From: an uncultured Candidatus Micrarchaeota archaeon
Lineage (GTDB): Archaea > Micrarchaeota > Micrarchaeia > Anstonellales > Bilamarchaeaceae
Reading direction: 5' to 3'
Length of the DNA: 64,000 bases
Assembly (NCBI GenBank): GCA_903828955.1
Contig: CAIKOA010000032.1
Location: 20,141 to 84,140, forward strand
This document shows positions 1 to 64,000 of this stretch, in pieces (positions within the stretch are counted from its first letter, which is position 1; every line of letters begins with the position of its first letter). Under the pieces are notes generated by a model. It had not been told where the DNA came from, searched no databases, and saw only the letters and a list, made by a program, of their open reading frames with translations. The position numbers and the translations under genes are program-made.

Positions 1-2
1 CA

Positions 3-524
3 TACGGAAACCAGGCAGAGAACGCACTGAAGGACGTTGTCAACCTGCTCGCTGACAAAGTCGCTTTCGAGCCGATTTACATCATTTCAGGCTCCGGAGG
101 CAACTACCAGTCACTCCACGGCCCGCAAGAGCTGCACGAGGACATCCGCGAAAAGATAGTCTTCAACAAATACGGGGAAAAGAAGTGGATGGCGTTCACT
201 TACGATGTGAACGCAAACTGCACTAAGGACAACGCGGATACCTGCTGGAAAGACTCAGCAACCCGCACCGGAGTGAACATAACCGAGGTTGAGGCGGAAT
301 ACAACACTTCCTTCAACGCGATTGCGGATGCGGAAGTTGCAAAGGCGAATGCGGCAGGAGTAAGCGGCTCCCCAACCATTATAATGAACGGGGCGACCTA
401 CAACGGAGGAAGAACTCCGGACGCCTTCAAGAGCTGGATCTGCACCGGGTTCATCACTGAGCCCGCAGAGTGCTCGCAGAACCTCACCGCAACAGCAACG
501 GCAGCCTCAGGCTCCTGCGGTTAA
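3..524 (+). CDS. Secreted Cys-containing thioredoxin-fold (DsbA-like C-terminus) protein; 5' end cut by the window edge
   Basis: The frame is open from position 3, upstream of the M at 189. The C-terminal block GVSGSPTIIMNGATYNGGRTPDAFKSWI resembles the DsbA/thioredoxin-fold C-terminal region. Several Cys are present and an oligo-T tract follows the stop. Confidence 0.4.
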   Translation, partial: YGNQAENALKDVVNLLADKVAFEPIYIISGSGGNYQSLHGPQELHEDIREKIVFNKYGEKKWMAFTYDVNANCTKDNADTCWKDSATRTGVNITEVEAEYNTSFNAIADAEVAKANAAGVSGSPTIIMNGATYNGGRTPDAFKSWICTGFITEPAECSQNLTATATAASGSCG

Positions 525-560
525 TTTTTTCTTTTATCTTCCTTCTTATTTTTGTTCAGA
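525..560 (+). terminator. Oligo-T tract (archaeal-type terminator) after the stop at 524
   Basis: taattttttcttttatcttccttcttatttttgttc lies directly 3' of the stop codon. It is similar to the T-tract after the pilin gene at 15297. Confidence 0.35.
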
Positions 561-620
561 TAATAGTTCAGTGTAAACCCATTGAAAGAATTAGAAAGAC
601 TGGCAGGCCTGCACGCCTAA

Positions 621-2738
621 TTAGCGGACCTTTCCATCCTTAATTTTCACTTTAATCTCTTTTTCTCCAGCAAGCACCGGCAATCCACCCACAAGGAATT
701 CGTGGTTTTTTATTTCCATCTTTATTTTCGCAAATTCCTTTATGCCGATTTTTGGCTTTTCCCCGCGGTGCGTTTTCTGCCCCGCATGGAGCACCTTGCT
801 CCCCACTCCCGCATCCGTGAAAACCACTTCCACAGCCCCCTCCGCATTCTCTGCGGCAAGGAGCATCCCCTGGGATTCCACCCCGCGCAATTTCGCAGGC
901 TCCAAATTCTTTACAATGATTACCCGCTTTCCCTGCAGTTCCTCCTTTGGAATATATGGCGCAAGCCCGGAAACAATCTGCACTTTCTTATCAGAGAGCT
1001 GCACTATCTCCACATAGAGCTTCTCCGCACCGGAGTGCTTCTCAACAGAAATTACCTCCCCCACTTCCAGGTCCAAATCCCCAAAGGAGATTTCCCTTTC
1101 CTTGAATGGGGCATTCTTCCCCGAGAACCTCTCCTTCAATTCCTTTGCCTGCTTCTCTTCTATTTTCCTGAATAATATCTCGGCTTTTCCGATCTTCGTC
1201 CCGGGTTCAACAGTAGGAAGGCCCGCATCCGCCCATTTTCGCGGCTCTATTCCCAATTGCTTGGATATGCCCGCGCTCGTGTGCGGAAGGTATGGCTCGC
1301 AAAGTATCGCAACATCCTTTACCTGGTTTGCAAGCACGAACATGACCACATCCGCGCGCGCCTTGTCATTCTTGACCAATTCCCAGGGCTTATTGTCCTG
1401 GAAATACTTGTTCGCGTTCTTCCCGAATTCCAATAAGTGGAGCACGCCGTCCTTAATCTGCACTTTCTCCAGGCAGGAGGAAATTTCCGAAATAATCTTC
1501 TTCTGCTCCCCCGCGAACTCCAAATCCTTTGCAGAAAGTTCCCCTCCGGGCACTTTTCCTTCGTAATTGTTCGCAATGAACACGACCGTCCTGTTCACCA
1601 AATTCCCGAGGTTTGCAAGAAGCTCATTGTTCGCCTTATCCGCAAAGTCCGACCAAACGAAATCCGTATCCGCCTTCTCCGGCCTGTTTCGGAGCAGATA
1701 ATATCTCCATACATCCGCAGGAATCCCGGACTCTTTTGCATCATTCCCGAACACTCCCACATTCCTGGATTTGGAAAACTTCCCTCCCTCATAATTGAGG
1801 AATTCAGTAGTGCTCAAATGATGGAGCATTGTCCATTTTTCCCCGCTCCCAATAAGAGTTGATGGGAAAATAACCGTATGGAAAAGCACATTGTCCTTTC
1901 CCATGAACTGGTAAAGGTGCACATTCTCGCCCCCATCCATCCACCAGTTTTTCCATTTATCCGTAAAGTTTGCGGTTATCGAAATATACCCGATTGGCGC
2001 ATCAAACCAGACATAGAATACCTTGTCCTCAAATCCCTTTAACGGAACCGGCACTCCCCATTTCAAATCACGGGTAATTGCCCTTCTCCGCAGCCCTTCT
2101 TTTAGCCAGCTTTCCGTAATCGCCTTTGCATTCTCATTCCAAGAGCCCGCAAGTGAGGCTTCCGCAATCCATTCCCTTAGTTTAGGCTCTATTTTCGGCA
2201 AATCTATGAATAAGTGCGTTGTTTTCTTCCTGACCGGGGTCGTCTTGGAAATCCTGCTTGTTGGGTTGATTAATTCATCAGGCTTGAGGACTTTTCCGCA
2301 GCCGTCGCACTGGTCTCCCCGCGCGCTCGGCGAGTTGCAGTGCGGGCAGGTCCCTTCCACATACCTGTCCGCAAGGAACATCCCAGCTTTCTCATCATAA
2401 AGCTGCTCGATTTCCTCTTCTGCAACAAATCCGCCCTCATTCAATTTCGTAAATATTTCTTGCACAATTTCCGTATGCTTGGGGGTAGACGTTCTCCCAA
2501 AATAATCGAATTTGATTCCAAACCACTCGTAAATGTCCGCGTGTATTTTATGGTATTTGTCGCAGATTTGCTCAGGAGTTAATCCTTCCTCTATCGCCTT
2601 GATTTCCGTCGCAGTCCCGTACTCATCCGTTCCGCAAATATACAAGGTTTCGTATCCCCTGCTCCTGCAGTAGCGGGCATAAACATCTGCGCTCAGCACG
2701 CACCCCACAATATTGCCTAGGTGCGGCACATTATTCAC
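621..2738 (-). CDS. metG: Methionyl-tRNA synthetase with C-terminal EMAP/Trbp111-like tRNA-binding domain
   Basis: The class I HIGH region (PYVNNVPHLGNIVG) and MetRS-wide similarity are present. A C-terminal OB domain is present (LDLEVGEVISVEKHSGAEKLYVEIVQL...QGMLLAAE). The annotated start is GTG inside the HIGH region. The frame stays open upstream to about 2822 (ILITSALPYVNNV) without any ATG/GTG/TTG, so the true start is uncertain. Confidence 0.9.
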   Translation of the reverse strand: MNNVPHLGNIVGCVLSADVYARYCRSRGYETLYICGTDEYGTATEIKAIEEGLTPEQICDKYHKIHADIYEWFGIKFDYFGRTSTPKHTEIVQEIFTKLNEGGFVAEEEIEQLYDEKAGMFLADRYVEGTCPHCNSPSARGDQCDGCGKVLKPDELINPTSRISKTTPVRKKTTHLFIDLPKIEPKLREWIAEASLAGSWNENAKAITESWLKEGLRRRAITRDLKWGVPVPLKGFEDKVFYVWFDAPIGYISITANFTDKWKNWWMDGGENVHLYQFMGKDNVLFHTVIFPSTLIGSGEKWTMLHHLSTTEFLNYEGGKFSKSRNVGVFGNDAKESGIPADVWRYYLLRNRPEKADTDFVWSDFADKANNELLANLGNLVNRTVVFIANNYEGKVPGGELSAKDLEFAGEQKKIISEISSCLEKVQIKDGVLHLLEFGKNANKYFQDNKPWELVKNDKARADVVMFVLANQVKDVAILCEPYLPHTSAGISKQLGIEPRKWADAGLPTVEPGTKIGKAEILFRKIEEKQAKELKERFSGKNAPFKEREISFGDLDLEVGEVISVEKHSGAEKLYVEIVQLSDKKVQIVSGLAPYIPKEELQGKRVIIVKNLEPAKLRGVESQGMLLAAENAEGAVEVVFTDAGVGSKVLHAGQKTHRGEKPKIGIKEFAKIKMEIKNHEFLVGGLPVLAGEKEIKVKIKDGKVR

Positions 2739-3000
2739 ATATGGAAGCGCGGAAGTTATGAGTATCTTGTGTTTTCCGTTTTGATGCGTTATGAAATCAC
2801 CTGAAATAAGTATTATTTTCTTCTATCCATTAGGGTTTTTAATTCCGATTACTCGGCGCTTCTCCGTGCAGTTGGAAAACATCGCGTAAGGAGATATTCA
2901 AAACGTCTCGAAGGTTGCGTCAGGAGATGTACAAAGAGTTGCAAAGAAAGGAACACCAACGGTTTTTAATAAACTTTTTTGCCAGCGGAATACATAAGGA

Positions 3001-3055
3001 CAAAAAAGTTTAGGGGTGGCTGAAGGGCCCTGAAGCGCAACGCCTCAGGAGCCCT
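3001..3055 (-). terminator. GC-rich hairpin followed by a T-tract on the minus strand, downstream of rps8e
   Basis: The sequence gggccctgaagcgcaacgcctcaggagccc forms an 8/9-bp stem (ccugaagcg / cgccucagg). On the minus strand it is followed by cuuuuuug. It sits immediately 3' of the S8e stop. Confidence 0.35.
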
Positions 3056-3072
3056 ACAGCCGGGAAGGAGCT

Positions 3073-3456
3073 TTATTTTACTAGAATTCCATTCACTACG
3101 CCGTCCTGCCCGACGCGGTTGGTCACGCGGACCCGTCCGAGCTCGGTGTTCAGGATTGCGCCTTTAGTAATGATGTTTTGCCTCGCGTAGTGCGGATTGT
3201 GGCTCTCGGTAACGGCAGTGATTTTTGCCTTCTTGCATTTCCCTTCAATGATTACGTTCACAAAGGGCGCCCTCTTCAATCTGTTGCGGGCATTTCCGCC
3301 CCTCATCCTCTTGGTTTCTTTCCTTTCCTCAGCAGCAACCCTGGTCGAAGTGAATACTCCGCCAATGTGGGACTTCTTCTTGTCCCTTCCCTTTCTCCTC
3401 ATGCCGCCGGTTCCCGAGGAAACCTTCTTGAGCGTTGATTCGTGATATTGGTCCAT
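3073..3456 (-). CDS. rps8e: 30S ribosomal protein S8e
   Basis: RMRGGNARNRLK...NPHYARQNIITKGAILNTELGRVRVTNRVGQDGVVNGILVK matches the archaeal S8e consensus (ARRNIITKGAI..T..G.A.VTSRPGQDGVVNA). Length is 127 aa. Confidence 0.85.
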   Translation of the reverse strand: MDQYHESTLKKVSSGTGGMRRKGRDKKKSHIGGVFTSTRVAAEERKETKRMRGGNARNRLKRAPFVNVIIEGKCKKAKITAVTESHNPHYARQNIITKGAILNTELGRVRVTNRVGQDGVVNGILVK

Positions 3457-3508
3457 CTATACACCTATTTCTGTTAGAATAGTAGAGCATTCTATGAGGA
3501 GTAAGATT

Positions 3509-3516
3509 TTAAATAT
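3509..3516 (+). promoter_or_regulatory. TATA-box-like element (TTTAAATA) about 25 bp upstream of the cgi121 start
   Basis: The context is aagattttaaatatctccccctgcctataaacccATG. The spacing to the ATG at 3537 fits a short-leader archaeal promoter. Confidence 0.35.
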
Positions 3517-3536
3517 CTCCCCCTGCCTATAAACCC

Positions 3537-3932
3537 ATGATTTTCTTCAGCGCTTCCTCACCCCTTTCCGCAGAAAAACTGCTGGAACTAGCAAAGGAAA
3601 ACTCGTTCCTGCTTCTGAACCCCGAGAAAATCAACTGCGAAGAGGAGCTTCTTCTCGCGGAAAAGCTCACGGAAATTTCCATCAAGGAAAAGAAGGCAAT
3701 CGCAAAAACGAGGGAAAACGAATTCCTTCTCTGGCTTTCCGCAAAAAAAGACATTTCAAATGCATTCCGGGAATACGGGTTCAAATCCCCGGAAAAAATC
3801 CTGGTAATATCATTCTCGCAAACCAAAAAGCAGCTCCTCAAAATGCTGGAAGCAAAAGAGAAGAAACTAAATTTAAAAAAGAAAGCAACCCCTCTTGAAA
3901 TAGAAAGAATCTCCCTCTCAAGGGTTCTCTGA
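3537..3932 (+). CDS. cgi121: KEOPS complex subunit Cgi121
   Basis: Length is about 130 aa. FLLLNPEKINCEEELLLAEKL...KAIAKTRENEFLLWLSAKKDISNAFREYGFKSPEKILVISF follows the Cgi121 pattern (ILN.e.v....hvl.Ai..A.....iaKs...E.L...sg.rqI..Ai...G). The minus-strand ORF 3527..4039 is low-complexity antisense and was discounted. Confidence 0.6.
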   Translation: MIFFSASSPLSAEKLLELAKENSFLLLNPEKINCEEELLLAEKLTEISIKEKKAIAKTRENEFLLWLSAKKDISNAFREYGFKSPEKILVISFSQTKKQLLKMLEAKEKKLNLKKKATPLEIERISLSRVL

Positions 3933-3947
3933 CCACTTCCGTTTAAA

Positions 3948-5171
3948 ATGTTGCTGCCCATAGTATATAGTGGAAATTTCATGGGAGTTATAAAAAACGC
4001 TATAAAAGAAAGCGCGTTGCTGAAGATGGCCATAGGCATTGTTGCTGCCGGGGCTGTTATGGGAGTTTTATCCTATGGCGCCAGAAAGGCACTCAATATG
4101 CCGATGGATGAAGGCATCATGCGAACGCCCATCTCCGCGCAGGTGCAAACCAATTCCAAGCAGAAAAACACGGCCGAACTAATCCGGTTGTCGGATCAAC
4201 AATTTAAACAAACAATTGCAATGCTCGGCAGCAAGGCAACAAGCGATGTTGAAAAAGCAAGGGCCGCGCATATTCTGGGGGAAACAGGAGATAAAAGGGC
4301 CCTGCCGGCTCTTGTCAATGCGCTCCAGGATAATACGCTAGTTGATCCTGATGCGCGGGACGCGGTAGTATTTGCGCTTGCGAGGCTAAGAAGCAAAACA
4401 GCAATTCCATCTCTCGCTTGGGAATTGAAATCCCAGAATTCCACCCAGAATCCCAAGAACATCTACCCTCACCCCATAGATGTGGCATATGCGATTGGAG
4501 AGATTGCTGAAGCAAACCCCGGCAGCCCGGCATTATTTATAGCAGTGGACCCCCTGATTACTCTTCTGAGGAAAGGGCTTCCGGATAAAGTAGATCGAAA
4601 GTTTGCCATAATGCGTGAAGAGTTCGATCGTTACGATCGTTTGTTCGCTGGCTACGGTGGCCCGGCCAGGGACAAAGAAGCGGAGGAAAACTACGACAAA
4701 TACAGATACTGGGAGAACTTTATTCCCCATAGAATCGCAGCCGCGGAGGCTCTTGGAATGATAGGGAACAAAAAAGCAGTTCCCGAACTAATCAAGGCAA
4801 TGAGGTATGATTTTGTGCCAGTTAGGATGACGGCAGCGATAGCCCTTGGGGAAATAATCAGGAAGAACAAGGGCTACATGTATGTGGAAGGGGTATTGCC
4901 CCCGCTTTCATCCTTCGAAGTGTCCGAACGCGTGGTGGAAGCGAAACAAGAAGCGCTTAAAGGATTTGAAAATCCGGCATATGTGCCTGCATTAATCTCC
5001 CTGCTGGACCATGAATGGGGTTGCACGCGCCATGAAGCTGCTGTTTTGCTTGGCGAGCTTGGAGACAAGCGCGCATTGCCAGCACTGAAAAAACTTGCTG
5101 AAAACGACCCTAAGGAAGAGGTCAGAGAAGTTGCAAAAGAGTCAGTAAGCTGCATTCTGGAGCAGAACTAG
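3948..5171 (+). CDS. HEAT / PBS-lyase-like repeat protein with N-terminal membrane anchor
   Basis: There are multiple HEAT-like repeats (AHILGETGDKRALPALVNALQDN.., RIAAAEALGMIGNKKAVPELIKAMRYD.., RHEAAVLLGELGDKRALPALKKLAEND..). An N-terminal hydrophobic segment is present (MAIGIVAAGAVMGVL). Confidence 0.7.
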   Translation: MLLPIVYSGNFMGVIKNAIKESALLKMAIGIVAAGAVMGVLSYGARKALNMPMDEGIMRTPISAQVQTNSKQKNTAELIRLSDQQFKQTIAMLGSKATSDVEKARAAHILGETGDKRALPALVNALQDNTLVDPDARDAVVFALARLRSKTAIPSLAWELKSQNSTQNPKNIYPHPIDVAYAIGEIAEANPGSPALFIAVDPLITLLRKGLPDKVDRKFAIMREEFDRYDRLFAGYGGPARDKEAEENYDKYRYWENFIPHRIAAAEALGMIGNKKAVPELIKAMRYDFVPVRMTAAIALGEIIRKNKGYMYVEGVLPPLSSFEVSERVVEAKQEALKGFENPAYVPALISLLDHEWGCTRHEAAVLLGELGDKRALPALKKLAENDPKEEVREVAKESVSCILEQN

Positions 5172-5172
5172 C

Positions 5173-5218
5173 AACCCCTCTTGAAATAGAAAGGATCTCC
5201 CTTTCCCGCATTCTCTAA
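5173..5218 (+). pseudogene. Degenerate duplicate of the last ~45 bp of cgi121 (encodes ATPLEIERISLSRIL*), not joined to any ORF
   Basis: gcaacccctcttgaaatagaaaggatctccctttcccgcattctctaa is about 85% identical to 3888-3932 (gcaacccctcttgaaatagaaagaatctccctctcaagggttctctga), the end of cgi121. The two copies flank the HEAT-repeat gene. Confidence 0.6.
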
Positions 5219-5221
5219 ATT

Positions 5222-6859
5222 CTATTTCTTGGGTGGAATCGGAGTCGAAAGCCTCTGCAGTAAAACTTCCTCATCAATCGGGAGGTCTATTCCCAGAAGC
5301 TTGTGTATAAACATGAAAATCTCAACCACGCGCTTATTGTCTTTCGAGGTCTTCGCAGCCATCTCGCGCAAATCCATGTTCTTTCCAATCAATTGGTAGA
5401 GCATCACTCCTTCGCGCCCATACCGCTTATACACAGAATACCCGTCTTCCCCGTATTTTTTCCTTATGTCGTCCCTTGTCGCGGGCTTGAAGGCAATCAT
5501 CCCTTCCTTCTTCAATATCGCAAGTATCTCATATACTGTATAGAGCGGAACCCCGGAAACCAAAGAAAGCTCGACCGCATCCCTCATCCCATCAATCAGT
5601 TCCAGCACCTTCACTCCCGGCTGCCTGTACTTAATCAGCAGTGCGGCCTTCAACTGGATTTCCTTAATCAGGTTCCCTGCAAATTTCGCAGGCACATCCA
5701 GCACAAATTCCGGCCCCTCAGCCGCCTGCACCCCGGGCGCAACCCCCGGGCTCACGGTGCCTTCAATCATTGGCGCAAACCCGCCTTCTTCGTGCGCAGC
5801 AGGCGCGCGGGGCGGAGGGGTGACCGGCTTCTTCCCTCCCGGGTGCTCCAATTTGATTATGCCCTCCTTCTCCATGAAATCGAGCATTTCGATTAGTTTT
5901 GCCTCCGTAACCCCGGTCTGCTTCATTATCTCTTCCGCGGTCCGCTGCCCATCGATTAAATTGTAAATATCAAGGCCCTGCTGGCCATACTTCTCCTTTA
6001 TCTTCTTCTCACCCGGGGTAAGGAACGCTTCCTCTCCCTCAGGAGCCTCCTCTTCAGGTTTTTCCTCTTCCTCTTCGTGGGCTTCAATCTCTTTTTCCTC
6101 TTCCGCAGGCTTCTCCTCTTCCATTTCAAGGGGGATTACGTCCTCTTCCTCTTTCGGGGCTTCTTCCTTTTCCTCCTCTTCGGCCGGCGGTTTCTCCTCC
6201 TCTTCCGGAGGCTTTTCCTTCGCAGCCTCCTCTTCCTCTTTTGGAAGCTCCTCTTCCTCAGGGACTATTTCCCCTTCAGGGGCAATTGCCTTTTCCCCGG
6301 GAGCCTTCTCCTCCTCTTCCAGCGGGGCGATTTCCTCTTCAACCCCTAGCTTCTTTTTCTTTTTCGCAAGCTCTTCCGGAGGTGCAACTTCTTCTTCAAT
6401 AGCAGGTTTCTTTTTTGGGAGTTCCTCTTCAGGCGCCCTTTCCTCTTCCGCAGGCTTCTCTTCCTCAGGAGCAATTTCCTTTTCCTGGGCGGCCTCTTCC
6501 TCCTTTTTCTTCCCTTTTTTCAGAGGCTCCTCTTCAATCGGCCCTTCAGGCTCGGCAAGCTCGGTCTCCTCTTCAACTTCAGGAGGGGCCTCGCCTTCCG
6601 CGGGCTCAATCATTGCTTTTTCTTCCAAAAACGCGAGAATCTCAGCAAGTTTCACCTGCTCAAGGCCGGTCTTTTCCATCAATTCGCTTACGGTAATCCC
6701 GGTCTTCCTTATCGCGCGGTACACCTTCAGGCCGGTGCTGCCGAATTTTTTCACTACCCTGTTCTGGTTCTTGAATTTTTGCAGGGAAGTTTTCTCAACC
6801 TTCCTTATCGGGCGGTCGAGACCTTTGTCGCTGGCCATTGCGTACATTCCTCTTGGCAT
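5222..6859 (-). CDS. Protein with four TrmB-like winged-helix repeats separated by a ~200-aa extremely acidic E/P/K-rich linker
   Basis: There are four related ~45-aa modules (VYRAIRKTGITVSELMEKTGLEQVKLAEILAFLEEKAMIE; IYNLIDGQRTAEEIMKQTGVTEAKLIEMLDFMEKEGIIKLE; VLELIDGMRDAVELSLVSGVPLYTVYEILAILKKEGMIAFK; LYQLIGKNMDLREMAAKTSKDNKRVVEIFMFIHKLLG). The linker is low-complexity EEEKPAEEE... Confidence 0.6.
   Translation of the reverse strand: MPRGMYAMASDKGLDRPIRKVEKTSLQKFKNQNRVVKKFGSTGLKVYRAIRKTGITVSELMEKTGLEQVKLAEILAFLEEKAMIEPAEGEAPPEVEEETELAEPEGPIEEEPLKKGKKKEEEAAQEKEIAPEEEKPAEEERAPEEELPKKKPAIEEEVAPPEELAKKKKKLGVEEEIAPLEEEEKAPGEKAIAPEGEIVPEEEELPKEEEEAAKEKPPEEEEKPPAEEEEKEEAPKEEEDVIPLEMEEEKPAEEEKEIEAHEEEEEKPEEEAPEGEEAFLTPGEKKIKEKYGQQGLDIYNLIDGQRTAEEIMKQTGVTEAKLIEMLDFMEKEGIIKLEHPGGKKPVTPPPRAPAAHEEGGFAPMIEGTVSPGVAPGVQAAEGPEFVLDVPAKFAGNLIKEIQLKAALLIKYRQPGVKVLELIDGMRDAVELSLVSGVPLYTVYEILAILKKEGMIAFKPATRDDIRKKYGEDGYSVYKRYGREGVMLYQLIGKNMDLREMAAKTSKDNKRVVEIFMFIHKLLGIDLPIDEEVLLQRLSTPIPPKK
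6040..6560. repeat. GAA/GAG-rich coding low-complexity tract (acidic linker of the wHTH-repeat protein)
   Basis: Degenerate repeats of cctcttcctc / ttcctcttc occur on the plus strand, encoding E/P/K-rich peptide on the minus strand. Confidence 0.5.
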
Positions 6860-6942
6860 TTAATCCGCCATAATCTTTATTAACCATTCCTCGGTTTTTG
6901 GAAAAGTTTGCAGAAAAAGAGATTAAACAAAAATAAAATAAT

Positions 6943-7371
6943 TCAGGGCGCATTCCTTGCGCGCTGAAGCGGCTGAACCTGCCTCGGCTGCACCGCAACC
7001 GGAGAATTTTTCTGCTGTTTTCTCGCCACGCATGCCTTCCACTGGTCCACTTTATCCGCGAACTCCTTGTCAAAGGCGCTCTTCTCCTCCGCATTCACCT
7101 TTAGTTTCGCTTCAATTGCAGACGGAGCAGCACTATCATTTATCCCAGCAAGGAGATGCTTGTCCGCCCTAATTGACTTCGCTTTTGCTTCAATTGCAGA
7201 ATTCAGGTAGCCGGCGCATTCAGCCCCTCCTTTTGCGCTAGTTATATGCGCGGCTAATCCCCACACCCCTGCGGTTAAACCAGCTACTGCTAAGATAATT
7301 GCTGATTTTATCACAACCGGGCGCGTCCTCACAGGAATCCAGCCGCCTACGAAATCATCCTTTCCAAGCAT
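6943..7371 (-). CDS. Small membrane-anchored hypothetical protein, upstream in the same orientation as the wHTH-repeat gene
   Basis: It has an N-terminal TM segment (VVIKSAIILAVAGLTAGVWGLAA) followed by a soluble A/K/E-rich domain. Confidence 0.4.
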   Translation of the reverse strand: MLGKDDFVGGWIPVRTRPVVIKSAIILAVAGLTAGVWGLAAHITSAKGGAECAGYLNSAIEAKAKSIRADKHLLAGINDSAAPSAIEAKLKVNAEEKSAFDKEFADKVDQWKACVARKQQKNSPVAVQPRQVQPLQRARNAP

Positions 7372-7512
7372 TTTCCCACCCGTTTATTTCTCCCCAAACA
7401 CTTTAAAATCATACGCTAACACTTAGCAACACACATTTCCCGCAGAAAAGTGCAGAAATCCCCCCTTCCCATAGGGATAATATTTATAAATCGTAATAGG
7501 GATACGAACGGT

Positions 7513-9294
7513 ATGGAGATGGATGAGCTTCTCATCAGCACAGGAGTAGATTCGCTTATTCGCCTCATAAAGGAAAAGAAGAGGATAGAGCTTACAATGG
7601 TTTCCAAGCTCCTCAACCTGCCCGCAAGCACCATTGAGGACTGGGCCCACATTCTCGAAGAGGAAGGCATCATAAAGATAGATTACCAGCTCACAAAAGT
7701 CTACTTTGTCTGGGCAGAGGCAACAATTGATGAAATCGAGCGCGAGCGGGGGGTATTCACAGCGCGCAAGGGAGCGGTAAACGAACAGGTCCAAAAGGTC
7801 CAGGGGGTACAGGAAGAAGGCGCAAAGGACCTGGAAGCATACGCAAAGGACATGGAGAAAATCACTGCAATGTTCTCCCAGAAGTTCGCAAGGCTTGAGC
7901 AGATTTCCGCCCAGCTGGACGAAACCTCCAAAAAGCGCGGAGAGAGCTCCAAAGTTTCCGAAGAAAAGCTCGATTCGCTCTTCTCAAAAATAGCCGAAGT
8001 GGAATCCTCCATGAAGGAACTCACGGCTCAGCTCAAGGAGGCCGGAGGCGCATTCGCGCACGAGGGAATCGAGGAGAAAATGGCCAGCATCAAGAAGGCA
8101 AAGGAAAACATGAAGGCGCTCGATTCCAAAGTGAATTCTCTCATGAAGAAGGTCGAGGAGGCCCGCACAAAAGCCCCCAAGGAGGGAAGCGTGGAGCTTG
8201 GCTCTATGAAATCCGATTTCGAAGGCTTGCGCAGGGAATTTGCAAAAATGCGCGAGGAATCCGAATACCTCCGCTCCGTAATTTCCGAATTCAAGATAAA
8301 TGCGGAAACCGTCCGCGACGCGCTCGGCCACATTACCGAACTTGGAAAGCATGCTGATGACAACCGCAGCCGCTTCCAGGACGAGCTCACCCAGATTGAG
8401 AAGATAAAGGCCGAGCTCCCCACACTTGAAAAGCGCATAAAGGAGGACCTTGCGGTCGCAGACCAGTATTCCGAAACAATCAGCGTTGCGCAGGAAGTTC
8501 TCCAGAACGTGCCCCCCAAAGAAGAGGTGCTTTCCCGCCTTGGGGAAATAGAGAAGGAAGAGGAAAGAATCACTACCGAATTCCGGCGCTTCGAGGCAAC
8601 CCTTTCAGGGGCAAGCGGAAACGCCCTCGCCCTAGGAGACCTCATAGATGAACTTGAAGACATGAAGGAGGAGGTGGAATCCGCACGCAGGCAGCTCTCG
8701 GAGGAAGCTGACGAAATCCTCTCCGCAATTGAAGAGGAGACCGCAACCTACGAAACATTCCAGAAAATAAAGGCAAAGACAAAATCCTCAATCGATGCCT
8801 ACCTTTCGCAGCTTGCAAAAATCCGCGAGGACGGGAAGCAGATAAAGGGAGAGCTCACCGCGCTTAGGGAGGAGACCTCCAAAAGAATGGAGGAATTGAT
8901 TTCTTCTGTTTCTCCCGCTTCCGCAAAGGAGGCGGCAGGGCTGCTCACAGAGCTCAAGGCAAAGAAGGCCGACTTAGACCGCATCCGCGCAATAATCGCG
9001 GACCTGAATGCGCGCTCGATGATGATTGAAAAGAACATCAAGCTCCTCTCAAGGGAAGCGCAGTTGATAGAATTGAGGGAAGCTTCCCTCGGATCAGGCG
9101 CCCCGGCTCAGAGAGAAGAGGAAAGGGGAGAGAAGGGAGAAAAAGGCGCAAAGCCTTCAGTTCCGGCTCCCGGAAGCAGGGAGGCAAAGGAAGCAAAAGA
9201 AAAAGCCTCCCTGAGCAAGAACGAGCAGGAAGAGTTCGAGTCCAAAAGGAAGGAATTAAAAGACCTGATACGCAAGTTATGGGAATCAGAATAA
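7513..9294 (+). CDS. wHTH (TrmB-like) N-terminal domain fused to a long coiled-coil; pilus-locus accessory protein
   Basis: The start is taken at MEMDELLIS. The ORF track offers an alternative upstream start at 7450. The N-terminal is STGVDSLIRLIKEKKRIELTMVSKLLNLPASTIEDWAHILEEEGIIKIDYQ. The rest is heptad-rich E/K/L/A sequence for about 500 aa. Confidence 0.6.
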   Translation: MEMDELLISTGVDSLIRLIKEKKRIELTMVSKLLNLPASTIEDWAHILEEEGIIKIDYQLTKVYFVWAEATIDEIERERGVFTARKGAVNEQVQKVQGVQEEGAKDLEAYAKDMEKITAMFSQKFARLEQISAQLDETSKKRGESSKVSEEKLDSLFSKIAEVESSMKELTAQLKEAGGAFAHEGIEEKMASIKKAKENMKALDSKVNSLMKKVEEARTKAPKEGSVELGSMKSDFEGLRREFAKMREESEYLRSVISEFKINAETVRDALGHITELGKHADDNRSRFQDELTQIEKIKAELPTLEKRIKEDLAVADQYSETISVAQEVLQNVPPKEEVLSRLGEIEKEEERITTEFRRFEATLSGASGNALALGDLIDELEDMKEEVESARRQLSEEADEILSAIEEETATYETFQKIKAKTKSSIDAYLSQLAKIREDGKQIKGELTALREETSKRMEELISSVSPASAKEAAGLLTELKAKKADLDRIRAIIADLNARSMMIEKNIKLLSREAQLIELREASLGSGAPAQREEERGEKGEKGAKPSVPAPGSREAKEAKEKASLSKNEQEEFESKRKELKDLIRKLWESE

Positions 9295-9310
9295 AATATA
9301 ATGATAAATA

Positions 9311-11164
9311 ATGGTGGAGAATATGCCAAAAAATGACAAACCCGCCCAAAAGGGAGAAAAGAAAAACCCCGCAAAGAAAAGCGTTAGCGACATCATCAAG
9401 AGAATACGCGAGTCCCAGATGAAGGCTTCCCAGGCAGCAGAAGAGCCGGAAGAACGCACCGAGGAACTCCGCCCTGAAGAGCCCGAAGAGGCCCCGGAAG
9501 AGGCGCCCGCAGAGGAAACCCCTGCGGAGGAAGCCCCGGAAAAGGACGAGGCAGAGGCGGTCCGCGACCAGATGGAATTCTCCGAGGAAAAGGAAACTCC
9601 CCCTGCCGAAGAGGAAACGCATGAACCCGCTTCTGAACAAGAACCCGCACAGGAACCCGAACCCGAAGAGGCCCCGCGTGGAAGAAGGGAAAAAGTGATC
9701 GATTCCTACACGTTCCTTAGCGAGTCAATCCCGGTAGAAGTTACGATACTTGAAACCGAGGACTTCGTCCCAATCTACTCGATTTCCATTCCGGGAATCG
9801 CAGGGGGGACAAAGCTCCTTCTTGAAACGAAGCTCAGAGGCGAATTAATTTCCGACGTAAAACTCGACATCACCGAAATCCTCGACCCGAAGAAGGTCGA
9901 GATGGTGAAATCCAAGTTCAGGGACTCCGCAATGAAGGTCCTTGCAAAGAACTTCCCGCAACTTCCGGAGGACAAGAGGAACATACTTGCCTCTTACCTG
10001 ATCCAGAACACGCTCGGGCTCGGGGAACTCGAAACCCCGCTCCACGATGAACTCCTGGAAGAAGTCGTAGTCAACAACTCCCGCGACCCCGCATGGGTCT
10101 ACCACAAGAAATACGGCTGGTGCAAAACCAACCTTAAACTCAAGAACGAGGAGAAGATTTACGACTACGCATCGCTGGTTGCAAGAAAGGTGGGAAGGCA
10201 GATCAACATCCTCGCCCCGCTTCTCGATGCGCACCTTCCAAACGGGGACCGTGTGAACTCCACTTTGTTCCCGGTTTCCAATTTCGGAAATACGCTCACG
10301 GTGAGAAAATTCTCAAGGAACCCCTGGACAGTCACGAACCTCATCCGCGGAAAAACCATTACTCCTGAAGTTGCAGCCACAATCTGGATGGCGGTGCAGA
10401 GCGAACTTTCCTTGATAGTTGCAGGAGGCACAGGAAGCGGAAAAACTTCCTTCCTTAACGCGCTCGCAGGATTGGTCCCCGCAAACCAGAGAATAATCAG
10501 CATTGAGGACACAAGGGAGCTCACCCTCCCCACATTCCTGCACTGGGTGCCCATGGTTACCCGTGAGCCCAATCCGGAAGGAAAGGGCGAAGTCACCATG
10601 CTTGACTTGATGGTGAACGCACTCCGGCAGAGGCCCGACCGCATAATCGTGGGAGAAGTAAGGAGGCAGAACGAAGCCGAAGTGCTCTTTGAAGCGATGC
10701 ACACCGGGCACTCGGTATATGCAACACTCCACGCGGATAATGCGGAGCAGGCAATCACAAGGCTCATTAACCCGCCAATTAATGTGCCCGCAGAAAACCT
10801 GGATGCGCTCGCAGGGATTGTCGTCCAATACAGGCACAGGCGCCAGAACGTAAGGAGGACGCTCGAATTTGCGGAAGTGGGCAAGAACGGAAAACTGAAC
10901 ACCGTATACCGCTGGGACTCGAAACGCGACGCAATGATAAAGTCCGGAAAGCTGGACAAGATCGCAACCACTATTGAACTCTACTCAGGCCTGAGCGACA
11001 AGGAAATCGATTCCGAAATCGCGGAGAAGGTGCAGGTGCTCAACTGGATGGTCAAGAACGGATACGAAGCCGTAAATGAAGTCGGCTCAATCGTTTCCAA
11101 CTACTACAAGACCCCGGACGAAGTGCTTGAAAGCGCGCGCAAGGGCAGGAAGTGGGAGTTCTGA
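9311..11164 (+). CDS. Type IV pilus / archaellum-family assembly ATPase (FlaI / PilB / GspE superfamily) with ~120-aa acidic N-terminal extension
   Basis: Walker A is GGTGSGKTSFLNALAG. The Asp box / Walker B (RIISIEDTRE ... DRIIVGEVRRQNE) and His box (HTGHSVYATLHAD) are present. The first ~120 aa are E/P/A-rich low complexity. Confidence 0.9.
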   Translation: MVENMPKNDKPAQKGEKKNPAKKSVSDIIKRIRESQMKASQAAEEPEERTEELRPEEPEEAPEEAPAEETPAEEAPEKDEAEAVRDQMEFSEEKETPPAEEETHEPASEQEPAQEPEPEEAPRGRREKVIDSYTFLSESIPVEVTILETEDFVPIYSISIPGIAGGTKLLLETKLRGELISDVKLDITEILDPKKVEMVKSKFRDSAMKVLAKNFPQLPEDKRNILASYLIQNTLGLGELETPLHDELLEEVVVNNSRDPAWVYHKKYGWCKTNLKLKNEEKIYDYASLVARKVGRQINILAPLLDAHLPNGDRVNSTLFPVSNFGNTLTVRKFSRNPWTVTNLIRGKTITPEVAATIWMAVQSELSLIVAGGTGSGKTSFLNALAGLVPANQRIISIEDTRELTLPTFLHWVPMVTREPNPEGKGEVTMLDLMVNALRQRPDRIIVGEVRRQNEAEVLFEAMHTGHSVYATLHADNAEQAITRLINPPINVPAENLDALAGIVVQYRHRRQNVRRTLEFAEVGKNGKLNTVYRWDSKRDAMIKSGKLDKIATTIELYSGLSDKEIDSEIAEKVQVLNWMVKNGYEAVNEVGSIVSNYYKTPDEVLESARKGRKWEF

Positions 11165-11175
11165 GGTAAACGCAA

Positions 11176-12761
11176 TGGATTTCAGGTCCTCTGTAGAAGA
11201 TATCGCGGCAATCGAAAAGAATGCGGCAGAATACAAACCTGCAAAAGGCGATACCTACAAGGCGGAGCGCGTCATAGAGATGTCCCCCCAGGAAATCCTG
11301 GACATGGGCTATGATGAGGCACTCAACCAATACGACCGAATTGAGAAAATAATCAGCGCCTCCAGCATGGACGTCGGCCTAATTGGCACCGGAATGCAGC
11401 CAGAAGCGCCCGCAGAGGAAGCGCCACCTGCAGAAGTTAGCGCAGAGGCGCAAAACGCGGCAGCGCAGATGCGCTCAATAAGCGCCGCAAGCGCCCGCGA
11501 ATCTGAAATTCTCACAAAACCCAAAGAGGAGAGGCCTGCAATTTCTCTTCAGGGGCAGAAGCCCGTGGCCCCCCAGGCGCCTGCAAAGGCGCCGCCCGCA
11601 GAAGAAATGCCTCTTCCAGAAGAGGAAAGGGCTCCGCCTTCCGCTCCTTCACCCGCTCCTTCATTAATGAAGAGGAAAATGCCAAGGGAAGAGGTTCCCC
11701 CGGAAGAGGAGAAGGAAGAGGCTCTTCCCGAAGCCCCGGCCCCAATAACTGAAAAAATGCCACCCGCTCCTCCAAGAGAGTATGTTCCCCCAGCCCCCCG
11801 CTTTGTTGAAAAGCCCGGGGCTCCTCTCCCGGAGATAGGAATGCCCGCCCTGCTTTCAGAATCCCCTGAACGGAGCGCGGAAGCAACAATAAGCCGCCTT
11901 GAGCAGCAATTCCAGGCCCAGTTCGCCCCGGCCGCGGGAAAGGCTGCAGGGGCAGGAAAGAAAGTTGACACGGAAGGCGCTAAGAAGAGGATGATGGAGC
12001 TCACGCGCGAGCTTTTCCGCGAGCGCTCCTTTGACCGCCGCGAAGAGATAAAGAAGGAAATCGTCCTACTCAAAAACATGATTGCGGATGCGGGGGTTGC
12101 CCCTAAGGCCGGCGCAGGTGCAGGCGCTCCCGCAGCCGGCGCATTCCTCACCGCGCTAAAAGGAAGCCAGGAATACGAGCTTTCCGCAGCAAAAAAAACA
12201 ATCCGGGAGGCCTTTGAGCAGAACCTCAAATCCCTCTCATCGCAGATGGAGATGCAGATGGCCCTTGAAAAGAAGGAAGAGGCAGTGGACTCCTTTGAGG
12301 GCAATGCGGTTTCACTCGAGCAGAGGCTCATCACAATCATTGAAAAATACCAGATTTTCATCACCGCAAAGCACAATGCGGAACTCTCCGCGCTTTCGGC
12401 AAAGGGCCTTTCCTCAGCGGAATCCGAAAAGATGCGCGAAACGCTCCGCGACCGCTATGCCCATGATTTCTCCTCGCTCAAGAATACAATAGGCGAAGAA
12501 ATACACTCAAAGGTCCAGAACGCAAAGGAAACGCTTACAGAGCAAGCAGGGGACCCGAAAGCAAGGGCAATTGCGCAGGTAAACCGGGCAACGGAGGAGG
12601 AACTCCTGAACCTGCTCCAGTCAACGGACCCGCGCAGCTATGAGAAGTATGCGCGGGGCGAGCTTACGCGCGCAGAGGCCCTCACTTCCGCAAGAAGGAG
12701 GATGGCCCTTCAGGCAGGCCTTGATGAGGATACCATAAATAAACATTTTGGTGGTAAGTAA
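11176..12761 (+). CDS. P/A/E-rich + coiled-coil hypothetical protein between the ATPase and platform genes
   Basis: The ATG at 11176 is 9 nt after the ATPase stop. The ORF track's 11076 start overlaps the ATPase. The N-half is Pro/Ala/Glu-rich and the C-half is helical (EELLNLLQSTDPRSYEKYARGELTRAEAL). Confidence 0.55.
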
Positions 12762-12778
12762 CTAGAGAATATTCAACG

Positions 12779-13678
12779 GTGAAGACGATGCAAAAGACCA
12801 AACAAGTGGTGACCCCGGTTGCCCTTCCAGTAAGGGAACAGGCCCAGAGGGGCCCCCTTCGTTCCTTTTCGGAATACGTACTTCCGTATTTCCCTGCACT
12901 CCGCAAGCAATTGCTCCTTGCGGATGTGAGGACATCCCCCGAAGCCTTCATGGACAAGGTCCTTTTGTTCACAATTTGCACAGCGATTGTGCTTACTGTG
13001 CTCGCGGCAGCAATTTTCCGCTACGCGTTGGTAGATATGATATTCGCAGTGCCGCTGTTCTTTGTCCTCCTGTTTGTAGGTTTCTTCTACTTCATGGCTT
13101 ACCCAACCGTAATGGTAATCCGCAGGAGAAAGATGATAGACTACGAACTCGTGTTCGCAGTCCGCCACCTCCTTATCGGGCTCCGCGCAGGGATGCCCCT
13201 TTTCGATGCAATGGTGGGAGTTTCCCGCGGTTATGGCGAAGTGAGCAAGGAGTTCAACAGAATAGTAGAGAAAGTGACCCTGGGAACCCCGATGTCGCAG
13301 GCAATGCGCGAAGTTGCGCAGAGCAACCCGTCCTCTTCCTTCCAGAGAGTGATGACGCAGCTCGCAAACACGATTGGTTCAGGGGCCGACGTTGCGGATT
13401 CACTAGAAGTCGTTCTCAACCAGATATTCAAGGAGCAGGTCCTTGAGCTGAAAGCCTACGGGCAGAAGCTCAACCCGCTCATAATGTTCTACATGATTTT
13501 CGGGATCATCTTCCCCTCGCTGGGGCTTGCATTTGCGATAATCGTGTTTTCATTTATAGGCTCAGGCCGTTTCGAGATAAACGCGCCCGTCCTTCTCCTC
13601 TTCCTGGTGATGGTCGGCGTGATTCAGTTCATGTTCCTCTCGATGGCTGAGACCTCAAGGCCGAGGTATGCATTCTAG
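12779..13678 (+). CDS. Pilus/archaellum platform protein, FlaJ/TadB-like (T2SS-F domain), first half
   Basis: The T2SSF-domain signature is LLIGLRAGMPLFDAMVGVSRGYGEVSKEFNRIVEKVTLGTPMSQAMREVAQSNPSSSFQRVMTQL. Polytopic TM segments are present. Confidence 0.8.
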   Translation: MKTMQKTKQVVTPVALPVREQAQRGPLRSFSEYVLPYFPALRKQLLLADVRTSPEAFMDKVLLFTICTAIVLTVLAAAIFRYALVDMIFAVPLFFVLLFVGFFYFMAYPTVMVIRRRKMIDYELVFAVRHLLIGLRAGMPLFDAMVGVSRGYGEVSKEFNRIVEKVTLGTPMSQAMREVAQSNPSSSFQRVMTQLANTIGSGADVADSLEVVLNQIFKEQVLELKAYGQKLNPLIMFYMIFGIIFPSLGLAFAIIVFSFIGSGRFEINAPVLLLFLVMVGVIQFMFLSMAETSRPRYAF

Positions 13679-14753
13679 GGGGATTACGATGAGCGCGCTC
13701 ATGGGTTTTTACGAAACAATCGGAAGGCTTCTTTCCAGGAAGCAGGTTCGTGACATTGAAAAGTCGCTTGCAGGGGCAGGCATCATGATCGCCCCGGAAT
13801 CCTTCATAGGTTTCTTCCTTGTGATTTGCACGCTCATTTCTGCGCTCGCCTTCTTCGTAATGCTAAGCGATTCCACGGTTCCGCGCTTCCTCTATGCGGT
13901 GTTCGGGCTCGGCTTCGTGCTTCCGGAATTCGCATACGTCCTGCTTACGCTCATAATCGCATTTGCAGCCGTATTCATCTCCTTTGGATTGCTCATCTGG
14001 GTCTGGGTTGCGCTCCAATCCGAAGCGCGCAAGACTGCGGTTGAAACGGTCCTCCCGGATTTCCTCAGCCTGATGGCAGGAAACGTCCGCTCAGGAATGA
14101 CTACCGACCAGGCAATGTGGTATGCCGCAAAGCCGGAATTCGGGCTCTTTTCAATAGAAGTTAAGAAGGTAGTGAAGAACGCATTCTCCGGAGAGCCAAT
14201 TGAAAAATCCCTGGACCGCCTGGACATGCGCTTTAATTCCAGGGTTCTCCACCGCACCATCCTCCTCATGAAGCAGGCGCTTGCAACTGGGGGCGAAGTC
14301 GCGGAAATCCTTGAGGAAACCGCAGAAGATGCGCGCGAAATCCGCATCCACAAGCAGGACATTGCGGCAACCCTAATTGTATATATAATTTTCCTGGTAT
14401 TTGCAGCCACAATTGGGGCTCCGTTCCTTTTCTCGGTTGCAACCAACCTGATCGGAGTTCTTGCAATGGCATTTTCATATATCCCTTCAGGAGGCGTGGA
14501 CACTGGCAGCATGCCGGTGAGCTTCTTCGTGATGCCCCGCGCCCCTGCAATCAGCATGAGTGAGTTCTACTGGTTCAGCATCGCCCTCGTGTTCATTACC
14601 TCGGCGATGTCCTCGATGCTCCTTGGAGTGGTCCAGGGCGGCTCGAAGACCCAGGGGCTGAAATACTTCCCGTTCATGCTGATAGTTTCGTACGTTATTT
14701 ACTTCATAGTGGGCTCGTTCCTGAGCTCGATGTTTTCAAGCATGTTGTTCTGA
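13668..14753 (+). CDS. Pilus/archaellum platform protein, FlaJ/TadC-like (T2SS-F domain), second half
   Basis: A second T2SSF domain is present (DFLSLMAGNVRSGMTTDQAMWYAAKPEFGLFSIEVKKVVKNAFSGEPIEKSLDRLDMRFNSRVL). It overlaps the previous gene by 11 nt, which suggests a split FlaJ. Confidence 0.8.
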   Translation: MHSRGITMSALMGFYETIGRLLSRKQVRDIEKSLAGAGIMIAPESFIGFFLVICTLISALAFFVMLSDSTVPRFLYAVFGLGFVLPEFAYVLLTLIIAFAAVFISFGLLIWVWVALQSEARKTAVETVLPDFLSLMAGNVRSGMTTDQAMWYAAKPEFGLFSIEVKKVVKNAFSGEPIEKSLDRLDMRFNSRVLHRTILLMKQALATGGEVAEILEETAEDAREIRIHKQDIAATLIVYIIFLVFAATIGAPFLFSVATNLIGVLAMAFSYIPSGGVDTGSMPVSFFVMPRAPAISMSEFYWFSIALVFITSAMSSMLLGVVQGGSKTQGLKYFPFMLIVSYVIYFIVGSFLSSMFSSMLF

Positions 14754-14768
14754 AGAGGTTGATGAAAG

Positions 14769-15296
14769 ATGAAAAATTTGAAAGGACAAGCGGCAATGGA
14801 GTACCTGATGACTTACGGGTGGGCACTTCTAGCAATCATCATCGTGATTGCCGCGCTGCTTTATTTGAACCCGTTCCGTGCGCCAGAATTGTGCCTGTTC
14901 CAGCAGCAGGGCTTCTCCTGCAGCGAGCCGAATGCCCAGGTTTACCTTGATGGAAATAACATAGACATGAACGTAAGGCTGTGGAACAAGCTCGGAAAGA
15001 CAGTAACAATCAAGGGAATAGCCTGCACGGATTCACAGTCTGCTAAATTCAAGCTTGGTGATGCTGCAGTGAAAACCTATAGCGTGCAGATCCCGACCGG
15101 AGACTCTGCAGACTTCAAGGTAGCCGACACTATTCCTTGCTACCACGCTGATGGTACAACCAGGATTAGCGACATGAGCCTAAACCAGGAATTCCGTGGA
15201 AGGCTGATGATCTGGTACAACTACCAGGACGACCTTGACCCAAACATCCAGCACGAAGCGCAGGCAAACGTCATTTCGCTGATAGTCCAGCAGTAA
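14769..15296 (+). CDS. Type IV pilin-like protein with class III (prepilin peptidase) signal peptide
   Basis: MKNLKGQAAMEYLMTYGWALLAIIIVIAALLY is the canonical archaeal pilin/DUF361-type N-terminus (KGQ/AxEY + hydrophobic helix). Confidence 0.8.
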   Translation: MKNLKGQAAMEYLMTYGWALLAIIIVIAALLYLNPFRAPELCLFQQQGFSCSEPNAQVYLDGNNIDMNVRLWNKLGKTVTIKGIACTDSQSAKFKLGDAAVKTYSVQIPTGDSADFKVADTIPCYHADGTTRISDMSLNQEFRGRLMIWYNYQDDLDPNIQHEAQANVISLIVQQ

Positions 15297-15330
15297 ATTT
15301 TTTCTTTTTATTTTAATTTCTTTTTCTGCA
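15297..15330 (+). terminator. Oligo-T tract after the pilin gene
   Basis: aattttttctttttattttaatttctttttctgc lies immediately after the TAA stop. Confidence 0.3.
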
Positions 15331-15337
15331 ATAACTA

Positions 15338-15367
15338 GCTCAAGTGCCTACCATTCGAGCCTTCCCC
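15338..15367. pseudogene. Degenerate duplicate of the 3' end of apgM (about 75% identity to 15530-15566)
   Basis: ctcaagtgcctaccattcgagccttccccagag aligns with ttaagttccaaccatccttgctttacccatagcg, the last codons plus stop of apgM on the minus strand. Confidence 0.4.
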
Positions 15368-15514
15368 AGAGCCCTTCAGGGGGAGCGCCCCCTAAAGGTC
15401 TTCATCGTGCCACCAAGGCACTGGAATGCAACGAATATTATGCGATAATTCCCTCTCCTTCTGCGCACACTAGGTGGCCTTGGCGGCGCGACACCCCAAG
15501 CAACCCCCCATAAT
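15368..15514. repeat. Hairpin-bearing small repeat element, long copy A
   Basis: It starts agagcccttcagggggagcgccccctaaaggtcttcatc and ends aagcaaccccccataa. The same termini occur at 19853-19910. It contains the perfect hairpin AGGGGG-AGCG-CCCCCT (15378-15393). Confidence 0.5.
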
Positions 15515-15532
15515 CTGATTAGTTAAATTTGA

Positions 15533-16729
15533 TTAAGTTCCAACCATCCTTGCTTTACCCATAGCGTTCAGCATTATGGGAAGCAAATCCCATCCGTCTA
15601 TGTGCCCCAATCCTCCGCCCATGCACATAACCTCAGAGAACTTCTTCTGCGTTCCCGTTCTGAACCCAGGCCCAAAAGCAAGAAGCGGAACCTCGTCCCC
15701 GGTATGCTTTCCAAATTTGCACGCAGTGGAGTGGTCCCCGGTAATAATGATGTTTGCCCCGCTCTTTCTCAAAAGCGGAACCAATTCCTTATCCACCCTC
15801 TCAATCATTTTCTTTTTCCCTTCGAAATTCTTGTCATGCGAAAAGCTGTCCGTCGCCTTCACGTGCACAAAAACAAAATCATGGGTTTCCAGCGCTTTAA
15901 TCGCCGCATTCCCCTTCGCCTTCAAATCCGTATCCTTTGAGCCGGTCGCCCCAGGAACCGCAATTACATCCATTCCAATATATTCCGCAACTCCCTTGTA
16001 GAGCGCGCCTCCCGCAACGCATGCGCCCGTAATCCCGTGCATCTTCTCAAAAGGCTCTACTTCCCTATATGCTCCAGCTCCTCTGCAAAGAACCGCATTC
16101 GCAGGAAGTTTCCTCCCGGAATTTTCCGGGGCTCTGGAAAGCGCATCCATCGCTCTCCTAGTAAACTCATTAAGAACGCGCGCAGTCCTTTCCGCACCCG
16201 CTTTCAATGCATGCGACTGCACTACCGCTCCCAATTCATGCGGGTCGGTAGGGGAAATCTCCGCGGAAAGCCCGCTCCCATGCAGCACAACCACTCCCCT
16301 GTGCTCCACAGTGCTCACAAATAAAACTTCAACCCCCTCAATATTCATTTTCCCTATCTTCTGCTGCAATTTCTTCCCTAATTCAGTAGGAATTCTTCCG
16401 GCTCTCCTATCGATAATCTGCCCGTTGCGCACGGTTGCAAAATTCGCCCTAAAAGCCACATCTCCCCTATGCAATTTTATTCCAGACCCAAGAGCTTCCA
16501 GAGGGCCTCTTCCCCCATAGAATTCCCAGTAAGGATATCCAAGAAGAGTTAAATGCGAAGTATCGCTTCCAGGCACATTCCCCCTTCCTATAGGTGAAAG
16601 CAGCCCAAGAATCCCGCTCTTGGCCATTTTATCCATATTCGGCTTCTTAGCCGCAGAAAGGGGCGTCCTTCCCTTTGCGTCCTGAAGGTCCCCGAGCCCG
16701 TCCATTATAAGTAAAATGCCTTTTGACAT
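15533..16729 (-). CDS. apgM: 2,3-bisphosphoglycerate-independent phosphoglycerate mutase, archaeal type
   Basis: ILLIMDGLGD...GRTPLSAAKKPNMDKMAKSGILGLL...IGRGNVPGSDTSHLTLLGY are ApgM metal-binding motifs. Length is 398 aa. Confidence 0.9.
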   Translation of the reverse strand: MSKGILLIMDGLGDLQDAKGRTPLSAAKKPNMDKMAKSGILGLLSPIGRGNVPGSDTSHLTLLGYPYWEFYGGRGPLEALGSGIKLHRGDVAFRANFATVRNGQIIDRRAGRIPTELGKKLQQKIGKMNIEGVEVLFVSTVEHRGVVVLHGSGLSAEISPTDPHELGAVVQSHALKAGAERTARVLNEFTRRAMDALSRAPENSGRKLPANAVLCRGAGAYREVEPFEKMHGITGACVAGGALYKGVAEYIGMDVIAVPGATGSKDTDLKAKGNAAIKALETHDFVFVHVKATDSFSHDKNFEGKKKMIERVDKELVPLLRKSGANIIITGDHSTACKFGKHTGDEVPLLAFGPGFRTGTQKKFSEVMCMGGGLGHIDGWDLLPIMLNAMGKARMVGT

Positions 16730-16832
16730 GCTTGGGGTTCTTCATTAAGAGATTAAAAGTTTTGCATGCCTTTACAGTGGAAAGGAACCCTCCAAATCCT
16801 TTTTAATCCTTCCAACTATACCCATAGATGCT

Positions 16833-18884
16833 ATGTCTGGGGAGGATATTTCTTCATTAGTGTCCGTGTTCGAAGACTTCTTCACAGGCATCTATAAAGA
16901 ACGCATCAATAATGTTCTTGCTTCTTACCCGAACCGCCGCAGCCTTGAAGTAAACTACGACGATTTGGACAAATTCGACACCGCAGTTGCGGATAAACTC
17001 GTAAAAGAGCCCGAAGTGCTCACCGAAGCAGCCGAGGAGGCAATCCGCAACATGAACCTCACCCCTGCTTCCGGAGGCGAATTCAAGCCGCACGTGCGCT
17101 TCTTCAATGCTCCCGGAGGCGACAAGCTCACAATAGAACGGCTTAGTTCAGAACGCTTAAACGAACTCGTCTCTTTCCGCGGAATCGTAACCAAACGCAC
17201 GGACGTAATGCACAAAGTTAAGATTGCCCATTACGCCTGCCAGGCATGCGGCTCAGAACTGGATGCAGCCGTGACCCGCTCATTCAAGCCGCCCAAAATG
17301 TGCCCTTCCTGCAAAAAGCTCGCCTTAATCCCAAATGAGGAAAAATCCCGCTTCACGGATATGCAGAAATCCGAAACACAGGATTTGCTTGAGCGCGTTC
17401 GCGGAGGCGCCCCAGCCGCAAAAGTGGAACTCTGGTTCGAAGACGACATCGTGAACACGGTAACTCCCGGAGACAATATAGAAATAACCGGAATTCTCCG
17501 CATAAAGCCCACCCAGAACCTGAAGCAGAAAAACGATTTTCTTTTCACCCGCTACATAGAAGTAGTGCATGCAAAGAGCCTCAAGAGGGATTTCGAGGAG
17601 ATCGAGCTCACCCGCGAAGACATCGACCACATAAAAGAGATGGCCAAAGACCCGGACATAGAAAAGAAAATATTCTCTTCAATCGCGCCCGCAGTATATG
17701 GGTACACGGAAGTGAAGAAAGCCCTCGCGCTCCAGCTTTTCGGAGGCACCCGCGACAAGATGATGAAGGGCGGCGCGATGGTGAGGGATGACATCCACCT
17801 TCTCCTTATTGGAGACCCGGGTATTGCTAAAACCAGGTTCCTGAACTCCTCGGTTGCAATCGCGCCGAAAGCAATCTATGTGAGCGGAAAGAGCGTTTCC
17901 GGAGTCGGCCTCACCGCTTCCGCGGAAAAAGATGAGCTTGGGGATGGGGGCTGGACCCTCAAGGCCGGCGCCCTCGTTCTCGCTTCCGGCGGAATAGGCG
18001 CAATTGATGAATTCGACAAAATAGATGAGGAAGACCGCGGATCCCTTCACGAAGTGATGGAATCACAAACGGTTTCAATAGCAAAGGCCGGAATAGTCGC
18101 AAAATTCCGCGCCAAAACAGCAATCATCGCAGCCGCAAACCCGAAGCACGGCCGCTTCAACCAAACCAAGAACCTCGCAGACCAGTTCGATGTCCCGCCA
18201 TCCCTCCTTTCCCGTTTCGACCTTATTTTCCCGATAATTGACGTCCTTGATGAAGAAAAGGACCTGAACCTCGCAGAGCATATTCTCACTTCGCACATAA
18301 ATGCCGCAAAGGGAAAAATGCATGAAGACAGCGCAGACGAAATCGACCGCGAACTCCTTAGGAAATATATTTCTTACGCCCGCAGGGAGATAAAACCGGT
18401 TCTCAGCGAGGCTGCAAAGAACCGCATAAAGGATTTCTACCTTGATTTGAGGAGAAGGGGAAAATCCAGCGGCTCAGTCCCCATCACCCCCAGGTATTTG
18501 GAAGGGATGGTCCGCCTTTCCGAAGCGCACGCAAAGATGCGCCTTTCCGATGTTGTCGAACTTGCGGATTCGGAAGCGGCAATCGGCCTAATGGAATATG
18601 TCCTCAAGAAAGTGATGACCGACCAGGAAACCGGCCGCTTCGATGTGGACATAATCACCACTGGAAAAGCCCGCTCGCAAGTTGAAAGAATAGAAACAAT
18701 TCTAGATATCCTAAAAGAGAAAACCCGCGACCAGGAAGCGGTTCCCAGGGACGAAGTCCTCAGAGCCGCGGAAGCTTCCGGAATGGACCCCTCCCTTGCA
18801 AAGCGCATCCTCCAAGAACTAATGCACAAAGGCGAAGTTTACGAAAAAGAGCCGGGCTGGATAGCGCTGGTAGGAGAGAAATAG
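16833..18884 (+). CDS. mcm: Minichromosome maintenance (MCM) replicative helicase
   Basis: Walker A is LLIGDPGIAKTRFL. The Zn finger is CQACGSELD...CPSCKK. The arginine finger / MCM box is IIAAANPKHGRFN...SLLSRFDLIF. Length is 683 aa. Confidence 0.9.
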   Translation: MSGEDISSLVSVFEDFFTGIYKERINNVLASYPNRRSLEVNYDDLDKFDTAVADKLVKEPEVLTEAAEEAIRNMNLTPASGGEFKPHVRFFNAPGGDKLTIERLSSERLNELVSFRGIVTKRTDVMHKVKIAHYACQACGSELDAAVTRSFKPPKMCPSCKKLALIPNEEKSRFTDMQKSETQDLLERVRGGAPAAKVELWFEDDIVNTVTPGDNIEITGILRIKPTQNLKQKNDFLFTRYIEVVHAKSLKRDFEEIELTREDIDHIKEMAKDPDIEKKIFSSIAPAVYGYTEVKKALALQLFGGTRDKMMKGGAMVRDDIHLLLIGDPGIAKTRFLNSSVAIAPKAIYVSGKSVSGVGLTASAEKDELGDGGWTLKAGALVLASGGIGAIDEFDKIDEEDRGSLHEVMESQTVSIAKAGIVAKFRAKTAIIAAANPKHGRFNQTKNLADQFDVPPSLLSRFDLIFPIIDVLDEEKDLNLAEHILTSHINAAKGKMHEDSADEIDRELLRKYISYARREIKPVLSEAAKNRIKDFYLDLRRRGKSSGSVPITPRYLEGMVRLSEAHAKMRLSDVVELADSEAAIGLMEYVLKKVMTDQETGRFDVDIITTGKARSQVERIETILDILKEKTRDQEAVPRDEVLRAAEASGMDPSLAKRILQELMHKGEVYEKEPGWIALVGEK

Positions 18885-18935
18885 CAATCCCCCAATAATT
18901 CCGCTTTTTATTCCTTCCCACGGTAATACCTCCCA

Positions 18936-19760
18936 ATGAATTTATTGGTAAAATTAATCGGAATGTTCCTCATAGCCCAATTGCTGGGGATTTACGCGGG
19001 CTCCTACATAATAGAGGATGCAAAAAACAACGAAGTAGTTTCGTATATGCTCATAGAGAATTCCGGCCCGGAAACAATCCCCTGGTTCGTATTCGCAGTC
19101 CTTTTCGGGGCAGGAATTTTCCTGGTGCTTGCCAGATTGAAAATCCCATTCCTGTTCACCCTTCTGGAAATTGCAGTAATCAGCGCAACCTCATCAATCC
19201 TGTTCTATTCCTTCATAAAACCCGTTCTCGGCCTTACAATTGAATCAATGGCTGCCGCAATCCTTCTCGCTTTCGTTCTTGCAGTTGCAAAGCAGTTCTT
19301 CCCCAACCTGAAAAATGCAGCCGCCCTTCTCTCAAGTGCTGGCGCAGGCGCAGTCTTTGGCTTCACCTTTGGTTTCCTTGCCGCAATGCTCTTCCTCTTA
19401 GTTCTTGCAATCTACGATTACATTTCGGTCTACAAAACCAAGCACATGGTCACGATGGCAACCGAAATAGTGAAGCGCAACATGGCATTTACAATTACCG
19501 CAAAGGAAAAGCTCCCTTCAGGAAAGGAGTCCAGACTTGATTTAGGCACCGGAGACCTCTCCATTCCCATAATGGCGGAAGTTTCCGCCTATTCAATAAG
19601 CCCCCTCCTTTCCGGCTGGGCGCTCGCAGGCGCGCTCGCAGGAGTCGGAATCGTCCTCTTCACCGCCTGGAAGAGGAAGCAGATTCTCCCCGCGCTTCCG
19701 CCTATTGCACTAGGGATTATTCTATTCACATTATTTGCGTTGCTTACGGGGCTATATTAA
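18936..19760 (+). CDS. Presenilin / signal-peptide-peptidase homolog (intramembrane aspartyl protease, PSH-like)
   Basis: It is polytopic, with YD (VLAIYDYISVY), GxGD (LGTGDLSIP) and PAL (ILPALPPIALG) motifs in the expected order. Confidence 0.7.
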   Translation: MNLLVKLIGMFLIAQLLGIYAGSYIIEDAKNNEVVSYMLIENSGPETIPWFVFAVLFGAGIFLVLARLKIPFLFTLLEIAVISATSSILFYSFIKPVLGLTIESMAAAILLAFVLAVAKQFFPNLKNAAALLSSAGAGAVFGFTFGFLAAMLFLLVLAIYDYISVYKTKHMVTMATEIVKRNMAFTITAKEKLPSGKESRLDLGTGDLSIPIMAEVSAYSISPLLSGWALAGALAGVGIVLFTAWKRKQILPALPPIALGIILFTLFALLTGLY

Positions 19761-19777
19761 TTCTAAATTTCAATCCG

Positions 19778-19852
19778 CCCAAGATTAAAGCACTCTAAAA
19801 TCAATAACCACTTGCATCTTAGAAGCAGAATAAGGCCTGACCTCCCTCTCAA
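19778..19852. pseudogene. Degenerate duplicate (~80% identity) of the last ~70 bp of trm5
   Basis: ttaaagcactctaaaatcaataaccacttgcatcttagaagcagaataaggcctgacctccctctcaaag aligns with 19911-19980, ttaatctattttaaaatcaataactacttgcatcttagacgcagagtacggtcttacttccctcgcaaat. Confidence 0.6.
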
Positions 19853-19910
19853 AGAGCCCTTCAGGGGGAGCGCCCCCTAAAGTGCTTCACCCCCAGCAAC
19901 CCCCCATCAC
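19853..19910. repeat. Hairpin-bearing small repeat element, short copy B (internal-deletion derivative of copy A)
   Basis: agagcccttcagggggagcgccccctaaagtgcttcacccccagcaaccccccatcactt shares both termini with 15368-15514. The hairpin lies at 19863-19878. It abuts the trm5 stop at 19911. Confidence 0.55.
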
Positions 19911-20960
19911 TTAATCTATTTTAAAATCAATAACTACTTGCATCTTAGACGCAGAGTACGGTCTTACTTCCCTCGCAAATACAAATTCAATTTTTCTTCC
20001 GGCTTTACGCGCAGCCTCCTCCACAAACCCGCGCGCCTGCGTAAACCCATTTTCCACATCCACAAAAGAATAGAAGTGCACAATGCACCCGGGTTTCGCA
20101 GCAAGGAAAGCAACATCCAAAAACTCGTGCGCATCCTTTGGGAGCGGCATCGCAATCCGATCAGCCCACCCTACAAACCGTTCCTTCACAACCGCCCGCG
20201 CATCCCCGAGAATCGCTTCCACATTCTTCAGCTTATTCAATCTGATGTTCCCCTCAAAATAGCGGACCGCATCCGGGTTCAGTTCAATCCCAACCACGTG
20301 CGCACAAGGCGAAAATTTCCCAATTTCCAGTGCAAAAGGGCCCACCCCTGCAAAAGGAACGAGCACCTTTTCCCCATCCTTCACAAGTTCGCACAGCCTC
20401 TTCCTCTCATGCGAAAGCCTGGGAGAAAAATACACCTTCCCAACATCCAGGTTCATGCGCACCCCATTTTCCGAGTAAGTGGTTTCCGTTCTTTTTTCCC
20501 CTGCAAGGTGCGCAAGCTTCGTAATCCGAAACTCCCCCTCCCGCCCGCCCGCTTTCTGCAAAACAACTTTTGCGCGCGCTTCAGATTCCAATAAAATCTC
20601 TCCAATCTCCGTCTTCTTCCCTTCCAATTCCCGGGGAATATCGACAATAACTATGTCCCCAACAATATCATAAGAGGAAAGCACCCCCTTGGCATGCTCT
20701 TCCCCAAGCAATTCGATTAATTTCTGCCTGAAATTCTTCCTAATTTCGCGCGCCTCAAGCTCAACCCGTACAATTTCCAATCCAGAGCCGGAAAGTTTCT
20801 CTTCCGCTTCCTCTCCCCCAACTACCGGAAGGTAGACATGCTCTCCCCTCTGCATTGGAAATCTCATCTTATCCATTAATCCCATCCCCACGAGTTTTTT
20901 GCGCGTCTCTTCCGCATTCTTTTTCCGGATGCGCACCGCAGGGCCCTTTTTCTTAACCAT
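19911..20960 (-). CDS. trm5: tRNA (guanine37-N1)-methyltransferase Trm5 / TYW2 family (Met-10 domain)
   Basis: YDIVGDIVIVDIP...YFSPRLSHERKRL...VLVPFAGVGPFALEI are the Trm5/Taw2 family motifs. Confidence 0.8.
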   Translation of the reverse strand: MVKKKGPAVRIRKKNAEETRKKLVGMGLMDKMRFPMQRGEHVYLPVVGGEEAEEKLSGSGLEIVRVELEAREIRKNFRQKLIELLGEEHAKGVLSSYDIVGDIVIVDIPRELEGKKTEIGEILLESEARAKVVLQKAGGREGEFRITKLAHLAGEKRTETTYSENGVRMNLDVGKVYFSPRLSHERKRLCELVKDGEKVLVPFAGVGPFALEIGKFSPCAHVVGIELNPDAVRYFEGNIRLNKLKNVEAILGDARAVVKERFVGWADRIAMPLPKDAHEFLDVAFLAAKPGCIVHFYSFVDVENGFTQARGFVEEAARKAGRKIEFVFAREVRPYSASKMQVVIDFKID

Positions 20961-21021
20961 CGTTCCTCCATTTGCTTATTAGGATTTAAATAATATCTTC
21001 CACAAATCCCAAACGGTAAGA

Positions 21022-21897
21022 ATGCAGAAAGAAGAATACCTAAGCTGGCTTTCCAAATACACGGACGCGGAAGCCTGCGCTTCCGCACAGGAAGACCTTT
21101 CCTACTTCATCAGGGTAAACACCCTCAAGACCAGCGTGGAAAATTACCTGGATTGGACCGGCTTGGAGCTCGAGCCCACCCTCCTCCCTTATGCATTCAA
21201 GGTAATTTCCCCTCCGGAAGGAGGCCTCGGAAACACTTTGGATTTCGCAACCGGCTGCATCCATACGCAGGCCCTCTCCTCAATGCTTCCCCCGCACATC
21301 CTAGGCCCATCCAGAGAAGACACACTTCTGGATATTTGCGCAGCCCCAGGATCGAAAACCACCCAGTGCGCCGCACTAATGCAGAATAGGGGAGCAATTC
21401 TCGCAAACGACTCCAACCGCGGAAGGATAAGCGCACTCTCAGACAACCTTGAGCGCCTGGGCGCAATCAACGCCTCTACCTCAAACCGGAACGGCGCAAT
21501 CTTTGCGCACCCGCACAAATTCTCAAAAGCACTCGCAGATGTCCCCTGCTCATCGCTAGGAAGCAACCCCGGTGCATTCGAGCACTGGAACCTGAACTTC
21601 TCCAAAAGCATCTCTCCCCTGCAATTTTCCATTCTCCGCTCCGCATTCGATTCACTTCAAGAAGGCGGAACACTGGTCTACTCCACCTGCACCTATGCTG
21701 AAGAGGAAAACGAAAAGCCGGTTGCCCGCCTTCTCTCAGAAAACCCGCGCGCGCGTTTAGAAAAAATAGAAGGCATCCCAAACACGCATCCAGGAATTTC
21801 AGATTACGGAAGCGAATTTCGCAACGCAGCGCGCGTTTACCCCCACGAATTCGGAAGCGAAGGCTTCTTCCTTGCAAAAATAAAGAAGGAGGGATAA
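21022..21897 (+). CDS. RNA cytosine-C5 methyltransferase, NOL1/NOP2/Sun family
   Basis: It has IRVNTLK, the SAM motif LDICAAPGSKT, DVPCSSLGS (motif IV Cys) and LVYSTCTYAEEENE (motif VI Cys). The C-terminal is GFFLAKIKK. Confidence 0.85.
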   Translation: MQKEEYLSWLSKYTDAEACASAQEDLSYFIRVNTLKTSVENYLDWTGLELEPTLLPYAFKVISPPEGGLGNTLDFATGCIHTQALSSMLPPHILGPSREDTLLDICAAPGSKTTQCAALMQNRGAILANDSNRGRISALSDNLERLGAINASTSNRNGAIFAHPHKFSKALADVPCSSLGSNPGAFEHWNLNFSKSISPLQFSILRSAFDSLQEGGTLVYSTCTYAEEENEKPVARLLSENPRARLEKIEGIPNTHPGISDYGSEFRNAARVYPHEFGSEGFFLAKIKKEG

Positions 21898-21898
21898 T

Positions 21899-22315
21899 AT
21901 GGAATCGGAACCCGAAAAATTTACCCAATATGTCCTGGAAAGGTTCGGAATTCCAATTCCAGACTGGGTGAAAATAGAAGGAAAAAGCAACCTCCGCATG
22001 ATGAGCTCCGAACTCCAAAACTTCCAAACCACAACCCCAAAAGGGATACCCGCCGCAAATATGAACGGAGTTTTCCCAAAGCCCTCCACCTCCTTCCTGC
22101 AATTATTCGGAAACCTCGCAACAAAGAATGTAATTGAGTTGGAAAAAGAAGATGCTCTCAAATTCGCAACCCGCGAAAACCTCCAAACTCTCCAGAATGC
22201 AGAAACCGGCTACGTAATCCTCAAATACAAGGGAGCCACCCTGGGCTGCGGCTTCTACAAAGAAGGAAAAATAGAGAACTTCTTCCCCAAGCAGAGGATG
22301 ATTACTCTAAAATGA
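21899..22315 (+). CDS. Hypothetical protein immediately downstream of the NSUN methyltransferase (possible RNA-binding accessory or split C-terminal domain)
   Basis: The ATG is 1 nt after the NSUN stop. It has protein-like composition and no recognisable motif. Confidence 0.35.
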   Translation: MESEPEKFTQYVLERFGIPIPDWVKIEGKSNLRMMSSELQNFQTTTPKGIPAANMNGVFPKPSTSFLQLFGNLATKNVIELEKEDALKFATRENLQTLQNAETGYVILKYKGATLGCGFYKEGKIENFFPKQRMITLK

Positions 22316-25028
22316 TTGCGGGCTTCCCAGGGGCTGCAACCGAAGCCTTCTCGTGCCCCGCTGCAGCATCCGCCTCTTTCTTCACGACCACTCTAGCCCC
22401 AAGCTCCTTGGAAAGGAATTCCGAAGCATCAAAGAGCGCAGAGAATTCAACTTCCTCAGAAAGCGCAGGCTGCAATGCATGCACCCTCTTCATCAATCCC
22501 TTTGCAAATGCAGCCGCTTTCCCCATGTCCGCCTTGTTCTTGCGCGCCCACTCAAGTGCGGGATTCATATTCTTGCTTTCGCGCATCTCCTCGTACACTC
22601 CTCTTTTCCATTCCGATGCCGTGTATACATAAACCTTCTCAGGCGTCTTCCCGAACCTTTCCGCAATCTTCTCCGCATCATAAATGAGTTCGGAAATCAC
22701 CCTCTCTCCAGCTTCTATTTCATCATCGATCGCATCCTCATCCGCATGCGGGAACCTTTCATTGACCGCAAAACCCTTCTTCCCAAGAGCATGCCAAATC
22801 TCTTCAGAAAGGTGCGGCATGAATGGAGAAAACGCAATCGCCCACTTCTCAAAGAAGGTTTTCAACGCAGGCTTTTTCGCCCTCTTCATATACCAGTGGA
22901 GTTCCTGCGTCATCTCGTAGAAAAGCATCTGCCCAAGCTCCCGCAGCGCCATGTTTGCATAAAGTTGCGGCGCCTCCTTCAATTTCCTGTTTAAGCGGGA
23001 GCGGAGCCATTTCTCTGCCTGTCCATCCCTATCTGTCCTCGCATACTCAAGAAGGGCAAGCAAATCCCCGACCCTTTCCTTTACCCCGACCGCAACGCTT
23101 TTTTCGAAGTTCGTATCCTGGGAAAGGTCAGCCCCCGCCACAACGGAAAATCTAATCACGTCCGCCCCGTATTCCCTTACTGCTTTCCGCAGCGGAAGGA
23201 TATTCCCGAGAGATTTGCTCATTTTTTTCCCTTCCATGAGCACAAACCCGTTCACTACGATGCTTTTCGGCCACTGCGCAGGAGGGAAAATCGCCGCATG
23301 GTTCAATATGAAGAACGGAAGGTGGTTGCGCACAAGGTCTGCGCCCGAGTGCCTCGCATCCAGCGGGTACCAATAAAGGAATTTCTTCCTTAGCATTTCC
23401 GCTTTCGGGTGCACCTCCTTCCTTCCCCTTCCCAAAAATACATAATCAAAAAATTGCGGAGTGAGTTCACTGGTTTTCATTCCCTTGAGCTCATGCGCAA
23501 CCGTATAGAACGCCATGTAAATTGTTGAATCCGAAAGCGGCTCCACAATTTTTGTCTCATCAAATGGGAATTTCGTCCCCAAGCCCGAAGAACGCGTGCA
23601 AGCCTTCTCTTTCAGCCAGTCAATCGTATTCAGGTATTCCTTGCGGGTAATTTCCGGCACAATGCTCATCTGGCCAAGGCACTCCTTCGCCTTGTTCTTC
23701 CATTCCACATTCCCATAATCTATGAACCACTGGTCATCCACTTTCTTGACTACAATTTTGCATCCGCACCTGCAGAATACCGGCCCATTCGCAAGCACAT
23801 AAATCGTAAATGCTTTCCCTTCCTTCTCGAATTTCTCCCCGACCTTCTCCTTCGCTTCCATAACCGGCATTCCGGAGAACTCCCCTGCCTTCATCCTTCC
23901 CCAGTGCGCCTCTTTTTTGTAAAGCTCCCTGGTTGCAGTATCCGCAAGCGGGTCCGTTGTATCCTTTACCCCTAATTTCTCCACATATTCCTGCGCAGGA
24001 ATTGGCGCGCTCCCCCGGTACTCAATTATCGAAATAGGGGGAACCTCCTTCAATTTCCCGATTTCCCGCAGCGCAAGATAATCAAATGGGGCATGCGCGG
24101 GCACGCTCATCACTATTCCCGTCCCAACCTCCTGCTCCACAAACCGGGCCTCGAATACTGGAATCTTCTTCCCAAGCGGGCTCTCCACATTTTTCCCGAT
24201 AATTTCCTTTGCGGAAACCTCCCCAACTACTTTCCCGCTCACCTGCAGGGAGAGGGATTCCCACGCCTCTTTTGCAAAATAGAGCATTTCCCCGCTATCC
24301 ACCTTCACCTTTACAAGAGTAGATTGGGGATTCAGCCACACATTCGTAACCCCATAAACCGTTTCCGGCCGGTAAGTGCTCACAACCAGATATTCTCCCG
24401 CACTAAGGGCAAACTTAATCGCAACCACTTTCTCTATTTCCGGGTCCACATCCCCTTTCGTATCGTGAGAGCTCACCACATTATTGTCCGATGGGCACCA
24501 TGCAAGCCTGTGGCTCCCCTTCACAATAAGCCCCATCTCATGCAATTTCTTCATGTGCCACTCTATGAATTTGTTGAAATGCGCATCAAAGGTATAGAAT
24601 TTCCTCCTCCAGTCTATCGCATACCCCATCTCCTTCATTCCCTGCTCGATTTCCTCTGAAAAATACATCACTAATTTCTCAGGCTCCCCAAGCTCTGCAA
24701 ATTTAGAAGAAGGAATTCCATAAATATTGCTGAAAATGGAGAGCAATTCCGGGTCTTTCTCCCTCACCTTTTTCGCCATCGCAAGAATAGGGGTACCGGT
24801 AACGTGGAAAGCCATGGGCAAAAGCACATTCTTCCCATTCAATCTTGCATAGCGCGCATGAATGTCCAGAATAGTATAAGTTCTGCCGTGCCCGATATGC
24901 TGGGGCGAATTCGGGTAAGGAAAAGCGGCAGTATAGAATTTTTTCTCCCCTCCCTCATCCAGAGGCTCATAAACATGGGCATCTCCCCATTCTTTCTGCC
25001 ATTTCTCCGCAATCCCTGTTAAATCCAT
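22302..25028 (-). CDS. leuS: Leucyl-tRNA synthetase (archaeal type)
   Basis: HIGH is PYPNSPQHIGHGRTY and KMSKS is KMSKSLGN. Length is 908 aa, with an editing domain. Confidence 0.9.
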   Translation of the reverse strand: MDLTGIAEKWQKEWGDAHVYEPLDEGGEKKFYTAAFPYPNSPQHIGHGRTYTILDIHARYARLNGKNVLLPMAFHVTGTPILAMAKKVREKDPELLSIFSNIYGIPSSKFAELGEPEKLVMYFSEEIEQGMKEMGYAIDWRRKFYTFDAHFNKFIEWHMKKLHEMGLIVKGSHRLAWCPSDNNVVSSHDTKGDVDPEIEKVVAIKFALSAGEYLVVSTYRPETVYGVTNVWLNPQSTLVKVKVDSGEMLYFAKEAWESLSLQVSGKVVGEVSAKEIIGKNVESPLGKKIPVFEARFVEQEVGTGIVMSVPAHAPFDYLALREIGKLKEVPPISIIEYRGSAPIPAQEYVEKLGVKDTTDPLADTATRELYKKEAHWGRMKAGEFSGMPVMEAKEKVGEKFEKEGKAFTIYVLANGPVFCRCGCKIVVKKVDDQWFIDYGNVEWKNKAKECLGQMSIVPEITRKEYLNTIDWLKEKACTRSSGLGTKFPFDETKIVEPLSDSTIYMAFYTVAHELKGMKTSELTPQFFDYVFLGRGRKEVHPKAEMLRKKFLYWYPLDARHSGADLVRNHLPFFILNHAAIFPPAQWPKSIVVNGFVLMEGKKMSKSLGNILPLRKAVREYGADVIRFSVVAGADLSQDTNFEKSVAVGVKERVGDLLALLEYARTDRDGQAEKWLRSRLNRKLKEAPQLYANMALRELGQMLFYEMTQELHWYMKRAKKPALKTFFEKWAIAFSPFMPHLSEEIWHALGKKGFAVNERFPHADEDAIDDEIEAGERVISELIYDAEKIAERFGKTPEKVYVYTASEWKRGVYEEMRESKNMNPALEWARKNKADMGKAAAFAKGLMKRVHALQPALSEEVEFSALFDASEFLSKELGARVVVKKEADAAAGHEKASVAAPGKPAIILE

Positions 25029-25109
25029 GAAAATTACCCATAACTGCTGCTTTACAGAATTAGATTCTGAAACTATATATTTATATTAGTTATTCGCAGA
25101 AATACGCCC

Positions 25110-26303
25110 ATGCAGGCGCCAGCGGTCTTTATGCTTCCGCTACTTCAGGGGACACTTCATGACCTATCTCCTGACATAATGCCGCCCTTCGTATATATCG
25201 CCCTCATCACAGCCGCGGGCATAATCGCCCTCTACTATCTTCTTGGAAAATTCCTGGATTCCCCGCAGATAAACGCATTTGCAAAGGAGGAATTCTCCCA
25301 ATTGGTCTTCTCAATAGGAATAGTCGGGCTTTGGTTTTTCTTCTACCAGGTCGCAACAGCCATTTATTCAGCCGCCGTATGCGGGTCAGAGTCGTGCAAC
25401 ATGTTCGAGGTTGCCTTCTACTCCCTCTCAATCGTCCAATCCAAGCTTTTTTCTGCCTACATCAGCTACCTCTCAATTGAAACCTTCGTGAGCATTTTCT
25501 CAACAATAGGGTTCTCCCTCCCTCTAGGTTTCCCAATCCTCGGGGTAAAATGGCTAAGCCTCTCTCCGCTGGGGGGCCTTGGCCTCCTTAGCAACGTAAT
25601 AGTAACGATTACGGAATCCCTGGGTATGCTCCTTGGGCTCGCCATAGGGCGGCAGCAGCTCCTTGCCCTATTTGAGCAGATAGTGCCCGCGGTTTTGCTT
25701 CCCATGGGGCTCCTCCTGCGCTCGCTCCCGTTTACGCGCTCCACCGGCTCCAGCCTCATCGCATTCTCCTTCGCCGCCTTTTTCATTTTCCCTGCCTCAA
25801 TTGCGTTTTCCCACTACCTGATGTTTTCACTTTACCAACCCACCTTCATCCCCCAGGCCCCCACCTTTGACGGGTTCTGCTTTGACCCCAATAACCCGAC
25901 TGACAAGGCAGCCGCCTCAACCGAATTGCAGGATAACATCGCGCGCGCCGAACATTTCATGACCGACGACATGGACCCAAGCTATGACAGTTATTGGTTC
26001 AGGCTCTCAGAGCTCACCGTGGATTCCGGCAAAGCCCTCAAGTCGACATATAGCAACGGCAAAGACTTCATTTCGGATACCTTCTCCCTCAGCAACCTGG
26101 TCTTCGCGCTCGTCAAGCCGACCACGTTCGGATACATATTCTTCACCCTCGTCACCGACCGCCTGCAGGACGTTGCCCAGCTTGCGGTCCTCACAACCGT
26201 AACTTTCGTATTGGAAATAATAATAACCGTTACCGGATACCGTGCGATTTCAGGAATTCTTGGAGGCGAGATGGAAATCCTCGGCCTCACAAAGGTGGTC
26301 TGA
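25110..26303 (+). CDS. Paralog 1 of a six-member tandem family of polytopic membrane proteins (unknown function)
   Basis: It has N-terminal TM + GKFLDSPQ, the LLPMGLLLRSLPFTRSTGSSLIAF signature, a variable exo-domain, and a C-terminal TM + GGEMEILGLTKVV*. Confidence 0.6.
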   Translation: MQAPAVFMLPLLQGTLHDLSPDIMPPFVYIALITAAGIIALYYLLGKFLDSPQINAFAKEEFSQLVFSIGIVGLWFFFYQVATAIYSAAVCGSESCNMFEVAFYSLSIVQSKLFSAYISYLSIETFVSIFSTIGFSLPLGFPILGVKWLSLSPLGGLGLLSNVIVTITESLGMLLGLAIGRQQLLALFEQIVPAVLLPMGLLLRSLPFTRSTGSSLIAFSFAAFFIFPASIAFSHYLMFSLYQPTFIPQAPTFDGFCFDPNNPTDKAAASTELQDNIARAEHFMTDDMDPSYDSYWFRLSELTVDSGKALKSTYSNGKDFISDTFSLSNLVFALVKPTTFGYIFFTLVTDRLQDVAQLAVLTTVTFVLEIIITVTGYRAISGILGGEMEILGLTKVV

Positions 26304-27239
26304 ATGCTCGCTCTGGACCCCTTCTACCTGGAAATAATCGGAATCGCAGTAGTTGGGATGGCCGCATACATCGCAATCCTCTACATGGCATCCAAATTCC
26401 TCGGCCGCCCGCAGCTCACAGCTTACGCAAACGTTGAGCTGAACCAGCTCGTCGCATCAATCGCAATCCTGGTACTGGCGTTCTTCATAGCGGAATTCGC
26501 AACCACTTTCTCGCAGGCGGTTTCGGGCAGTGACGGCACCCCCATAGACATCTCGGTCAATTTCCTCTCAAAGGTGGTGAACAGGGGCGTGCTCCCGACC
26601 TATTTCGACCTTGTGCGCAGCGAAGTGGTCCTCTCTTACTTCAATTCGCTTGAATACAGGATGGGCCCGGGCGTATGGAACTGGACGACAAAGGCGGTCC
26701 CTGGCCTTGAGCCAATCCTCTCGATAGTGCGCATGCTCGTATTCACCTACACCGCGCTTTATGGAACCCTCAGCATCCAGATAGTCATTTTCCGCTTCAT
26801 AGACGCATTCATGTACACTTTCTTCCTTCCCGCGGGGGTAGTGCTGCGTTTTTTCCCGCCGACGCGGGATGCGGGAATATTCCTCATAGTGATGGCAATC
26901 GCATTCCAGTGCTTTTTCCCCATGCTTTACGCAATCAACTCCACCGCCCTTGATAGCATGTGGTCTCTCCACGGATGGTCGAATGGATACGACCCGCAGG
27001 CAGAGGACATCCAATATTCAGAAGGGATAAGGGCGCAGGCAAGCACAATCCTGGATTTCGGAAACACGATTTCAGACTTTCTCCCGATCTTCCAGCCGTT
27101 TTCGTTCCTCACTTTTCTCCCAACCCTGGACCGCGTGGCCGAAATCTCGCTTGCAGCATTATTCCTCCCTGCATTCTCCATGGGGCTCACGATTGCATTT
27201 ATTAACGCCACAACAAAATTCCTAACCGGAAAGGGATAG
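26304..27239 (+). CDS. Paralog 2 of the six-member membrane protein family
   Basis: It has SKFLGRPQ and FLPAGVVLRFFPPTRDAGIFLIVM. The start overlaps the previous stop (TGAATG). Confidence 0.6.
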   Translation: MLALDPFYLEIIGIAVVGMAAYIAILYMASKFLGRPQLTAYANVELNQLVASIAILVLAFFIAEFATTFSQAVSGSDGTPIDISVNFLSKVVNRGVLPTYFDLVRSEVVLSYFNSLEYRMGPGVWNWTTKAVPGLEPILSIVRMLVFTYTALYGTLSIQIVIFRFIDAFMYTFFLPAGVVLRFFPPTRDAGIFLIVMAIAFQCFFPMLYAINSTALDSMWSLHGWSNGYDPQAEDIQYSEGIRAQASTILDFGNTISDFLPIFQPFSFLTFLPTLDRVAEISLAALFLPAFSMGLTIAFINATTKFLTGKG

Positions 27240-27240
27240 C

Positions 27241-28452
27241 ATGTTGCTCTTGGAACAGATGTTTTCAGACTGGTCGTTGGTGGCCGTTGCGGCCGTGATG
27301 GCAACCACCGCGGTCTATGTGCTCGTCTACCTTTTCGGCCAGTTCCTTTCCGATGAAAAAGTAATCGCCTATGCAAAGCTCGGCTTCGTCGACCTCATCT
27401 ATTCGGGATTCCTGCTCGTAGCCACGGTCTTCATCCTCGGGCTTGCAACCGAAGCCGCAAACGGGTTTGTGGAAACGGCCCATCCCCTCGGCGCGCAAAT
27501 CTGCAGCACCGGCTACGAGGTTCTGCATCCCGATTATGCAAACATGCCCTGCTACATCCGCGGCGCAAAGAACTACCTGGACACCCTCTATATAGAAGGC
27601 AAGGCATTCAACTATCAACTGCTCACGATGAGCATCTGGTTCTCCTTTTTCCAGGGAATAGGGATAAACGCGGATTTCCATGAGCACGCAACCGGAACCG
27701 TCCAGTTTTCGCCAATAGGGGGCGCATTTACCGTTCCCCTGGGGATATATACCTACATGTTTGAATTCGCCTCGAAAGCCCTCATAATGATAAGGTTCCA
27801 GCAGTTCTTCCTCTACTTCATAAACATCGCCCTTTTCCCCGCCCTCACCGTGATTGGGCTGATCCTGCGAATATTGCCGTTCACGCGCAAGCTCGGTGGG
27901 CTTCTGATGGCAATTGGCATCTCACTTTTCTTCGTTTTCCCAATGTTCTATGTAATGGGGGGAATAGTGCTCGAGAACATCCGCAAGGATCAGACGAACC
28001 CGAGCGACCCGGTAATCGGCACCTTCAATTTCGACAGCAACGCATTCTACCAAAAACTGGGCGTTGCAGCAACGGCCGACCAGCAGGACTATGAAGCGCT
28101 TCTAAACGACCCGAATTTCGCATACAAATCCGCAGGGGACCTCCAGAATAAGGTGAAAGGCCTCAACTATTGCACCGCCTCAACAGCCGGTGACATATCC
28201 ACCCTCCAGACAATCGCGGACACCGTGAAGCAGCTCGTCTATGCAATTGATTTCACAGGCATCGTCTCCAATGAAGACTACATCAATTCGCTTGTGGGCC
28301 CAGGAGGCGTAATCGACGGAACCGCGCGCCTCGTATTCTTTTCAATGTTCTTCACATTGCTCTCAGTTTTCTCAACGGTTGGCGCAGTAAGGGCGCTGTC
28401 GCCGCTCCTGGGGGGAGATACGGAAATCGCAGGGCTTACGCACCTGATATGA
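27241..28452 (+). CDS. Paralog 3 of the six-member membrane protein family
   Basis: It has GQFLSDEK and LILRILPFTRKLGGLLMAIG. The C-terminus is GGDTEIAGLTHLI*. Confidence 0.6.
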   Translation: MLLLEQMFSDWSLVAVAAVMATTAVYVLVYLFGQFLSDEKVIAYAKLGFVDLIYSGFLLVATVFILGLATEAANGFVETAHPLGAQICSTGYEVLHPDYANMPCYIRGAKNYLDTLYIEGKAFNYQLLTMSIWFSFFQGIGINADFHEHATGTVQFSPIGGAFTVPLGIYTYMFEFASKALIMIRFQQFFLYFINIALFPALTVIGLILRILPFTRKLGGLLMAIGISLFFVFPMFYVMGGIVLENIRKDQTNPSDPVIGTFNFDSNAFYQKLGVAATADQQDYEALLNDPNFAYKSAGDLQNKVKGLNYCTASTAGDISTLQTIADTVKQLVYAIDFTGIVSNEDYINSLVGPGGVIDGTARLVFFSMFFTLLSVFSTVGAVRALSPLLGGDTEIAGLTHLI

Positions 28453-28465
28453 GGGATAAAACGGA

Positions 28466-29605
28466 ATGCACGCAAACATGAAAATCCTGCTCGTTTTCCT
28501 GCTTCTCCTCAGCTGCGCGTTTGCAGATGACACCCCGAGCACCACGGATTTTTCCAACCTGGACACGACCGCAGGCAAGATAGACGACCAGATAACCGCC
28601 TCTCTTGAAGATTCCGGCATCCTCACAGGGGCCTGCTCCGCAGACCCGGATGGCAGCCTTGTCTCGCTCCTTGGGCCGGCAATGCTTGCGCTCATCCTGG
28701 TCTCCTTCGGAATCGCCATCTTCTACATGGTGGGAAAATTCCTGGATTCCCCGCCCCTTGTGGCCATTGCAAGGAGCGAAACACTTGAAGTGATCAACAC
28801 CGCATTGATAGTGATACTCTTCGCCGCCTTTGTCGCATTTGCAGGAAACATTGTTTTCGGGGGGCAGCCAGACGCGGTTTTCAACAAGTCGATAAACTAT
28901 TCTTCTGTAATGATACATAAGATCTCCAAGGACATGTTCTGGCTTTCAGCATTGAACACCCTCATCCACATGCTCTATGCGGCGCCGCTGCGCCTCGGAG
29001 TCCTCTACCACGCAGTACGCTTCAACCTCGGTGGCCTGCTGAAACCCTTCGTGGACGGAATCGGGACGATGGCGTCCCTCCTTTCATTTGCCCTCGGCGA
29101 GTGGATAGCCAACCTGAATGTGCTCTGCTTTATCCAGAAATTCGTGCCAACGGTACTTCTTCCAATCGGGGTGATTTTCCGCAGCCTTCCCCAGACAAGG
29201 GGAGGGGGCAACGCGATAATCGGGTTCGCAGTCGCGCTCTTCCTTGTTTATCCATCGATGATATACCTGAACTTCCAGGCGTACCAATACCAGTTCGGGA
29301 CCGTTGAGTCAAGGAGCAATATCCAGGAAATAACCAAGGACTTCACGCTCTATAGCGGGGTTGGCGCCTTTACGGTCGGCTTCATCTGGCTTCGCTCAAT
29401 TACCGGAATGCTGATCGGCCTTCCTTTCCTGCTAGGGCTCATCACAACCGTAATAGACGTTTATGCGGATGTCCTGTACACTGTTTTCGTGCTGAGCATC
29501 ATGCTTCCGCTATTGAACATCTTCATCACGCTCACAGTGGCGCGTGAGGTTGCAAAATACCTGGGCACTGAGATCAATATAAGCGCATTCACCAAGCTGA
29601 TATGA
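28466..29605 (+). CDS. Paralog 4 of the six-member membrane protein family (has cleavable-looking N-terminal signal peptide)
   Basis: The N-terminus is MHANMKILLVFLLLLSCAFADD. It has GKFLDSPP and LLPIGVIFRSLPQTRGGGNAIIGF. The C-terminus is GTEINISAFTKLI*. Confidence 0.6.
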   Translation: MHANMKILLVFLLLLSCAFADDTPSTTDFSNLDTTAGKIDDQITASLEDSGILTGACSADPDGSLVSLLGPAMLALILVSFGIAIFYMVGKFLDSPPLVAIARSETLEVINTALIVILFAAFVAFAGNIVFGGQPDAVFNKSINYSSVMIHKISKDMFWLSALNTLIHMLYAAPLRLGVLYHAVRFNLGGLLKPFVDGIGTMASLLSFALGEWIANLNVLCFIQKFVPTVLLPIGVIFRSLPQTRGGGNAIIGFAVALFLVYPSMIYLNFQAYQYQFGTVESRSNIQEITKDFTLYSGVGAFTVGFIWLRSITGMLIGLPFLLGLITTVIDVYADVLYTVFVLSIMLPLLNIFITLTVAREVAKYLGTEINISAFTKLI

Positions 29606-29611
29606 GGGGTA

Positions 29612-30685
29612 ATGAAAATGGGGATACTGGCAACGGCGCAAATCTGCAACCATTCTTCAATCACCGAAGTGTTCTTCATCCCCGAGTGGCAATCCCTTGC
29701 GTTCCTTGCGCTTGTCTGCTCTGCGGCGCTGCTCGCGATTGCCTACATGCTGAACCGCTTCCTCAACAATGAAGAAGGGCAGGTCGCCCTGAAGCTGGAG
29801 CTTTTCGAGCTCTTCGCAACCGCATTCGTAATCTTCGTTTCTATAGGGCTTGTGCAGTCTGCCTGCGAGGTCGAAGCCAGCGGCATATTCTTCGATCCCC
29901 AGCACATGCAGGCGGGAGACAATCTTTTTGATGCGGCCGAAGCGGTCCTCCAGGATTTCTCCGTGGACCTTGCACTGGCGATGACGGCCCTGCACACTGT
30001 GTACATCCCCATTGATTTCCAGACCACCACCACGCTCACGATGCAGCCCATGGGCCTAGGTACCGTCATCCAGCCCACTTCAGGAATCGGCGCAATCGTG
30101 AAGCCGGCAATGCTGAACGCGATGCAGGCAATAGCGCTTGCATACATCGTAATACGCGCGGAGCAGTTCGTCCTTGATTTCTCCACCTATGCGCTCATCA
30201 CTTTCTATTTCCCTATAGGCATCATTCTCCGTTCCTTCACCCCTACCAGAAGGATAGGGGGGACCATAATCGGGCTCGTGCTCGGGCTCGTGCTGGTGTT
30301 CCCGTTCCTCATCATCCTCAACGGCGCGGTTGCCTTCAGCATCTGGCCGAACGTAAATCCCTTTTCGTTCACCGATTCGGATTGGGATAACCTGAAAAAC
30401 TTCACAACCGGCTCCTTTACCGGGATGTTTGGCTCGCTTACCGGCATTTCGGACCTTGCGAATCCGTTCAATTTCTTCTATGCGATCAACCAGCTAATCG
30501 GGGGCACATTCGGGGCAATAATCGGCTTCGTGATATTCTTCTTCATGCGCAGCGCAGGGGCCGCCTTTTTCATAGGGCTCTTTTTCCCCGCCCTCAACAC
30601 CCTCCTGCTGGTCACAACGGTCCGATACATTACAAAATCCCTCGGTGAAGAGATAGATGTGACAAACCTGACGAGGCTGATCTGA
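29612..30685 (+). CDS. Paralog 5 of the six-member membrane protein family
   Basis: It has NRFLNNEE and YFPIGIILRSFTPTRRIGGTIIGL. The C-terminus is GEEIDVTNLTRLI*. Confidence 0.6.
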   Translation: MKMGILATAQICNHSSITEVFFIPEWQSLAFLALVCSAALLAIAYMLNRFLNNEEGQVALKLELFELFATAFVIFVSIGLVQSACEVEASGIFFDPQHMQAGDNLFDAAEAVLQDFSVDLALAMTALHTVYIPIDFQTTTTLTMQPMGLGTVIQPTSGIGAIVKPAMLNAMQAIALAYIVIRAEQFVLDFSTYALITFYFPIGIILRSFTPTRRIGGTIIGLVLGLVLVFPFLIILNGAVAFSIWPNVNPFSFTDSDWDNLKNFTTGSFTGMFGSLTGISDLANPFNFFYAINQLIGGTFGAIIGFVIFFFMRSAGAAFFIGLFFPALNTLLLVTTVRYITKSLGEEIDVTNLTRLI

Positions 30686-30686
30686 A

Positions 30687-31718
30687 ATGGAGTCCTGGGA
30701 AACAATCACGATAATCGCGGTACTGCTCTCCTTTGCGATTTCCGCGGTCATGATAATGTTCTCGCGGCTTTTCCAGCTCCCCGCCCTTGAGCAGTGGGCA
30801 AAAGCCGAAATGGTCTTCACAATCTCCACAGTGGTGCTCGTAATCTGCATTTTCGCGCTGATTGATGTGATCCAGCCCGTAATTGTGCAGATAGTGAGGG
30901 ACATGACCGAAGCGAATTTCGCCTCCACCACCGGGCAAACCCTCCTTTCCCCTGACAATGCAACCCTGATGGATTTCGCCCTTGCCTACATGAAATCCGT
31001 CTTCACCTGCATAACGGGGATCCTCAAATTCCTTATGAAGCTCTCTTTCCCAGCAGAGATGGCCGCCTCTTTCACCACCGATGCCTTCATGTTCGACCTT
31101 GTGACTGGCTGGGCGTTCAAGAGCGTGGTGCAAAGCATCCGGAACGTCGCCAACTACATGACCTTCACTATCTTCATATACTATGTTTTCGTGCACATAA
31201 TGCGCTTCATCCAGGCAACCGCATTAACTGTTTTCCTTCCAGTTGGAATCGTGCTGAGGCAGTTCCCCCCCACCCGCGGCTCCGGCGCGTTCATACTCGC
31301 ATTCGCCCTTGGATTTTATTTCGTATTCCCGTTTGCCTACATAATCGCAGTGAACATCGCTCCGCAGACAATGGCTTGCCCGATAGTTCCTGAGTTCGAT
31401 TACATTCCCGCAAGCTGCGGCTCCGCAAACCCAGACAGCGCATTCGCGTCCACGCTCTGGGTTGAATCAAGCGGAAACAGGGTTTTGAACTTCCTGAACT
31501 CCCTTGGCACATACATTTCCGATGTTTCCCTTGACCCGTTCAGCGTGGTTCCGGATGCCCTTGAATTTACCGGAGGGCAGCTGACCGGTTTTGCAATCAA
31601 CCTCTGCTGCCTGCCCTTCCTTGCGATGGTAATCACGATGAGCTTCATCCTTTCCACAACCAACCTTTTCGGCGCCAATCTGCCGGAGGTGGGAAGGGGA
31701 TTCGTCAAGTTAATCTAA
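30687..31718 (+). CDS. Paralog 6 of the six-member membrane protein family
   Basis: It has FLPVGIVLRQFPPTRGSGAFILAF. The C-terminus is LPEVGRGFVKLI*. It begins 1 nt after the paralog 5 stop. Confidence 0.6.
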   Translation: MESWETITIIAVLLSFAISAVMIMFSRLFQLPALEQWAKAEMVFTISTVVLVICIFALIDVIQPVIVQIVRDMTEANFASTTGQTLLSPDNATLMDFALAYMKSVFTCITGILKFLMKLSFPAEMAASFTTDAFMFDLVTGWAFKSVVQSIRNVANYMTFTIFIYYVFVHIMRFIQATALTVFLPVGIVLRQFPPTRGSGAFILAFALGFYFVFPFAYIIAVNIAPQTMACPIVPEFDYIPASCGSANPDSAFASTLWVESSGNRVLNFLNSLGTYISDVSLDPFSVVPDALEFTGGQLTGFAINLCCLPFLAMVITMSFILSTTNLFGANLPEVGRGFVKLI

Positions 31719-31730
31719 TTCAATTTCAAT

Positions 31731-32708
31731 TTATTTTTTCTCTTTAGTCCATAAGTAGTGGTAGAACGGGCTCTTCTCCGCCCCGCTCTTCAATAATTCA
31801 ATATCATATCCTTCCTTCTCAATCAATTTAATCTTCTCATCAATTTCTTCCTCACTAAGATAATCCATCCGTTTCATCTCAACCGCAAATACTTTCTCGT
31901 GAAGAATCCTCTGCACAAACTCATCCTGGTGCTCCACCTTACCCCCGCACCTCCTCCCCATGAATCCAAAATCTATATCCACTGTGGGCTGCCCCCCATA
32001 TTCGCGCACAACCGACTCATTCCAAATCTCTGGAGGCAATTCCGTAATCTCCCCCTCCCCATAGAATCCATACTCAAATATGCTAATCCCTCCTCCCTCG
32101 CGCAATTTCTTCTTCCATTCCTCCACAATCCCAATCGCCCGCAAATTCACCGGAATCCAGTAAAGTTCCGGAGCCCCCTTCATCCGCTCCGCAGCAATTT
32201 TCGGAGGCTTGCTCTCCTCTGCAACCGCAATCTCCCCATTATTCTCCCCCACCTCGTAGATTTTCTTCCCCTTGCGCATGAATACGCGCGCAGGCACATC
32301 GTCCAAAAGCTCATTCGCCCGAACCCAGAACGCCTCCTTCATTTTTGCGCAATCCTCCGCAGGCGCACAAACGCTTTCCACAGAAAACTCCTTCAAATTC
32401 TCCTGCGCCTCCTCCAGCATTTTCGCGCTCACATCCCAGAGCATATATGCAATCCGTTTCCCAACCGAAGAATCCAGTGCATTCACTTCTTCCAAAAAGT
32501 TCCTCGCAAACTGCCCATCCCCAACCCCAAAATCATAAACCCTTAATTCCCCTTCCACATTGCGCGCATATGGAATAAACTCAAATGCGCATGCCCTCCC
32601 CAATCTCCGTGAAGCAGCAAAAGTCTTGAAATCCGAATAAATTCCCTTTCCCTTTTGCGAATAATACTTTCTATTTTCCTCTTCCATGAACGTTTCCACG
32701 GTCTTCAT
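31731..32708 (-). CDS. Putative class I SAM-dependent methyltransferase
   Basis: A motif-I-like block (VYDFGVGDGQF) is followed by an acidic post-I residue (YMLWDVS). No specific family was recognised. Confidence 0.45.
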   Translation of the reverse strand: MKTVETFMEEENRKYYSQKGKGIYSDFKTFAASRRLGRACAFEFIPYARNVEGELRVYDFGVGDGQFARNFLEEVNALDSSVGKRIAYMLWDVSAKMLEEAQENLKEFSVESVCAPAEDCAKMKEAFWVRANELLDDVPARVFMRKGKKIYEVGENNGEIAVAEESKPPKIAAERMKGAPELYWIPVNLRAIGIVEEWKKKLREGGGISIFEYGFYGEGEITELPPEIWNESVVREYGGQPTVDIDFGFMGRRCGGKVEHQDEFVQRILHEKVFAVEMKRMDYLSEEEIDEKIKLIEKEGYDIELLKSGAEKSPFYHYLWTKEKK

Positions 32709-32761
32709 GCCTCAGTTCTCCCCCCGAAAACAATAATAACCATATCTTTGAAATAGCAGCC

Positions 32762-33319
32762 ATGGAAAGGTTCGTCCTCGATACCAGCCTGTTCGTAAAC
32801 CCCGCCTGCAGAACGCAGTTCGGGAAAGACCCGGGAGCCGCAATAAAGGGCTTCGTAAAGAAGGCAAGTTCCAAAAAGAATAAGGCAGACTTCTTCATGC
32901 CGCCAATCGTATTCACTGAGCTTGAGAATTTCGCAGGAAAGGATGTTTCCAAACTGGCAACACTGGTGAAGAAGCGCGCCCCGAATGTATACGGAATATT
33001 CATCCCAGCCGCGATCCTCTACTCTTATACGGAAGATGTGCGCCTCCGCATAAACAAGGGCCTCCATCTTGCGGAAGAATACGCAAGGGATAATACTCCT
33101 GATAATGCAGCAAAGGTAAACAAGCTCAGGGAACGCTACCGCGACTCGATGCGAAAAGGCTTAGTAGATAGCAAGGAAGACCTGGAAATAATCCTCCTCG
33201 CCTACGAACTCGGCGCAAGGATAGTCACCGCAGATGAAGGAATAATCCGCCTCGCAAACCAAATCGGAGTGGAATGGATAGAAGCAGGGGAATTCGGAAA
33301 CCTTCTCAAAGCACTCTAG
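32762..33319 (+). CDS. PIN-domain protein resembling HARP (homolog of Aquifex RNase P, PIN_5 family)
   Basis: It is about 185 aa. The N-terminal is FVLDTSLFVNP. It has FFMPPIVFTELE, VRLRINKGLHLAEEY, LRERYRDSMRKGLVDSKEDLEIILLAYELGARIVTADEGI. Assignment to HARP specifically is from memory of the Aq_880 family. Confidence 0.5.
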   Translation: MERFVLDTSLFVNPACRTQFGKDPGAAIKGFVKKASSKKNKADFFMPPIVFTELENFAGKDVSKLATLVKKRAPNVYGIFIPAAILYSYTEDVRLRINKGLHLAEEYARDNTPDNAAKVNKLRERYRDSMRKGLVDSKEDLEIILLAYELGARIVTADEGIIRLANQIGVEWIEAGEFGNLLKAL

Positions 33320-34389
33320 TCTGCCTGCGAATAGCCTTCAATCGCCCTGCGCACCTGCTTGCTTCCCTGCCTGAATATTTTCCTGAATTTAATCCTGAAC
33401 CCATTTCTTTCCCGCACAGGAGGCTCGGCCTTAATCTCCACCTCATGCGACATATGCGAAGTTATTTTCTTCCAGGTGTCCATGCTCTTAACCAGAATTT
33501 CAAAATTCTCGGAAACTTCCCCCTTATTCTTAATTGAAGAATAAAGCCCGGAGTGCATCGCCTCCCCAAGCCTCTTATCGTATTCACTCTTATCCAATCC
33601 GAGTTCCGAAATCGAAATCGCAGACCTGAACACCCTCTGCTTCATGAACCCGATCGGCATATCAAAGATTTGCGCGGAATTCTCCCTCAGATCCCGTATA
33701 TCCGAAGAAGGAACCACGAATTTCAAAACCTTGCGCGGGTTATCCTGCCTCATAACCATTCCTTCAGAGCCGCGCTTATCCAGGGAAACCGCAATCTCCT
33801 TCAACTTCTTAATCTCCGGAGTTTTCGTGTGCCCAAGGAAAGGAACAGCAGAAAGCCCGAATTTCTCGCAGAGGTGCATCCTCTCCATGTAATGCACAAA
33901 ATCATTTTTCCCATTCCCAATATCGAATACGAAATAGCGAACATCAAATTCAGAAGTGGGCGCAGTATACGGGGTATTCCCAATCATTTCAAAGTGAAGG
34001 ACCAATCTCGGATATTTGGAAAAGAACCTCATCACTTCCGGAAATCCCGCCATCTTCTCGGTTGCAAAATAATCCAAAAACCCGCCGCGCGAAACGCAAT
34101 ACAATTTCCCGTTCTCATAAACCGCGCGCAAATTGAACCCATCTATTTTCTCTTCAATCCAGAGCTCCTTCTCCTCATCTAAATTCTTATTAACTCCCTT
34201 TTCTAAGGAAAAAACCCGCCTTATTTTCGGATATCCATAAACAACCCGTTTTCCAATCACAACAGTTCCGCGGGGAACCTCATCCCCGATTGATTCCGTA
34301 AACCTGTAAATCCCATCCTTCTTCTCAACCCTTCCCTTGCCTATTGCCTCAAGTATTTTCCTCTTTAGGGAGCTCTTCAGGTCTTCCAT
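33316..34389 (-). CDS. ATP-dependent RNA ligase, archaeal Rnl3 / Pab1020-MthRnl family
   Basis: Nucleotidyltransferase motif I is EEKIDGFNLRAVYENGKLYCVSRGG (KxDGxN). Length is about 357 aa, consistent with archaeal RNA ligases. Confidence 0.65.
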   Translation of the reverse strand: MEDLKSSLKRKILEAIGKGRVEKKDGIYRFTESIGDEVPRGTVVIGKRVVYGYPKIRRVFSLEKGVNKNLDEEKELWIEEKIDGFNLRAVYENGKLYCVSRGGFLDYFATEKMAGFPEVMRFFSKYPRLVLHFEMIGNTPYTAPTSEFDVRYFVFDIGNGKNDFVHYMERMHLCEKFGLSAVPFLGHTKTPEIKKLKEIAVSLDKRGSEGMVMRQDNPRKVLKFVVPSSDIRDLRENSAQIFDMPIGFMKQRVFRSAISISELGLDKSEYDKRLGEAMHSGLYSSIKNKGEVSENFEILVKSMDTWKKITSHMSHEVEIKAEPPVRERNGFRIKFRKIFRQGSKQVRRAIEGYSQAD

Positions 34390-35904
34390 CTAGTTCTCTC
34401 CACCCTCTTTATGCCTATGGGTAGGTTCTTTCTCGGAGTGCGCATGGACTTTTTCTCCACCCCTTTCAACTTCCTTCTTATGTTCATGCGGTTCCTTATG
34501 CAAAGGAGTTTCCTTATGCGGAGGCTTCTGAGAATGCACTTCCTCCTTTTTGGCGGGAAGAGGCTGCTTCCGGTTCTCAATCACTTTTTGCACAATCCGT
34601 TTATCCGCGGCAGCACGCGCCTTCTCAGCCTCTTTTCTGGCAAGAACGTCGTCCTCATCTTCATCCTCGTCGCCGCCCACGCGCACATTCCTGGTAGTGA
34701 TCCTCACTCCAATCGCAGTGAATACGATCGAAGCAACAATCACCACAAACGCAATCTGCGTGAAGGCTTCAAATTGATTATAGAGTGTCCAGTAGGCATA
34801 CGGGGTAATTTTCCCCACGCTGTCCGCAATCATCGTAACCGGGTACATCGCAAGGATTGCGGCCGCAAGCCCGCGCGGCATCAAAGACCGTATCTGGCCC
34901 TCGTTCTCCGTTAATTCGCTCTTGAACAGGGCAAGCTTCACCGCAATGAACCTCGCAACCATGAGAATTACCGCAATTCCAACCCCAATCAATACCACGT
35001 TCAAGTCCGTGATGCTCACAATCATCCCAAGGAATACGAACACAAAAGTGCGCACAAGGAAGGAAATCTCCTCCTGGAACTGCACCATCCTGGGCTCATG
35101 GGTGACATCCTTGAATTTCAGCATCTTCCCGATCTCGGTAGCGTTCCCAAGCATCATTCCAAACATAAGCGCTGCAATTGCGCCGCTTCCTCCCATGAAC
35201 TCCGTAAGTATGTACAATCCAAGCATTAGCGCAAGCGTAAGCATGTAGTAGAAATGCAATTTCCTCATCTTGCTGCTGAGTGCAAGCCAGGCCATCCCGA
35301 ATATTCCTCCAAGAACAGCCCCAATGGAGAAAGCCGCAATCATGTTCCTCGTGGTCCCTTCCACGCTTGCGTGGCCAGAAATGACCGCCTCAATCAGAGA
35401 TAATACAAGCACCGCGCCAACGATATCTGTCATTGAGGACTCAATGGTAACCGTCTGCCTCGCCTTTCCGCTTATGGGCATTCCCTTTGCAATGGGAATC
35501 ACTATTTCCCCTGCGGTTCCGGATACGATTACCCCTAAGATAAGCCCGGTAATCAAATCATGCCCGAGCCCCACCCATACTCCCGCAACCAGCAGCGCCG
35601 CAAGCCCCATCCCCACACTCCCAAGAAGGACCCCTCTTCCGCTCTCGTGTATAATCTTGTATAAGTTCATCTCCAGCCCGCCTTCAAGCAGGAGTATTAC
35701 CAGCGCGAGAGGCGCAACAATATACTCAATGCTGAGCATTAAGTTTACATCAACTATGTGCGTGACCGGACCCAAAGCAAGCCCCGCTGCAAGCAAAATA
35801 AGCGGGGAAGGAATCATGAACCTCCTGAAAAGAACCTCTCCCAAAAACCCGACAAAAATTATTCCCGCAATAATTGCAAACGCTATCAGGGTCTCAATCA
35901 TCAT
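34390..35904 (-). CDS. Na+/H+ (cation:proton) antiporter, CPA1/NhaP type, with hydrophilic K/E-rich C-terminal tail
   Basis: It has 10-13 predicted TM helices over the first ~400 aa with NhaP-like organisation. The tail is charged (HKEPHEHKKEVERGGEK...). Confidence 0.7.
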   Translation of the reverse strand: MMIETLIAFAIIAGIIFVGFLGEVLFRRFMIPSPLILLAAGLALGPVTHIVDVNLMLSIEYIVAPLALVILLLEGGLEMNLYKIIHESGRGVLLGSVGMGLAALLVAGVWVGLGHDLITGLILGVIVSGTAGEIVIPIAKGMPISGKARQTVTIESSMTDIVGAVLVLSLIEAVISGHASVEGTTRNMIAAFSIGAVLGGIFGMAWLALSSKMRKLHFYYMLTLALMLGLYILTEFMGGSGAIAALMFGMMLGNATEIGKMLKFKDVTHEPRMVQFQEEISFLVRTFVFVFLGMIVSITDLNVVLIGVGIAVILMVARFIAVKLALFKSELTENEGQIRSLMPRGLAAAILAMYPVTMIADSVGKITPYAYWTLYNQFEAFTQIAFVVIVASIVFTAIGVRITTRNVRVGGDEDEDEDDVLARKEAEKARAAADKRIVQKVIENRKQPLPAKKEEVHSQKPPHKETPLHKEPHEHKKEVERGGEKVHAHSEKEPTHRHKEGGEN

Positions 35905-35913
35905 CTTTATCGC

Positions 35914-36426
35914 CTACCAGGGGACCTTCTTCAGCCCCACCTTATTCGCTGCAGCATTGCTGATTACGTGCAGCACATATGTAAGTGCTACCATGAATAT
36001 TATGCTCTCAAGCGTATAAACCGAATTCGCAACCGGGTACGCAAACACGAGCGCGCCCGCAATGAAATCCAATTGGTCCACCAGGATGAGCGGCTTTCCG
36101 GATTCTATCCCCATCCTTCTCTTGATGAAGCTCCCAACCGCATCCCCCACAAGCGCGCCAATCGAGAGAAGAACCCCGCTCAGGAAGAGCGTTTTCTGGT
36201 CCCCGAAAATAAGCATTGGGAATAAAACGGAAATAATCCCCGCAACCACGATCCCGATACCAACCCCGCCCAGGAACCCCCGGATTGTCTTGGTCTTCCC
36301 AAGAAGGTCCCCCCCATCCCCAAGCTTAATATCAAAATCCATTCTGGCGCCCCCTCCAAGTATCACGGGCGCTGCATTCGCAAAATAGCACGGGAGCAGG
36401 AAAGCAATCATTGCAAGTAAGTCCAT
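35914..36426 (-). CDS. carS: CDP-archaeol synthase
   Basis: GALVGDAVGSFIKRRMGIESGKPLILVDQLDF matches the conserved CarS block (GDL.GSFIKRR.GI..G...LLDQLDF). The start is placed at MDLLAMIAF. The ORF-track start at 36606 adds a non-conserved 60-aa extension. Confidence 0.7.
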   Translation of the reverse strand: MDLLAMIAFLLPCYFANAAPVILGGGARMDFDIKLGDGGDLLGKTKTIRGFLGGVGIGIVVAGIISVLFPMLIFGDQKTLFLSGVLLSIGALVGDAVGSFIKRRMGIESGKPLILVDQLDFIAGALVFAYPVANSVYTLESIIFMVALTYVLHVISNAAANKVGLKKVPW

Positions 36427-36554
36427 CTGCCTCGCCCCTTTATTCAAATTAATATTTTTAAAGGGAACAGGAATTTCCCCAAAATGATACTTATTTAAGC
36501 ACATTTTAACATATTCTACTATATTATCATGAAATAACCCGGATTTAGGGAAGT

Positions 36555-37814
36555 GTGCAAATGAATCCAAAGACTGATGATTCAACAGAGAAAAAACCGT
36601 CCACAATAATCGCTTCCGTTGACCTCTGGCTGGACAATTACGACGACATCTTCTCGGATTTCGACCCCCGAGATTACCACGAGAGGGCGATTTCCGGAGA
36701 CTTTGTGGATGAGCTCCTGCGCAGGTCCAGGGAGCAGCAGAGGCAGGAAATCTCGTTTCGGCTCAGCGTCCCCAAGGAAAGAAGGAACCGGGAGGTCGAA
36801 CAGATAATCAATGACCGGCTGAAAGAGCATTTCGGGGCGCTCGCTTCGCGCTCAAAGGAAAAAATGAAGAAATCCAGGAAGTTCGGAAGCCTTCTTCTTG
36901 GCGCGGGCGCGCTCGTGTATTTCGGGAGCATCGCTTCCGAGTTCCGTTTCCCCTTCATGCACACGGTGCGCAACATTTTCGAAGTATTCTGCTGGTTCAG
37001 CATGTGGGAAGGCGCAAGGCAGCTCTTCATAGAGAAAGACCCGCATATTGAAAAGTCCGCCCTTTACTCCAGCCTTGCGAATGCGGATTACGAATTCCTT
37101 TCAGAAGAGGACCTTCTTGCAAGCATAACGAAACGCGCAATTAGGAAGGGTTCACGGGCGCGCATCACAGAAGAGGAGGAGCCCGCTGAAGGCCAGCCTG
37201 CTGCTCCAGCAGCCCCTGAGCCTGCGCCGCAGGAAACTGCAAAACCCGCAGAAGCTCCGCAACCCGCCAAAATAGTCCCCAGGAACCACCATGAGAAATC
37301 CTTATTCGAACTCCTGAAAAAACTTGTAGACAAATCCTCAAAGAATAAAAACGAAGAAATGGAGCAGACAATCCACTTTGCAAAGACCCAGATTATCGAA
37401 GGCAAGGCAATCGCAAAGGTTCTTTCCGAATGCATTGCAGCAAACCCTTCGCAAATAAGAAATTCCCTTGAAGGGATGGATAGGGAAAGCGAACAGGCGG
37501 AAACTCTCCGCAAGATTGCGATTGCAGGATTTCTCAGGGGAATCCCGGAATTCCGCCACCTCTCAAATGCGCTTGCCTCGATGGGGCTCCTGCAGGAAAA
37601 AGACATGCGGCGCTGCGCAGACCCGTTCGTTTCAAAACTCGAGCCGGAAGTCCGCCAGAAAGTGATTGACGACCTCCCTGCCCTCCTTGATTTGATTAAG
37701 AAGGCCGCGCTCGTGGATGCAGAACGGATCAGGCCCCCCCAGCAGTTAACGGCGAATCGGCCCCAGGCCGGCCCACTTGCGCCCGGAGTTGCCCCAATCC
37801 GAAAGCTTTCTTGA
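36555..37814 (+). CDS. Hypothetical protein with one TM segment and P/A/E-rich central low-complexity region
   Basis: It has protein-like composition and a hydrophobic FGSLLLGAGALVYFGSIA segment. No motif was recognised. The start is uncertain. Confidence 0.4.
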   Translation: MQMNPKTDDSTEKKPSTIIASVDLWLDNYDDIFSDFDPRDYHERAISGDFVDELLRRSREQQRQEISFRLSVPKERRNREVEQIINDRLKEHFGALASRSKEKMKKSRKFGSLLLGAGALVYFGSIASEFRFPFMHTVRNIFEVFCWFSMWEGARQLFIEKDPHIEKSALYSSLANADYEFLSEEDLLASITKRAIRKGSRARITEEEEPAEGQPAAPAAPEPAPQETAKPAEAPQPAKIVPRNHHEKSLFELLKKLVDKSSKNKNEEMEQTIHFAKTQIIEGKAIAKVLSECIAANPSQIRNSLEGMDRESEQAETLRKIAIAGFLRGIPEFRHLSNALASMGLLQEKDMRRCADPFVSKLEPEVRQKVIDDLPALLDLIKKAALVDAERIRPPQQLTANRPQAGPLAPGVAPIRKLS

Positions 37815-37878
37815 AGCGGCGGCAACCAGTAAGGTATTTATTCCTCTTCCTCCATTTTCCGCCCTATACGTGATTCTC

Positions 37879-38838
37879 ATGAACGAACAAAAGTATCCGC
37901 GCAAGGAGCCGGAGAAAAAATCCGGGCAAAACAAAATCCCTTATTTCGCCCTTGCGCTAATCACACTCGGCTTCATTGTGGTTTTTGCCGCAGCATTGCT
38001 TTCAATTTCTTCTTCAACAGAGCCGCTTTTCGGAAAGTGCGTGGCGGTTGTTGAAATAGACGGCACCCTCACGACCGAATCCACTCCCTCCACAGTGTTC
38101 AGCGAGGGAACCTATGGCTCCTATGACATTGCAAAGAAAATAGAAGAGCTGGATTCAAGGGATGATGTCGGCGCAGTTCTTTTCGTAGTGAATTCCCCCG
38201 GAGGCTCCGTAGTTGCCGCAGATGAAATCTACGATGCGGTAAATAATCTCAACAAACCCAAGGTCGCATACTTCCGCGAAGTCGCGGCTTCAGGGGGCTA
38301 CCTGATCTCAACCCCTGCGGATTACATAATCTCCGAACCTAATGCATTAACCGGCTCAATCGGAGTAATTCTTGAGACCTACGACGTATCAGGCATTCTG
38401 GAGAGGGTAGGGGTGAGCTCCAACCCGATAAAGTCCGGTGATATGAAGGACATGGGCTCCCCATTCCGCGAAATGACTCCGCAAGAGGAAGCGCTCCTAG
38501 GGGACGCAGTCAGGGAAACCTTCCAGCAATTCGTTTCCACAATAAAGGAGCAGAGGGGAAGCAAGCTCAACACCCAACTCTTCAACCAGGCGCTTGATGG
38601 GAGAGTGCTTACCGGAAGGATGGCAAAGAAGGCAGGCCTTGTGGATGAACTCGGTTCCCGGGACACTGCTCTTGCAAAAGCCGCAGACCTTGGGGGGGTA
38701 GAATACAAATCCGTTTCCGAAATCCCAATCTGCAAGGTGGAGACAAAGCCCCAATCCGCAGGCCTCTTTAGCATGGCTTCCTTCATTGATTCGCTGAGAG
38801 GGCAGAGCGGAACGCAGATTTCCCTGAATTACCGGTGA
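37879..38838 (+). CDS. sppA: Signal peptide peptidase SppA (peptidase S49), 36K type
   Basis: The catalytic Ser context is VVNSPGGSVVAADEIYDAVNNL and the Lys context is AASGGYLIS. An N-terminal TM anchor is present. The start is placed at MNEQKYP. Confidence 0.8.
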   Translation: MNEQKYPRKEPEKKSGQNKIPYFALALITLGFIVVFAAALLSISSSTEPLFGKCVAVVEIDGTLTTESTPSTVFSEGTYGSYDIAKKIEELDSRDDVGAVLFVVNSPGGSVVAADEIYDAVNNLNKPKVAYFREVAASGGYLISTPADYIISEPNALTGSIGVILETYDVSGILERVGVSSNPIKSGDMKDMGSPFREMTPQEEALLGDAVRETFQQFVSTIKEQRGSKLNTQLFNQALDGRVLTGRMAKKAGLVDELGSRDTALAKAADLGGVEYKSVSEIPICKVETKPQSAGLFSMASFIDSLRGQSGTQISLNYR

Positions 38839-38842
38839 ATGT

Positions 38843-39244
38843 ATGGAAAGCCAGCCCATAATACTGGCAATCGTTTTCATCCTGGTAGCAGCTGCCCTTA
38901 CCTACATGGTAATGAACATCAACAAGCCGCCGGTAACATATGACTTCAAGCCGGTGAATGTCTCCATTTCCACAACCCCTGGCTTGGAATGCACTTCCGG
39001 GCAGGAAAAACGCTGCACACTCTCCGGATGCATCGGAGCAAGGAAATGCTCCTCGGGCTACTGGGCCGAATGCTCCCTTGAGCGGCAGTGCAGTTCTGGA
39101 GAGAGCAGGGTTTGCGAGTACAGCTCCTGCAGCGATGGAACGCAAGGGTGCGATGAGTGCGGCAGGTGGGAGCCCTGCAAGCCGTTTGCCTCCCAGAACG
39201 CCTCCTGCAACGCTTCAGCTGCCTGCAATTCCTCAGGGGTTTAG
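38843..39244 (+). CDS. Small membrane-anchored cysteine-rich protein
   Basis: It has an N-terminal TM (IILAIVFILVAAALTYMV) then a Cys-rich domain (about 20 Cys in 100 aa). Confidence 0.5.
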   Translation: MESQPIILAIVFILVAAALTYMVMNINKPPVTYDFKPVNVSISTTPGLECTSGQEKRCTLSGCIGARKCSSGYWAECSLERQCSSGESRVCEYSSCSDGTQGCDECGRWEPCKPFASQNASCNASAACNSSGV

Positions 39245-39306
39245 GCCTCCGCTTCCCCGACTTATTATATATCTATTTAAAAACTTTCATTTCCCAAAGA
39301 ATACTG

Positions 39307-39942
39307 ATGAGAACGAGCAAGGCGTTTATCTTTTCCCTGGACTCATTCGTAGCATTCATACTGACAGTAGCCGCGCTCTATTCCCTTCTATTCTTCTCAA
39401 CAGTTCCTTCTGCCTATTACTCTTCATTGATGCAGGCAAACTACCTTGCAAAGGACACCCTGCTCACCCTTGCAACCACGCAATGCACTGCAAACGAGGA
39501 TTGCAAGGGGATGACTTACCTTGATTACATCCTTGATCGGCTTAAAAACGGGGAGAGCCAGGCTGCCCGTGAATACATAGGGAGGGGAATTTCCTCAACA
39601 AGCAAGGATTCCCTGATTCCGGAGCAGTTTGGATACAAAATAGAAGTCCTGCGCTCGGATGGAACATGGTCAAACTCGAGCGACTTTGCGCTAACCGAAG
39701 ACGTGCCGTATGCTTATTACGACACAAAGCTGGATCCGGAGTCCGCAAACAAGAAGGAATACAACAAGCTGAAAGCAGCTGCGCACATCCTCTTCTTTGA
39801 CTATTCCAAAGGAAGCGAGCCTAAAGACCCCTACAAATACATAACCTGCACAGGGAACCAGACAATCTGCGATGTTCCGCATTCGGAATATGAGTTCGGA
39901 AACGCAAACATGCAAGTTGTAAGGTTCACAGTTTACACATGA
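39307..39942 (+). CDS. Pilin-like protein (class III signal peptide-like N-terminus)
   Basis: MRTSKAFIFSLDSFVAFILTVAAL parallels the N-terminus of the pilin at 42717 (MKGQYFSFDAVIGASIFILTL). The start is placed at the internal M. Confidence 0.55.
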   Translation: MRTSKAFIFSLDSFVAFILTVAALYSLLFFSTVPSAYYSSLMQANYLAKDTLLTLATTQCTANEDCKGMTYLDYILDRLKNGESQAAREYIGRGISSTSKDSLIPEQFGYKIEVLRSDGTWSNSSDFALTEDVPYAYYDTKLDPESANKKEYNKLKAAAHILFFDYSKGSEPKDPYKYITCTGNQTICDVPHSEYEFGNANMQVVRFTVYT

Positions 39943-39946
39943 GGAA

Positions 39947-41710
39947 ATGAAAATGGACAAGAAGGGATTTTTCTTCGTAATCGTGGCGTTCGTCCTCCTC
40001 TCATACATACTTGCATCCACGTACATCTGGGTGCGCGCAATCGAGATGGAGGAATCCCGATATTCCGAGTCCTTCCGCACGACCTCGATGGAAATGCTCG
40101 TCGACCAGCTGAACGAGAAGAGCGTTTCGCAGATGGCGAACGTGATGTCCAATTACGCTTTTTACAAACTTGATAACTATTCCATCCGCGACCCGGTCAA
40201 GCCGGGAGGGGACGAAGGCACTCCGGAAGAATTCGACAACATAAAGCTTGCGATGCGCGGCCTAATATTGAATGGAAGCGCATCAAGCGACTATTTTGAA
40301 GGCGCCCAGCTCGAATACAGCGAACAGGAAAAGAGCGACTACACCCTCTACGGCTGGGGCGAGAAACTGAACGGCTCCCTTTCCGCCTCGGGCTTTGAGC
40401 TTGAGAGGTTCGAAATCCACCAGGACAGCTTTGTAATAAACCAGACCGATTACCTTCTTTACGAAGTCAATTTCACAATGGACCTAGTAATAAGGGACAC
40501 AAAGTCGGGTTCCGCAACCTCATTGAACCGCACCTACCATGTTTCCACGCTGGTGAACGCAACCGGCATGGTCGACCCGTACATCGCGCGAGAATCCATA
40601 GATATGAACCTTCCGCACAACCAGATTGCGGAAAAGCAGATGTTCATGGCCCCGCCCGAATATACATATAATGGCAGGGATGTCGGCTATTCGGAGGATT
40701 ATCCCTCTGGCTACCCAACTGACCCTGTTTCCGAAGAAATGTCAGACCCCTTCACAAGCCTCTGCTCTTCCAGGAGCGGGTCATGCTATTATGTTGAAAG
40801 CGGAACCGCAGGCCAGGGCTGGTTTTATGGCCCCATGATTTCCGTAACCGACACATCAGGGATAGACGAAATAATAAACACGGGGGCCAGCCAGCAATAC
40901 ATTCTTGTTGGAAACTATTCCGACATAAAAGAACTAATAAACAACAAAGGGGAGAAATTCGGAGCCTACATACTCACAAACGATCCGACGGAAACAGATT
41001 CCGTATGCGCGCCCCAGAAGGACGAATCCGAGACCTTCAACGCGATCACCTGGGAAGAAGGGACTCCGGAATGCAAAGCAACAATCCAGGGCGATACGCA
41101 CACCTTCGTGCCCTTCGCGGTGGACGAAGGCTTCAAAATGGAAAAATACATCGGGGACAATGGCCAGAACAAGGTCCTCTTTATTTCACAGCATTCTATT
41201 GATGAAGTCGCAAATGTGGATACCGGGGACCCCGCGCTCAAGAAGTACGAAGTCGCCTTCTATGATGTTGAGATGCTCCGCGACTTCGTGGTCTGCGGCT
41301 ACTACCTTCCGCGCTCGGACAGCCCGTCGCTGCTTCAGCGCATGTTCGACATTGGAAAGAACCCCGCATCAATGCGCCCGGGCGGGCTCTTCGGGATAGA
41401 AACCACCGTTGCGGGGCAATGGGCAGGGGGCAACATGACCCCGAGTTATGACCAGTACAGCAGGGTGGATGTTGAATTCTTCGGGCAGCCCCAGGTTCAG
41501 GGCTCACGCATAATGGGGATGCCGGGCTGCAAGAATGTATTCTTCTGCACAGATGATTCGGATTCGGATGTGGGGCAGTTCAGGATAAGCCCGGACGCAT
41601 TTGAGCGCTACAACCTCCCAAGCGAAGACGGCTGGAATAATGACAACATCGCCTGCAATGGAGATGACAGCGGAAACGGAGAACACGCGGTGTGTGATAC
41701 CAATGAATAG
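39947..41710 (+). CDS. Large (587 aa) pilin-like / surface protein with N-terminal KKG-hydrophobic anchor
   Basis: MKMDKKGFFFVIVAFVLLSYILAS is followed by a large extracellular domain with many N-x-S/T sequons. It lies directly upstream of three pilin genes. Confidence 0.5.
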   Translation: MKMDKKGFFFVIVAFVLLSYILASTYIWVRAIEMEESRYSESFRTTSMEMLVDQLNEKSVSQMANVMSNYAFYKLDNYSIRDPVKPGGDEGTPEEFDNIKLAMRGLILNGSASSDYFEGAQLEYSEQEKSDYTLYGWGEKLNGSLSASGFELERFEIHQDSFVINQTDYLLYEVNFTMDLVIRDTKSGSATSLNRTYHVSTLVNATGMVDPYIARESIDMNLPHNQIAEKQMFMAPPEYTYNGRDVGYSEDYPSGYPTDPVSEEMSDPFTSLCSSRSGSCYYVESGTAGQGWFYGPMISVTDTSGIDEIINTGASQQYILVGNYSDIKELINNKGEKFGAYILTNDPTETDSVCAPQKDESETFNAITWEEGTPECKATIQGDTHTFVPFAVDEGFKMEKYIGDNGQNKVLFISQHSIDEVANVDTGDPALKKYEVAFYDVEMLRDFVVCGYYLPRSDSPSLLQRMFDIGKNPASMRPGGLFGIETTVAGQWAGGNMTPSYDQYSRVDVEFFGQPQVQGSRIMGMPGCKNVFFCTDDSDSDVGQFRISPDAFERYNLPSEDGWNNDNIACNGDDSGNGEHAVCDTNE

Positions 41711-41711
41711 C

Positions 41712-42152
41712 ATGAAGGGGCAGGCAGCAACCGAGATGCTCGTTACCATAGGCATGGTACTCGTATTCATAATTCCAATCCTGCTCCTGCTGCTCGTGGT
41801 TGCGCAGCTCCGCTTCGAATCCCTTTCCGAAGTGCAGGGGAGTTCCGCAATCAGCATAATGGCGGATTCAATAAACGAGGTTTACATTGAAGGCCCGGGA
41901 GCAACCAAGATAGTCGTTGTAAATTTACCGACCAATACCAAGAACCTCACGATAACTAAAAACGAGGTAATAGTCACTCTTGAAACCAGGAGCGGAGACA
42001 GCCAATTTATAGTCCCGTTCTTCGGAAACGTGACCGGGGAAAGCAACATAATTACTGCAGGGGGAAGGGCGCCCGTAGGCCTCTACCCGCTCAGGTTCAC
42101 GAACAATAAAGATGGAAAGGTTGCGATAACAACCCCAGCGGAGGGCGGATGA
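41712..42152 (+). CDS. Type IV pilin-like protein (class III signal peptide)
   Basis: The N-terminus is MKGQAATEMLVTIGMVLVFIIPILLLLLVVAQ. The ATG is 1 nt after the previous stop. Confidence 0.7.
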   Translation: MKGQAATEMLVTIGMVLVFIIPILLLLLVVAQLRFESLSEVQGSSAISIMADSINEVYIEGPGATKIVVVNLPTNTKNLTITKNEVIVTLETRSGDSQFIVPFFGNVTGESNIITAGGRAPVGLYPLRFTNNKDGKVAITTPAEGG

Positions 42153-42155
42153 ACA

Positions 42156-42716
42156 ATGGCAAGCAATAAAGGGCAAATCGCAGTTGAATTCCTCATCTAT
42201 GCAGGCCTGTTCATGATAATCGCCATCGCGGTTTATGTTTTGGTAAGCTTCACCGAAAAGGGAGAAATAGGGGTAAGGGAATCCCAGCTGGCGAATTCAT
42301 TCGGATACAAGTTCGGATATGCGCCAACCGTTGATTTCAAGGGAGGGGAAGGCTTTGTATATGATATTTCCTTCCCGGCTCAACTGGATAACCGCCCCTA
42401 CAATGTGACCTATATCTGCATGAGTGACGGAGGCATCAGTTCGTGCTCTGCACACATAGCATGGAAAGGCACCTACCAGCAATATGAATACGTATACACG
42501 ATTGCCCCTGCGAAATATAGGATAGGTTCCGATAACAAGTTCGGAACTTGGGGCTGCCTTAAAGACCTTTCGAGCACTTCAGGATTCGGCCACTATGGAA
42601 TCTTTCTTGACCCCACAACCAGCCCGAACCACCTCATATTCAATAACATCGGGATTGAGCCAGGGAATGAATATCCAACGATTGAGCTTTACTGCTCAAA
42701 GAAGGGGGTTACCTAG
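42156..42716 (+). CDS. Type IV pilin-like protein (class III signal peptide)
   Basis: The N-terminus is MASNKGQIAVEFLIYAGLFMIIAIAVYVLV. Confidence 0.7.
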   Translation: MASNKGQIAVEFLIYAGLFMIIAIAVYVLVSFTEKGEIGVRESQLANSFGYKFGYAPTVDFKGGEGFVYDISFPAQLDNRPYNVTYICMSDGGISSCSAHIAWKGTYQQYEYVYTIAPAKYRIGSDNKFGTWGCLKDLSSTSGFGHYGIFLDPTTSPNHLIFNNIGIEPGNEYPTIELYCSKKGVT

Positions 42717-43217
42717 ATGAAGGGGCAATATTTCAGCTTTGATGCGGTGATCGGCGCTTCCATATTCATACTTACCTTAATCGCAATAATGTCCTACTGG
42801 TATGGGGTGAGCAATTCAATGGAGCAGCAGCAATCCTCTCTTGCAAAGGAAGCGATAAGGATTGCAGACATACTCTATTCCCCCCAGGAAATTCCCTACG
42901 GCTTAACTCTCGGCTGGAACGACAAGCACCTGAATGCAAGCAAGGTCTATTATCTGTGCTCTTCAGGAGAAAACCCGGCAGTTGCGCTTGGCTCAGCATA
43001 CAACGTTACAATCCAGTTCAAGAGCCTCGAAACCGGCCCACACAACTGGGGCGGATGCATCTGGAGCAGCTCAGGCAGCACGGATACCGTGCACATCTCC
43101 TCCAACAACATCTACAAAATGCGCAGGACCGCCTCCCTCTACAGGGAGGACGGAAGCACTGAACGCGCATACGTGGACATCTACGTATATGAGCCTACCG
43201 CTCCAGAAAAGCCCTAA
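42717..43217 (+). CDS. Type IV pilin-like protein (class III signal peptide)
   Basis: The N-terminus is MKGQYFSFDAVIGASIFILTLIAIMSYWYG. The start abuts the previous stop. Confidence 0.65.
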   Translation: MKGQYFSFDAVIGASIFILTLIAIMSYWYGVSNSMEQQQSSLAKEAIRIADILYSPQEIPYGLTLGWNDKHLNASKVYYLCSSGENPAVALGSAYNVTIQFKSLETGPHNWGGCIWSSSGSTDTVHISSNNIYKMRRTASLYREDGSTERAYVDIYVYEPTAPEKP

Positions 43218-44575
43218 ACCAGTTCCCCGAAAAGGCTCCCATAATTTGAATCCTTTATCTTTACCCGCGCCCATTCCCCCAATTTAACCTTCTTTTTTCC
43301 AAGTATGCAGACCTGCTTATAGTTTTGCATTCTCCCGGTGGGGGTTTTCTGCATTTCCGTAATCAGCACATCCGCTTCCATTCCCACATACCCGGAATTC
43401 TTTTCCGCAGAAATCCTCCGCACAAGCGCGCTCATTTCCGTGCTCCTCCGTTTTATCTCCTCGGTCTTCAACTTCTTGAGCGTGCTCGCATAAGTTCCCC
43501 TGCGCGAAGAATATTTGGATACATTCACTATGTCCGGGCGCACCCTCTTAATTAATTTCTTGGTTTCCTCAAAATCTTCTTTATTCTCGCTAGGATACCC
43601 GACAATGATATCCGTGGAAATAACCGTATCCGGGAACTTCTCCCGCACTTTGCCCACCACGAATTCAAAATCCGCAACAGTATGCGCACGGTTCATCTCT
43701 TGCCGCACCTTCTCGCTCCCGGTTTGCACAGGAAGGTGCAAAAACCTGTAGAATTTCGGATTCCCAAGCATCTCAATAATTTCCGGAATGAATTTCTTTG
43801 CATGCCCCGGATTAATCATTCCGAGCCTGACCCGAAAATCCCCATCAAGCGAAAGAACTTCCTTCATCAATTCCGGCAGAGAAGAATTAATGTCTAGCCC
43901 ATATGCCCCGGTATCCTGCCCGGTTATCTGGATTTCACGCGCCCCCATCTCTACTCCCCTTTCCACAGAGCTCCTTACCCATTGCCTGCTGTGGCTCAAG
44001 AGAACCGGCCGCGCAATTTTCGTCTGGCAAAAATGGCAATTCCCCACGCACCCTTCCTGCACAGGAACCCTCAATATGGGCCTGGTGAATATTCTCGGAA
44101 GCCCCTGCTTCCCCTCAATCTCGCTGAATTTGCGCGGCTCCCCCCGCTTTGCGCATTGCACCGCCTCAAAAATGCGCGCAATAGCGCCCGGGTGCACAAT
44201 CACTGCGGTTGGGTCCGCCTTCCGAACCCGCTCCTCATTAATCCCCAGGCACCCCGCAACCACAATCTTCTTCCCCTTCCCCTTCAATTCAATTATTCTG
44301 GAAATGATCTTATTCTCGGTTGCCTCCTTCACAGTGCAGGTGTTCAAAATAAAGGTTTCCGCATCCGGCACAAGAGAATATCCCGACTCAATCAGCACTC
44401 CCTTCATTATGTCGCTGTCTGCCTGGTTGAGCGTACACCCATAAGTCTCAATCCAAACCGCGGAGGGGGAGCGCCCCCTCCCCAGTTTTAGGTTAATCCT
44501 GACCCTCCCCTCATCACCTGGATAGTCGGCATGTTTAGCATTCAGCTGATTATCTCTCTTCTCTATCTTAGGCAT
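43214..44575 (-). CDS. mtaB: tRNA methylthiotransferase MtaB / CDKAL1-like (radical SAM MTTase with TRAM domain)
   Basis: The MTTase N-domain is VWIETYGCTLNQADS. The radical SAM motif is CVGNCHFC. A C-terminal TRAM domain is present. The first ~40 aa of the ORF are probably over-extended. The real start is likely near VWIETYG (about 44440). Confidence 0.85.
   Translation of the reverse strand: MPKIEKRDNQLNAKHADYPGDEGRVRINLKLGRGRSPSAVWIETYGCTLNQADSDIMKGVLIESGYSLVPDAETFILNTCTVKEATENKIISRIIELKGKGKKIVVAGCLGINEERVRKADPTAVIVHPGAIARIFEAVQCAKRGEPRKFSEIEGKQGLPRIFTRPILRVPVQEGCVGNCHFCQTKIARPVLLSHSRQWVRSSVERGVEMGAREIQITGQDTGAYGLDINSSLPELMKEVLSLDGDFRVRLGMINPGHAKKFIPEIIEMLGNPKFYRFLHLPVQTGSEKVRQEMNRAHTVADFEFVVGKVREKFPDTVISTDIIVGYPSENKEDFEETKKLIKRVRPDIVNVSKYSSRRGTYASTLKKLKTEEIKRRSTEMSALVRRISAEKNSGYVGMEADVLITEMQKTPTGRMQNYKQVCILGKKKVKLGEWARVKIKDSNYGSLFGELV
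44462..44481. repeat. Third copy of the GGGGG-AGCG-CCCCC hairpin (extended palindrome GGAGGGGGAGCGCCCCCTCC)
   Basis: The identical 16-mer agggggagcgccccct is found at 15378 and 19863. Here it is in the 5' leader / over-extended N-terminus of mtaB. Confidence 0.4.
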
Positions 44576-44667
44576 GATTCTTCTCCTTAAAAAAATTAAA
44601 ACAGAGGGTGCCTCCGAGCCCCATTAAAGGGAATGCCCGGAAGCACCATCCACAAGCTTCAGTTACT

Positions 44668-46167
44668 TTATTTTGAAGAAGGGATTACAAGCTCCAGCTT
44701 GGTTGGCTTCTTGTTCACATTCCCCATCTTCCCGCCCACAAGCACCATGACGCCCTTGCTCTCCGCAAGGTCCACAAGCCTCTGGGTCACTATTCCATCG
44801 AATACAATTGCGTATATTCCCTGGACCTCTTCCAGCGTCCTAATCACATCGCGCACAGGAAGTTCCTTCATGAGGGCAAACTCCTTGTCGTAGAACCTTG
44901 CCTTAAGGGTTTTTGCAAGGCTCTTGAGTTCGCTCTCAAGCGCTTCCCTCGAGAACTTCCTGGTTACGGCAGTTGGCGCCTGCTGCGCGGGTTCTTCCCT
45001 CGCCTTTGGCTTCACAACCTCTGCTTCAAGAAGCACTTTCTCTTCATTGGTAAGCGCCGGAGGCTCAACCGCTTCGAAATCCCTGGGTTTCTCTTCAACC
45101 TTCACCCTCGGCTTCTCTTCTACGGGCGCGCGGTGTTCATTGGGGCGCTGTTCAGGCCCCTCATCCCTCACATATTGCTCCCCGCGCTCATACCTCTGCT
45201 GTTGAGGCGGTTTAGGCGCAGATGAACGCGGAGGCTCGTACTGCCTTCTCCTTCTGTCATACTCGTCGCGGGCATCCTGGTGGGTGTGCGGCATCACTTC
45301 GTTCCTTTGCGATGGAATGGGCACAACGCCCTTCCCGATTTCCGGCTCAAAGGGAATCTTGTTCTTTAAGCACTTCATTATTTCCTTGCGCGTAAGCTCT
45401 TCCACTTCCTTTCCAGCGGGAGCCCTTGCAACAAAGTCAATATCCGCTCCTGCCTGCGCAAGTTCGCGCAAAATCATGTCTCCGCCTCTGTCCCCATCCA
45501 GGAACACAGTGGCCTCTTTTTCGCGCATCACTTCCAGGATTGTCGGAGTCACTTTAGCCCCTCCAATTGCAACCACGTTCGCCAAATCCTTCTTGAGAAG
45601 GTTCACCACATCCGCCCTTCCTTCAACCAGGATTACTGCTTCCGCCTTGTTTATTCCCGGCCCTGAAGGAAGCCTGTCCTTCCCATAAGTGGAAATCTCA
45701 GCCGCTTTCACTTCTTCCCTAACCATGTCGGAGATTTCCTGGCTCTCAGGCATTTCCGTATTAATGAGCGTGCGCAGAAGCATCTTGGACCTCTCGATTA
45801 ATTTTTCCCTCTTTATGCTGCGCGTATCCTCTACCTTACCGATTATGATTTTTGCCTCGCACGGGCCCACTCTCTCCACGGTTTCAATCGCCGCACCAAT
45901 GATGCAGGTCTCAACCATGTCCAAAGAGCTTGGTATTTTCACTATTCCGGTGGTTTTTCCGCCACGAGGCTTCAAATCAACCTCAATTCTCCCGATCCTC
46001 CCGTTCTTCTGGAGGTCGCGGAGGTCAAGCTCCTCCCCAAGCAGGCCTTCCGTCTGCCCGAAGATTGCCCCGACTACGTCGGGTTTGTCCACTGTCCCAT
46101 CCACTTCTACGTCTGCGTAAATAAGGTACTTCACCGTATCTATGTAAGTTTTTGCCATTGTTTTCAC
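44668..46167 (-). CDS. dnaG: Archaeal DnaG-type primase (TOPRIM), with long low-complexity C-terminal extension
   Basis: The N-terminal is YLIYADVEVDGTVDKPDVVGAIFGQTEGLLG. The TOPRIM is ILVEGRADVVNL...FLDGDRGGD. An R/E/P/Q-rich tail is present. Confidence 0.85.
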   Translation of the reverse strand: MKTMAKTYIDTVKYLIYADVEVDGTVDKPDVVGAIFGQTEGLLGEELDLRDLQKNGRIGRIEVDLKPRGGKTTGIVKIPSSLDMVETCIIGAAIETVERVGPCEAKIIIGKVEDTRSIKREKLIERSKMLLRTLINTEMPESQEISDMVREEVKAAEISTYGKDRLPSGPGINKAEAVILVEGRADVVNLLKKDLANVVAIGGAKVTPTILEVMREKEATVFLDGDRGGDMILRELAQAGADIDFVARAPAGKEVEELTRKEIMKCLKNKIPFEPEIGKGVVPIPSQRNEVMPHTHQDARDEYDRRRRQYEPPRSSAPKPPQQQRYERGEQYVRDEGPEQRPNEHRAPVEEKPRVKVEEKPRDFEAVEPPALTNEEKVLLEAEVVKPKAREEPAQQAPTAVTRKFSREALESELKSLAKTLKARFYDKEFALMKELPVRDVIRTLEEVQGIYAIVFDGIVTQRLVDLAESKGVMVLVGGKMGNVNKKPTKLELVIPSSK

Positions 46168-46215
46168 CTTTTTATTTTTTCATTTTTGTGTTTTGTGTGC
46201 ATTTCGCCCGCGTCC

Positions 46216-46557
46216 TCACTCCGCAAGCTCTTCCATTTTTTCTTCATACTTTTTCCTGAAGTTCTCCAAGGGCCCCATCCTAAGGATGGCAAAAAGCTTC
46301 TTCCTTGTCTCAAGGTCTGCTTTTATCCCGTTAAACTCCAGTTCTTTTCTCACGAACTCCGCAAGCTCTTCGCCCGCAGAATCCCGGTCCGTAAGCACAA
46401 TTACTTCCCGTGCCCCCTTCTCTGCAGCCTTCTCGCATGCGCCCCTCACCCTTCCAGAAACCTGGATAATTGTGCCTCTCACATATGGGGCGATGGCTGC
46501 CTCGTCTTTCTTGCCTTCAACGAATATTACTGCTTTTTCGTCAATTATTTTTTCCAT
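46216..46557 (-). CDS. Small Toprim-domain protein (COG1658-like)
   Basis: It has VIFVEGKKDE and VLTDRDSAGEE (Toprim E and DxD). The start is taken at MEKIIDEK to avoid overlap with the DUF167 gene. Confidence 0.6.
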   Translation of the reverse strand: MEKIIDEKAVIFVEGKKDEAAIAPYVRGTIIQVSGRVRGACEKAAEKGAREVIVLTDRDSAGEELAEFVRKELEFNGIKADLETRKKLFAILRMGPLENFRKKYEEKMEELAE

Positions 46558-46561
46558 AAGC

Positions 46562-46828
46562 TTACCTAGCTCGTGCAGCTGCGCACGCTTTTCTGAGTGC
46601 GTCAATTGCCTCTTTTTCGCTTCCTTCAATTTCCAGCACCTTGTCCCTGGATTTTGCACCCGAGAGCAGGAATACCTTCATTCCAATGAGCTTCCCCAGC
46701 CCTTTTTGGAGCGCGATGTTCGCGCGGTTCCCTTCCGCTTTGGCATCCACGTAAACCCTGAAGCCTTTCTCGCTCTCTTCAAGGCGGAATGCCTTAGCAT
46801 TCGGGACCACTCTAACCGCTATTTTCAT
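46562..46828 (-). CDS. DUF167 / YggU-family small protein
   Basis: IAVRVVPNAKAFRLEE...GNRANIALQKGLGKLIG..VFLLSGAKSRDKVLEI matches the YggU pattern. Confidence 0.65.
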   Translation of the reverse strand: MKIAVRVVPNAKAFRLEESEKGFRVYVDAKAEGNRANIALQKGLGKLIGMKVFLLSGAKSRDKVLEIEGSEKEAIDALRKACAAARAR

Positions 46829-46998
46829 CCTGCCATTCCTTTATGCAGGGCTCACAGAAGCAGTGCCATCCCGAAGCGCCTGTGCCGCACTCTTGTGCGT
46901 GCGCTTCGGAATGTCAGTAGGAGAATGAGCTGTGCACTGTTGACGCAACGGTCATCGCTTCGCTCCCGCGGCCATCCTGTGCACAGCGTGATCGTCAT

Positions 46999-47427
46999 TC
47001 ATTGAAAGCCGGCTTCGGCCTTCTCTTCGATGAGGTCAATCAGCGACGGTAGTATCCTCGATATGTCCCCTTCGCTAATCATACCCACCAGCTCATTTGT
47101 GTCATTCACCACGGGGAACCTTTTCAGGTTGTATCTTTTCATAGCCTGGGCAGCCTCCTCGACGCTTGTCTCCGGAGTTACCACCTTCAATGGCTTGCTC
47201 ATGATTTTTTCCGCAGTGACTTTCGAAGCGTCCGCGCCAACCGTCACGACCTTGTATACGATGTCCTTCTCGGTTATGATCCCTTCGGCCTTCTTGGCTT
47301 TCGAAACCACGATCGAGCCGACTTCGTGCTTTTTCATCAGCTTCGCGACCTCTGTTACAGGCGCATTTGTTTCGATCGAAATAACATCTCTGTTCATGAT
47401 GTCTCCTACTTTGACTTCCGAACCCAT
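46999..47427 (-). CDS. CBS-domain pair protein
   Basis: Two CBS motifs are present (VGDIMNRDVISIETNAPVTEVAKLMKKHEVGSIVV; AEKIMSKPLKVVTPETSVEEAAQAMKRYNLKRFPVV). Confidence 0.8.
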   Translation of the reverse strand: MGSEVKVGDIMNRDVISIETNAPVTEVAKLMKKHEVGSIVVSKAKKAEGIITEKDIVYKVVTVGADASKVTAEKIMSKPLKVVTPETSVEEAAQAMKRYNLKRFPVVNDTNELVGMISEGDISRILPSLIDLIEEKAEAGFQ

Positions 47428-47607
47428 GCTTTCCCTTTCGCGGGAAAGGTTTTAAAAAGCAACATTCCCCGTGAAGTTCTACTGGATTCTACTAATACTC
47501 TATTGTGGATAACCCTTTTTAAACCCTCTTTTTTCTATTTTTTATAACATCTCCTAATGATATTCCATATAAATAATACTTATAAAGGTTATCTCCCCAC
47601 TCTCCCC

Positions 47608-50600
47608 ATGCGCAAATATCTCCCCAACAAACCCTCACGCACAGTAAGCGCTGAGGAAATCGCAGTCCTGCTGATGGTATTCTTCTTCCTTTTCGGCTGC
47701 ATAATAATACCGGAGCCCCCTGTTCCGGTGGAGCTCACGACCTTCTCAAACCTCCAGCCCACGGAAACACTTACTTTCAACAGCCCGGGCGACCACGACA
47801 CATTCCAGCTCAATATGTCTCAGTATACTACTGTCGGAAATTCCTCGGAGCCAACAAGGGGCGGCGGAGTGGTCCAGAACTTCGAAATGGACATCTGCCC
47901 AGAAGAGCTAGGTGGCTCAAACGTCTCCAACCTAACCCTCTACTGGCCGAGCGGAGGCTCAACCCGCTTCTGGAACGACACCCTCTCTGATTGCCAAACA
48001 GTTTACTTAGATCCAATTGAATTCAACAAATACCTCGCAGTCCACCAGGCGTATTCCCTTGCAAGCATGGTCCCCGCGATGCTCTCAGGAGGGGGGGCAA
48101 GCTTCCAATGGGGCATAAGCCAGAAGAACCCGAAGATGCACGATGTTGACGAACCCATAGTCTATCAGTTTGCAATATTGGAGCCGGACCTGCCCCCCAG
48201 CCTCATCGAGAAAATACTGAACGGCTCCGGGGCCAGCCTTCCGGCCGGATTCGAGCTCTTCCTCAGCTCCCGCCTGGACGGGATCGCCTACACCTGCTAT
48301 GACTCCGACGGGGTGCGCACAGTGGCGTCCCCCACGGAAAAATACCAGGTAAGGATGTCGCTGCCCAACCTCAATCTCAGCTCCCTAATCTCCTGGCTCG
48401 ACATCCCTAACAGCACAGTGCTTGTGAATGCAAGCATCTTCAACCTTCCCTGCCCGGCATACGAAACCCCGGGAAGATACCGCGCAGATGTGCGCAGGCT
48501 CCTTCTTCATTTGGACAACTACACGGGGCTGGTCCCGTCCGATTATTTCTCCGACGATTTCAACACCACCTCCCTCTCCGGAAGATGGGTTATCCGCGCC
48601 GCGGGCACACAGGGCGCAAACGGCTGGTTTGTGGACAATTCCGCCTCCAGCACCCTAGATCTTTATTCCGAAGGTAACGTTTCCGGCTCCATGTTCTTCT
48701 ATTATAGAAATTATACCGTAGATGAAAGCGGTGGCTCAATATTCCTCTCCGCAGACATCTCAACAGCAGGAGAACCCCCCGTGAACCTCTCCTTAGGACT
48801 GCCCGAGGGCGCAGGTTTCCTCGGCTTCATGAACGAGCCGGTTTACCCAGGCGCATTCACGGCCGAAGTAGCCCCCCACCTGCGCGGCGGCATGTTCGGT
48901 TTTGGAAGCAATGCCTCGCTAGTAGTATGCCAAAATGGAACTTTTGCGTACCTTGCGCCGACCTCCGCAGGCTTCCACCTCTACGAAATAAATGCCACAA
49001 ACAATACGCAGACATTCTATCTGGACGGAGCGCAGGTCGCCCAGTGCACAAACGAGGTATCATCTGATCTATATCCGTTCATCGCCTCAGACCCCGGAAC
49101 CGACATATTCCGCGGCAACGACTCCGCGGATTGGGTGAACATAACAACTTATTCCGGAGGCCCGGGCACCTGGTCACAGGATTGGAAGGATTTCGACCAC
49201 TTCAATTCCGCATTGAACACTTCCAAGTGGCTGATGCGCAATGTTTCCGCAGTGACCGAGACGGGCCATTACATCTACAACCCCTCGATGAGCAGGATAG
49301 AGCTCTATTCCAGCACGCAGACCACCCCGCCTAATTCCACGGCGATCCTGATGTATTACAACGACTCCTTCGCCGCGCCCACCTCCAACGAGAGCGGCTA
49401 CTACTTTAGCGCAAAGATGTACGTGGACCCGGATGTGAAGACCTCCGCAACAGGCTTCGCATTCATGACGGACATCGTCAACCCGGGCTCCCTCTCATCG
49501 GTGCTTCCCTACAACCGCGGCTCAATGTTCTACGCAAACGACATGCTGATGGCGATATGCCCGGATTTCGGCTCCGCCCTTATGGAAAACATGAGCGGGC
49601 TCATAACCCCGGGCTACCACGATTTCGGCTACCTCGCAAACAATGACACCGCGGTCTTCCTCTTCGACAACGTCCCAATCGCGAACTGCTCCCCGCAGAC
49701 CGAGGATGTGTATGTGGCATTCACTTCCGACCCGCTTACCGACATGTACGAGGGAAACACCAGCATCGACCTGGTTTCGCTCTACGAAGTCCAGCAGAAG
49801 GACCAATACACCGGGAACGCATGGTTCGACATCGGCCTCCTCAACTACCTCGGCTACCTGAATGGAAGCGTCTACTCGGACGCGATAATCTTCGACCAGG
49901 ACATGGACGGCAGCAGCAAGTACGGCCGCCTATTTGATTTCGAAGTGGGCTCGGATTCCCCGGGAACCCTAGACATAAACCGCATAAACGTGACCTACGG
50001 CTCCCTGATTTCCTATGGGCAAAACGGCTCCTACCCGACCTCTTCCATCGACGACGCCTCCAACTTCTCCTGGTACGCGATCAACTCGCACATCTACAAC
50101 TCGGACGTTGAATTGAATTCCTACCTATACAATTCCACTGTCAACAATTCGAAACTCGTCCTCTCAATGGTCACCTGCTCAAACGTTTCGAACTCCCGCA
50201 TGATTTACTCAAGCTCGGTCTATGACCCCTCCACATTCGGCCTCGGCGGCCTCATCCAGGTCCAGGGATGCTCCGGAGTGGTCCAGGATTCCGACATGAA
50301 CTTTGCAATCATTCTCGCGGGCAATGTGAAGAATTCCACGCTAAAGACGATTCCCATAATGGTCCTGATGGATTTCGAGGACGCATACGTTGACAACCTC
50401 ACCCTTTACAAGGGAAAGATGATCCTCAATGGAACGAAAGCCCCGGGCATGTTCGGCGGCACTGTGGACCTTGGCTCCCTCCTAGGAGGGATGTTGGGGG
50501 GCAGCTCAGGCCTCCCTATTTCCTGCACGGAAAACGGGGATTTCGTGATGGACAGCGCAGCGGACCTCCGCCTTGCAAACCTCCCAGCGGGAAACATCGA

Positions 50601-51876
50601 ATGCAGGTTCGTCCTCTACAATGCAAACGTCACAATCCAGAACCTCACCTTCCACAATAAGTTCGGGGGCGTCCGCCTTTCCCTGAACAACGCAACGCTG
50701 ATTGCGCAGAACATGACCGAGCCCATAAACGTGACCGCTTTCAACGATTTTGCGGACCTTGAACTGCGCAACCTGGATACGAACGAATTCGATTTCCCGG
50801 TAGTTCTTTCCAGCAACGAGATGCACCTTGAAACCGGAATGATTTCGATAAACGGAAGCGCCTTCAACCTCTCCGGAGTAACCGGGGATACCGATACATA
50901 CGTAGTATTCCACGGAATAGATTCCTGGGACGGAAAAATAACCTACTACGAGAATTTCACCACGAACATGAGCGAAGCGGTTGCAAATGGAGTTGAATGC
51001 CCGCACACACAATGCCTTAGCACCTCCTTCAATTCAGGCGAGCAAACCCTCACGGTCCGCGTGAATGGCTTCTCCACCTACGTGGTCAATTATGCCGGAA
51101 ACGATACTTCCGAGCCTTCAGAGGGAGGAGGCCATCAGTTCGACCTTGAAGTCTCAACTGATTGCGCAGGAGAACCAACAACATTTACCGCAACATACGG
51201 AGCGATAAAATTGGACGGCACGTCCATCCGCGTATATGGCCCGGATTCGCACACCTCCCTCTATGATGCAGTCAGTACGGATTCCAATGGGGAAGCCGAA
51301 TTCACTCCATCCGAACCCGGCACCTACTACTATTCCGCCAGGCAAAGCGGATACTTGGAGCAAGATGGCTCTTTCTCAATAGAAGAATGCGGAGCGTCCC
51401 CCGCCCCTCTGGAGCAGCCACAGCCTGCCCAGCCAGAACAAAATAATAGTCCGGCCAACACTCCGTCTCCGGCCCAGCCTCCGGGAGCGCAGCCGCCCTC
51501 CGGTTCGCATGCGGGTGAGTGCGGCGAATACATAAACGGCGCCTGGGTCTCCTACGAATGCTGCGAGGACAGCGAATGCGGGCAGACCTCATATTGCATC
51601 CAGCACATGTGCAGCGCGCCGAAACTCCCAGCGCAGGGAGGGAGCACCGTAAGCGTGACTTCCACGCAAGAAAGACCTCCTGCGCAGGAAACCCCCGCCC
51701 CGCAAAAGGCGACCTCCTGCTGCCTTGGCGGAATCTGCGGGGATTTGCTTGGCATATGCTGGTTCTACTGGGTCGCGATAATACTCTTCTTCATTGTTGG
51801 CGCAATCGTGCTCAATTACCTCTCGAGGGCCCCGCAGGAGCTAGCGGAACCGGCTCCCAAGAAGCCAAAAAAGTGA
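47608..51876 (+). CDS. Giant (about 1420 aa) secreted surface protein, probable S-layer/adhesin glycoprotein with C-terminal Cys-rich module and TM anchor
   Basis: It has an N-terminal signal anchor (IAVLLMVFFFLFGCIII) and very many N-x-S/T sequons. A proline-rich spacer, a Cys-rich module (GECGEYINGAWVSYECCEDSECGQTSYCIQHMC) and a C-terminal TM (WFYWVAIILFFIVGAIVL) + KKPKK are present. A strong AT-rich promoter region lies upstream. Confidence 0.7.
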   Translation: MRKYLPNKPSRTVSAEEIAVLLMVFFFLFGCIIIPEPPVPVELTTFSNLQPTETLTFNSPGDHDTFQLNMSQYTTVGNSSEPTRGGGVVQNFEMDICPEELGGSNVSNLTLYWPSGGSTRFWNDTLSDCQTVYLDPIEFNKYLAVHQAYSLASMVPAMLSGGGASFQWGISQKNPKMHDVDEPIVYQFAILEPDLPPSLIEKILNGSGASLPAGFELFLSSRLDGIAYTCYDSDGVRTVASPTEKYQVRMSLPNLNLSSLISWLDIPNSTVLVNASIFNLPCPAYETPGRYRADVRRLLLHLDNYTGLVPSDYFSDDFNTTSLSGRWVIRAAGTQGANGWFVDNSASSTLDLYSEGNVSGSMFFYYRNYTVDESGGSIFLSADISTAGEPPVNLSLGLPEGAGFLGFMNEPVYPGAFTAEVAPHLRGGMFGFGSNASLVVCQNGTFAYLAPTSAGFHLYEINATNNTQTFYLDGAQVAQCTNEVSSDLYPFIASDPGTDIFRGNDSADWVNITTYSGGPGTWSQDWKDFDHFNSALNTSKWLMRNVSAVTETGHYIYNPSMSRIELYSSTQTTPPNSTAILMYYNDSFAAPTSNESGYYFSAKMYVDPDVKTSATGFAFMTDIVNPGSLSSVLPYNRGSMFYANDMLMAICPDFGSALMENMSGLITPGYHDFGYLANNDTAVFLFDNVPIANCSPQTEDVYVAFTSDPLTDMYEGNTSIDLVSLYEVQQKDQYTGNAWFDIGLLNYLGYLNGSVYSDAIIFDQDMDGSSKYGRLFDFEVGSDSPGTLDINRINVTYGSLISYGQNGSYPTSSIDDASNFSWYAINSHIYNSDVELNSYLYNSTVNNSKLVLSMVTCSNVSNSRMIYSSSVYDPSTFGLGGLIQVQGCSGVVQDSDMNFAIILAGNVKNSTLKTIPIMVLMDFEDAYVDNLTLYKGKMILNGTKAPGMFGGTVDLGSLLGGMLGGSSGLPISCTENGDFVMDSAADLRLANLPAGNIECRFVLYNANVTIQNLTFHNKFGGVRLSLNNATLIAQNMTEPINVTAFNDFADLELRNLDTNEFDFPVVLSSNEMHLETGMISINGSAFNLSGVTGDTDTYVVFHGIDSWDGKITYYENFTTNMSEAVANGVECPHTQCLSTSFNSGEQTLTVRVNGFSTYVVNYAGNDTSEPSEGGGHQFDLEVSTDCAGEPTTFTATYGAIKLDGTSIRVYGPDSHTSLYDAVSTDSNGEAEFTPSEPGTYYYSARQSGYLEQDGSFSIEECGASPAPLEQPQPAQPEQNNSPANTPSPAQPPGAQPPSGSHAGECGEYINGAWVSYECCEDSECGQTSYCIQHMCSAPKLPAQGGSTVSVTSTQERPPAQETPAPQKATSCCLGGICGDLLGICWFYWVAIILFFIVGAIVLNYLSRAPQELAEPAPKKPKK

Positions 51877-51917
51877 ATTAATTCCTTTTTATAATTTTTC
51901 ATCCATCTCTTCACTCA

Positions 51918-52832
51918 ATGCCAATCATGGATAAGCTCAGGAAGGCAATTTCCATAAGCCGACCAATTTTCTGGCTCGGGCCACCCGCACTCTACAGGCT
52001 GGGCCTTCTCCTAGCCGGAATTGACCGCGGCCCCATAGAAATTATTGAAATGCTTCTCCTTTCCTTTCCACTCTCCTTCATAATTTACGGGCTCAACGAC
52101 CTTCACGACATTGAAGTTGATAAGAAAAATCCACGCAAAGGAGGAATCTGGGGCGCAAAGCTTTCCCCGGAGGACGCCCCTTGGGTAAAACAGTTAATTG
52201 TCGTCTTCTCCGCACTCATAATTCTCGCCGCAATTTCCACCTTAAATCCCCTGCACATCTTTCTTTCCTTATTCGCAATCGGCATTCCCTATATTTACTC
52301 CGTCCCCCCAATCCGGCTCAAATCACGCCCAATCCTGGATTCCTTAGTTTGCGTTTTCTACGGGATTGGCCCCCTTCTTTATGCGTATTCCCTTTCGGGG
52401 GGCCTCCTTCTCCACCCCTATATTTTCTCGCTTTCGCTGGGCTTCTCAGGATTGCATGCAATCGCAACCATAATGGATGTTGCGCACGACCGGAAGACTG
52501 GCACGCGCACCTTTGCAGCCGCATTCGGAACGCGCGCCCCAGCAATATTTGCATTAGGAATCTGCCTTCTCAACCTCTGGATCACTTGGGGCTACTCCTT
52601 TGCATTCTCTTCCTCAATCGCATTTGCAGCCCTCCTTTCCCTCTGGGTTGCAATAGCTCCAACCCCTGAAAACGCGCGCACGGAATTCAAGCTCCTCTTT
52701 GCCTACACCTTCCTCTGGATAGGATACTTTTTCCTAAAATACGTACTTCTCGGAGCCTGGTTTGCGGATTACTCGGAAATGGAATTCCACACGGTTCTTC
52801 CGGAGCTAATTAAGAATGCCCATCCGCTTTAG
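51918..52832 (+). CDS. UbiA-family prenyltransferase
   Basis: It is polytopic, with the first Asp-rich motif NDLHDIEVDKKNP and a second region DVAHDRKTG. Confidence 0.6.
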   Translation: MPIMDKLRKAISISRPIFWLGPPALYRLGLLLAGIDRGPIEIIEMLLLSFPLSFIIYGLNDLHDIEVDKKNPRKGGIWGAKLSPEDAPWVKQLIVVFSALIILAAISTLNPLHIFLSLFAIGIPYIYSVPPIRLKSRPILDSLVCVFYGIGPLLYAYSLSGGLLLHPYIFSLSLGFSGLHAIATIMDVAHDRKTGTRTFAAAFGTRAPAIFALGICLLNLWITWGYSFAFSSSIAFAALLSLWVAIAPTPENARTEFKLLFAYTFLWIGYFFLKYVLLGAWFADYSEMEFHTVLPELIKNAHPL

Positions 52833-53137
52833 CAAACAACATGCCCGCGCTCCTTCCTTATCCACTTGCATACTTTGCAAATAAGGTTCTTGCAGCGCGG
52901 CCTCTTCTTCGCGATTCCCTGCACATACGTTTTCTCTTCTGCGCTCAATATTTCCTTCTTCCCCCGCTTCTGCTTCGCATACTGCGAAACTGCAGCTTCG
53001 GTAGTTCCGAGCATTTTCGCAATATCCTTCTGCTTAATTCCCATTTTTATCCAGTCCAGCGCAAGCTCCCGCTTTATCGCAGGCACAAGCGTCCAGTGGA
53101 TTTGTTCGCACGGAATTATTTTTCGTGAACCGTTCAT
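52829..53137 (-). CDS. Small HTH transcriptional regulator with C-terminal Cys cluster (putative metal-sensing, TRASH-like)
   Basis: The HTH is IAKMLGTTEAAVSQYAKQKRG. The C-terminal is CKNLICKVCKW...C. It is divergent from the copper operon. Confidence 0.55.
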   Translation of the reverse strand: MNGSRKIIPCEQIHWTLVPAIKRELALDWIKMGIKQKDIAKMLGTTEAAVSQYAKQKRGKKEILSAEEKTYVQGIAKKRPRCKNLICKVCKWIRKERGHVVC

Positions 53138-53211
53138 CGCAATTACCTTCGCATAATACTCTTATAACCCTATTGATTGCAATAAACCTTACAACCAACA
53201 GGCGTAATATT

Positions 53212-53236
53212 CTTAACAATCGTTAAGTTTTATAAA
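53212..53236 (+). promoter_or_regulatory. Inverted repeat CTTAACaatcGTTAAG overlapping a TTTATAAA TATA box, about 30 bp upstream of the copper operon
   Basis: The 6-bp arms with a 4-bp spacer lie immediately 5' of the TATA-like element, between the regulator gene and the HMA gene. It is a candidate operator. Confidence 0.35.
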
Positions 53237-53263
53237 CCTTGCAGTATATAACAACCCCAAAGG

Positions 53264-54214
53264 GTGGAACCTATGAAGGAAGAAAAAATCCACATAAAAG
53301 GAATGCACTGCAGGAGCTGCAAGGAAATTCTCGAAATGAACCTTGGCTCCCTTGCAGGAGTGGAAAAGGTTTCGGTCGACCTCGCGGGAAATTCCGCAAG
53401 AATCACTTACGACCCGACTCAAACAACTATTGAAAAAATACAGGAAAAAATCGAGCAGACAGGCTACTCGGTTGAAGGAAGCGCTGAAAAACCCCAGGAC
53501 AACAAGAACGGATTGATGCAGGGCCTCATTTACGGCCTCCTCCCGCACGTAGGGTGCATCGCCTTCATAATCGGCTCGGTGCTCGGCGTCGCGGTATTGA
53601 TGGAGTTCTTCCGGCCGCTTCTAATGGACCGGAACTTCTTCAACTACCTTCTCGGGCTCGCATTCGTATTCGCAACTTTCTCCTCAGCCCTTTACCTGAG
53701 GAACAACGGGCTGCTTTCCTTTGCAGGAATGAGAAAGAAATGGAAGTACCTCACCGCAATGTACGGCTCAACGATAGGGGTGAACCTGCTTCTTTTCATG
53801 TTCATCTTCCCGCTCTTTGCAAACTCACCGGTTGCGGCAACTGCGCCCTCCGCAGAATTCAATTGCCCAGTGGGCGGAGGGGCAGCCTGCCCAACAGAAA
53901 CGCTTGCAGGAGCCTCAATCGGGCAGCAGAGTGGAGCCCAGCAGCCAACTGGAGGAATCCAGCCGCCTCCTTCCGGAGTTTCCCAGTCCGCGCCGGTCGC
54001 ACTCTACACGAAGATGAAGATTTCAGTGGACATTCCGTGCCCTGGACACGCTCCGCTCATCACCTACGATTTGAAAACAATAGGCGGAGTAAAGGGAGTC
54101 GAATTCTCGCAGCCGAACGTATTCGACATCACCTACGACCCTTCGCAAACGACCGAGTCCCAGATACTTGCCCTGGACGTCTTCAACACCTACCCGGCAA
54201 AGAAGCTCGCATGA
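53264..54214 (+). CDS. Heavy-metal-associated (HMA) domain membrane protein, putative copper-binding
   Basis: The N-terminal GMHCRSC HMA fold is followed by about 4 TM helices and a C-terminal ferredoxin-like domain with Cys. Confidence 0.65.
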   Translation: MEPMKEEKIHIKGMHCRSCKEILEMNLGSLAGVEKVSVDLAGNSARITYDPTQTTIEKIQEKIEQTGYSVEGSAEKPQDNKNGLMQGLIYGLLPHVGCIAFIIGSVLGVAVLMEFFRPLLMDRNFFNYLLGLAFVFATFSSALYLRNNGLLSFAGMRKKWKYLTAMYGSTIGVNLLLFMFIFPLFANSPVAATAPSAEFNCPVGGGAACPTETLAGASIGQQSGAQQPTGGIQPPPSGVSQSAPVALYTKMKISVDIPCPGHAPLITYDLKTIGGVKGVEFSQPNVFDITYDPSQTTESQILALDVFNTYPAKKLA

Positions 54215-54251
54215 GCACCCTTTCCCTTAATATATTTTTTATTCGGAGGTT

Positions 54252-56402
54252 ATGCAGATGAAGAAGGAGATTGCAATTTCCGGAATGCACTGCGCCTCCT
54301 GCGCCGCGGTGCTTACACATTCGCTAAGCAAAGCAAAAGGAATATCGAGTGCCCACGTAAACTATGCAACCGCAAAAGCAACAGTTGAGTTTGATGAGCA
54401 CATCATTTCCGAAGAGCAGATCCTCCAGATAATAAAATCCCGCGGATACTCCGGAACATTCTCCATAGACCGCGAGCACCTTGAGAAGATGCAGCAGAAA
54501 GAGATCGGCGATTTAAGGAAGCTCATCCTCTTCAGCGCGCTCTTTTCCATTCCAGCCCTTCTTATTGGAATGTTTTTCATGGATATTCCCTATCGCTTAC
54601 CGGTTCTTTTCATTCTTGCAACCCCTGTCCAATTCATTGCGGGAAGAAGGTTCTATTCTGGCGCATACACAGCTCTCCAGAATTTCAGCGCAAATATGGA
54701 TACCCTGATTGCAATAGGCACGAGCGCAGCATATTCCTACAGCGTTGCCGCACTCCTGGGCTTTGCAACCGAGCAATACTTCGAAACCTCCGCGGTTCTT
54801 ATCACATTTGTACTTTTAGGAAAATATTTAGAGGCGGTTGCAAAGGGAAGAACAAGCCAGGCCATTAAGAACCTCATAAAGCTCTCCCCGAAAACCGCCC
54901 TAATAATCATTAATGGAAAAGAAAAGGAAATCCCGATAGATGAAGTGAAACTCGGCTACCTCCTTCTGGTAAAACCCGGAGAGAAAATCCCCGTAGATGG
55001 AGAAGTAGTTGAAGGAGATTCCTTTGTGGATGAGAGCATGCTCACCGGGGAAAGCATGCCCGTTAAGAAATTTCGCGGAAGCAAAGTGGTTGGCGGCACC
55101 CTGAATAAAAACGGAGCTCTTACAATCCGCGCGCTCCGCGTAGGAGAAGGCACAATGCTTGCGCAGATAGTGCGCTCAGTAGAGGAAGCGCAGGGAAGCA
55201 AGGCGAATATAGAAAGGTTTGCAGATACTGTAAGCGCTTACTTCGTCCCCGCAGTTATTGGAATTTCCCTCCTCTCTTTCCTGGTCTGGAATGTTGTTTT
55301 CAACCAACCAATCTCTTTTGCGCTCTCGATTGCAGTCGCAGTAATCGTGATTGCATGCCCCTGCGCCCTCGGGCTCGCAACCCCCACCGCGGTAATGGTT
55401 GGCACCGGAATCGGCGCAACCCGCGGCATCCTTATTCGGAATGCGGAAACCCTTGAAACAATGCACAAGATAGATGCGATCATATTCGACAAGACCGGCA
55501 CAATCACTGAGGGAAAGCCGGCAGTTACCGATTTTATTTCAGAAGACGATGAGAAAATACTTGGAATAATTTATTCCATAGAATCCAAATCCGAGCATCC
55601 TCTTGCTTCCGCGATAGTTGAATACGCAAAGCAGAAGGGAGCAAAGAAATACATAATTTCCAAATTCCGCGCCCTTGAAGGAAAAGGGGTCGAGGCTGTT
55701 TGCGGAAAGCACAAAATATTCATAGGAAAACCCGACCACACGCTCTCCGGGGAATGGGCGACCCGGGCAAAAACGCTCCAGGAAAAAGGCAGAACCACAA
55801 TCGCAGTCCTTGTAGATGGAAAACCCAAGGGAATTCTTGCGGTTTCCGATACAATCAAGCCCACAAGCAGGGCCGCGGTTTCAGAGCTAAGGAAAATGGG
55901 CATGGAGGTCTGGCTGATTACCGGGGACAATGCGAGGACCGCACAGGCAATAGCGCGGCAGGCGGGCATTCCCCAGGTCTTTTCCGAAGTCTTTCCCACC
56001 CAGAAAGCCGAATACGTAAAGAGATTGCAGAGGGAAGGCAAAGTTGTCGCAATGGTAGGGGACGGAATAAACGACGCGCCCGCGCTTGCGCAGGCAAACG
56101 TGGGGATTGCAATGGGCTCCGGAACCGATGTTGCAATTGAAGCAGGTTCTATTGCGCTTATGCGCAGCGACCCGCAGGATGTTCCGCGCGCAATCCGCTT
56201 AGGAAGGGCCACAATGGGCAAAATCAAGCAGAACCTGTTCCTTTCCCTTTTCTACAATGTCCTTTGCATCCCGGTTGCCGCAGGAGTTCTTTATTTCCCG
56301 TACGGAATTCTTCTCTCTCCAATAATTGCAGGAGGAGCAATGGCGCTCTCCAGCGTTTCCGTAGTTACGAACGCGTTAACTCTGCGCTGGGCAAAACTCT
56401 AG
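54252..56402 (+). CDS. copA: Copper-translocating P1B-type ATPase
   Basis: It has HMA (GMHCASC), CPC ([12 protein letters not shown]), [17 protein letters not shown], and 8 TM helices. Confidence 0.9.
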
Positions 56403-56426
56403 AATTAGTTTTTTCTCTTTCCGCTC

Positions 56427-57500
56427 CTATTTCCTCATCTTGAAAATTCTCGTTCTTCCAGCTCCAGTTCCTTCCAGGAATTCAGATTCAATCAGCCCCA
56501 TGCTCTCCAGTTTTCCCAGATGCAGCCTGACCGTGCGCTCATTTGCGCCCGCCTTCTCATAAATAGTTCCGCTCTGCGCTCCTTTCGCACCGCCTTTCTT
56601 AATCAGTTCAACTATTTTTTTGTCCAGCTCCTCCAGGTTCTCAACCCGGTCATTCCTGAGGCTATCCAGAGTGGTCTGCTTTACCTCTTCCACATCAGAA
56701 ACCGAAATCTCCTGTTTTCCCTTCTTTTCCGCATTCCTTCCGGCAATCCATAAAAGATTAAGAGCAATCCTCGCATCCCCCCCATTCTTCGCCCCAAAGC
56801 CAGAGCAGAGCCCGATCACTTCTTCGCTATACGCCCCCGGAATCAACCCTAATTTCGCCCTCTCCAATACAATCTCCTTCAATTCCGCAGGTGTATACCT
56901 CTTGAATTCCAGGAAAGACTGCATCAATGAACTCCGTATTCGCGTATCCAGCTTCGCAAGCACTTCGCCCCGGTTAGTAATCGCAATCACTCCTACTTCT
57001 ATCCCCTCATTCTCCTTCATCCTAAGCAGGTCGTAGAAAATCCCTTCCTCTTCCCCTGCAACCACATCTGCCTCATCGAGAACAATCACCGGAACCTTTC
57101 CAGCCCGTTTAAGCGCGCTAATCATCTCCGCCCAGACCTCATCCACCGCAACCCCTCTGCGCGGCACAAAGATTCCAATCTCTTCCGCGATTTTGCTAAG
57201 AATAGAAAATCTGCTCGGGTAATTCCAGCAGTTAATGTACACCGGGAAGCACCTGGAGGTATATTCTGAAAGCTGGGCAACCACATTCTTCACAACGAGC
57301 GTTTTCCCGGTCCCAGGGGGCCCGTAAATAACCATGGATTGCGGCCTCCTCTTCTCCGAAATGGGGCGGAGCGCAAAGGCAACCTCCTTGGCCTCCTTAT
57401 CCCTTCCAATTACCTCTTCCGGAAGGTATTCCGGCGCAAAGGCTCCCTCGTTCCTGAAAATCCTTCCCCCCTCGCCCATTTCCCGGAATACGTTGCGCAT
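56427..57500 (-). CDS. cdc6: Orc1/Cdc6 replication initiator
   Basis: It has an AAA+ Walker A (YGPPGTGKT) and a Walker B / sensor region. A C-terminal winged helix is present (LHLGKLESMGLIESEF). Confidence 0.9.
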   Translation of the reverse strand: MRNVFREMGEGGRIFRNEGAFAPEYLPEEVIGRDKEAKEVAFALRPISEKRRPQSMVIYGPPGTGKTLVVKNVVAQLSEYTSRCFPVYINCWNYPSRFSILSKIAEEIGIFVPRRGVAVDEVWAEMISALKRAGKVPVIVLDEADVVAGEEEGIFYDLLRMKENEGIEVGVIAITNRGEVLAKLDTRIRSSLMQSFLEFKRYTPAELKEIVLERAKLGLIPGAYSEEVIGLCSGFGAKNGGDARIALNLLWIAGRNAEKKGKQEISVSDVEEVKQTTLDSLRNDRVENLEELDKKIVELIKKGGAKGAQSGTIYEKAGANERTVRLHLGKLESMGLIESEFLEGTGAGRTRIFKMRK

Positions 57501-57575
57501 GAATGCCCACCTATTTTTTCCTGTTTTATACTTATTATATAAGGATTAAATATCTCCTCTTCGCAATATATTCCC

Positions 57576-60500
57576 ATGAAGGGACCTCCCAGAGCGCCTT
57601 CCATACGCATGCTTTCGGACGCTCAGCTGGACGCACTCCAATCCTTCATAGAGAAGCACGAATTGGAAATAGAGCTCGGAAAGCAGAAATCACTCTCCTT
57701 CCTTTACACTCTTTACAAGAAAGAGGATGCAAAAAGGGCGAAGAAAGAGAAGTATTCCAAAAAACTCCTAAAGGACGCGGAAAACCTCATTCTTTCCATG
57801 CAATCCATCCCGCCAGGCAGTGGAACGCGCCCAAGCGAACCCCCTCCTGCTTATGCGCAAGCGAAGCCAGCAGGAAAAATTAAGGACAGGAAGCTCCTGG
57901 AAATTGAGGAGCTCGCCTCCTCATCCAAAGAAGAAAGAATACGCAGAAAGCTCGCAGAACTCTTCAACCAGGATGAAAAGAGCCTTGAAAAGATGGTCAA
58001 GGCGCTCCTGGAAAATAAAGAGGGGGAAAAGCTTGCAGCCAGAATTTCCTCCTTATTCATCCAGATCAAAGAACAGGAACATAACACCAAACTACATGAT
58101 CTTCTTCTTAGTGGAACCTCTTACATCTATATTCCCGATCTCGCGGGCGCATGTGAAGAGCTGGGAAGCATCTTCGAAGGGATCGGGCTGATGGATTTTG
58201 CAGGGGAGATTTACAGTCTCCAGGCAGATGCTTTGAGGGAAAAGGAGCCTGAGAGGGCATCGGAAATCTACAAGAAATCCGCCGGCCTCCTCATTGAAGG
58301 CAGGAATCCGGATTCCGCAGCCAAGGCATACGGCAACTCGATGTCTCTTTTTCCAGCCGGGAAAGAAAAAATCCTGGAAACGCTATATTCCGAAGTGGGG
58401 AATTCCGAAAACGCAAACAATTACCAACGCGCTGCAAACCTCTGCTTCACCCTGGCGTATCTCCTGGAGGGAGACTCAGCAAAGCATGCGGAGTTGGAGG
58501 CGAAGGCCGGAGACTATTCAATGAAATGCGGAGAATACCGGGATGCCGCAGTGGCATATAAAGACGTCGCGGCAACATTTTCGAACCAGCTATCTGATAT
58601 GAGCATGCTTCGGGACAATGCACGCGAGAGGCATGCGAATATGGAACTCAGCGCTAAAATCGTGGCCTTCAATATAAAATCCGCAGAAGCATTCGAGGAA
58701 GCCGCAAAAGCCACCGCGTCGCCCGCAGGCAATAAAATGGACCTTCTCAACGCGGCAGAAAGGTATTGGGCGGCGGTATTTGCGACGCTGGATAAAACGG
58801 AAAAAGAACAACTCTGCGAAAAAGCAGGCAATCTTTTCCCACAAGCGGGAAGGTATGCCGAGGCAGCCGAGGCGTATTCGCGGCTTGCGGATCTCTTAGG
58901 CTCAAAAAACCCCATAAAAGCGCTTGAAGCGAATGAAAACGCAGTTCAGAATTACTTCAAGGCAGAGAACTATGAGAAAATCAATTCCCGGTACTACTCA
59001 ATAGATTCCTTGGTGAGGGGCAAAGATCGTGAGGAAGTGCAAAAGCACCGAGAAGCAATGGCCGCCAAACTTGCAGCCAAGGCGGAAGAGCACGCAAAAG
59101 CAGGAGACTACATCAAAGCAGGCTATGCATACACCACTGCAGCGCAACTAATCTGCTCTACTTTAGAAACGGGGCCGCTCCCAGCCAAATTGCTAAAAGC
59201 GTCCGGACTCTATGAAAAATCCGCAGACTCCTACGCGGAAGCTAAAAATGATTCGGCAGCCCAACTTTACGCAGAAGCGGCCCAACTAATCGAGAAATCC
59301 AGGCCTGAAAAAGCAGCAGAACTCTACGAAAAATCCGGGGACATCCGTAATAAAAACAACCACTTACTGCAGGCATATGAAGCATACTCCAAAGCAGCCG
59401 AACTAATCAGGAACTCCAACCCGGAAAAAGCAGCAGAACTCTATGAAAAATCCGCAGACGCCCACGTAAAGCTAAAGATATACGATGCGGCATTCGAACA
59501 ATATTCAGAAGCGGTTGTGCTGGACCCGAAACTCAGCGGGAGAATCGCAGGGAAGAAAATCTTCTCCGCCATCCTCTCAGGCAGGTGGGAATCAATTGCA
59601 AAGGAGATAGAAGAGAAATATCCTTCGCTGCATGCACTGCTTCCGGAAACGGACGAGCATTGCGCCGCTTTCCTAAAGGATTCCGGGGTGTCCATGGACC
59701 CGGAGCGGATAGAGTTTGCAATAAGGGCATTTCTGGAAGTAAAAAAAGAAGTCGGCTTCATAAACGTAAGGATGAGGGAGGACTTACTGTTCCTCTCCAA
59801 AGGCTTTGCCCAATTTGAGAAGAACGGTTTCAGGAAAATTGAGGGGATCCCGAGCTGGTTCCTTCTCCAGGCCTACGCGGCAACCGGAGGAAACCCCGAA
59901 AAAGCCGCCCACATAAGAAAGATATGCGAAAGCAAGGAGTTCAGGAATTCAAAGGACAGGCGGAAGGAGATTTCCTGGCTTCTTGCAGACCATGCAGATG
60001 AAAAGCGGTACATGGCCGAACTTTACCATATTGTGAACCTTTCCTCTTCAAAGAAAATTTTCCAGAACATCACCTCGTTCAAACTCCTCAAGGCGATAGA
60101 TTCCATGCTGCAAATTGACGAAATCAAAACCCAGGGGGAGTTCGACTCGGAATTTGAAAAAGAGGTACACGATTTCATACAAAACAGAACCGAAAGCAAG
60201 AAGGTTGTGGAAACGTTCCTGAAAAAGCTCGAGTCGTTATATTCAAGCGGTTTCCTTATTGCCATAACCACCACCTACTCGCAATACTTGAGATATGCTG
60301 GGCTGGACAAACTCATGGACCTCGCCTTGATTTCCACCGTAATGGGTGATTTTGAGAAGGTAAAGTTCCCCACGGAGGAAGGAATTGCAGGCATGGATTA
60401 CCTGTCGGCTGAGCAGAAGGAAACTCTGATGAAGGCAACCGGCCAGCTCTCCAACTTAGGCGCCTCAAGGCAAAAATGGATTGAGCGCATTGAAATCGCC

Positions 60501-61457
60501 AAAGTTTCAGGCCAGGGGGAGGTAACAATTGAAATGGCGAGGAAGGACCTTGCCCAGAGAATCGAGGACATGAAATTCCACTTTAAGGAGCACATCTCAA
60601 CCAGGGAAGGGGAGCTGGAGAAAGAGTTCGCATTTACCCCCAAATTCCTGGAGAGGATCCAAGCGGACATAAAAACAATTGAGGGGAGAGGGGAGAACAA
60701 ATCCCCGGAGTACATAAAGCTCAAGAACATCGAGCGCATCCTGGTTTCCATCTCCGAGCTCGAGAAGGTCGACCCGCTGAATGCGAGGGAAATGGGCCCG
60801 GAGCTGAAATCCCTCCTCAGGGGGCTCGGGCAGTCCACAACAACCCTGTTCAAGAATTCCTATAAGATGAAGCCGGAAGACATCGATAGCCTCCAGGCAA
60901 AGATGGATGTGGACCTCCTCTCAAAAATGCTTATTGAAGAGAAGGAAAAGCTGAAAATAGACAAACTGGTAGCTTATGACAGCGCAGACCCCATTCACCT
61001 GATACTTGCAGGCAAGCAGCCGGAAAATTCCGGCTCCTGCCAGAGATATGATGGAACCCCCAACCTTATGGCTGGCCTTTCCGGCTACCTCCTAAACGCC
61101 CACACAAAAATAATCCGCGTTGAAAACCAGGACGGAATTGTGGTCGGGAGGGCGATGCTGAAGGCTGTCACCGCGGATGGGGAGCCCGCCCTTTTCCTGG
61201 AAAGGGCATACTACAGGAATGCGGCAAGCAATCCCGAAGTGGACGAGATGATTGTAAGGCTCGCAAAACAGAAAGCTGATTCCCTTGGGATTCCCCTCCT
61301 TTCAACGTGGAGGTCCTCAGGAAAGAGCAAGCAGGCCAGGGTAATCGTTGAAGCCGGGCTTTCGCAGTATGAATACAGCGACGGGCTAGGCGGAGGCGCC
61401 CACGGAAACGTTTCCGAGGGAGGGAGGGACATCAAGCTGCAGGTTAGCATACTTTAG
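57576..61457 (+). CDS. Giant (about 1290 aa) SNAP/TPR-like helical repeat protein
   Basis: It has reiterated A-x-L-Y-x-K-S/A-A/G-D motifs (EKAAELYEKSGDIRNKNNHLLQAYEAYSKAAELIRNSNPEKAAELYEKSADAHVKLK). These resemble alpha/gamma-SNAP TPR-like repeats. Confidence 0.6.
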   Translation: MKGPPRAPSIRMLSDAQLDALQSFIEKHELEIELGKQKSLSFLYTLYKKEDAKRAKKEKYSKKLLKDAENLILSMQSIPPGSGTRPSEPPPAYAQAKPAGKIKDRKLLEIEELASSSKEERIRRKLAELFNQDEKSLEKMVKALLENKEGEKLAARISSLFIQIKEQEHNTKLHDLLLSGTSYIYIPDLAGACEELGSIFEGIGLMDFAGEIYSLQADALREKEPERASEIYKKSAGLLIEGRNPDSAAKAYGNSMSLFPAGKEKILETLYSEVGNSENANNYQRAANLCFTLAYLLEGDSAKHAELEAKAGDYSMKCGEYRDAAVAYKDVAATFSNQLSDMSMLRDNARERHANMELSAKIVAFNIKSAEAFEEAAKATASPAGNKMDLLNAAERYWAAVFATLDKTEKEQLCEKAGNLFPQAGRYAEAAEAYSRLADLLGSKNPIKALEANENAVQNYFKAENYEKINSRYYSIDSLVRGKDREEVQKHREAMAAKLAAKAEEHAKAGDYIKAGYAYTTAAQLICSTLETGPLPAKLLKASGLYEKSADSYAEAKNDSAAQLYAEAAQLIEKSRPEKAAELYEKSGDIRNKNNHLLQAYEAYSKAAELIRNSNPEKAAELYEKSADAHVKLKIYDAAFEQYSEAVVLDPKLSGRIAGKKIFSAILSGRWESIAKEIEEKYPSLHALLPETDEHCAAFLKDSGVSMDPERIEFAIRAFLEVKKEVGFINVRMREDLLFLSKGFAQFEKNGFRKIEGIPSWFLLQAYAATGGNPEKAAHIRKICESKEFRNSKDRRKEISWLLADHADEKRYMAELYHIVNLSSSKKIFQNITSFKLLKAIDSMLQIDEIKTQGEFDSEFEKEVHDFIQNRTESKKVVETFLKKLESLYSSGFLIAITTTYSQYLRYAGLDKLMDLALISTVMGDFEKVKFPTEEGIAGMDYLSAEQKETLMKATGQLSNLGASRQKWIERIEIAKVSGQGEVTIEMARKDLAQRIEDMKFHFKEHISTREGELEKEFAFTPKFLERIQADIKTIEGRGENKSPEYIKLKNIERILVSISELEKVDPLNAREMGPELKSLLRGLGQSTTTLFKNSYKMKPEDIDSLQAKMDVDLLSKMLIEEKEKLKIDKLVAYDSADPIHLILAGKQPENSGSCQRYDGTPNLMAGLSGYLLNAHTKIIRVENQDGIVVGRAMLKAVTADGEPALFLERAYYRNAASNPEVDEMIVRLAKQKADSLGIPLLSTWRSSGKSKQARVIVEAGLSQYEYSDGLGGGAHGNVSEGGRDIKLQVSIL
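59281..59456 (+). repeat. Near-identical ~58-bp direct repeats 120 bp apart inside the SNAP/TPR-like gene
   Basis: gcccaactaatcgagaaatccaggcctgaaaaagcagcagaactctacgaaaaatccg is about 85% identical to gccgaactaatcaggaactccaacccggaaaaagcagcagaactctatgaaaaatccg. Confidence 0.6.
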
Positions 61458-61521
61458 GGCCGAATTTTACTGGGTGTTTTGTGGTAGCTTAATAAGTTTT
61501 ATTGCATAATTCCCAATCGGT

Positions 61522-62304
61522 GTGCAAAGGATGGAAGGCACTGCAAGTGCAGCATTACACATAGTGGATACGGTACCCCGTGCGCGGATAGCCGCCTCCT
61601 ACACCGGAAATCTCCCCCGCGTCTCCTTCTGGGAAGCAAAAAGATTGGCTGCCGAAAAGAATGGAAGCCTGATTTCCGCTAAAAGAATGGTAAATCTCTT
61701 CAAGCTGGTTTCAACCCTCTCCTGCTCAGACTCCACAATCCTGAAAGAATTTGAAGGGGGGATAAGGCTGAACAGCCCGAACTTCAACTGGTTTTTTGAA
61801 GGAACTTCCAGGAAGGAGCTCGCAGCCACTGTTGCGGGCACAAGCCCAGCCTGGGTCGATGCAATCGTCCTTCTTGGCCCATTTCCGGAGCAGGTTAGCA
61901 CTTTTGGCAAAGAGGAAAACAGAACGGTTTTGGAGCTTCCCAGGCACCTGGTAGGCTTAAGCGACATAATGCTCCTCGATTCCGGCTCCTTCACAGATGA
62001 AAGGGATGCAAATGAAAAAAGAGTGAAGGTAGCCGAAGGAGCGGAGCCAATGCTTCTCGGAGAAAGATCCGGAGGCGCCACATTATTTCTCGATGAAAAA
62101 GGAAATTTCACCCATTCTTCTGAGCACAGCAAGAGGAAAACCGACCCCAGGATTCCGGTATTCATCCACACGAATGCGGAAAGAATAAGCCGCCTCATTT
62201 GCGGGATTACCAGCACCATGAGGGATACAAACGAATCTCTCGCAATAAGGCTTTCAACGCTTAACGAGAACGAGAGGATGGGCGCAGTATTCGAATTTCC
62301 CTAA
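61522..62304 (+). CDS. Hypothetical protein
   Basis: Only ORF length and protein-like composition support it. A competing antisense ORF exists at 61599..62219. Confidence 0.3.
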   Translation: MQRMEGTASAALHIVDTVPRARIAASYTGNLPRVSFWEAKRLAAEKNGSLISAKRMVNLFKLVSTLSCSDSTILKEFEGGIRLNSPNFNWFFEGTSRKELAATVAGTSPAWVDAIVLLGPFPEQVSTFGKEENRTVLELPRHLVGLSDIMLLDSGSFTDERDANEKRVKVAEGAEPMLLGERSGGATLFLDEKGNFTHSSEHSKRKTDPRIPVFIHTNAERISRLICGITSTMRDTNESLAIRLSTLNENERMGAVFEFP

Positions 62305-64000
62305 TCAGTTCTTTTCCCGTTCTTTTTCCAATATTCCTTGATATTATTCACAAAGTAGAGTTTTTCCCCGCACTCAGGGCACGAATTATATCCCTTCACC
62401 TTATTCTCAATCACCGCAAACCCTCTCCTGCGCACAAGCATTTCCTTGCATTTCGGGCAGTAGGTGCTTTCGGTTTCCTCGTTCTCTATATTCCCGGAGT
62501 ATGCAAACTTCAACCCTTCTTCCATTGCAATTTCCCGTGCGCGCAAAAGAGTTTCCAATTTAGTCCTCGGCACATCCATCATCTTATTGGACGGATAGAA
62601 CGCAATGAAGTGCATCGGAATGTTCGGATCCAATTCCTTGGTCCATTTGCAAACCGCGCGAATATCATCCTCATTATCATTATACCCGGGCACAATCAAA
62701 TTAATCAGCTCAATATGCCCGATCTTATACAATCCCTTAATTGTCGCAAGAACGCCTTCCAAATCCACATCCCCGCAAACATCCCGGTAAATCTTGTCTG
62801 AAAATCCCTTCAAATCAATCCTTGATGCATCAATTCTTCCCTTCATCTCCGCAATCGCGGCATCACTCTCATATCCATTAGTCACGAACACATTGAAAAT
62901 ATCCTTTTTATGCGCCAATTTTGCCGTATCCAGAGAATATTCCATGAAAATAGTGGGCTCCGTATACGTATACGCAATCCCCGGAATCTTGTGCCCCGCA
63001 GTATAATCCACTATTCTTTCCGGGCTCCATTCTTCCCCAATAATTCCGGAGTACGCCTGGCTTATTTCCCAGTTCTGGCAATTGTGCACCCCTACAAAAT
63101 TTGCAAGGTAGGTATGCTCATCATCCACTTCCAAATTGTAAACAAACCCCGAATAACTCCTTTTCCAAAGCTTCTGCACAGGAACCGCCCAGAAGTCTCC
63201 GCAATCCAGGAAACGGAGCCCTTTCCTGCCCACTTTTGTAGGAATGGAAGACCGCCCAACCAGCGCCTCCCCAAAAACCGCCTTGTTTAATTTCACATAG
63301 TAGAGCGGAGATTGTTTTACCACCCTTCCTTCTATTATTTTGCGCTCTGGTGGAATCCATTTGTGAAAGCAAGGCAGGCAGCCAAGTTTCAAAAGAAGGT
63401 AATATGTCCCAATCGCAAGCTCGTTGGAAACGGTATTCATGGCGATATAGCACACCGTATCCGTTCCGTCCCCCTCGATATACGCTTTCAAGTACGCGTC
63501 AATAATATTTTTTGGGGATTTGAAAAGGAATCCGGGCACTTTTTTCCCAGCCGCGCCTTTTCCACCAAGTTCCTTAAGTAAAACTCCGAGCGAGCTGCTG
63601 CCCACACTCGCAGAGATTGTGGTTCTCCTCTCCAAGACGACTGCTTTAAGCCCGAATATTTTATCCAATAAGAAAGCAGCCCTTTCCGCAAGATGCCTTT
63701 CTTTTCTTCCGAAACTGAAATTCACGTAAAAGGAGTTCGGGCGCTTTTTGCTCTCCACCACTGACCCTTCCGCAACATAATATCCTAGAAGTTCGGCAAA
63801 TTCCTCATCCGCTTCAATTTCTGAAGGAATGCCTTTCTTCTCGCTCTTGAACCTTACCCATTTTCCCTCCTTCACCAAATCTGCAGGATAGAAGAACGTC
63901 TTTTCGCTAATTCCCTCCCGCTTCAACTCCCCCATCAGTTTCCTTAGGTAAACAGGATGCATTCCAACCTTTTCCCCAATCTGCCTTGAAGTACGCCCCT
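62301..64000 (-). CDS. Radical SAM enzyme (PflA-like / AmmeMemoRadiSam-type activase) interrupted by an intein; 5' end beyond window
   Basis: The C-extein CQNWEISQAYSG...VTNGYESD...CPKCK...CPECG resembles PflA-like radical SAM enzymes. The reading frame stays open to the window edge. Confidence 0.7.
   Translation of the reverse strand, partial: GRTSRQIGEKVGMHPVYLRKLMGELKREGISEKTFFYPADLVKEGKWVRFKSEKKGIPSEIEADEEFAELLGYYVAEGSVVESKKRPNSFYVNFSFGRKERHLAERAAFLLDKIFGLKAVVLERRTTISASVGSSSLGVLLKELGGKGAAGKKVPGFLFKSPKNIIDAYLKAYIEGDGTDTVCYIAMNTVSNELAIGTYYLLLKLGCLPCFHKWIPPERKIIEGRVVKQSPLYYVKLNKAVFGEALVGRSSIPTKVGRKGLRFLDCGDFWAVPVQKLWKRSYSGFVYNLEVDDEHTYLANFVGVHNCQNWEISQAYSGIIGEEWSPERIVDYTAGHKIPGIAYTYTEPTIFMEYSLDTAKLAHKKDIFNVFVTNGYESDAAIAEMKGRIDASRIDLKGFSDKIYRDVCGDVDLEGVLATIKGLYKIGHIELINLIVPGYNDNEDDIRAVCKWTKELDPNIPMHFIAFYPSNKMMDVPRTKLETLLRAREIAMEEGLKFAYSGNIENEETESTYCPKCKEMLVRRRGFAVIENKVKGYNSCPECGEKLYFVNNIKEYWKKNGKRTD
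63081..64000 (-). mobile_element. LAGLIDADG-type intein (C-terminal portion within window) inserted in the CxxxCxxC cluster of the radical SAM gene
   Basis: The LAGLIDADG blocks are LLGYYVAEGSV and AYLKAYIEGDGT. The C-terminal splicing blocks F/G are EVDDEHTYLANFVGVHN, followed by the +1 Cys of CQNWEIS. Confidence 0.75.

Follow-up and report, generated by a model that had tools for sequence, protein, structure and literature searches.

How is a gene to be read when a single frame holds LAGLIDADG motifs, intein-like termini and the cysteine motif of a radical-SAM enzyme? This question is raised by the minus strand at the end of the stretch of DNA analyzed here (the window, 64,000 nucleotides). 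The gene very probably encodes the precursor of an AmmeMemoRadiSam-type radical-SAM enzyme, with a 457-aa class-1 homing intein inserted at the third cluster Cys. The enzyme is oxygen-sensitive, the intein would have to leave before it can work, and both junction cysteines lie in or beside the Fe-S ligand set. The locus thus bears on whether inteins are purely selfish or also act as post-translational switches.

Interrupted gene and its full-length counterpart

The frame starts at 63998, at the window edge to which it remains open, and ends at the stop codon at 62303..62301 after 565 codons (Table 1); the 553-aa ORF given in a first-pass annotation is the same frame counted from its first ATG. 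The strings which that annotation had quoted for two LAGLIDADG blocks, blocks F and G, the +1 Cys and the downstream extein were all found in this one frame: LLGYYVAEGSV, AYLKAYIEGDGT and EVDDEHTYLANFVGVHN, followed by CQNWEIS, TNGYESD, CPKCK and CPECG. The fragment in the window scored above cut-off with Pfam LAGLIDADG_3 (36.9 bits, cut-off 22.5), Pfam Radical_SAM (41.8 bits, cut-off 29.5) and NCBIfam intein_Cterm (19.4 bits, cut-off 15.6), and the C-extein alone with TIGR04337 (225.6 bits, cut-off 220), so these motifs are not chance occurrences. The intein and extein parts were compared in composition as a test for recent import, and were found to be alike in GC (0.468 vs 0.443) and GC3 (0.51 vs 0.53); a compositional sign of recent import is therefore absent. 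Neighboring genes include a 260-aa and a 308-aa ORF, both without family matches, as well as genes for ACT_7 and Orc1/Cdc6 proteins. Scanning the window for Rfam families and tRNAs gave no matches.

Table 1. Positions in the window of the interrupted gene and its parts (residue numbers refer to the public protein P0001)
Feature	Position	Strand	Basis or remark
ORF, interrupted radical-SAM enzyme gene	62301..64000	-	translation; runs off window
TAG stop codon of gene	62301..62303	-	overlaps end of convergent 260-aa ORF (61522..62304)
C-extein, radical-SAM core and C-terminal part (546-804)	62304..63080	-	TIGR04337, Foldseek
CPKC...CPEC four-Cys zinc-ribbon-like element of extein	62370..62459	-	sequence; sub-cut-off Zn-ribbon Pfam matches
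+1 Cys546 codon, predicted splice nucleophile and third CX3CX2C Cys	63078..63080	-	intein-less orthologs, tblastx
Intein, C-terminal two thirds (240-545)	63081..64000	-	translation; 100% match to P0001
Terminal Asn545 codon	63081..63083	-	residue-to-coordinate mapping
C-terminal splicing region, blocks F and G (GFVYNLEVDDEHTYLANFVGVHN), ending His544-Asn545	63081..63203	-	intein_Cterm
LAGLIDADG homing-endonuclease domain (about 300-480)	63276..63818	-	Pfam LAGLIDADG_3, PDB, Foldseek
LAGLIDADG motif 2, AYLKAYIEGDG; Asp416 at 63468..63470	63465..63497	-	sequence
LAGLIDADG motif 1, AELLGYYVAEG; Glu316 at 63768..63770	63765..63797	-	sequence
HTH-like helical insert (about 227-274; GRTSRQIGEKVGMHPVYLRKLMGELKREG)	63894..63998	-	AF2 helices; truncated by window edge

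As the first-pass annotation had supposed, the N-terminus of the intein (151 residues) and the N-extein (88 residues) lie beyond the window. They were read from the public 804-aa protein P0001, whose last 565 residues are 100% identical to the translated window ORF and whose contig shares with the window a 1293-aa gene, a 257/260-aa gene and Orc1/Cdc6. The frame of P0001 is unbroken across 804 codons and reads ...GCNFRCLY / CFPPGT...(457-aa intein)...FVGVHN / CQNWEIS..., the intein being residues 89-545, inserted between Tyr88 and Cys546. The AF2 model of P0001 (mean pLDDT 90.3) is of low confidence in just two segments, 83-86 and 548-556, and these flank the splice junctions.

Host enzyme and insertion point

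When the intein is cut out in silico, a 347-aa product remains that matches TIGR04337 in a single stretch at 336.9 bits (cut-off 220; profile positions 5-331 of 349). Over its whole length this product is 89% identical to P0019, a 347-aa ortholog that lacks the intein and lies in a syntenic position. This above-cut-off match of the spliced extein, with the N-terminal parts supplied by P0001, supports the proposed intein in a PflA/AmmeMemoRadiSam-like radical-SAM enzyme and places the host in the AmmeMemoRadiSam family. A true PflA it is not: TIGR02493 (PFLA), whose cut-off is 231.75 bits, was matched at 49 bits. In fold the two are related: the core of the spliced extein, itself a full-length member of TIGR04337, superposes on the PFL-activating enzyme 3c8f (Foldseek TM-score, target, 0.67). 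In the zinc-ribbon-like element, C753, C756, C779 and C782 are each at least 90% conserved. AMMECR1 and Memo-like partner genes, with which the family is associated, were found neither among the immediate neighbors nor in a scan of 16 ORFs (166-325 aa) of the window.

The spliced motif is C82-NFR-C86-LY-C546, the CX3CX2C motif for [4Fe-4S]/SAM, in which intein Cys89 fills the third position in the precursor. Because intein-less orthologs read GCNFRCLYCQNWEIS, the insertion is placed between the second and third Cys of the motif. The +1 Cys is thus the predicted third cluster ligand, with the second Cys at position -3. The first-pass annotation had correctly taken the +1 Cys for the last radical-SAM Cys but spelled the motif CxxxCxFCQNW, where the actual reading is CNFRCLYCQNW. 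A syntenic empty site (locus L121) reads ...TGCCTTTAT/TGCCAAAAT..., the slash marking the insertion point, and in tblastx the homology to this locus starts exactly at 63080, in the +1 Cys codon. The empty site, GGGTGCAATTTCAGGTGCCTTTAT/TGCCAAAATTGGGAGATAAGCCAG, is a candidate target of the endonuclease.

Splicing domain

Conservation was counted in 71 intein-bearing homologs of 35-68% identity. The block A nucleophile, Cys89 in CFPPGTIVL, is invariant (71/71), as are the Thr and His of block B (T164-P-N-H167); both blocks lie beyond the window in P0001, just where the first-pass annotation had anticipated a block A and a TxxH upstream. In block G, His544-Asn545/Cys546 at 63078..63086 on the minus strand, the Asn and Cys occur in all 71. 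G523, V525, N527, E529, Y536 and N545 are likewise found in 71/71 and H534 in 70/71. The invariance of the splicing nucleophiles and the block B residues at 35-68% identity indicates purifying selection. The HINT fold is supported by Pfam Intein_splicing (53 bits for P0001, cut-off 35.8) and by Foldseek matches of the AF2 model to 2cw7, 7qsu, 1dq3 and 1vde, including PI-PkoII (2cw7) at E 1e-24 and the TliVMA intein (7qsu) at a TM-score (target) of 0.81.

Two residues depart from the usual pattern. Block F has Asn527 (VYNL) in 71/71 homologs, where PI-PkoII has Asp (VYDL), and the penultimate His, which this copy has, is present in only 8 of the 71. Block F Asp is a frequent but not universal feature of inteins, so Asn527 is compatible with intein membership; it appears to mark a family-specific variant. 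With the block F Asn and the rarity of the penultimate His, textbook splicing chemistry or kinetics may not hold. Splicing is expected to follow the canonical route, in which Cys89 undergoes an N-S acyl shift, Cys546 carries out the trans-thioesterification and Asn545 cyclizes before a final S-N shift. Excision would yield the 347-aa enzyme with CNFRCLYC restored. The unspliced precursor is presumably inactive, because its cluster loop is split until splicing.

Homing-endonuclease domain and helical insert

The intein is predicted to carry a two-motif LAGLIDADG homing endonuclease together with a small helix-turn-helix insert. The putative catalytic residues Glu316 and Asp416 are kept in 68 and 69 of the 71 homologs, respectively. 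Sequence matches in the PDB are to PI-PkoII (2cw7) and the Tli/Pho VMA inteins. The domain has the alpha-beta-beta-alpha-beta-beta-alpha fold related to I-DmoI and PI-PkoII, with I-DmoI matched by Foldseek at a TM-score (target) of 0.66-0.74 (E about 1e-6). The HTH-like insert follows the N-terminal splicing domain and precedes the endonuclease, and its AF2 helices span 227-238, 243-250, 254-267 and 271-274. It gave a weak Pfam Rrf2 match (E 0.023-0.05, under cut-off), and its TS(R/K)EIG...HP.Y.R.L segment is also conserved in inteins of other radical-SAM hosts.

Distribution

Many public genomes carry this insertion. A hand-made DNA pattern specific to the junction, scanned over GTDB, found the same in-frame junction in at least 120 species, a count that is a lower bound. 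Among the matches listed, the carriers are mostly Chloroflexota, Acidobacteriota, Micrarchaeota and Gammaproteobacteria, and one is a cultured isolate, Peristeroidobacter soli JW-3. In the 99 listed loci with both junctions readable, 82 inteins are full-size (382-465 aa) and 17 are mini-inteins (154-248 aa), a coexistence that is expected under a homing cycle. Presence is patchy among close relatives. The nearest relatives in the extein, P0019 (89%), P0031 (81%) and P0037 (80%), are all intein-less, and the nearest with an intein is P0002 (79%). The endonuclease presumably cuts intein-less alleles at the highly conserved codon block, upon which the intein would be copied in; such homing would explain both the patchy presence and the spread across many phyla. 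With at least 120 species, a cultured bacterium and empty-site alleles in close relatives, the family offers a tractable system for redox- or cluster-dependent splicing and for homing.

Comparison with known inteins

No published account of an intein in an AmmeMemoRadiSam radical-SAM enzyme was found in the searched literature on inteins together with radical-SAM, formate-lyase-activating or tetraether enzymes; a Campylobacter phage paper mentions inteins and radical SAM separately only. The first-pass annotation had called this a less common host. This holds for the searchable literature but fails for genomes, given the 120 or more GTDB species with this junction. The kind of element is already known, and it is this host case for which no paper was found.

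Of the published cases, the Pyrococcus abyssi MoaA intein comes closest. It is reported to contain a Cys-3/Cys1 disulfide "redox trap" (Callahan 2011 via PMC10663303, PMC3922620). Both inteins lie within an oxygen-sensitive radical-SAM Fe-S enzyme and have an extein Cys at -3 facing Cys1, whereas the host is MoaA there and an AmmeMemoRadiSam radical-SAM enzyme here. By analogy, Cys-3 of MoaA would be the second Cys of CX3CX2C and the insertion site hence the same.

Radical-SAM inteins have already been curated in the NCBIfam exception models NF045703 (rSAM_Tes_intein, tetraether lipid synthase) and NF038136 (rSAM_Rv_intein, Rv2578c family). The window intein matches the intein part of NF045703 over profile positions 340-611 (E 8e-10), the match stopping at the +1 Cys, and related inteins in B12-radical-SAM hosts match that model better, at up to 110 bits. 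The window protein scores far under the cut-offs of NF045703 (1700 bits) and NF038136 (700 bits) and therefore belongs to neither family. No equivalent NCBIfam intein-exception model for an AmmeMemoRadiSam host matched the window protein.

Among inteins of solved structure, PI-PkoII (2cw7), the Tli/Pho VMA inteins (7qss, 7qsu, 7qst), PI-PfuI (1dq3) and PI-SceI (1vde) share the HINT fold with an inserted two-motif LAGLIDADG domain, but are only 13-20% identical to the window intein in structural alignments. Their hosts are DNA polymerase, V-ATPase and RNR rather than an AmmeMemoRadiSam radical-SAM enzyme. The window intein further differs from them in its HTH-like insert ahead of the endonuclease and in the Asn that replaces the block F Asp of PI-PkoII.

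Alternative and wider readings

Could the frame be something other than a functional intein? That it is a multidomain fusion, a BIL or Hedgehog-type domain or an assembly chimera has a negligible probability, and no point in its favor was found. P0001 has N-terminal splicing blocks, and without residues 89-545 it aligns seamlessly and at full length with TIGR04337 and with 347-aa orthologs. The insert has the terminal Asn and +1 Cys that are typical of inteins, and the same junction recurs in at least 120 independently assembled genomes, an isolate's among them. A decayed, non-splicing insertion, leaving the gene effectively a pseudogene or the insert domesticated, is very improbable. The block F Asn in place of the usual Asp would suit such decay, but the 804-codon frame is intact, no splicing nucleophile or block B residue is missing, all of these being invariant in the 71 homologs, and P0001 retains the His-Asn terminus. 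Pseudogene, non-intein fusion and assembly artefact were accordingly rejected on the intact frame, the invariant residues, the seamless spliced match and the occurrence in at least 120 genomes.

Regulation of splicing by redox state or Fe-S availability would add to the intein precursor reading rather than replace it, and is unlikely at present. Under oxidizing conditions, a disulfide between Cys86, the ligand at -3, and Cys1 might stop splicing; alternatively, the clustered thiols of C82, C86, C89 and C546 might do so by binding metal. Either way, reducing conditions would be needed for the oxygen-labile enzyme to form, a dependence reported for the P. abyssi MoaA intein, whose control by a native Cys-3/Cys1 disulfide is described in PMC10663303 and PMC3922620, both citing Callahan 2011. 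The Cys(-3)-x-x-Cys1 geometry (C86-L-Y-/C89) is seen in P0001 and in every homolog, and the block F Asn and variable penultimate residue could slow splicing. However, the Cys at -3 is dictated by the host motif, so its presence is uninformative on selection for regulation, and selfish homing fully accounts for the patchy distribution, the mini-inteins and the conserved endonuclease residues.

Related inteins were also found at the same position in other radical-SAM families. A broader reading, to be taken as a whole and tentatively, is that, throughout the radical-SAM superfamily, the codon for the third Cys of CX3CX2C is a hot spot for one HTH-bearing LAGLIDADG intein lineage. This lineage would have moved among AmmeMemoRadiSam enzymes, PflA/YjjW/NrdG-like activases, B12-dependent HpnJ/Tes-like enzymes and SPASM maturases, and would have crossed both prokaryotic domains, sometimes stacked with another intein that is lodged at the second Cys. 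Its inteins could gate oxygen-labile enzymes by redox or Fe-S availability, because Cys1 and Cys+1 replace or provide cluster ligands. No paper describing such a pattern across radical-SAM families was found in the searched literature.

The insertion also has a practical side for annotation. Such proteins of about 800 aa, where named, pass for ordinary radical-SAM or "pyruvate formate lyase activating" enzymes, and analyses of length and domain content in AmmeMemoRadiSam proteins should allow for the intein. P0001 itself carries no protein name in public records; its homologs, in the few sources that give them a name, are simply called "AmmeMemoRadiSam system radical SAM enzyme", "radical SAM protein" or "pyruvate formate lyase activating enzyme".

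Gene structure and insertion point

The radical-SAM (rSAM) gene occupies a single minus-strand frame that holds all strings quoted in the first-pass annotation, and runs past the window edge; the 553 aa given there is the length from the first ATG, whereas the open frame itself comprises 565 codons. The window fragment was matched by Pfam LAGLIDADG_3 (36.9 bits, cut-off 22.5) and Radical_SAM (41.8 bits, cut-off 29.5), and by NCBIfam intein_Cterm (19.4 bits, cut-off 15.6) and the AmmeMemoRadiSam rSAM model TIGR04337 (225.6 bits, cut-off 220), the last beginning at profile position 83, the splice junction. A protein database search returned an 804-aa public protein, P0001, with 100% identity across all 565 window residues and the same contig neighbours (1293-aa gene, 257/260-aa convergent ORF, Orc1/Cdc6). 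Its layout (slashes mark junctions) is ...FSTVGCNFRCLY / CFPPGTIVL ... ECTPNH ... FVGVHN / CQNWEIS..., which supplies the intein blocks A (CFPPGTIVL) and B (ECTPNH) that had been expected upstream.

Intein-less homologs (341-369 aa) carry GCNFRCLYCQNWEIS at the CX3CX2C cluster motif, and their comparison with P0001 therefore defines the intein as residues 89-545 (457 aa), inserted between Cys 2 and Cys 3. The earlier proposal that the intein splits the Fe-S motif is borne out by these boundaries, which place it before the third Cys. In unspliced P0001, the third motif position is filled by the intein's own Cys1, and Cys86 lies at -3 relative to it.

Features of the window and of the cultured-isolate locus (residues in P0001 numbering)
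Feature	Position	Strand	Remark
rSAM/intein ORF	63998 to TAG stop 62303..62301	minus	one open frame, 565 codons
Helical HTH-like insert	63894..63998 (residues about 227-274)	minus	between splicing and endonuclease domains
Block F Asn527	63135..63137	minus	aligned with catalytic Asp of PI-PkoII
Penultimate intein residue His544	63084..63086	minus	alignment of 71 homologs
+1 nucleophile Cys546	63078..63080	minus	also third cluster ligand of CX3CX2C
First 27 nt of C-extein	63054..63080	minus	3' of insertion; L121 1884..1910
260-aa convergent ORF	61522..62304	plus	end overlaps rSAM stop codon
1293-aa ORF	57576..61457	plus	between Orc1/Cdc6 and 260-aa ORF; faint SNAP/TPR-like match only
Block extra versus L121	52833..56422
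CopZ-domain fusion	53264..54214		in extra block
716-aa ORF	54252..56402		in extra block
L111 intein locus	NZ_RYEV01000003.1, 352001-360000		453-aa intein, same site; TAGCNLACKF/CFHPDTL ... AVSN/CQNWDMS

Splicing and endonuclease features

The original observation and its interpretation are upheld: a bona fide intein interrupts an AmmeMemoRadiSam rSAM enzyme at its third cluster cysteine. Across 71 intein-bearing homologs (overall identity 35-68%), Cys1, T164 and H167 of block B, the block F residues G523, V525, N527, E529 and Y536, Asn545 and Cys+1 are invariant, and H534 is kept in 70/71. The LAGLIDADG acidic residues are also retained (E316 in 68/71, D416 in 69/71), and P0001 scores above the cut-off for Pfam Intein_splicing (53 bits versus 35.8). 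The intein appears competent for both splicing and endonuclease activity.

Among solved structures, P0001 comes closest in sequence to PI-PkoII and the Tli/Pho VMA inteins. An AlphaFold2 model built from the homolog alignment has a mean pLDDT of 90.3, falling below 50 just at 83-86 and 548-556, the split cluster loop. Foldseek matched the model to PI-PkoII (2cw7, E 1e-24), the TliVMA intein (7qsu, TM-score (target) 0.81), PI-PfuI, PI-SceI and I-DmoI, and the extein part to the PFL-activating enzyme (3c8f, TM-score (target) 0.67). Unlike PI-PkoII, where block F has a catalytic Asp, this intein family has Asn in 71/71 homologs. The penultimate His is found in 8/71, including the window copy, the others having mostly Gly, Ala, Ser or Cys. 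Judging from the alignment, these two traits stand out as family-specific departures.

Host enzyme

Splicing in silico gives a 347-aa product that TIGR04337 matches at 336.9 bits in one stretch (profile positions 5-331 of 349), so that the spliced extein aligns with the AmmeMemoRadiSam model as anticipated. The product reaches just 49 bits against PflA TIGR02493 (cut-off 231.75), which rules out a true PflA. Of the PflA-like host first proposed, the relationship to PflA stands and membership of PflA proper does not: the host is an AmmeMemoRadiSam-type rSAM enzyme. No AMMECR1 or Memo partner gene was detected next to the rSAM gene or in the 16 window ORFs scanned.

Empty site and neighbourhood

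The extein relatives nearest by identity lack an intein (P0019, 89%; P0031, 81%; P0037, 80%), and the nearest intein-bearing one is P0002 (79%). The P0019 locus, L121, is syntenic (ACT_7, 308-aa ORF, rSAM, 260-aa ORF, Orc1/Cdc6, UbiA), and its empty site reads ...GGTGCCTTTAT/TGCCAAAATTGGGAG..., with translated homology to the window starting precisely at 63080, the +1 Cys codon. Over the opening 27 nt of the C-extein, the window is identical to an intein-bearing locus, L122, at 26/27 positions, although the whole C-exteins are just 72% identical; against intein-less L121, overall the closer allele (81%), the figure is 23/27. This similarity, seen in three sequences, may represent a co-conversion tract or target-immunising synonymous changes.

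CDP-archaeol synthase, an ArlJ-like gene and Orc1/Cdc6 identify the window as archaeal, and the closest named homologs are from Micrarchaeota/Bilamarchaeaceae. Neither tRNA genes nor Rfam families at the gathering threshold were detected in the whole 64 kb window of this archaeal genome. The 260-aa ORF, for which no Pfam match was obtained, is kept as a neighbour of the rSAM gene in L121, at 63% translated identity; the ORF that L122 has at this position is comparable in size and orientation, but showed no homology. Two window blocks are extra relative to L121, namely the 1293-aa ORF and 52833..56422; the 1293-aa gene is also missing from the corresponding interval of L122.

Distribution across genomes

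One genome per GTDB species was scanned with the degenerate junction pattern H-x-Y-x6-V-x-N-C-Q-N-W, for which about one chance match is expected across the collection, as estimated from its degeneracy. At least 120 loci were found. The xN/CQNW junction is in an open frame at 120/120 loci listed, and CxxxCxx/C lies upstream in all 99 with a readable upstream part. Of these readable loci, 82 have a full-size intein (382-465 aa) and 17 a mini-intein (154-248 aa). The record titles assign 40 of the 120 listed loci to Chloroflexota, 29 to Acidobacteriota, 13 each to Micrarchaeota and Gammaproteobacteria (including Burkholderiales), 4 to Planctomycetota and 3 to Asgard archaea; the other 18 belong to other phyla or are unclassified. 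Singles among the matches listed include Armatimonadota, Actinomycetota, Patescibacteria, Omnitrophota, Spirochaetota, Woesearchaeota, Iainarchaeota and Caldarchaeales. One cultured isolate is among them, the gammaproteobacterium Peristeroidobacter soli JW-3 (L111), which would offer an experimental handle. With at least 120 loci, the host is therefore common in genomes, and its description as a less common one holds for the literature searched.

Relation to known inteins and possible redox gating

No literature linking inteins with AmmeMemoRadiSam or PflA-like enzymes was found in a search that lay outside most subscription journals and InBase. The insertion is best classed as an addition to an already known intein type. 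The closest published case is the Pyrococcus abyssi MoaA intein, which is reported to have a native Cys-3/Cys1 disulfide that stops splicing under oxidising conditions (PMC10663303, PMC3922620). The Cys(-3)/Cys1 geometry is shared, but in the window intein it is imposed by the host motif. The window intein could plausibly play a redox- or Fe-S-gated role.

Recurrence in other rSAM families

Most interesting as a lead is that CX3CX2C may repeatedly serve as an intein site in different rSAM families. An exhaustive search, for which the intein alone was the query, returned 5252 representative proteins (E up to 0.001). Among the best 30 of these, 29 have an rSAM-type junction, the remaining one being unscorable, and about 45 or more of the best 150 have the intein immediately after CxxxCxx. 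Hosts include B12-binding HpnJ/BchE-like proteins (P0144, P0165, P0166, P0176, P0225), a PflA/YjjW/NrdG-like activase (P0129) and a tungsten-cofactor/SPASM-type maturase (P0253, HTH insert absent); P0126 has an activase-type CxxxCxx/C...N/CQN junction, yet no activase family match. In most of the B12-type and activase-like hosts, the match extends along almost the full intein and the HTH insert is shared; many inteins of non-rSAM hosts match chiefly in the endonuclease half. NCBIfam already includes curated models of Tes and Rv2578c-family rSAM proteins that contain inteins. In two AmmeMemoRadiSam enzymes, P0146 and P0167, two inteins lie three residues apart in one CX3CX2C, in the order GCNWL/C...(170-aa mini-intein)...VVHN/CRY/CFLPGT...(full intein)...AVAN/CQNF, so that Cys 2 and Cys 3 are each a +1 residue. 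The first of these inteins resembles NCBIfam rSAM_Rv_intein (E 1.7e-11).
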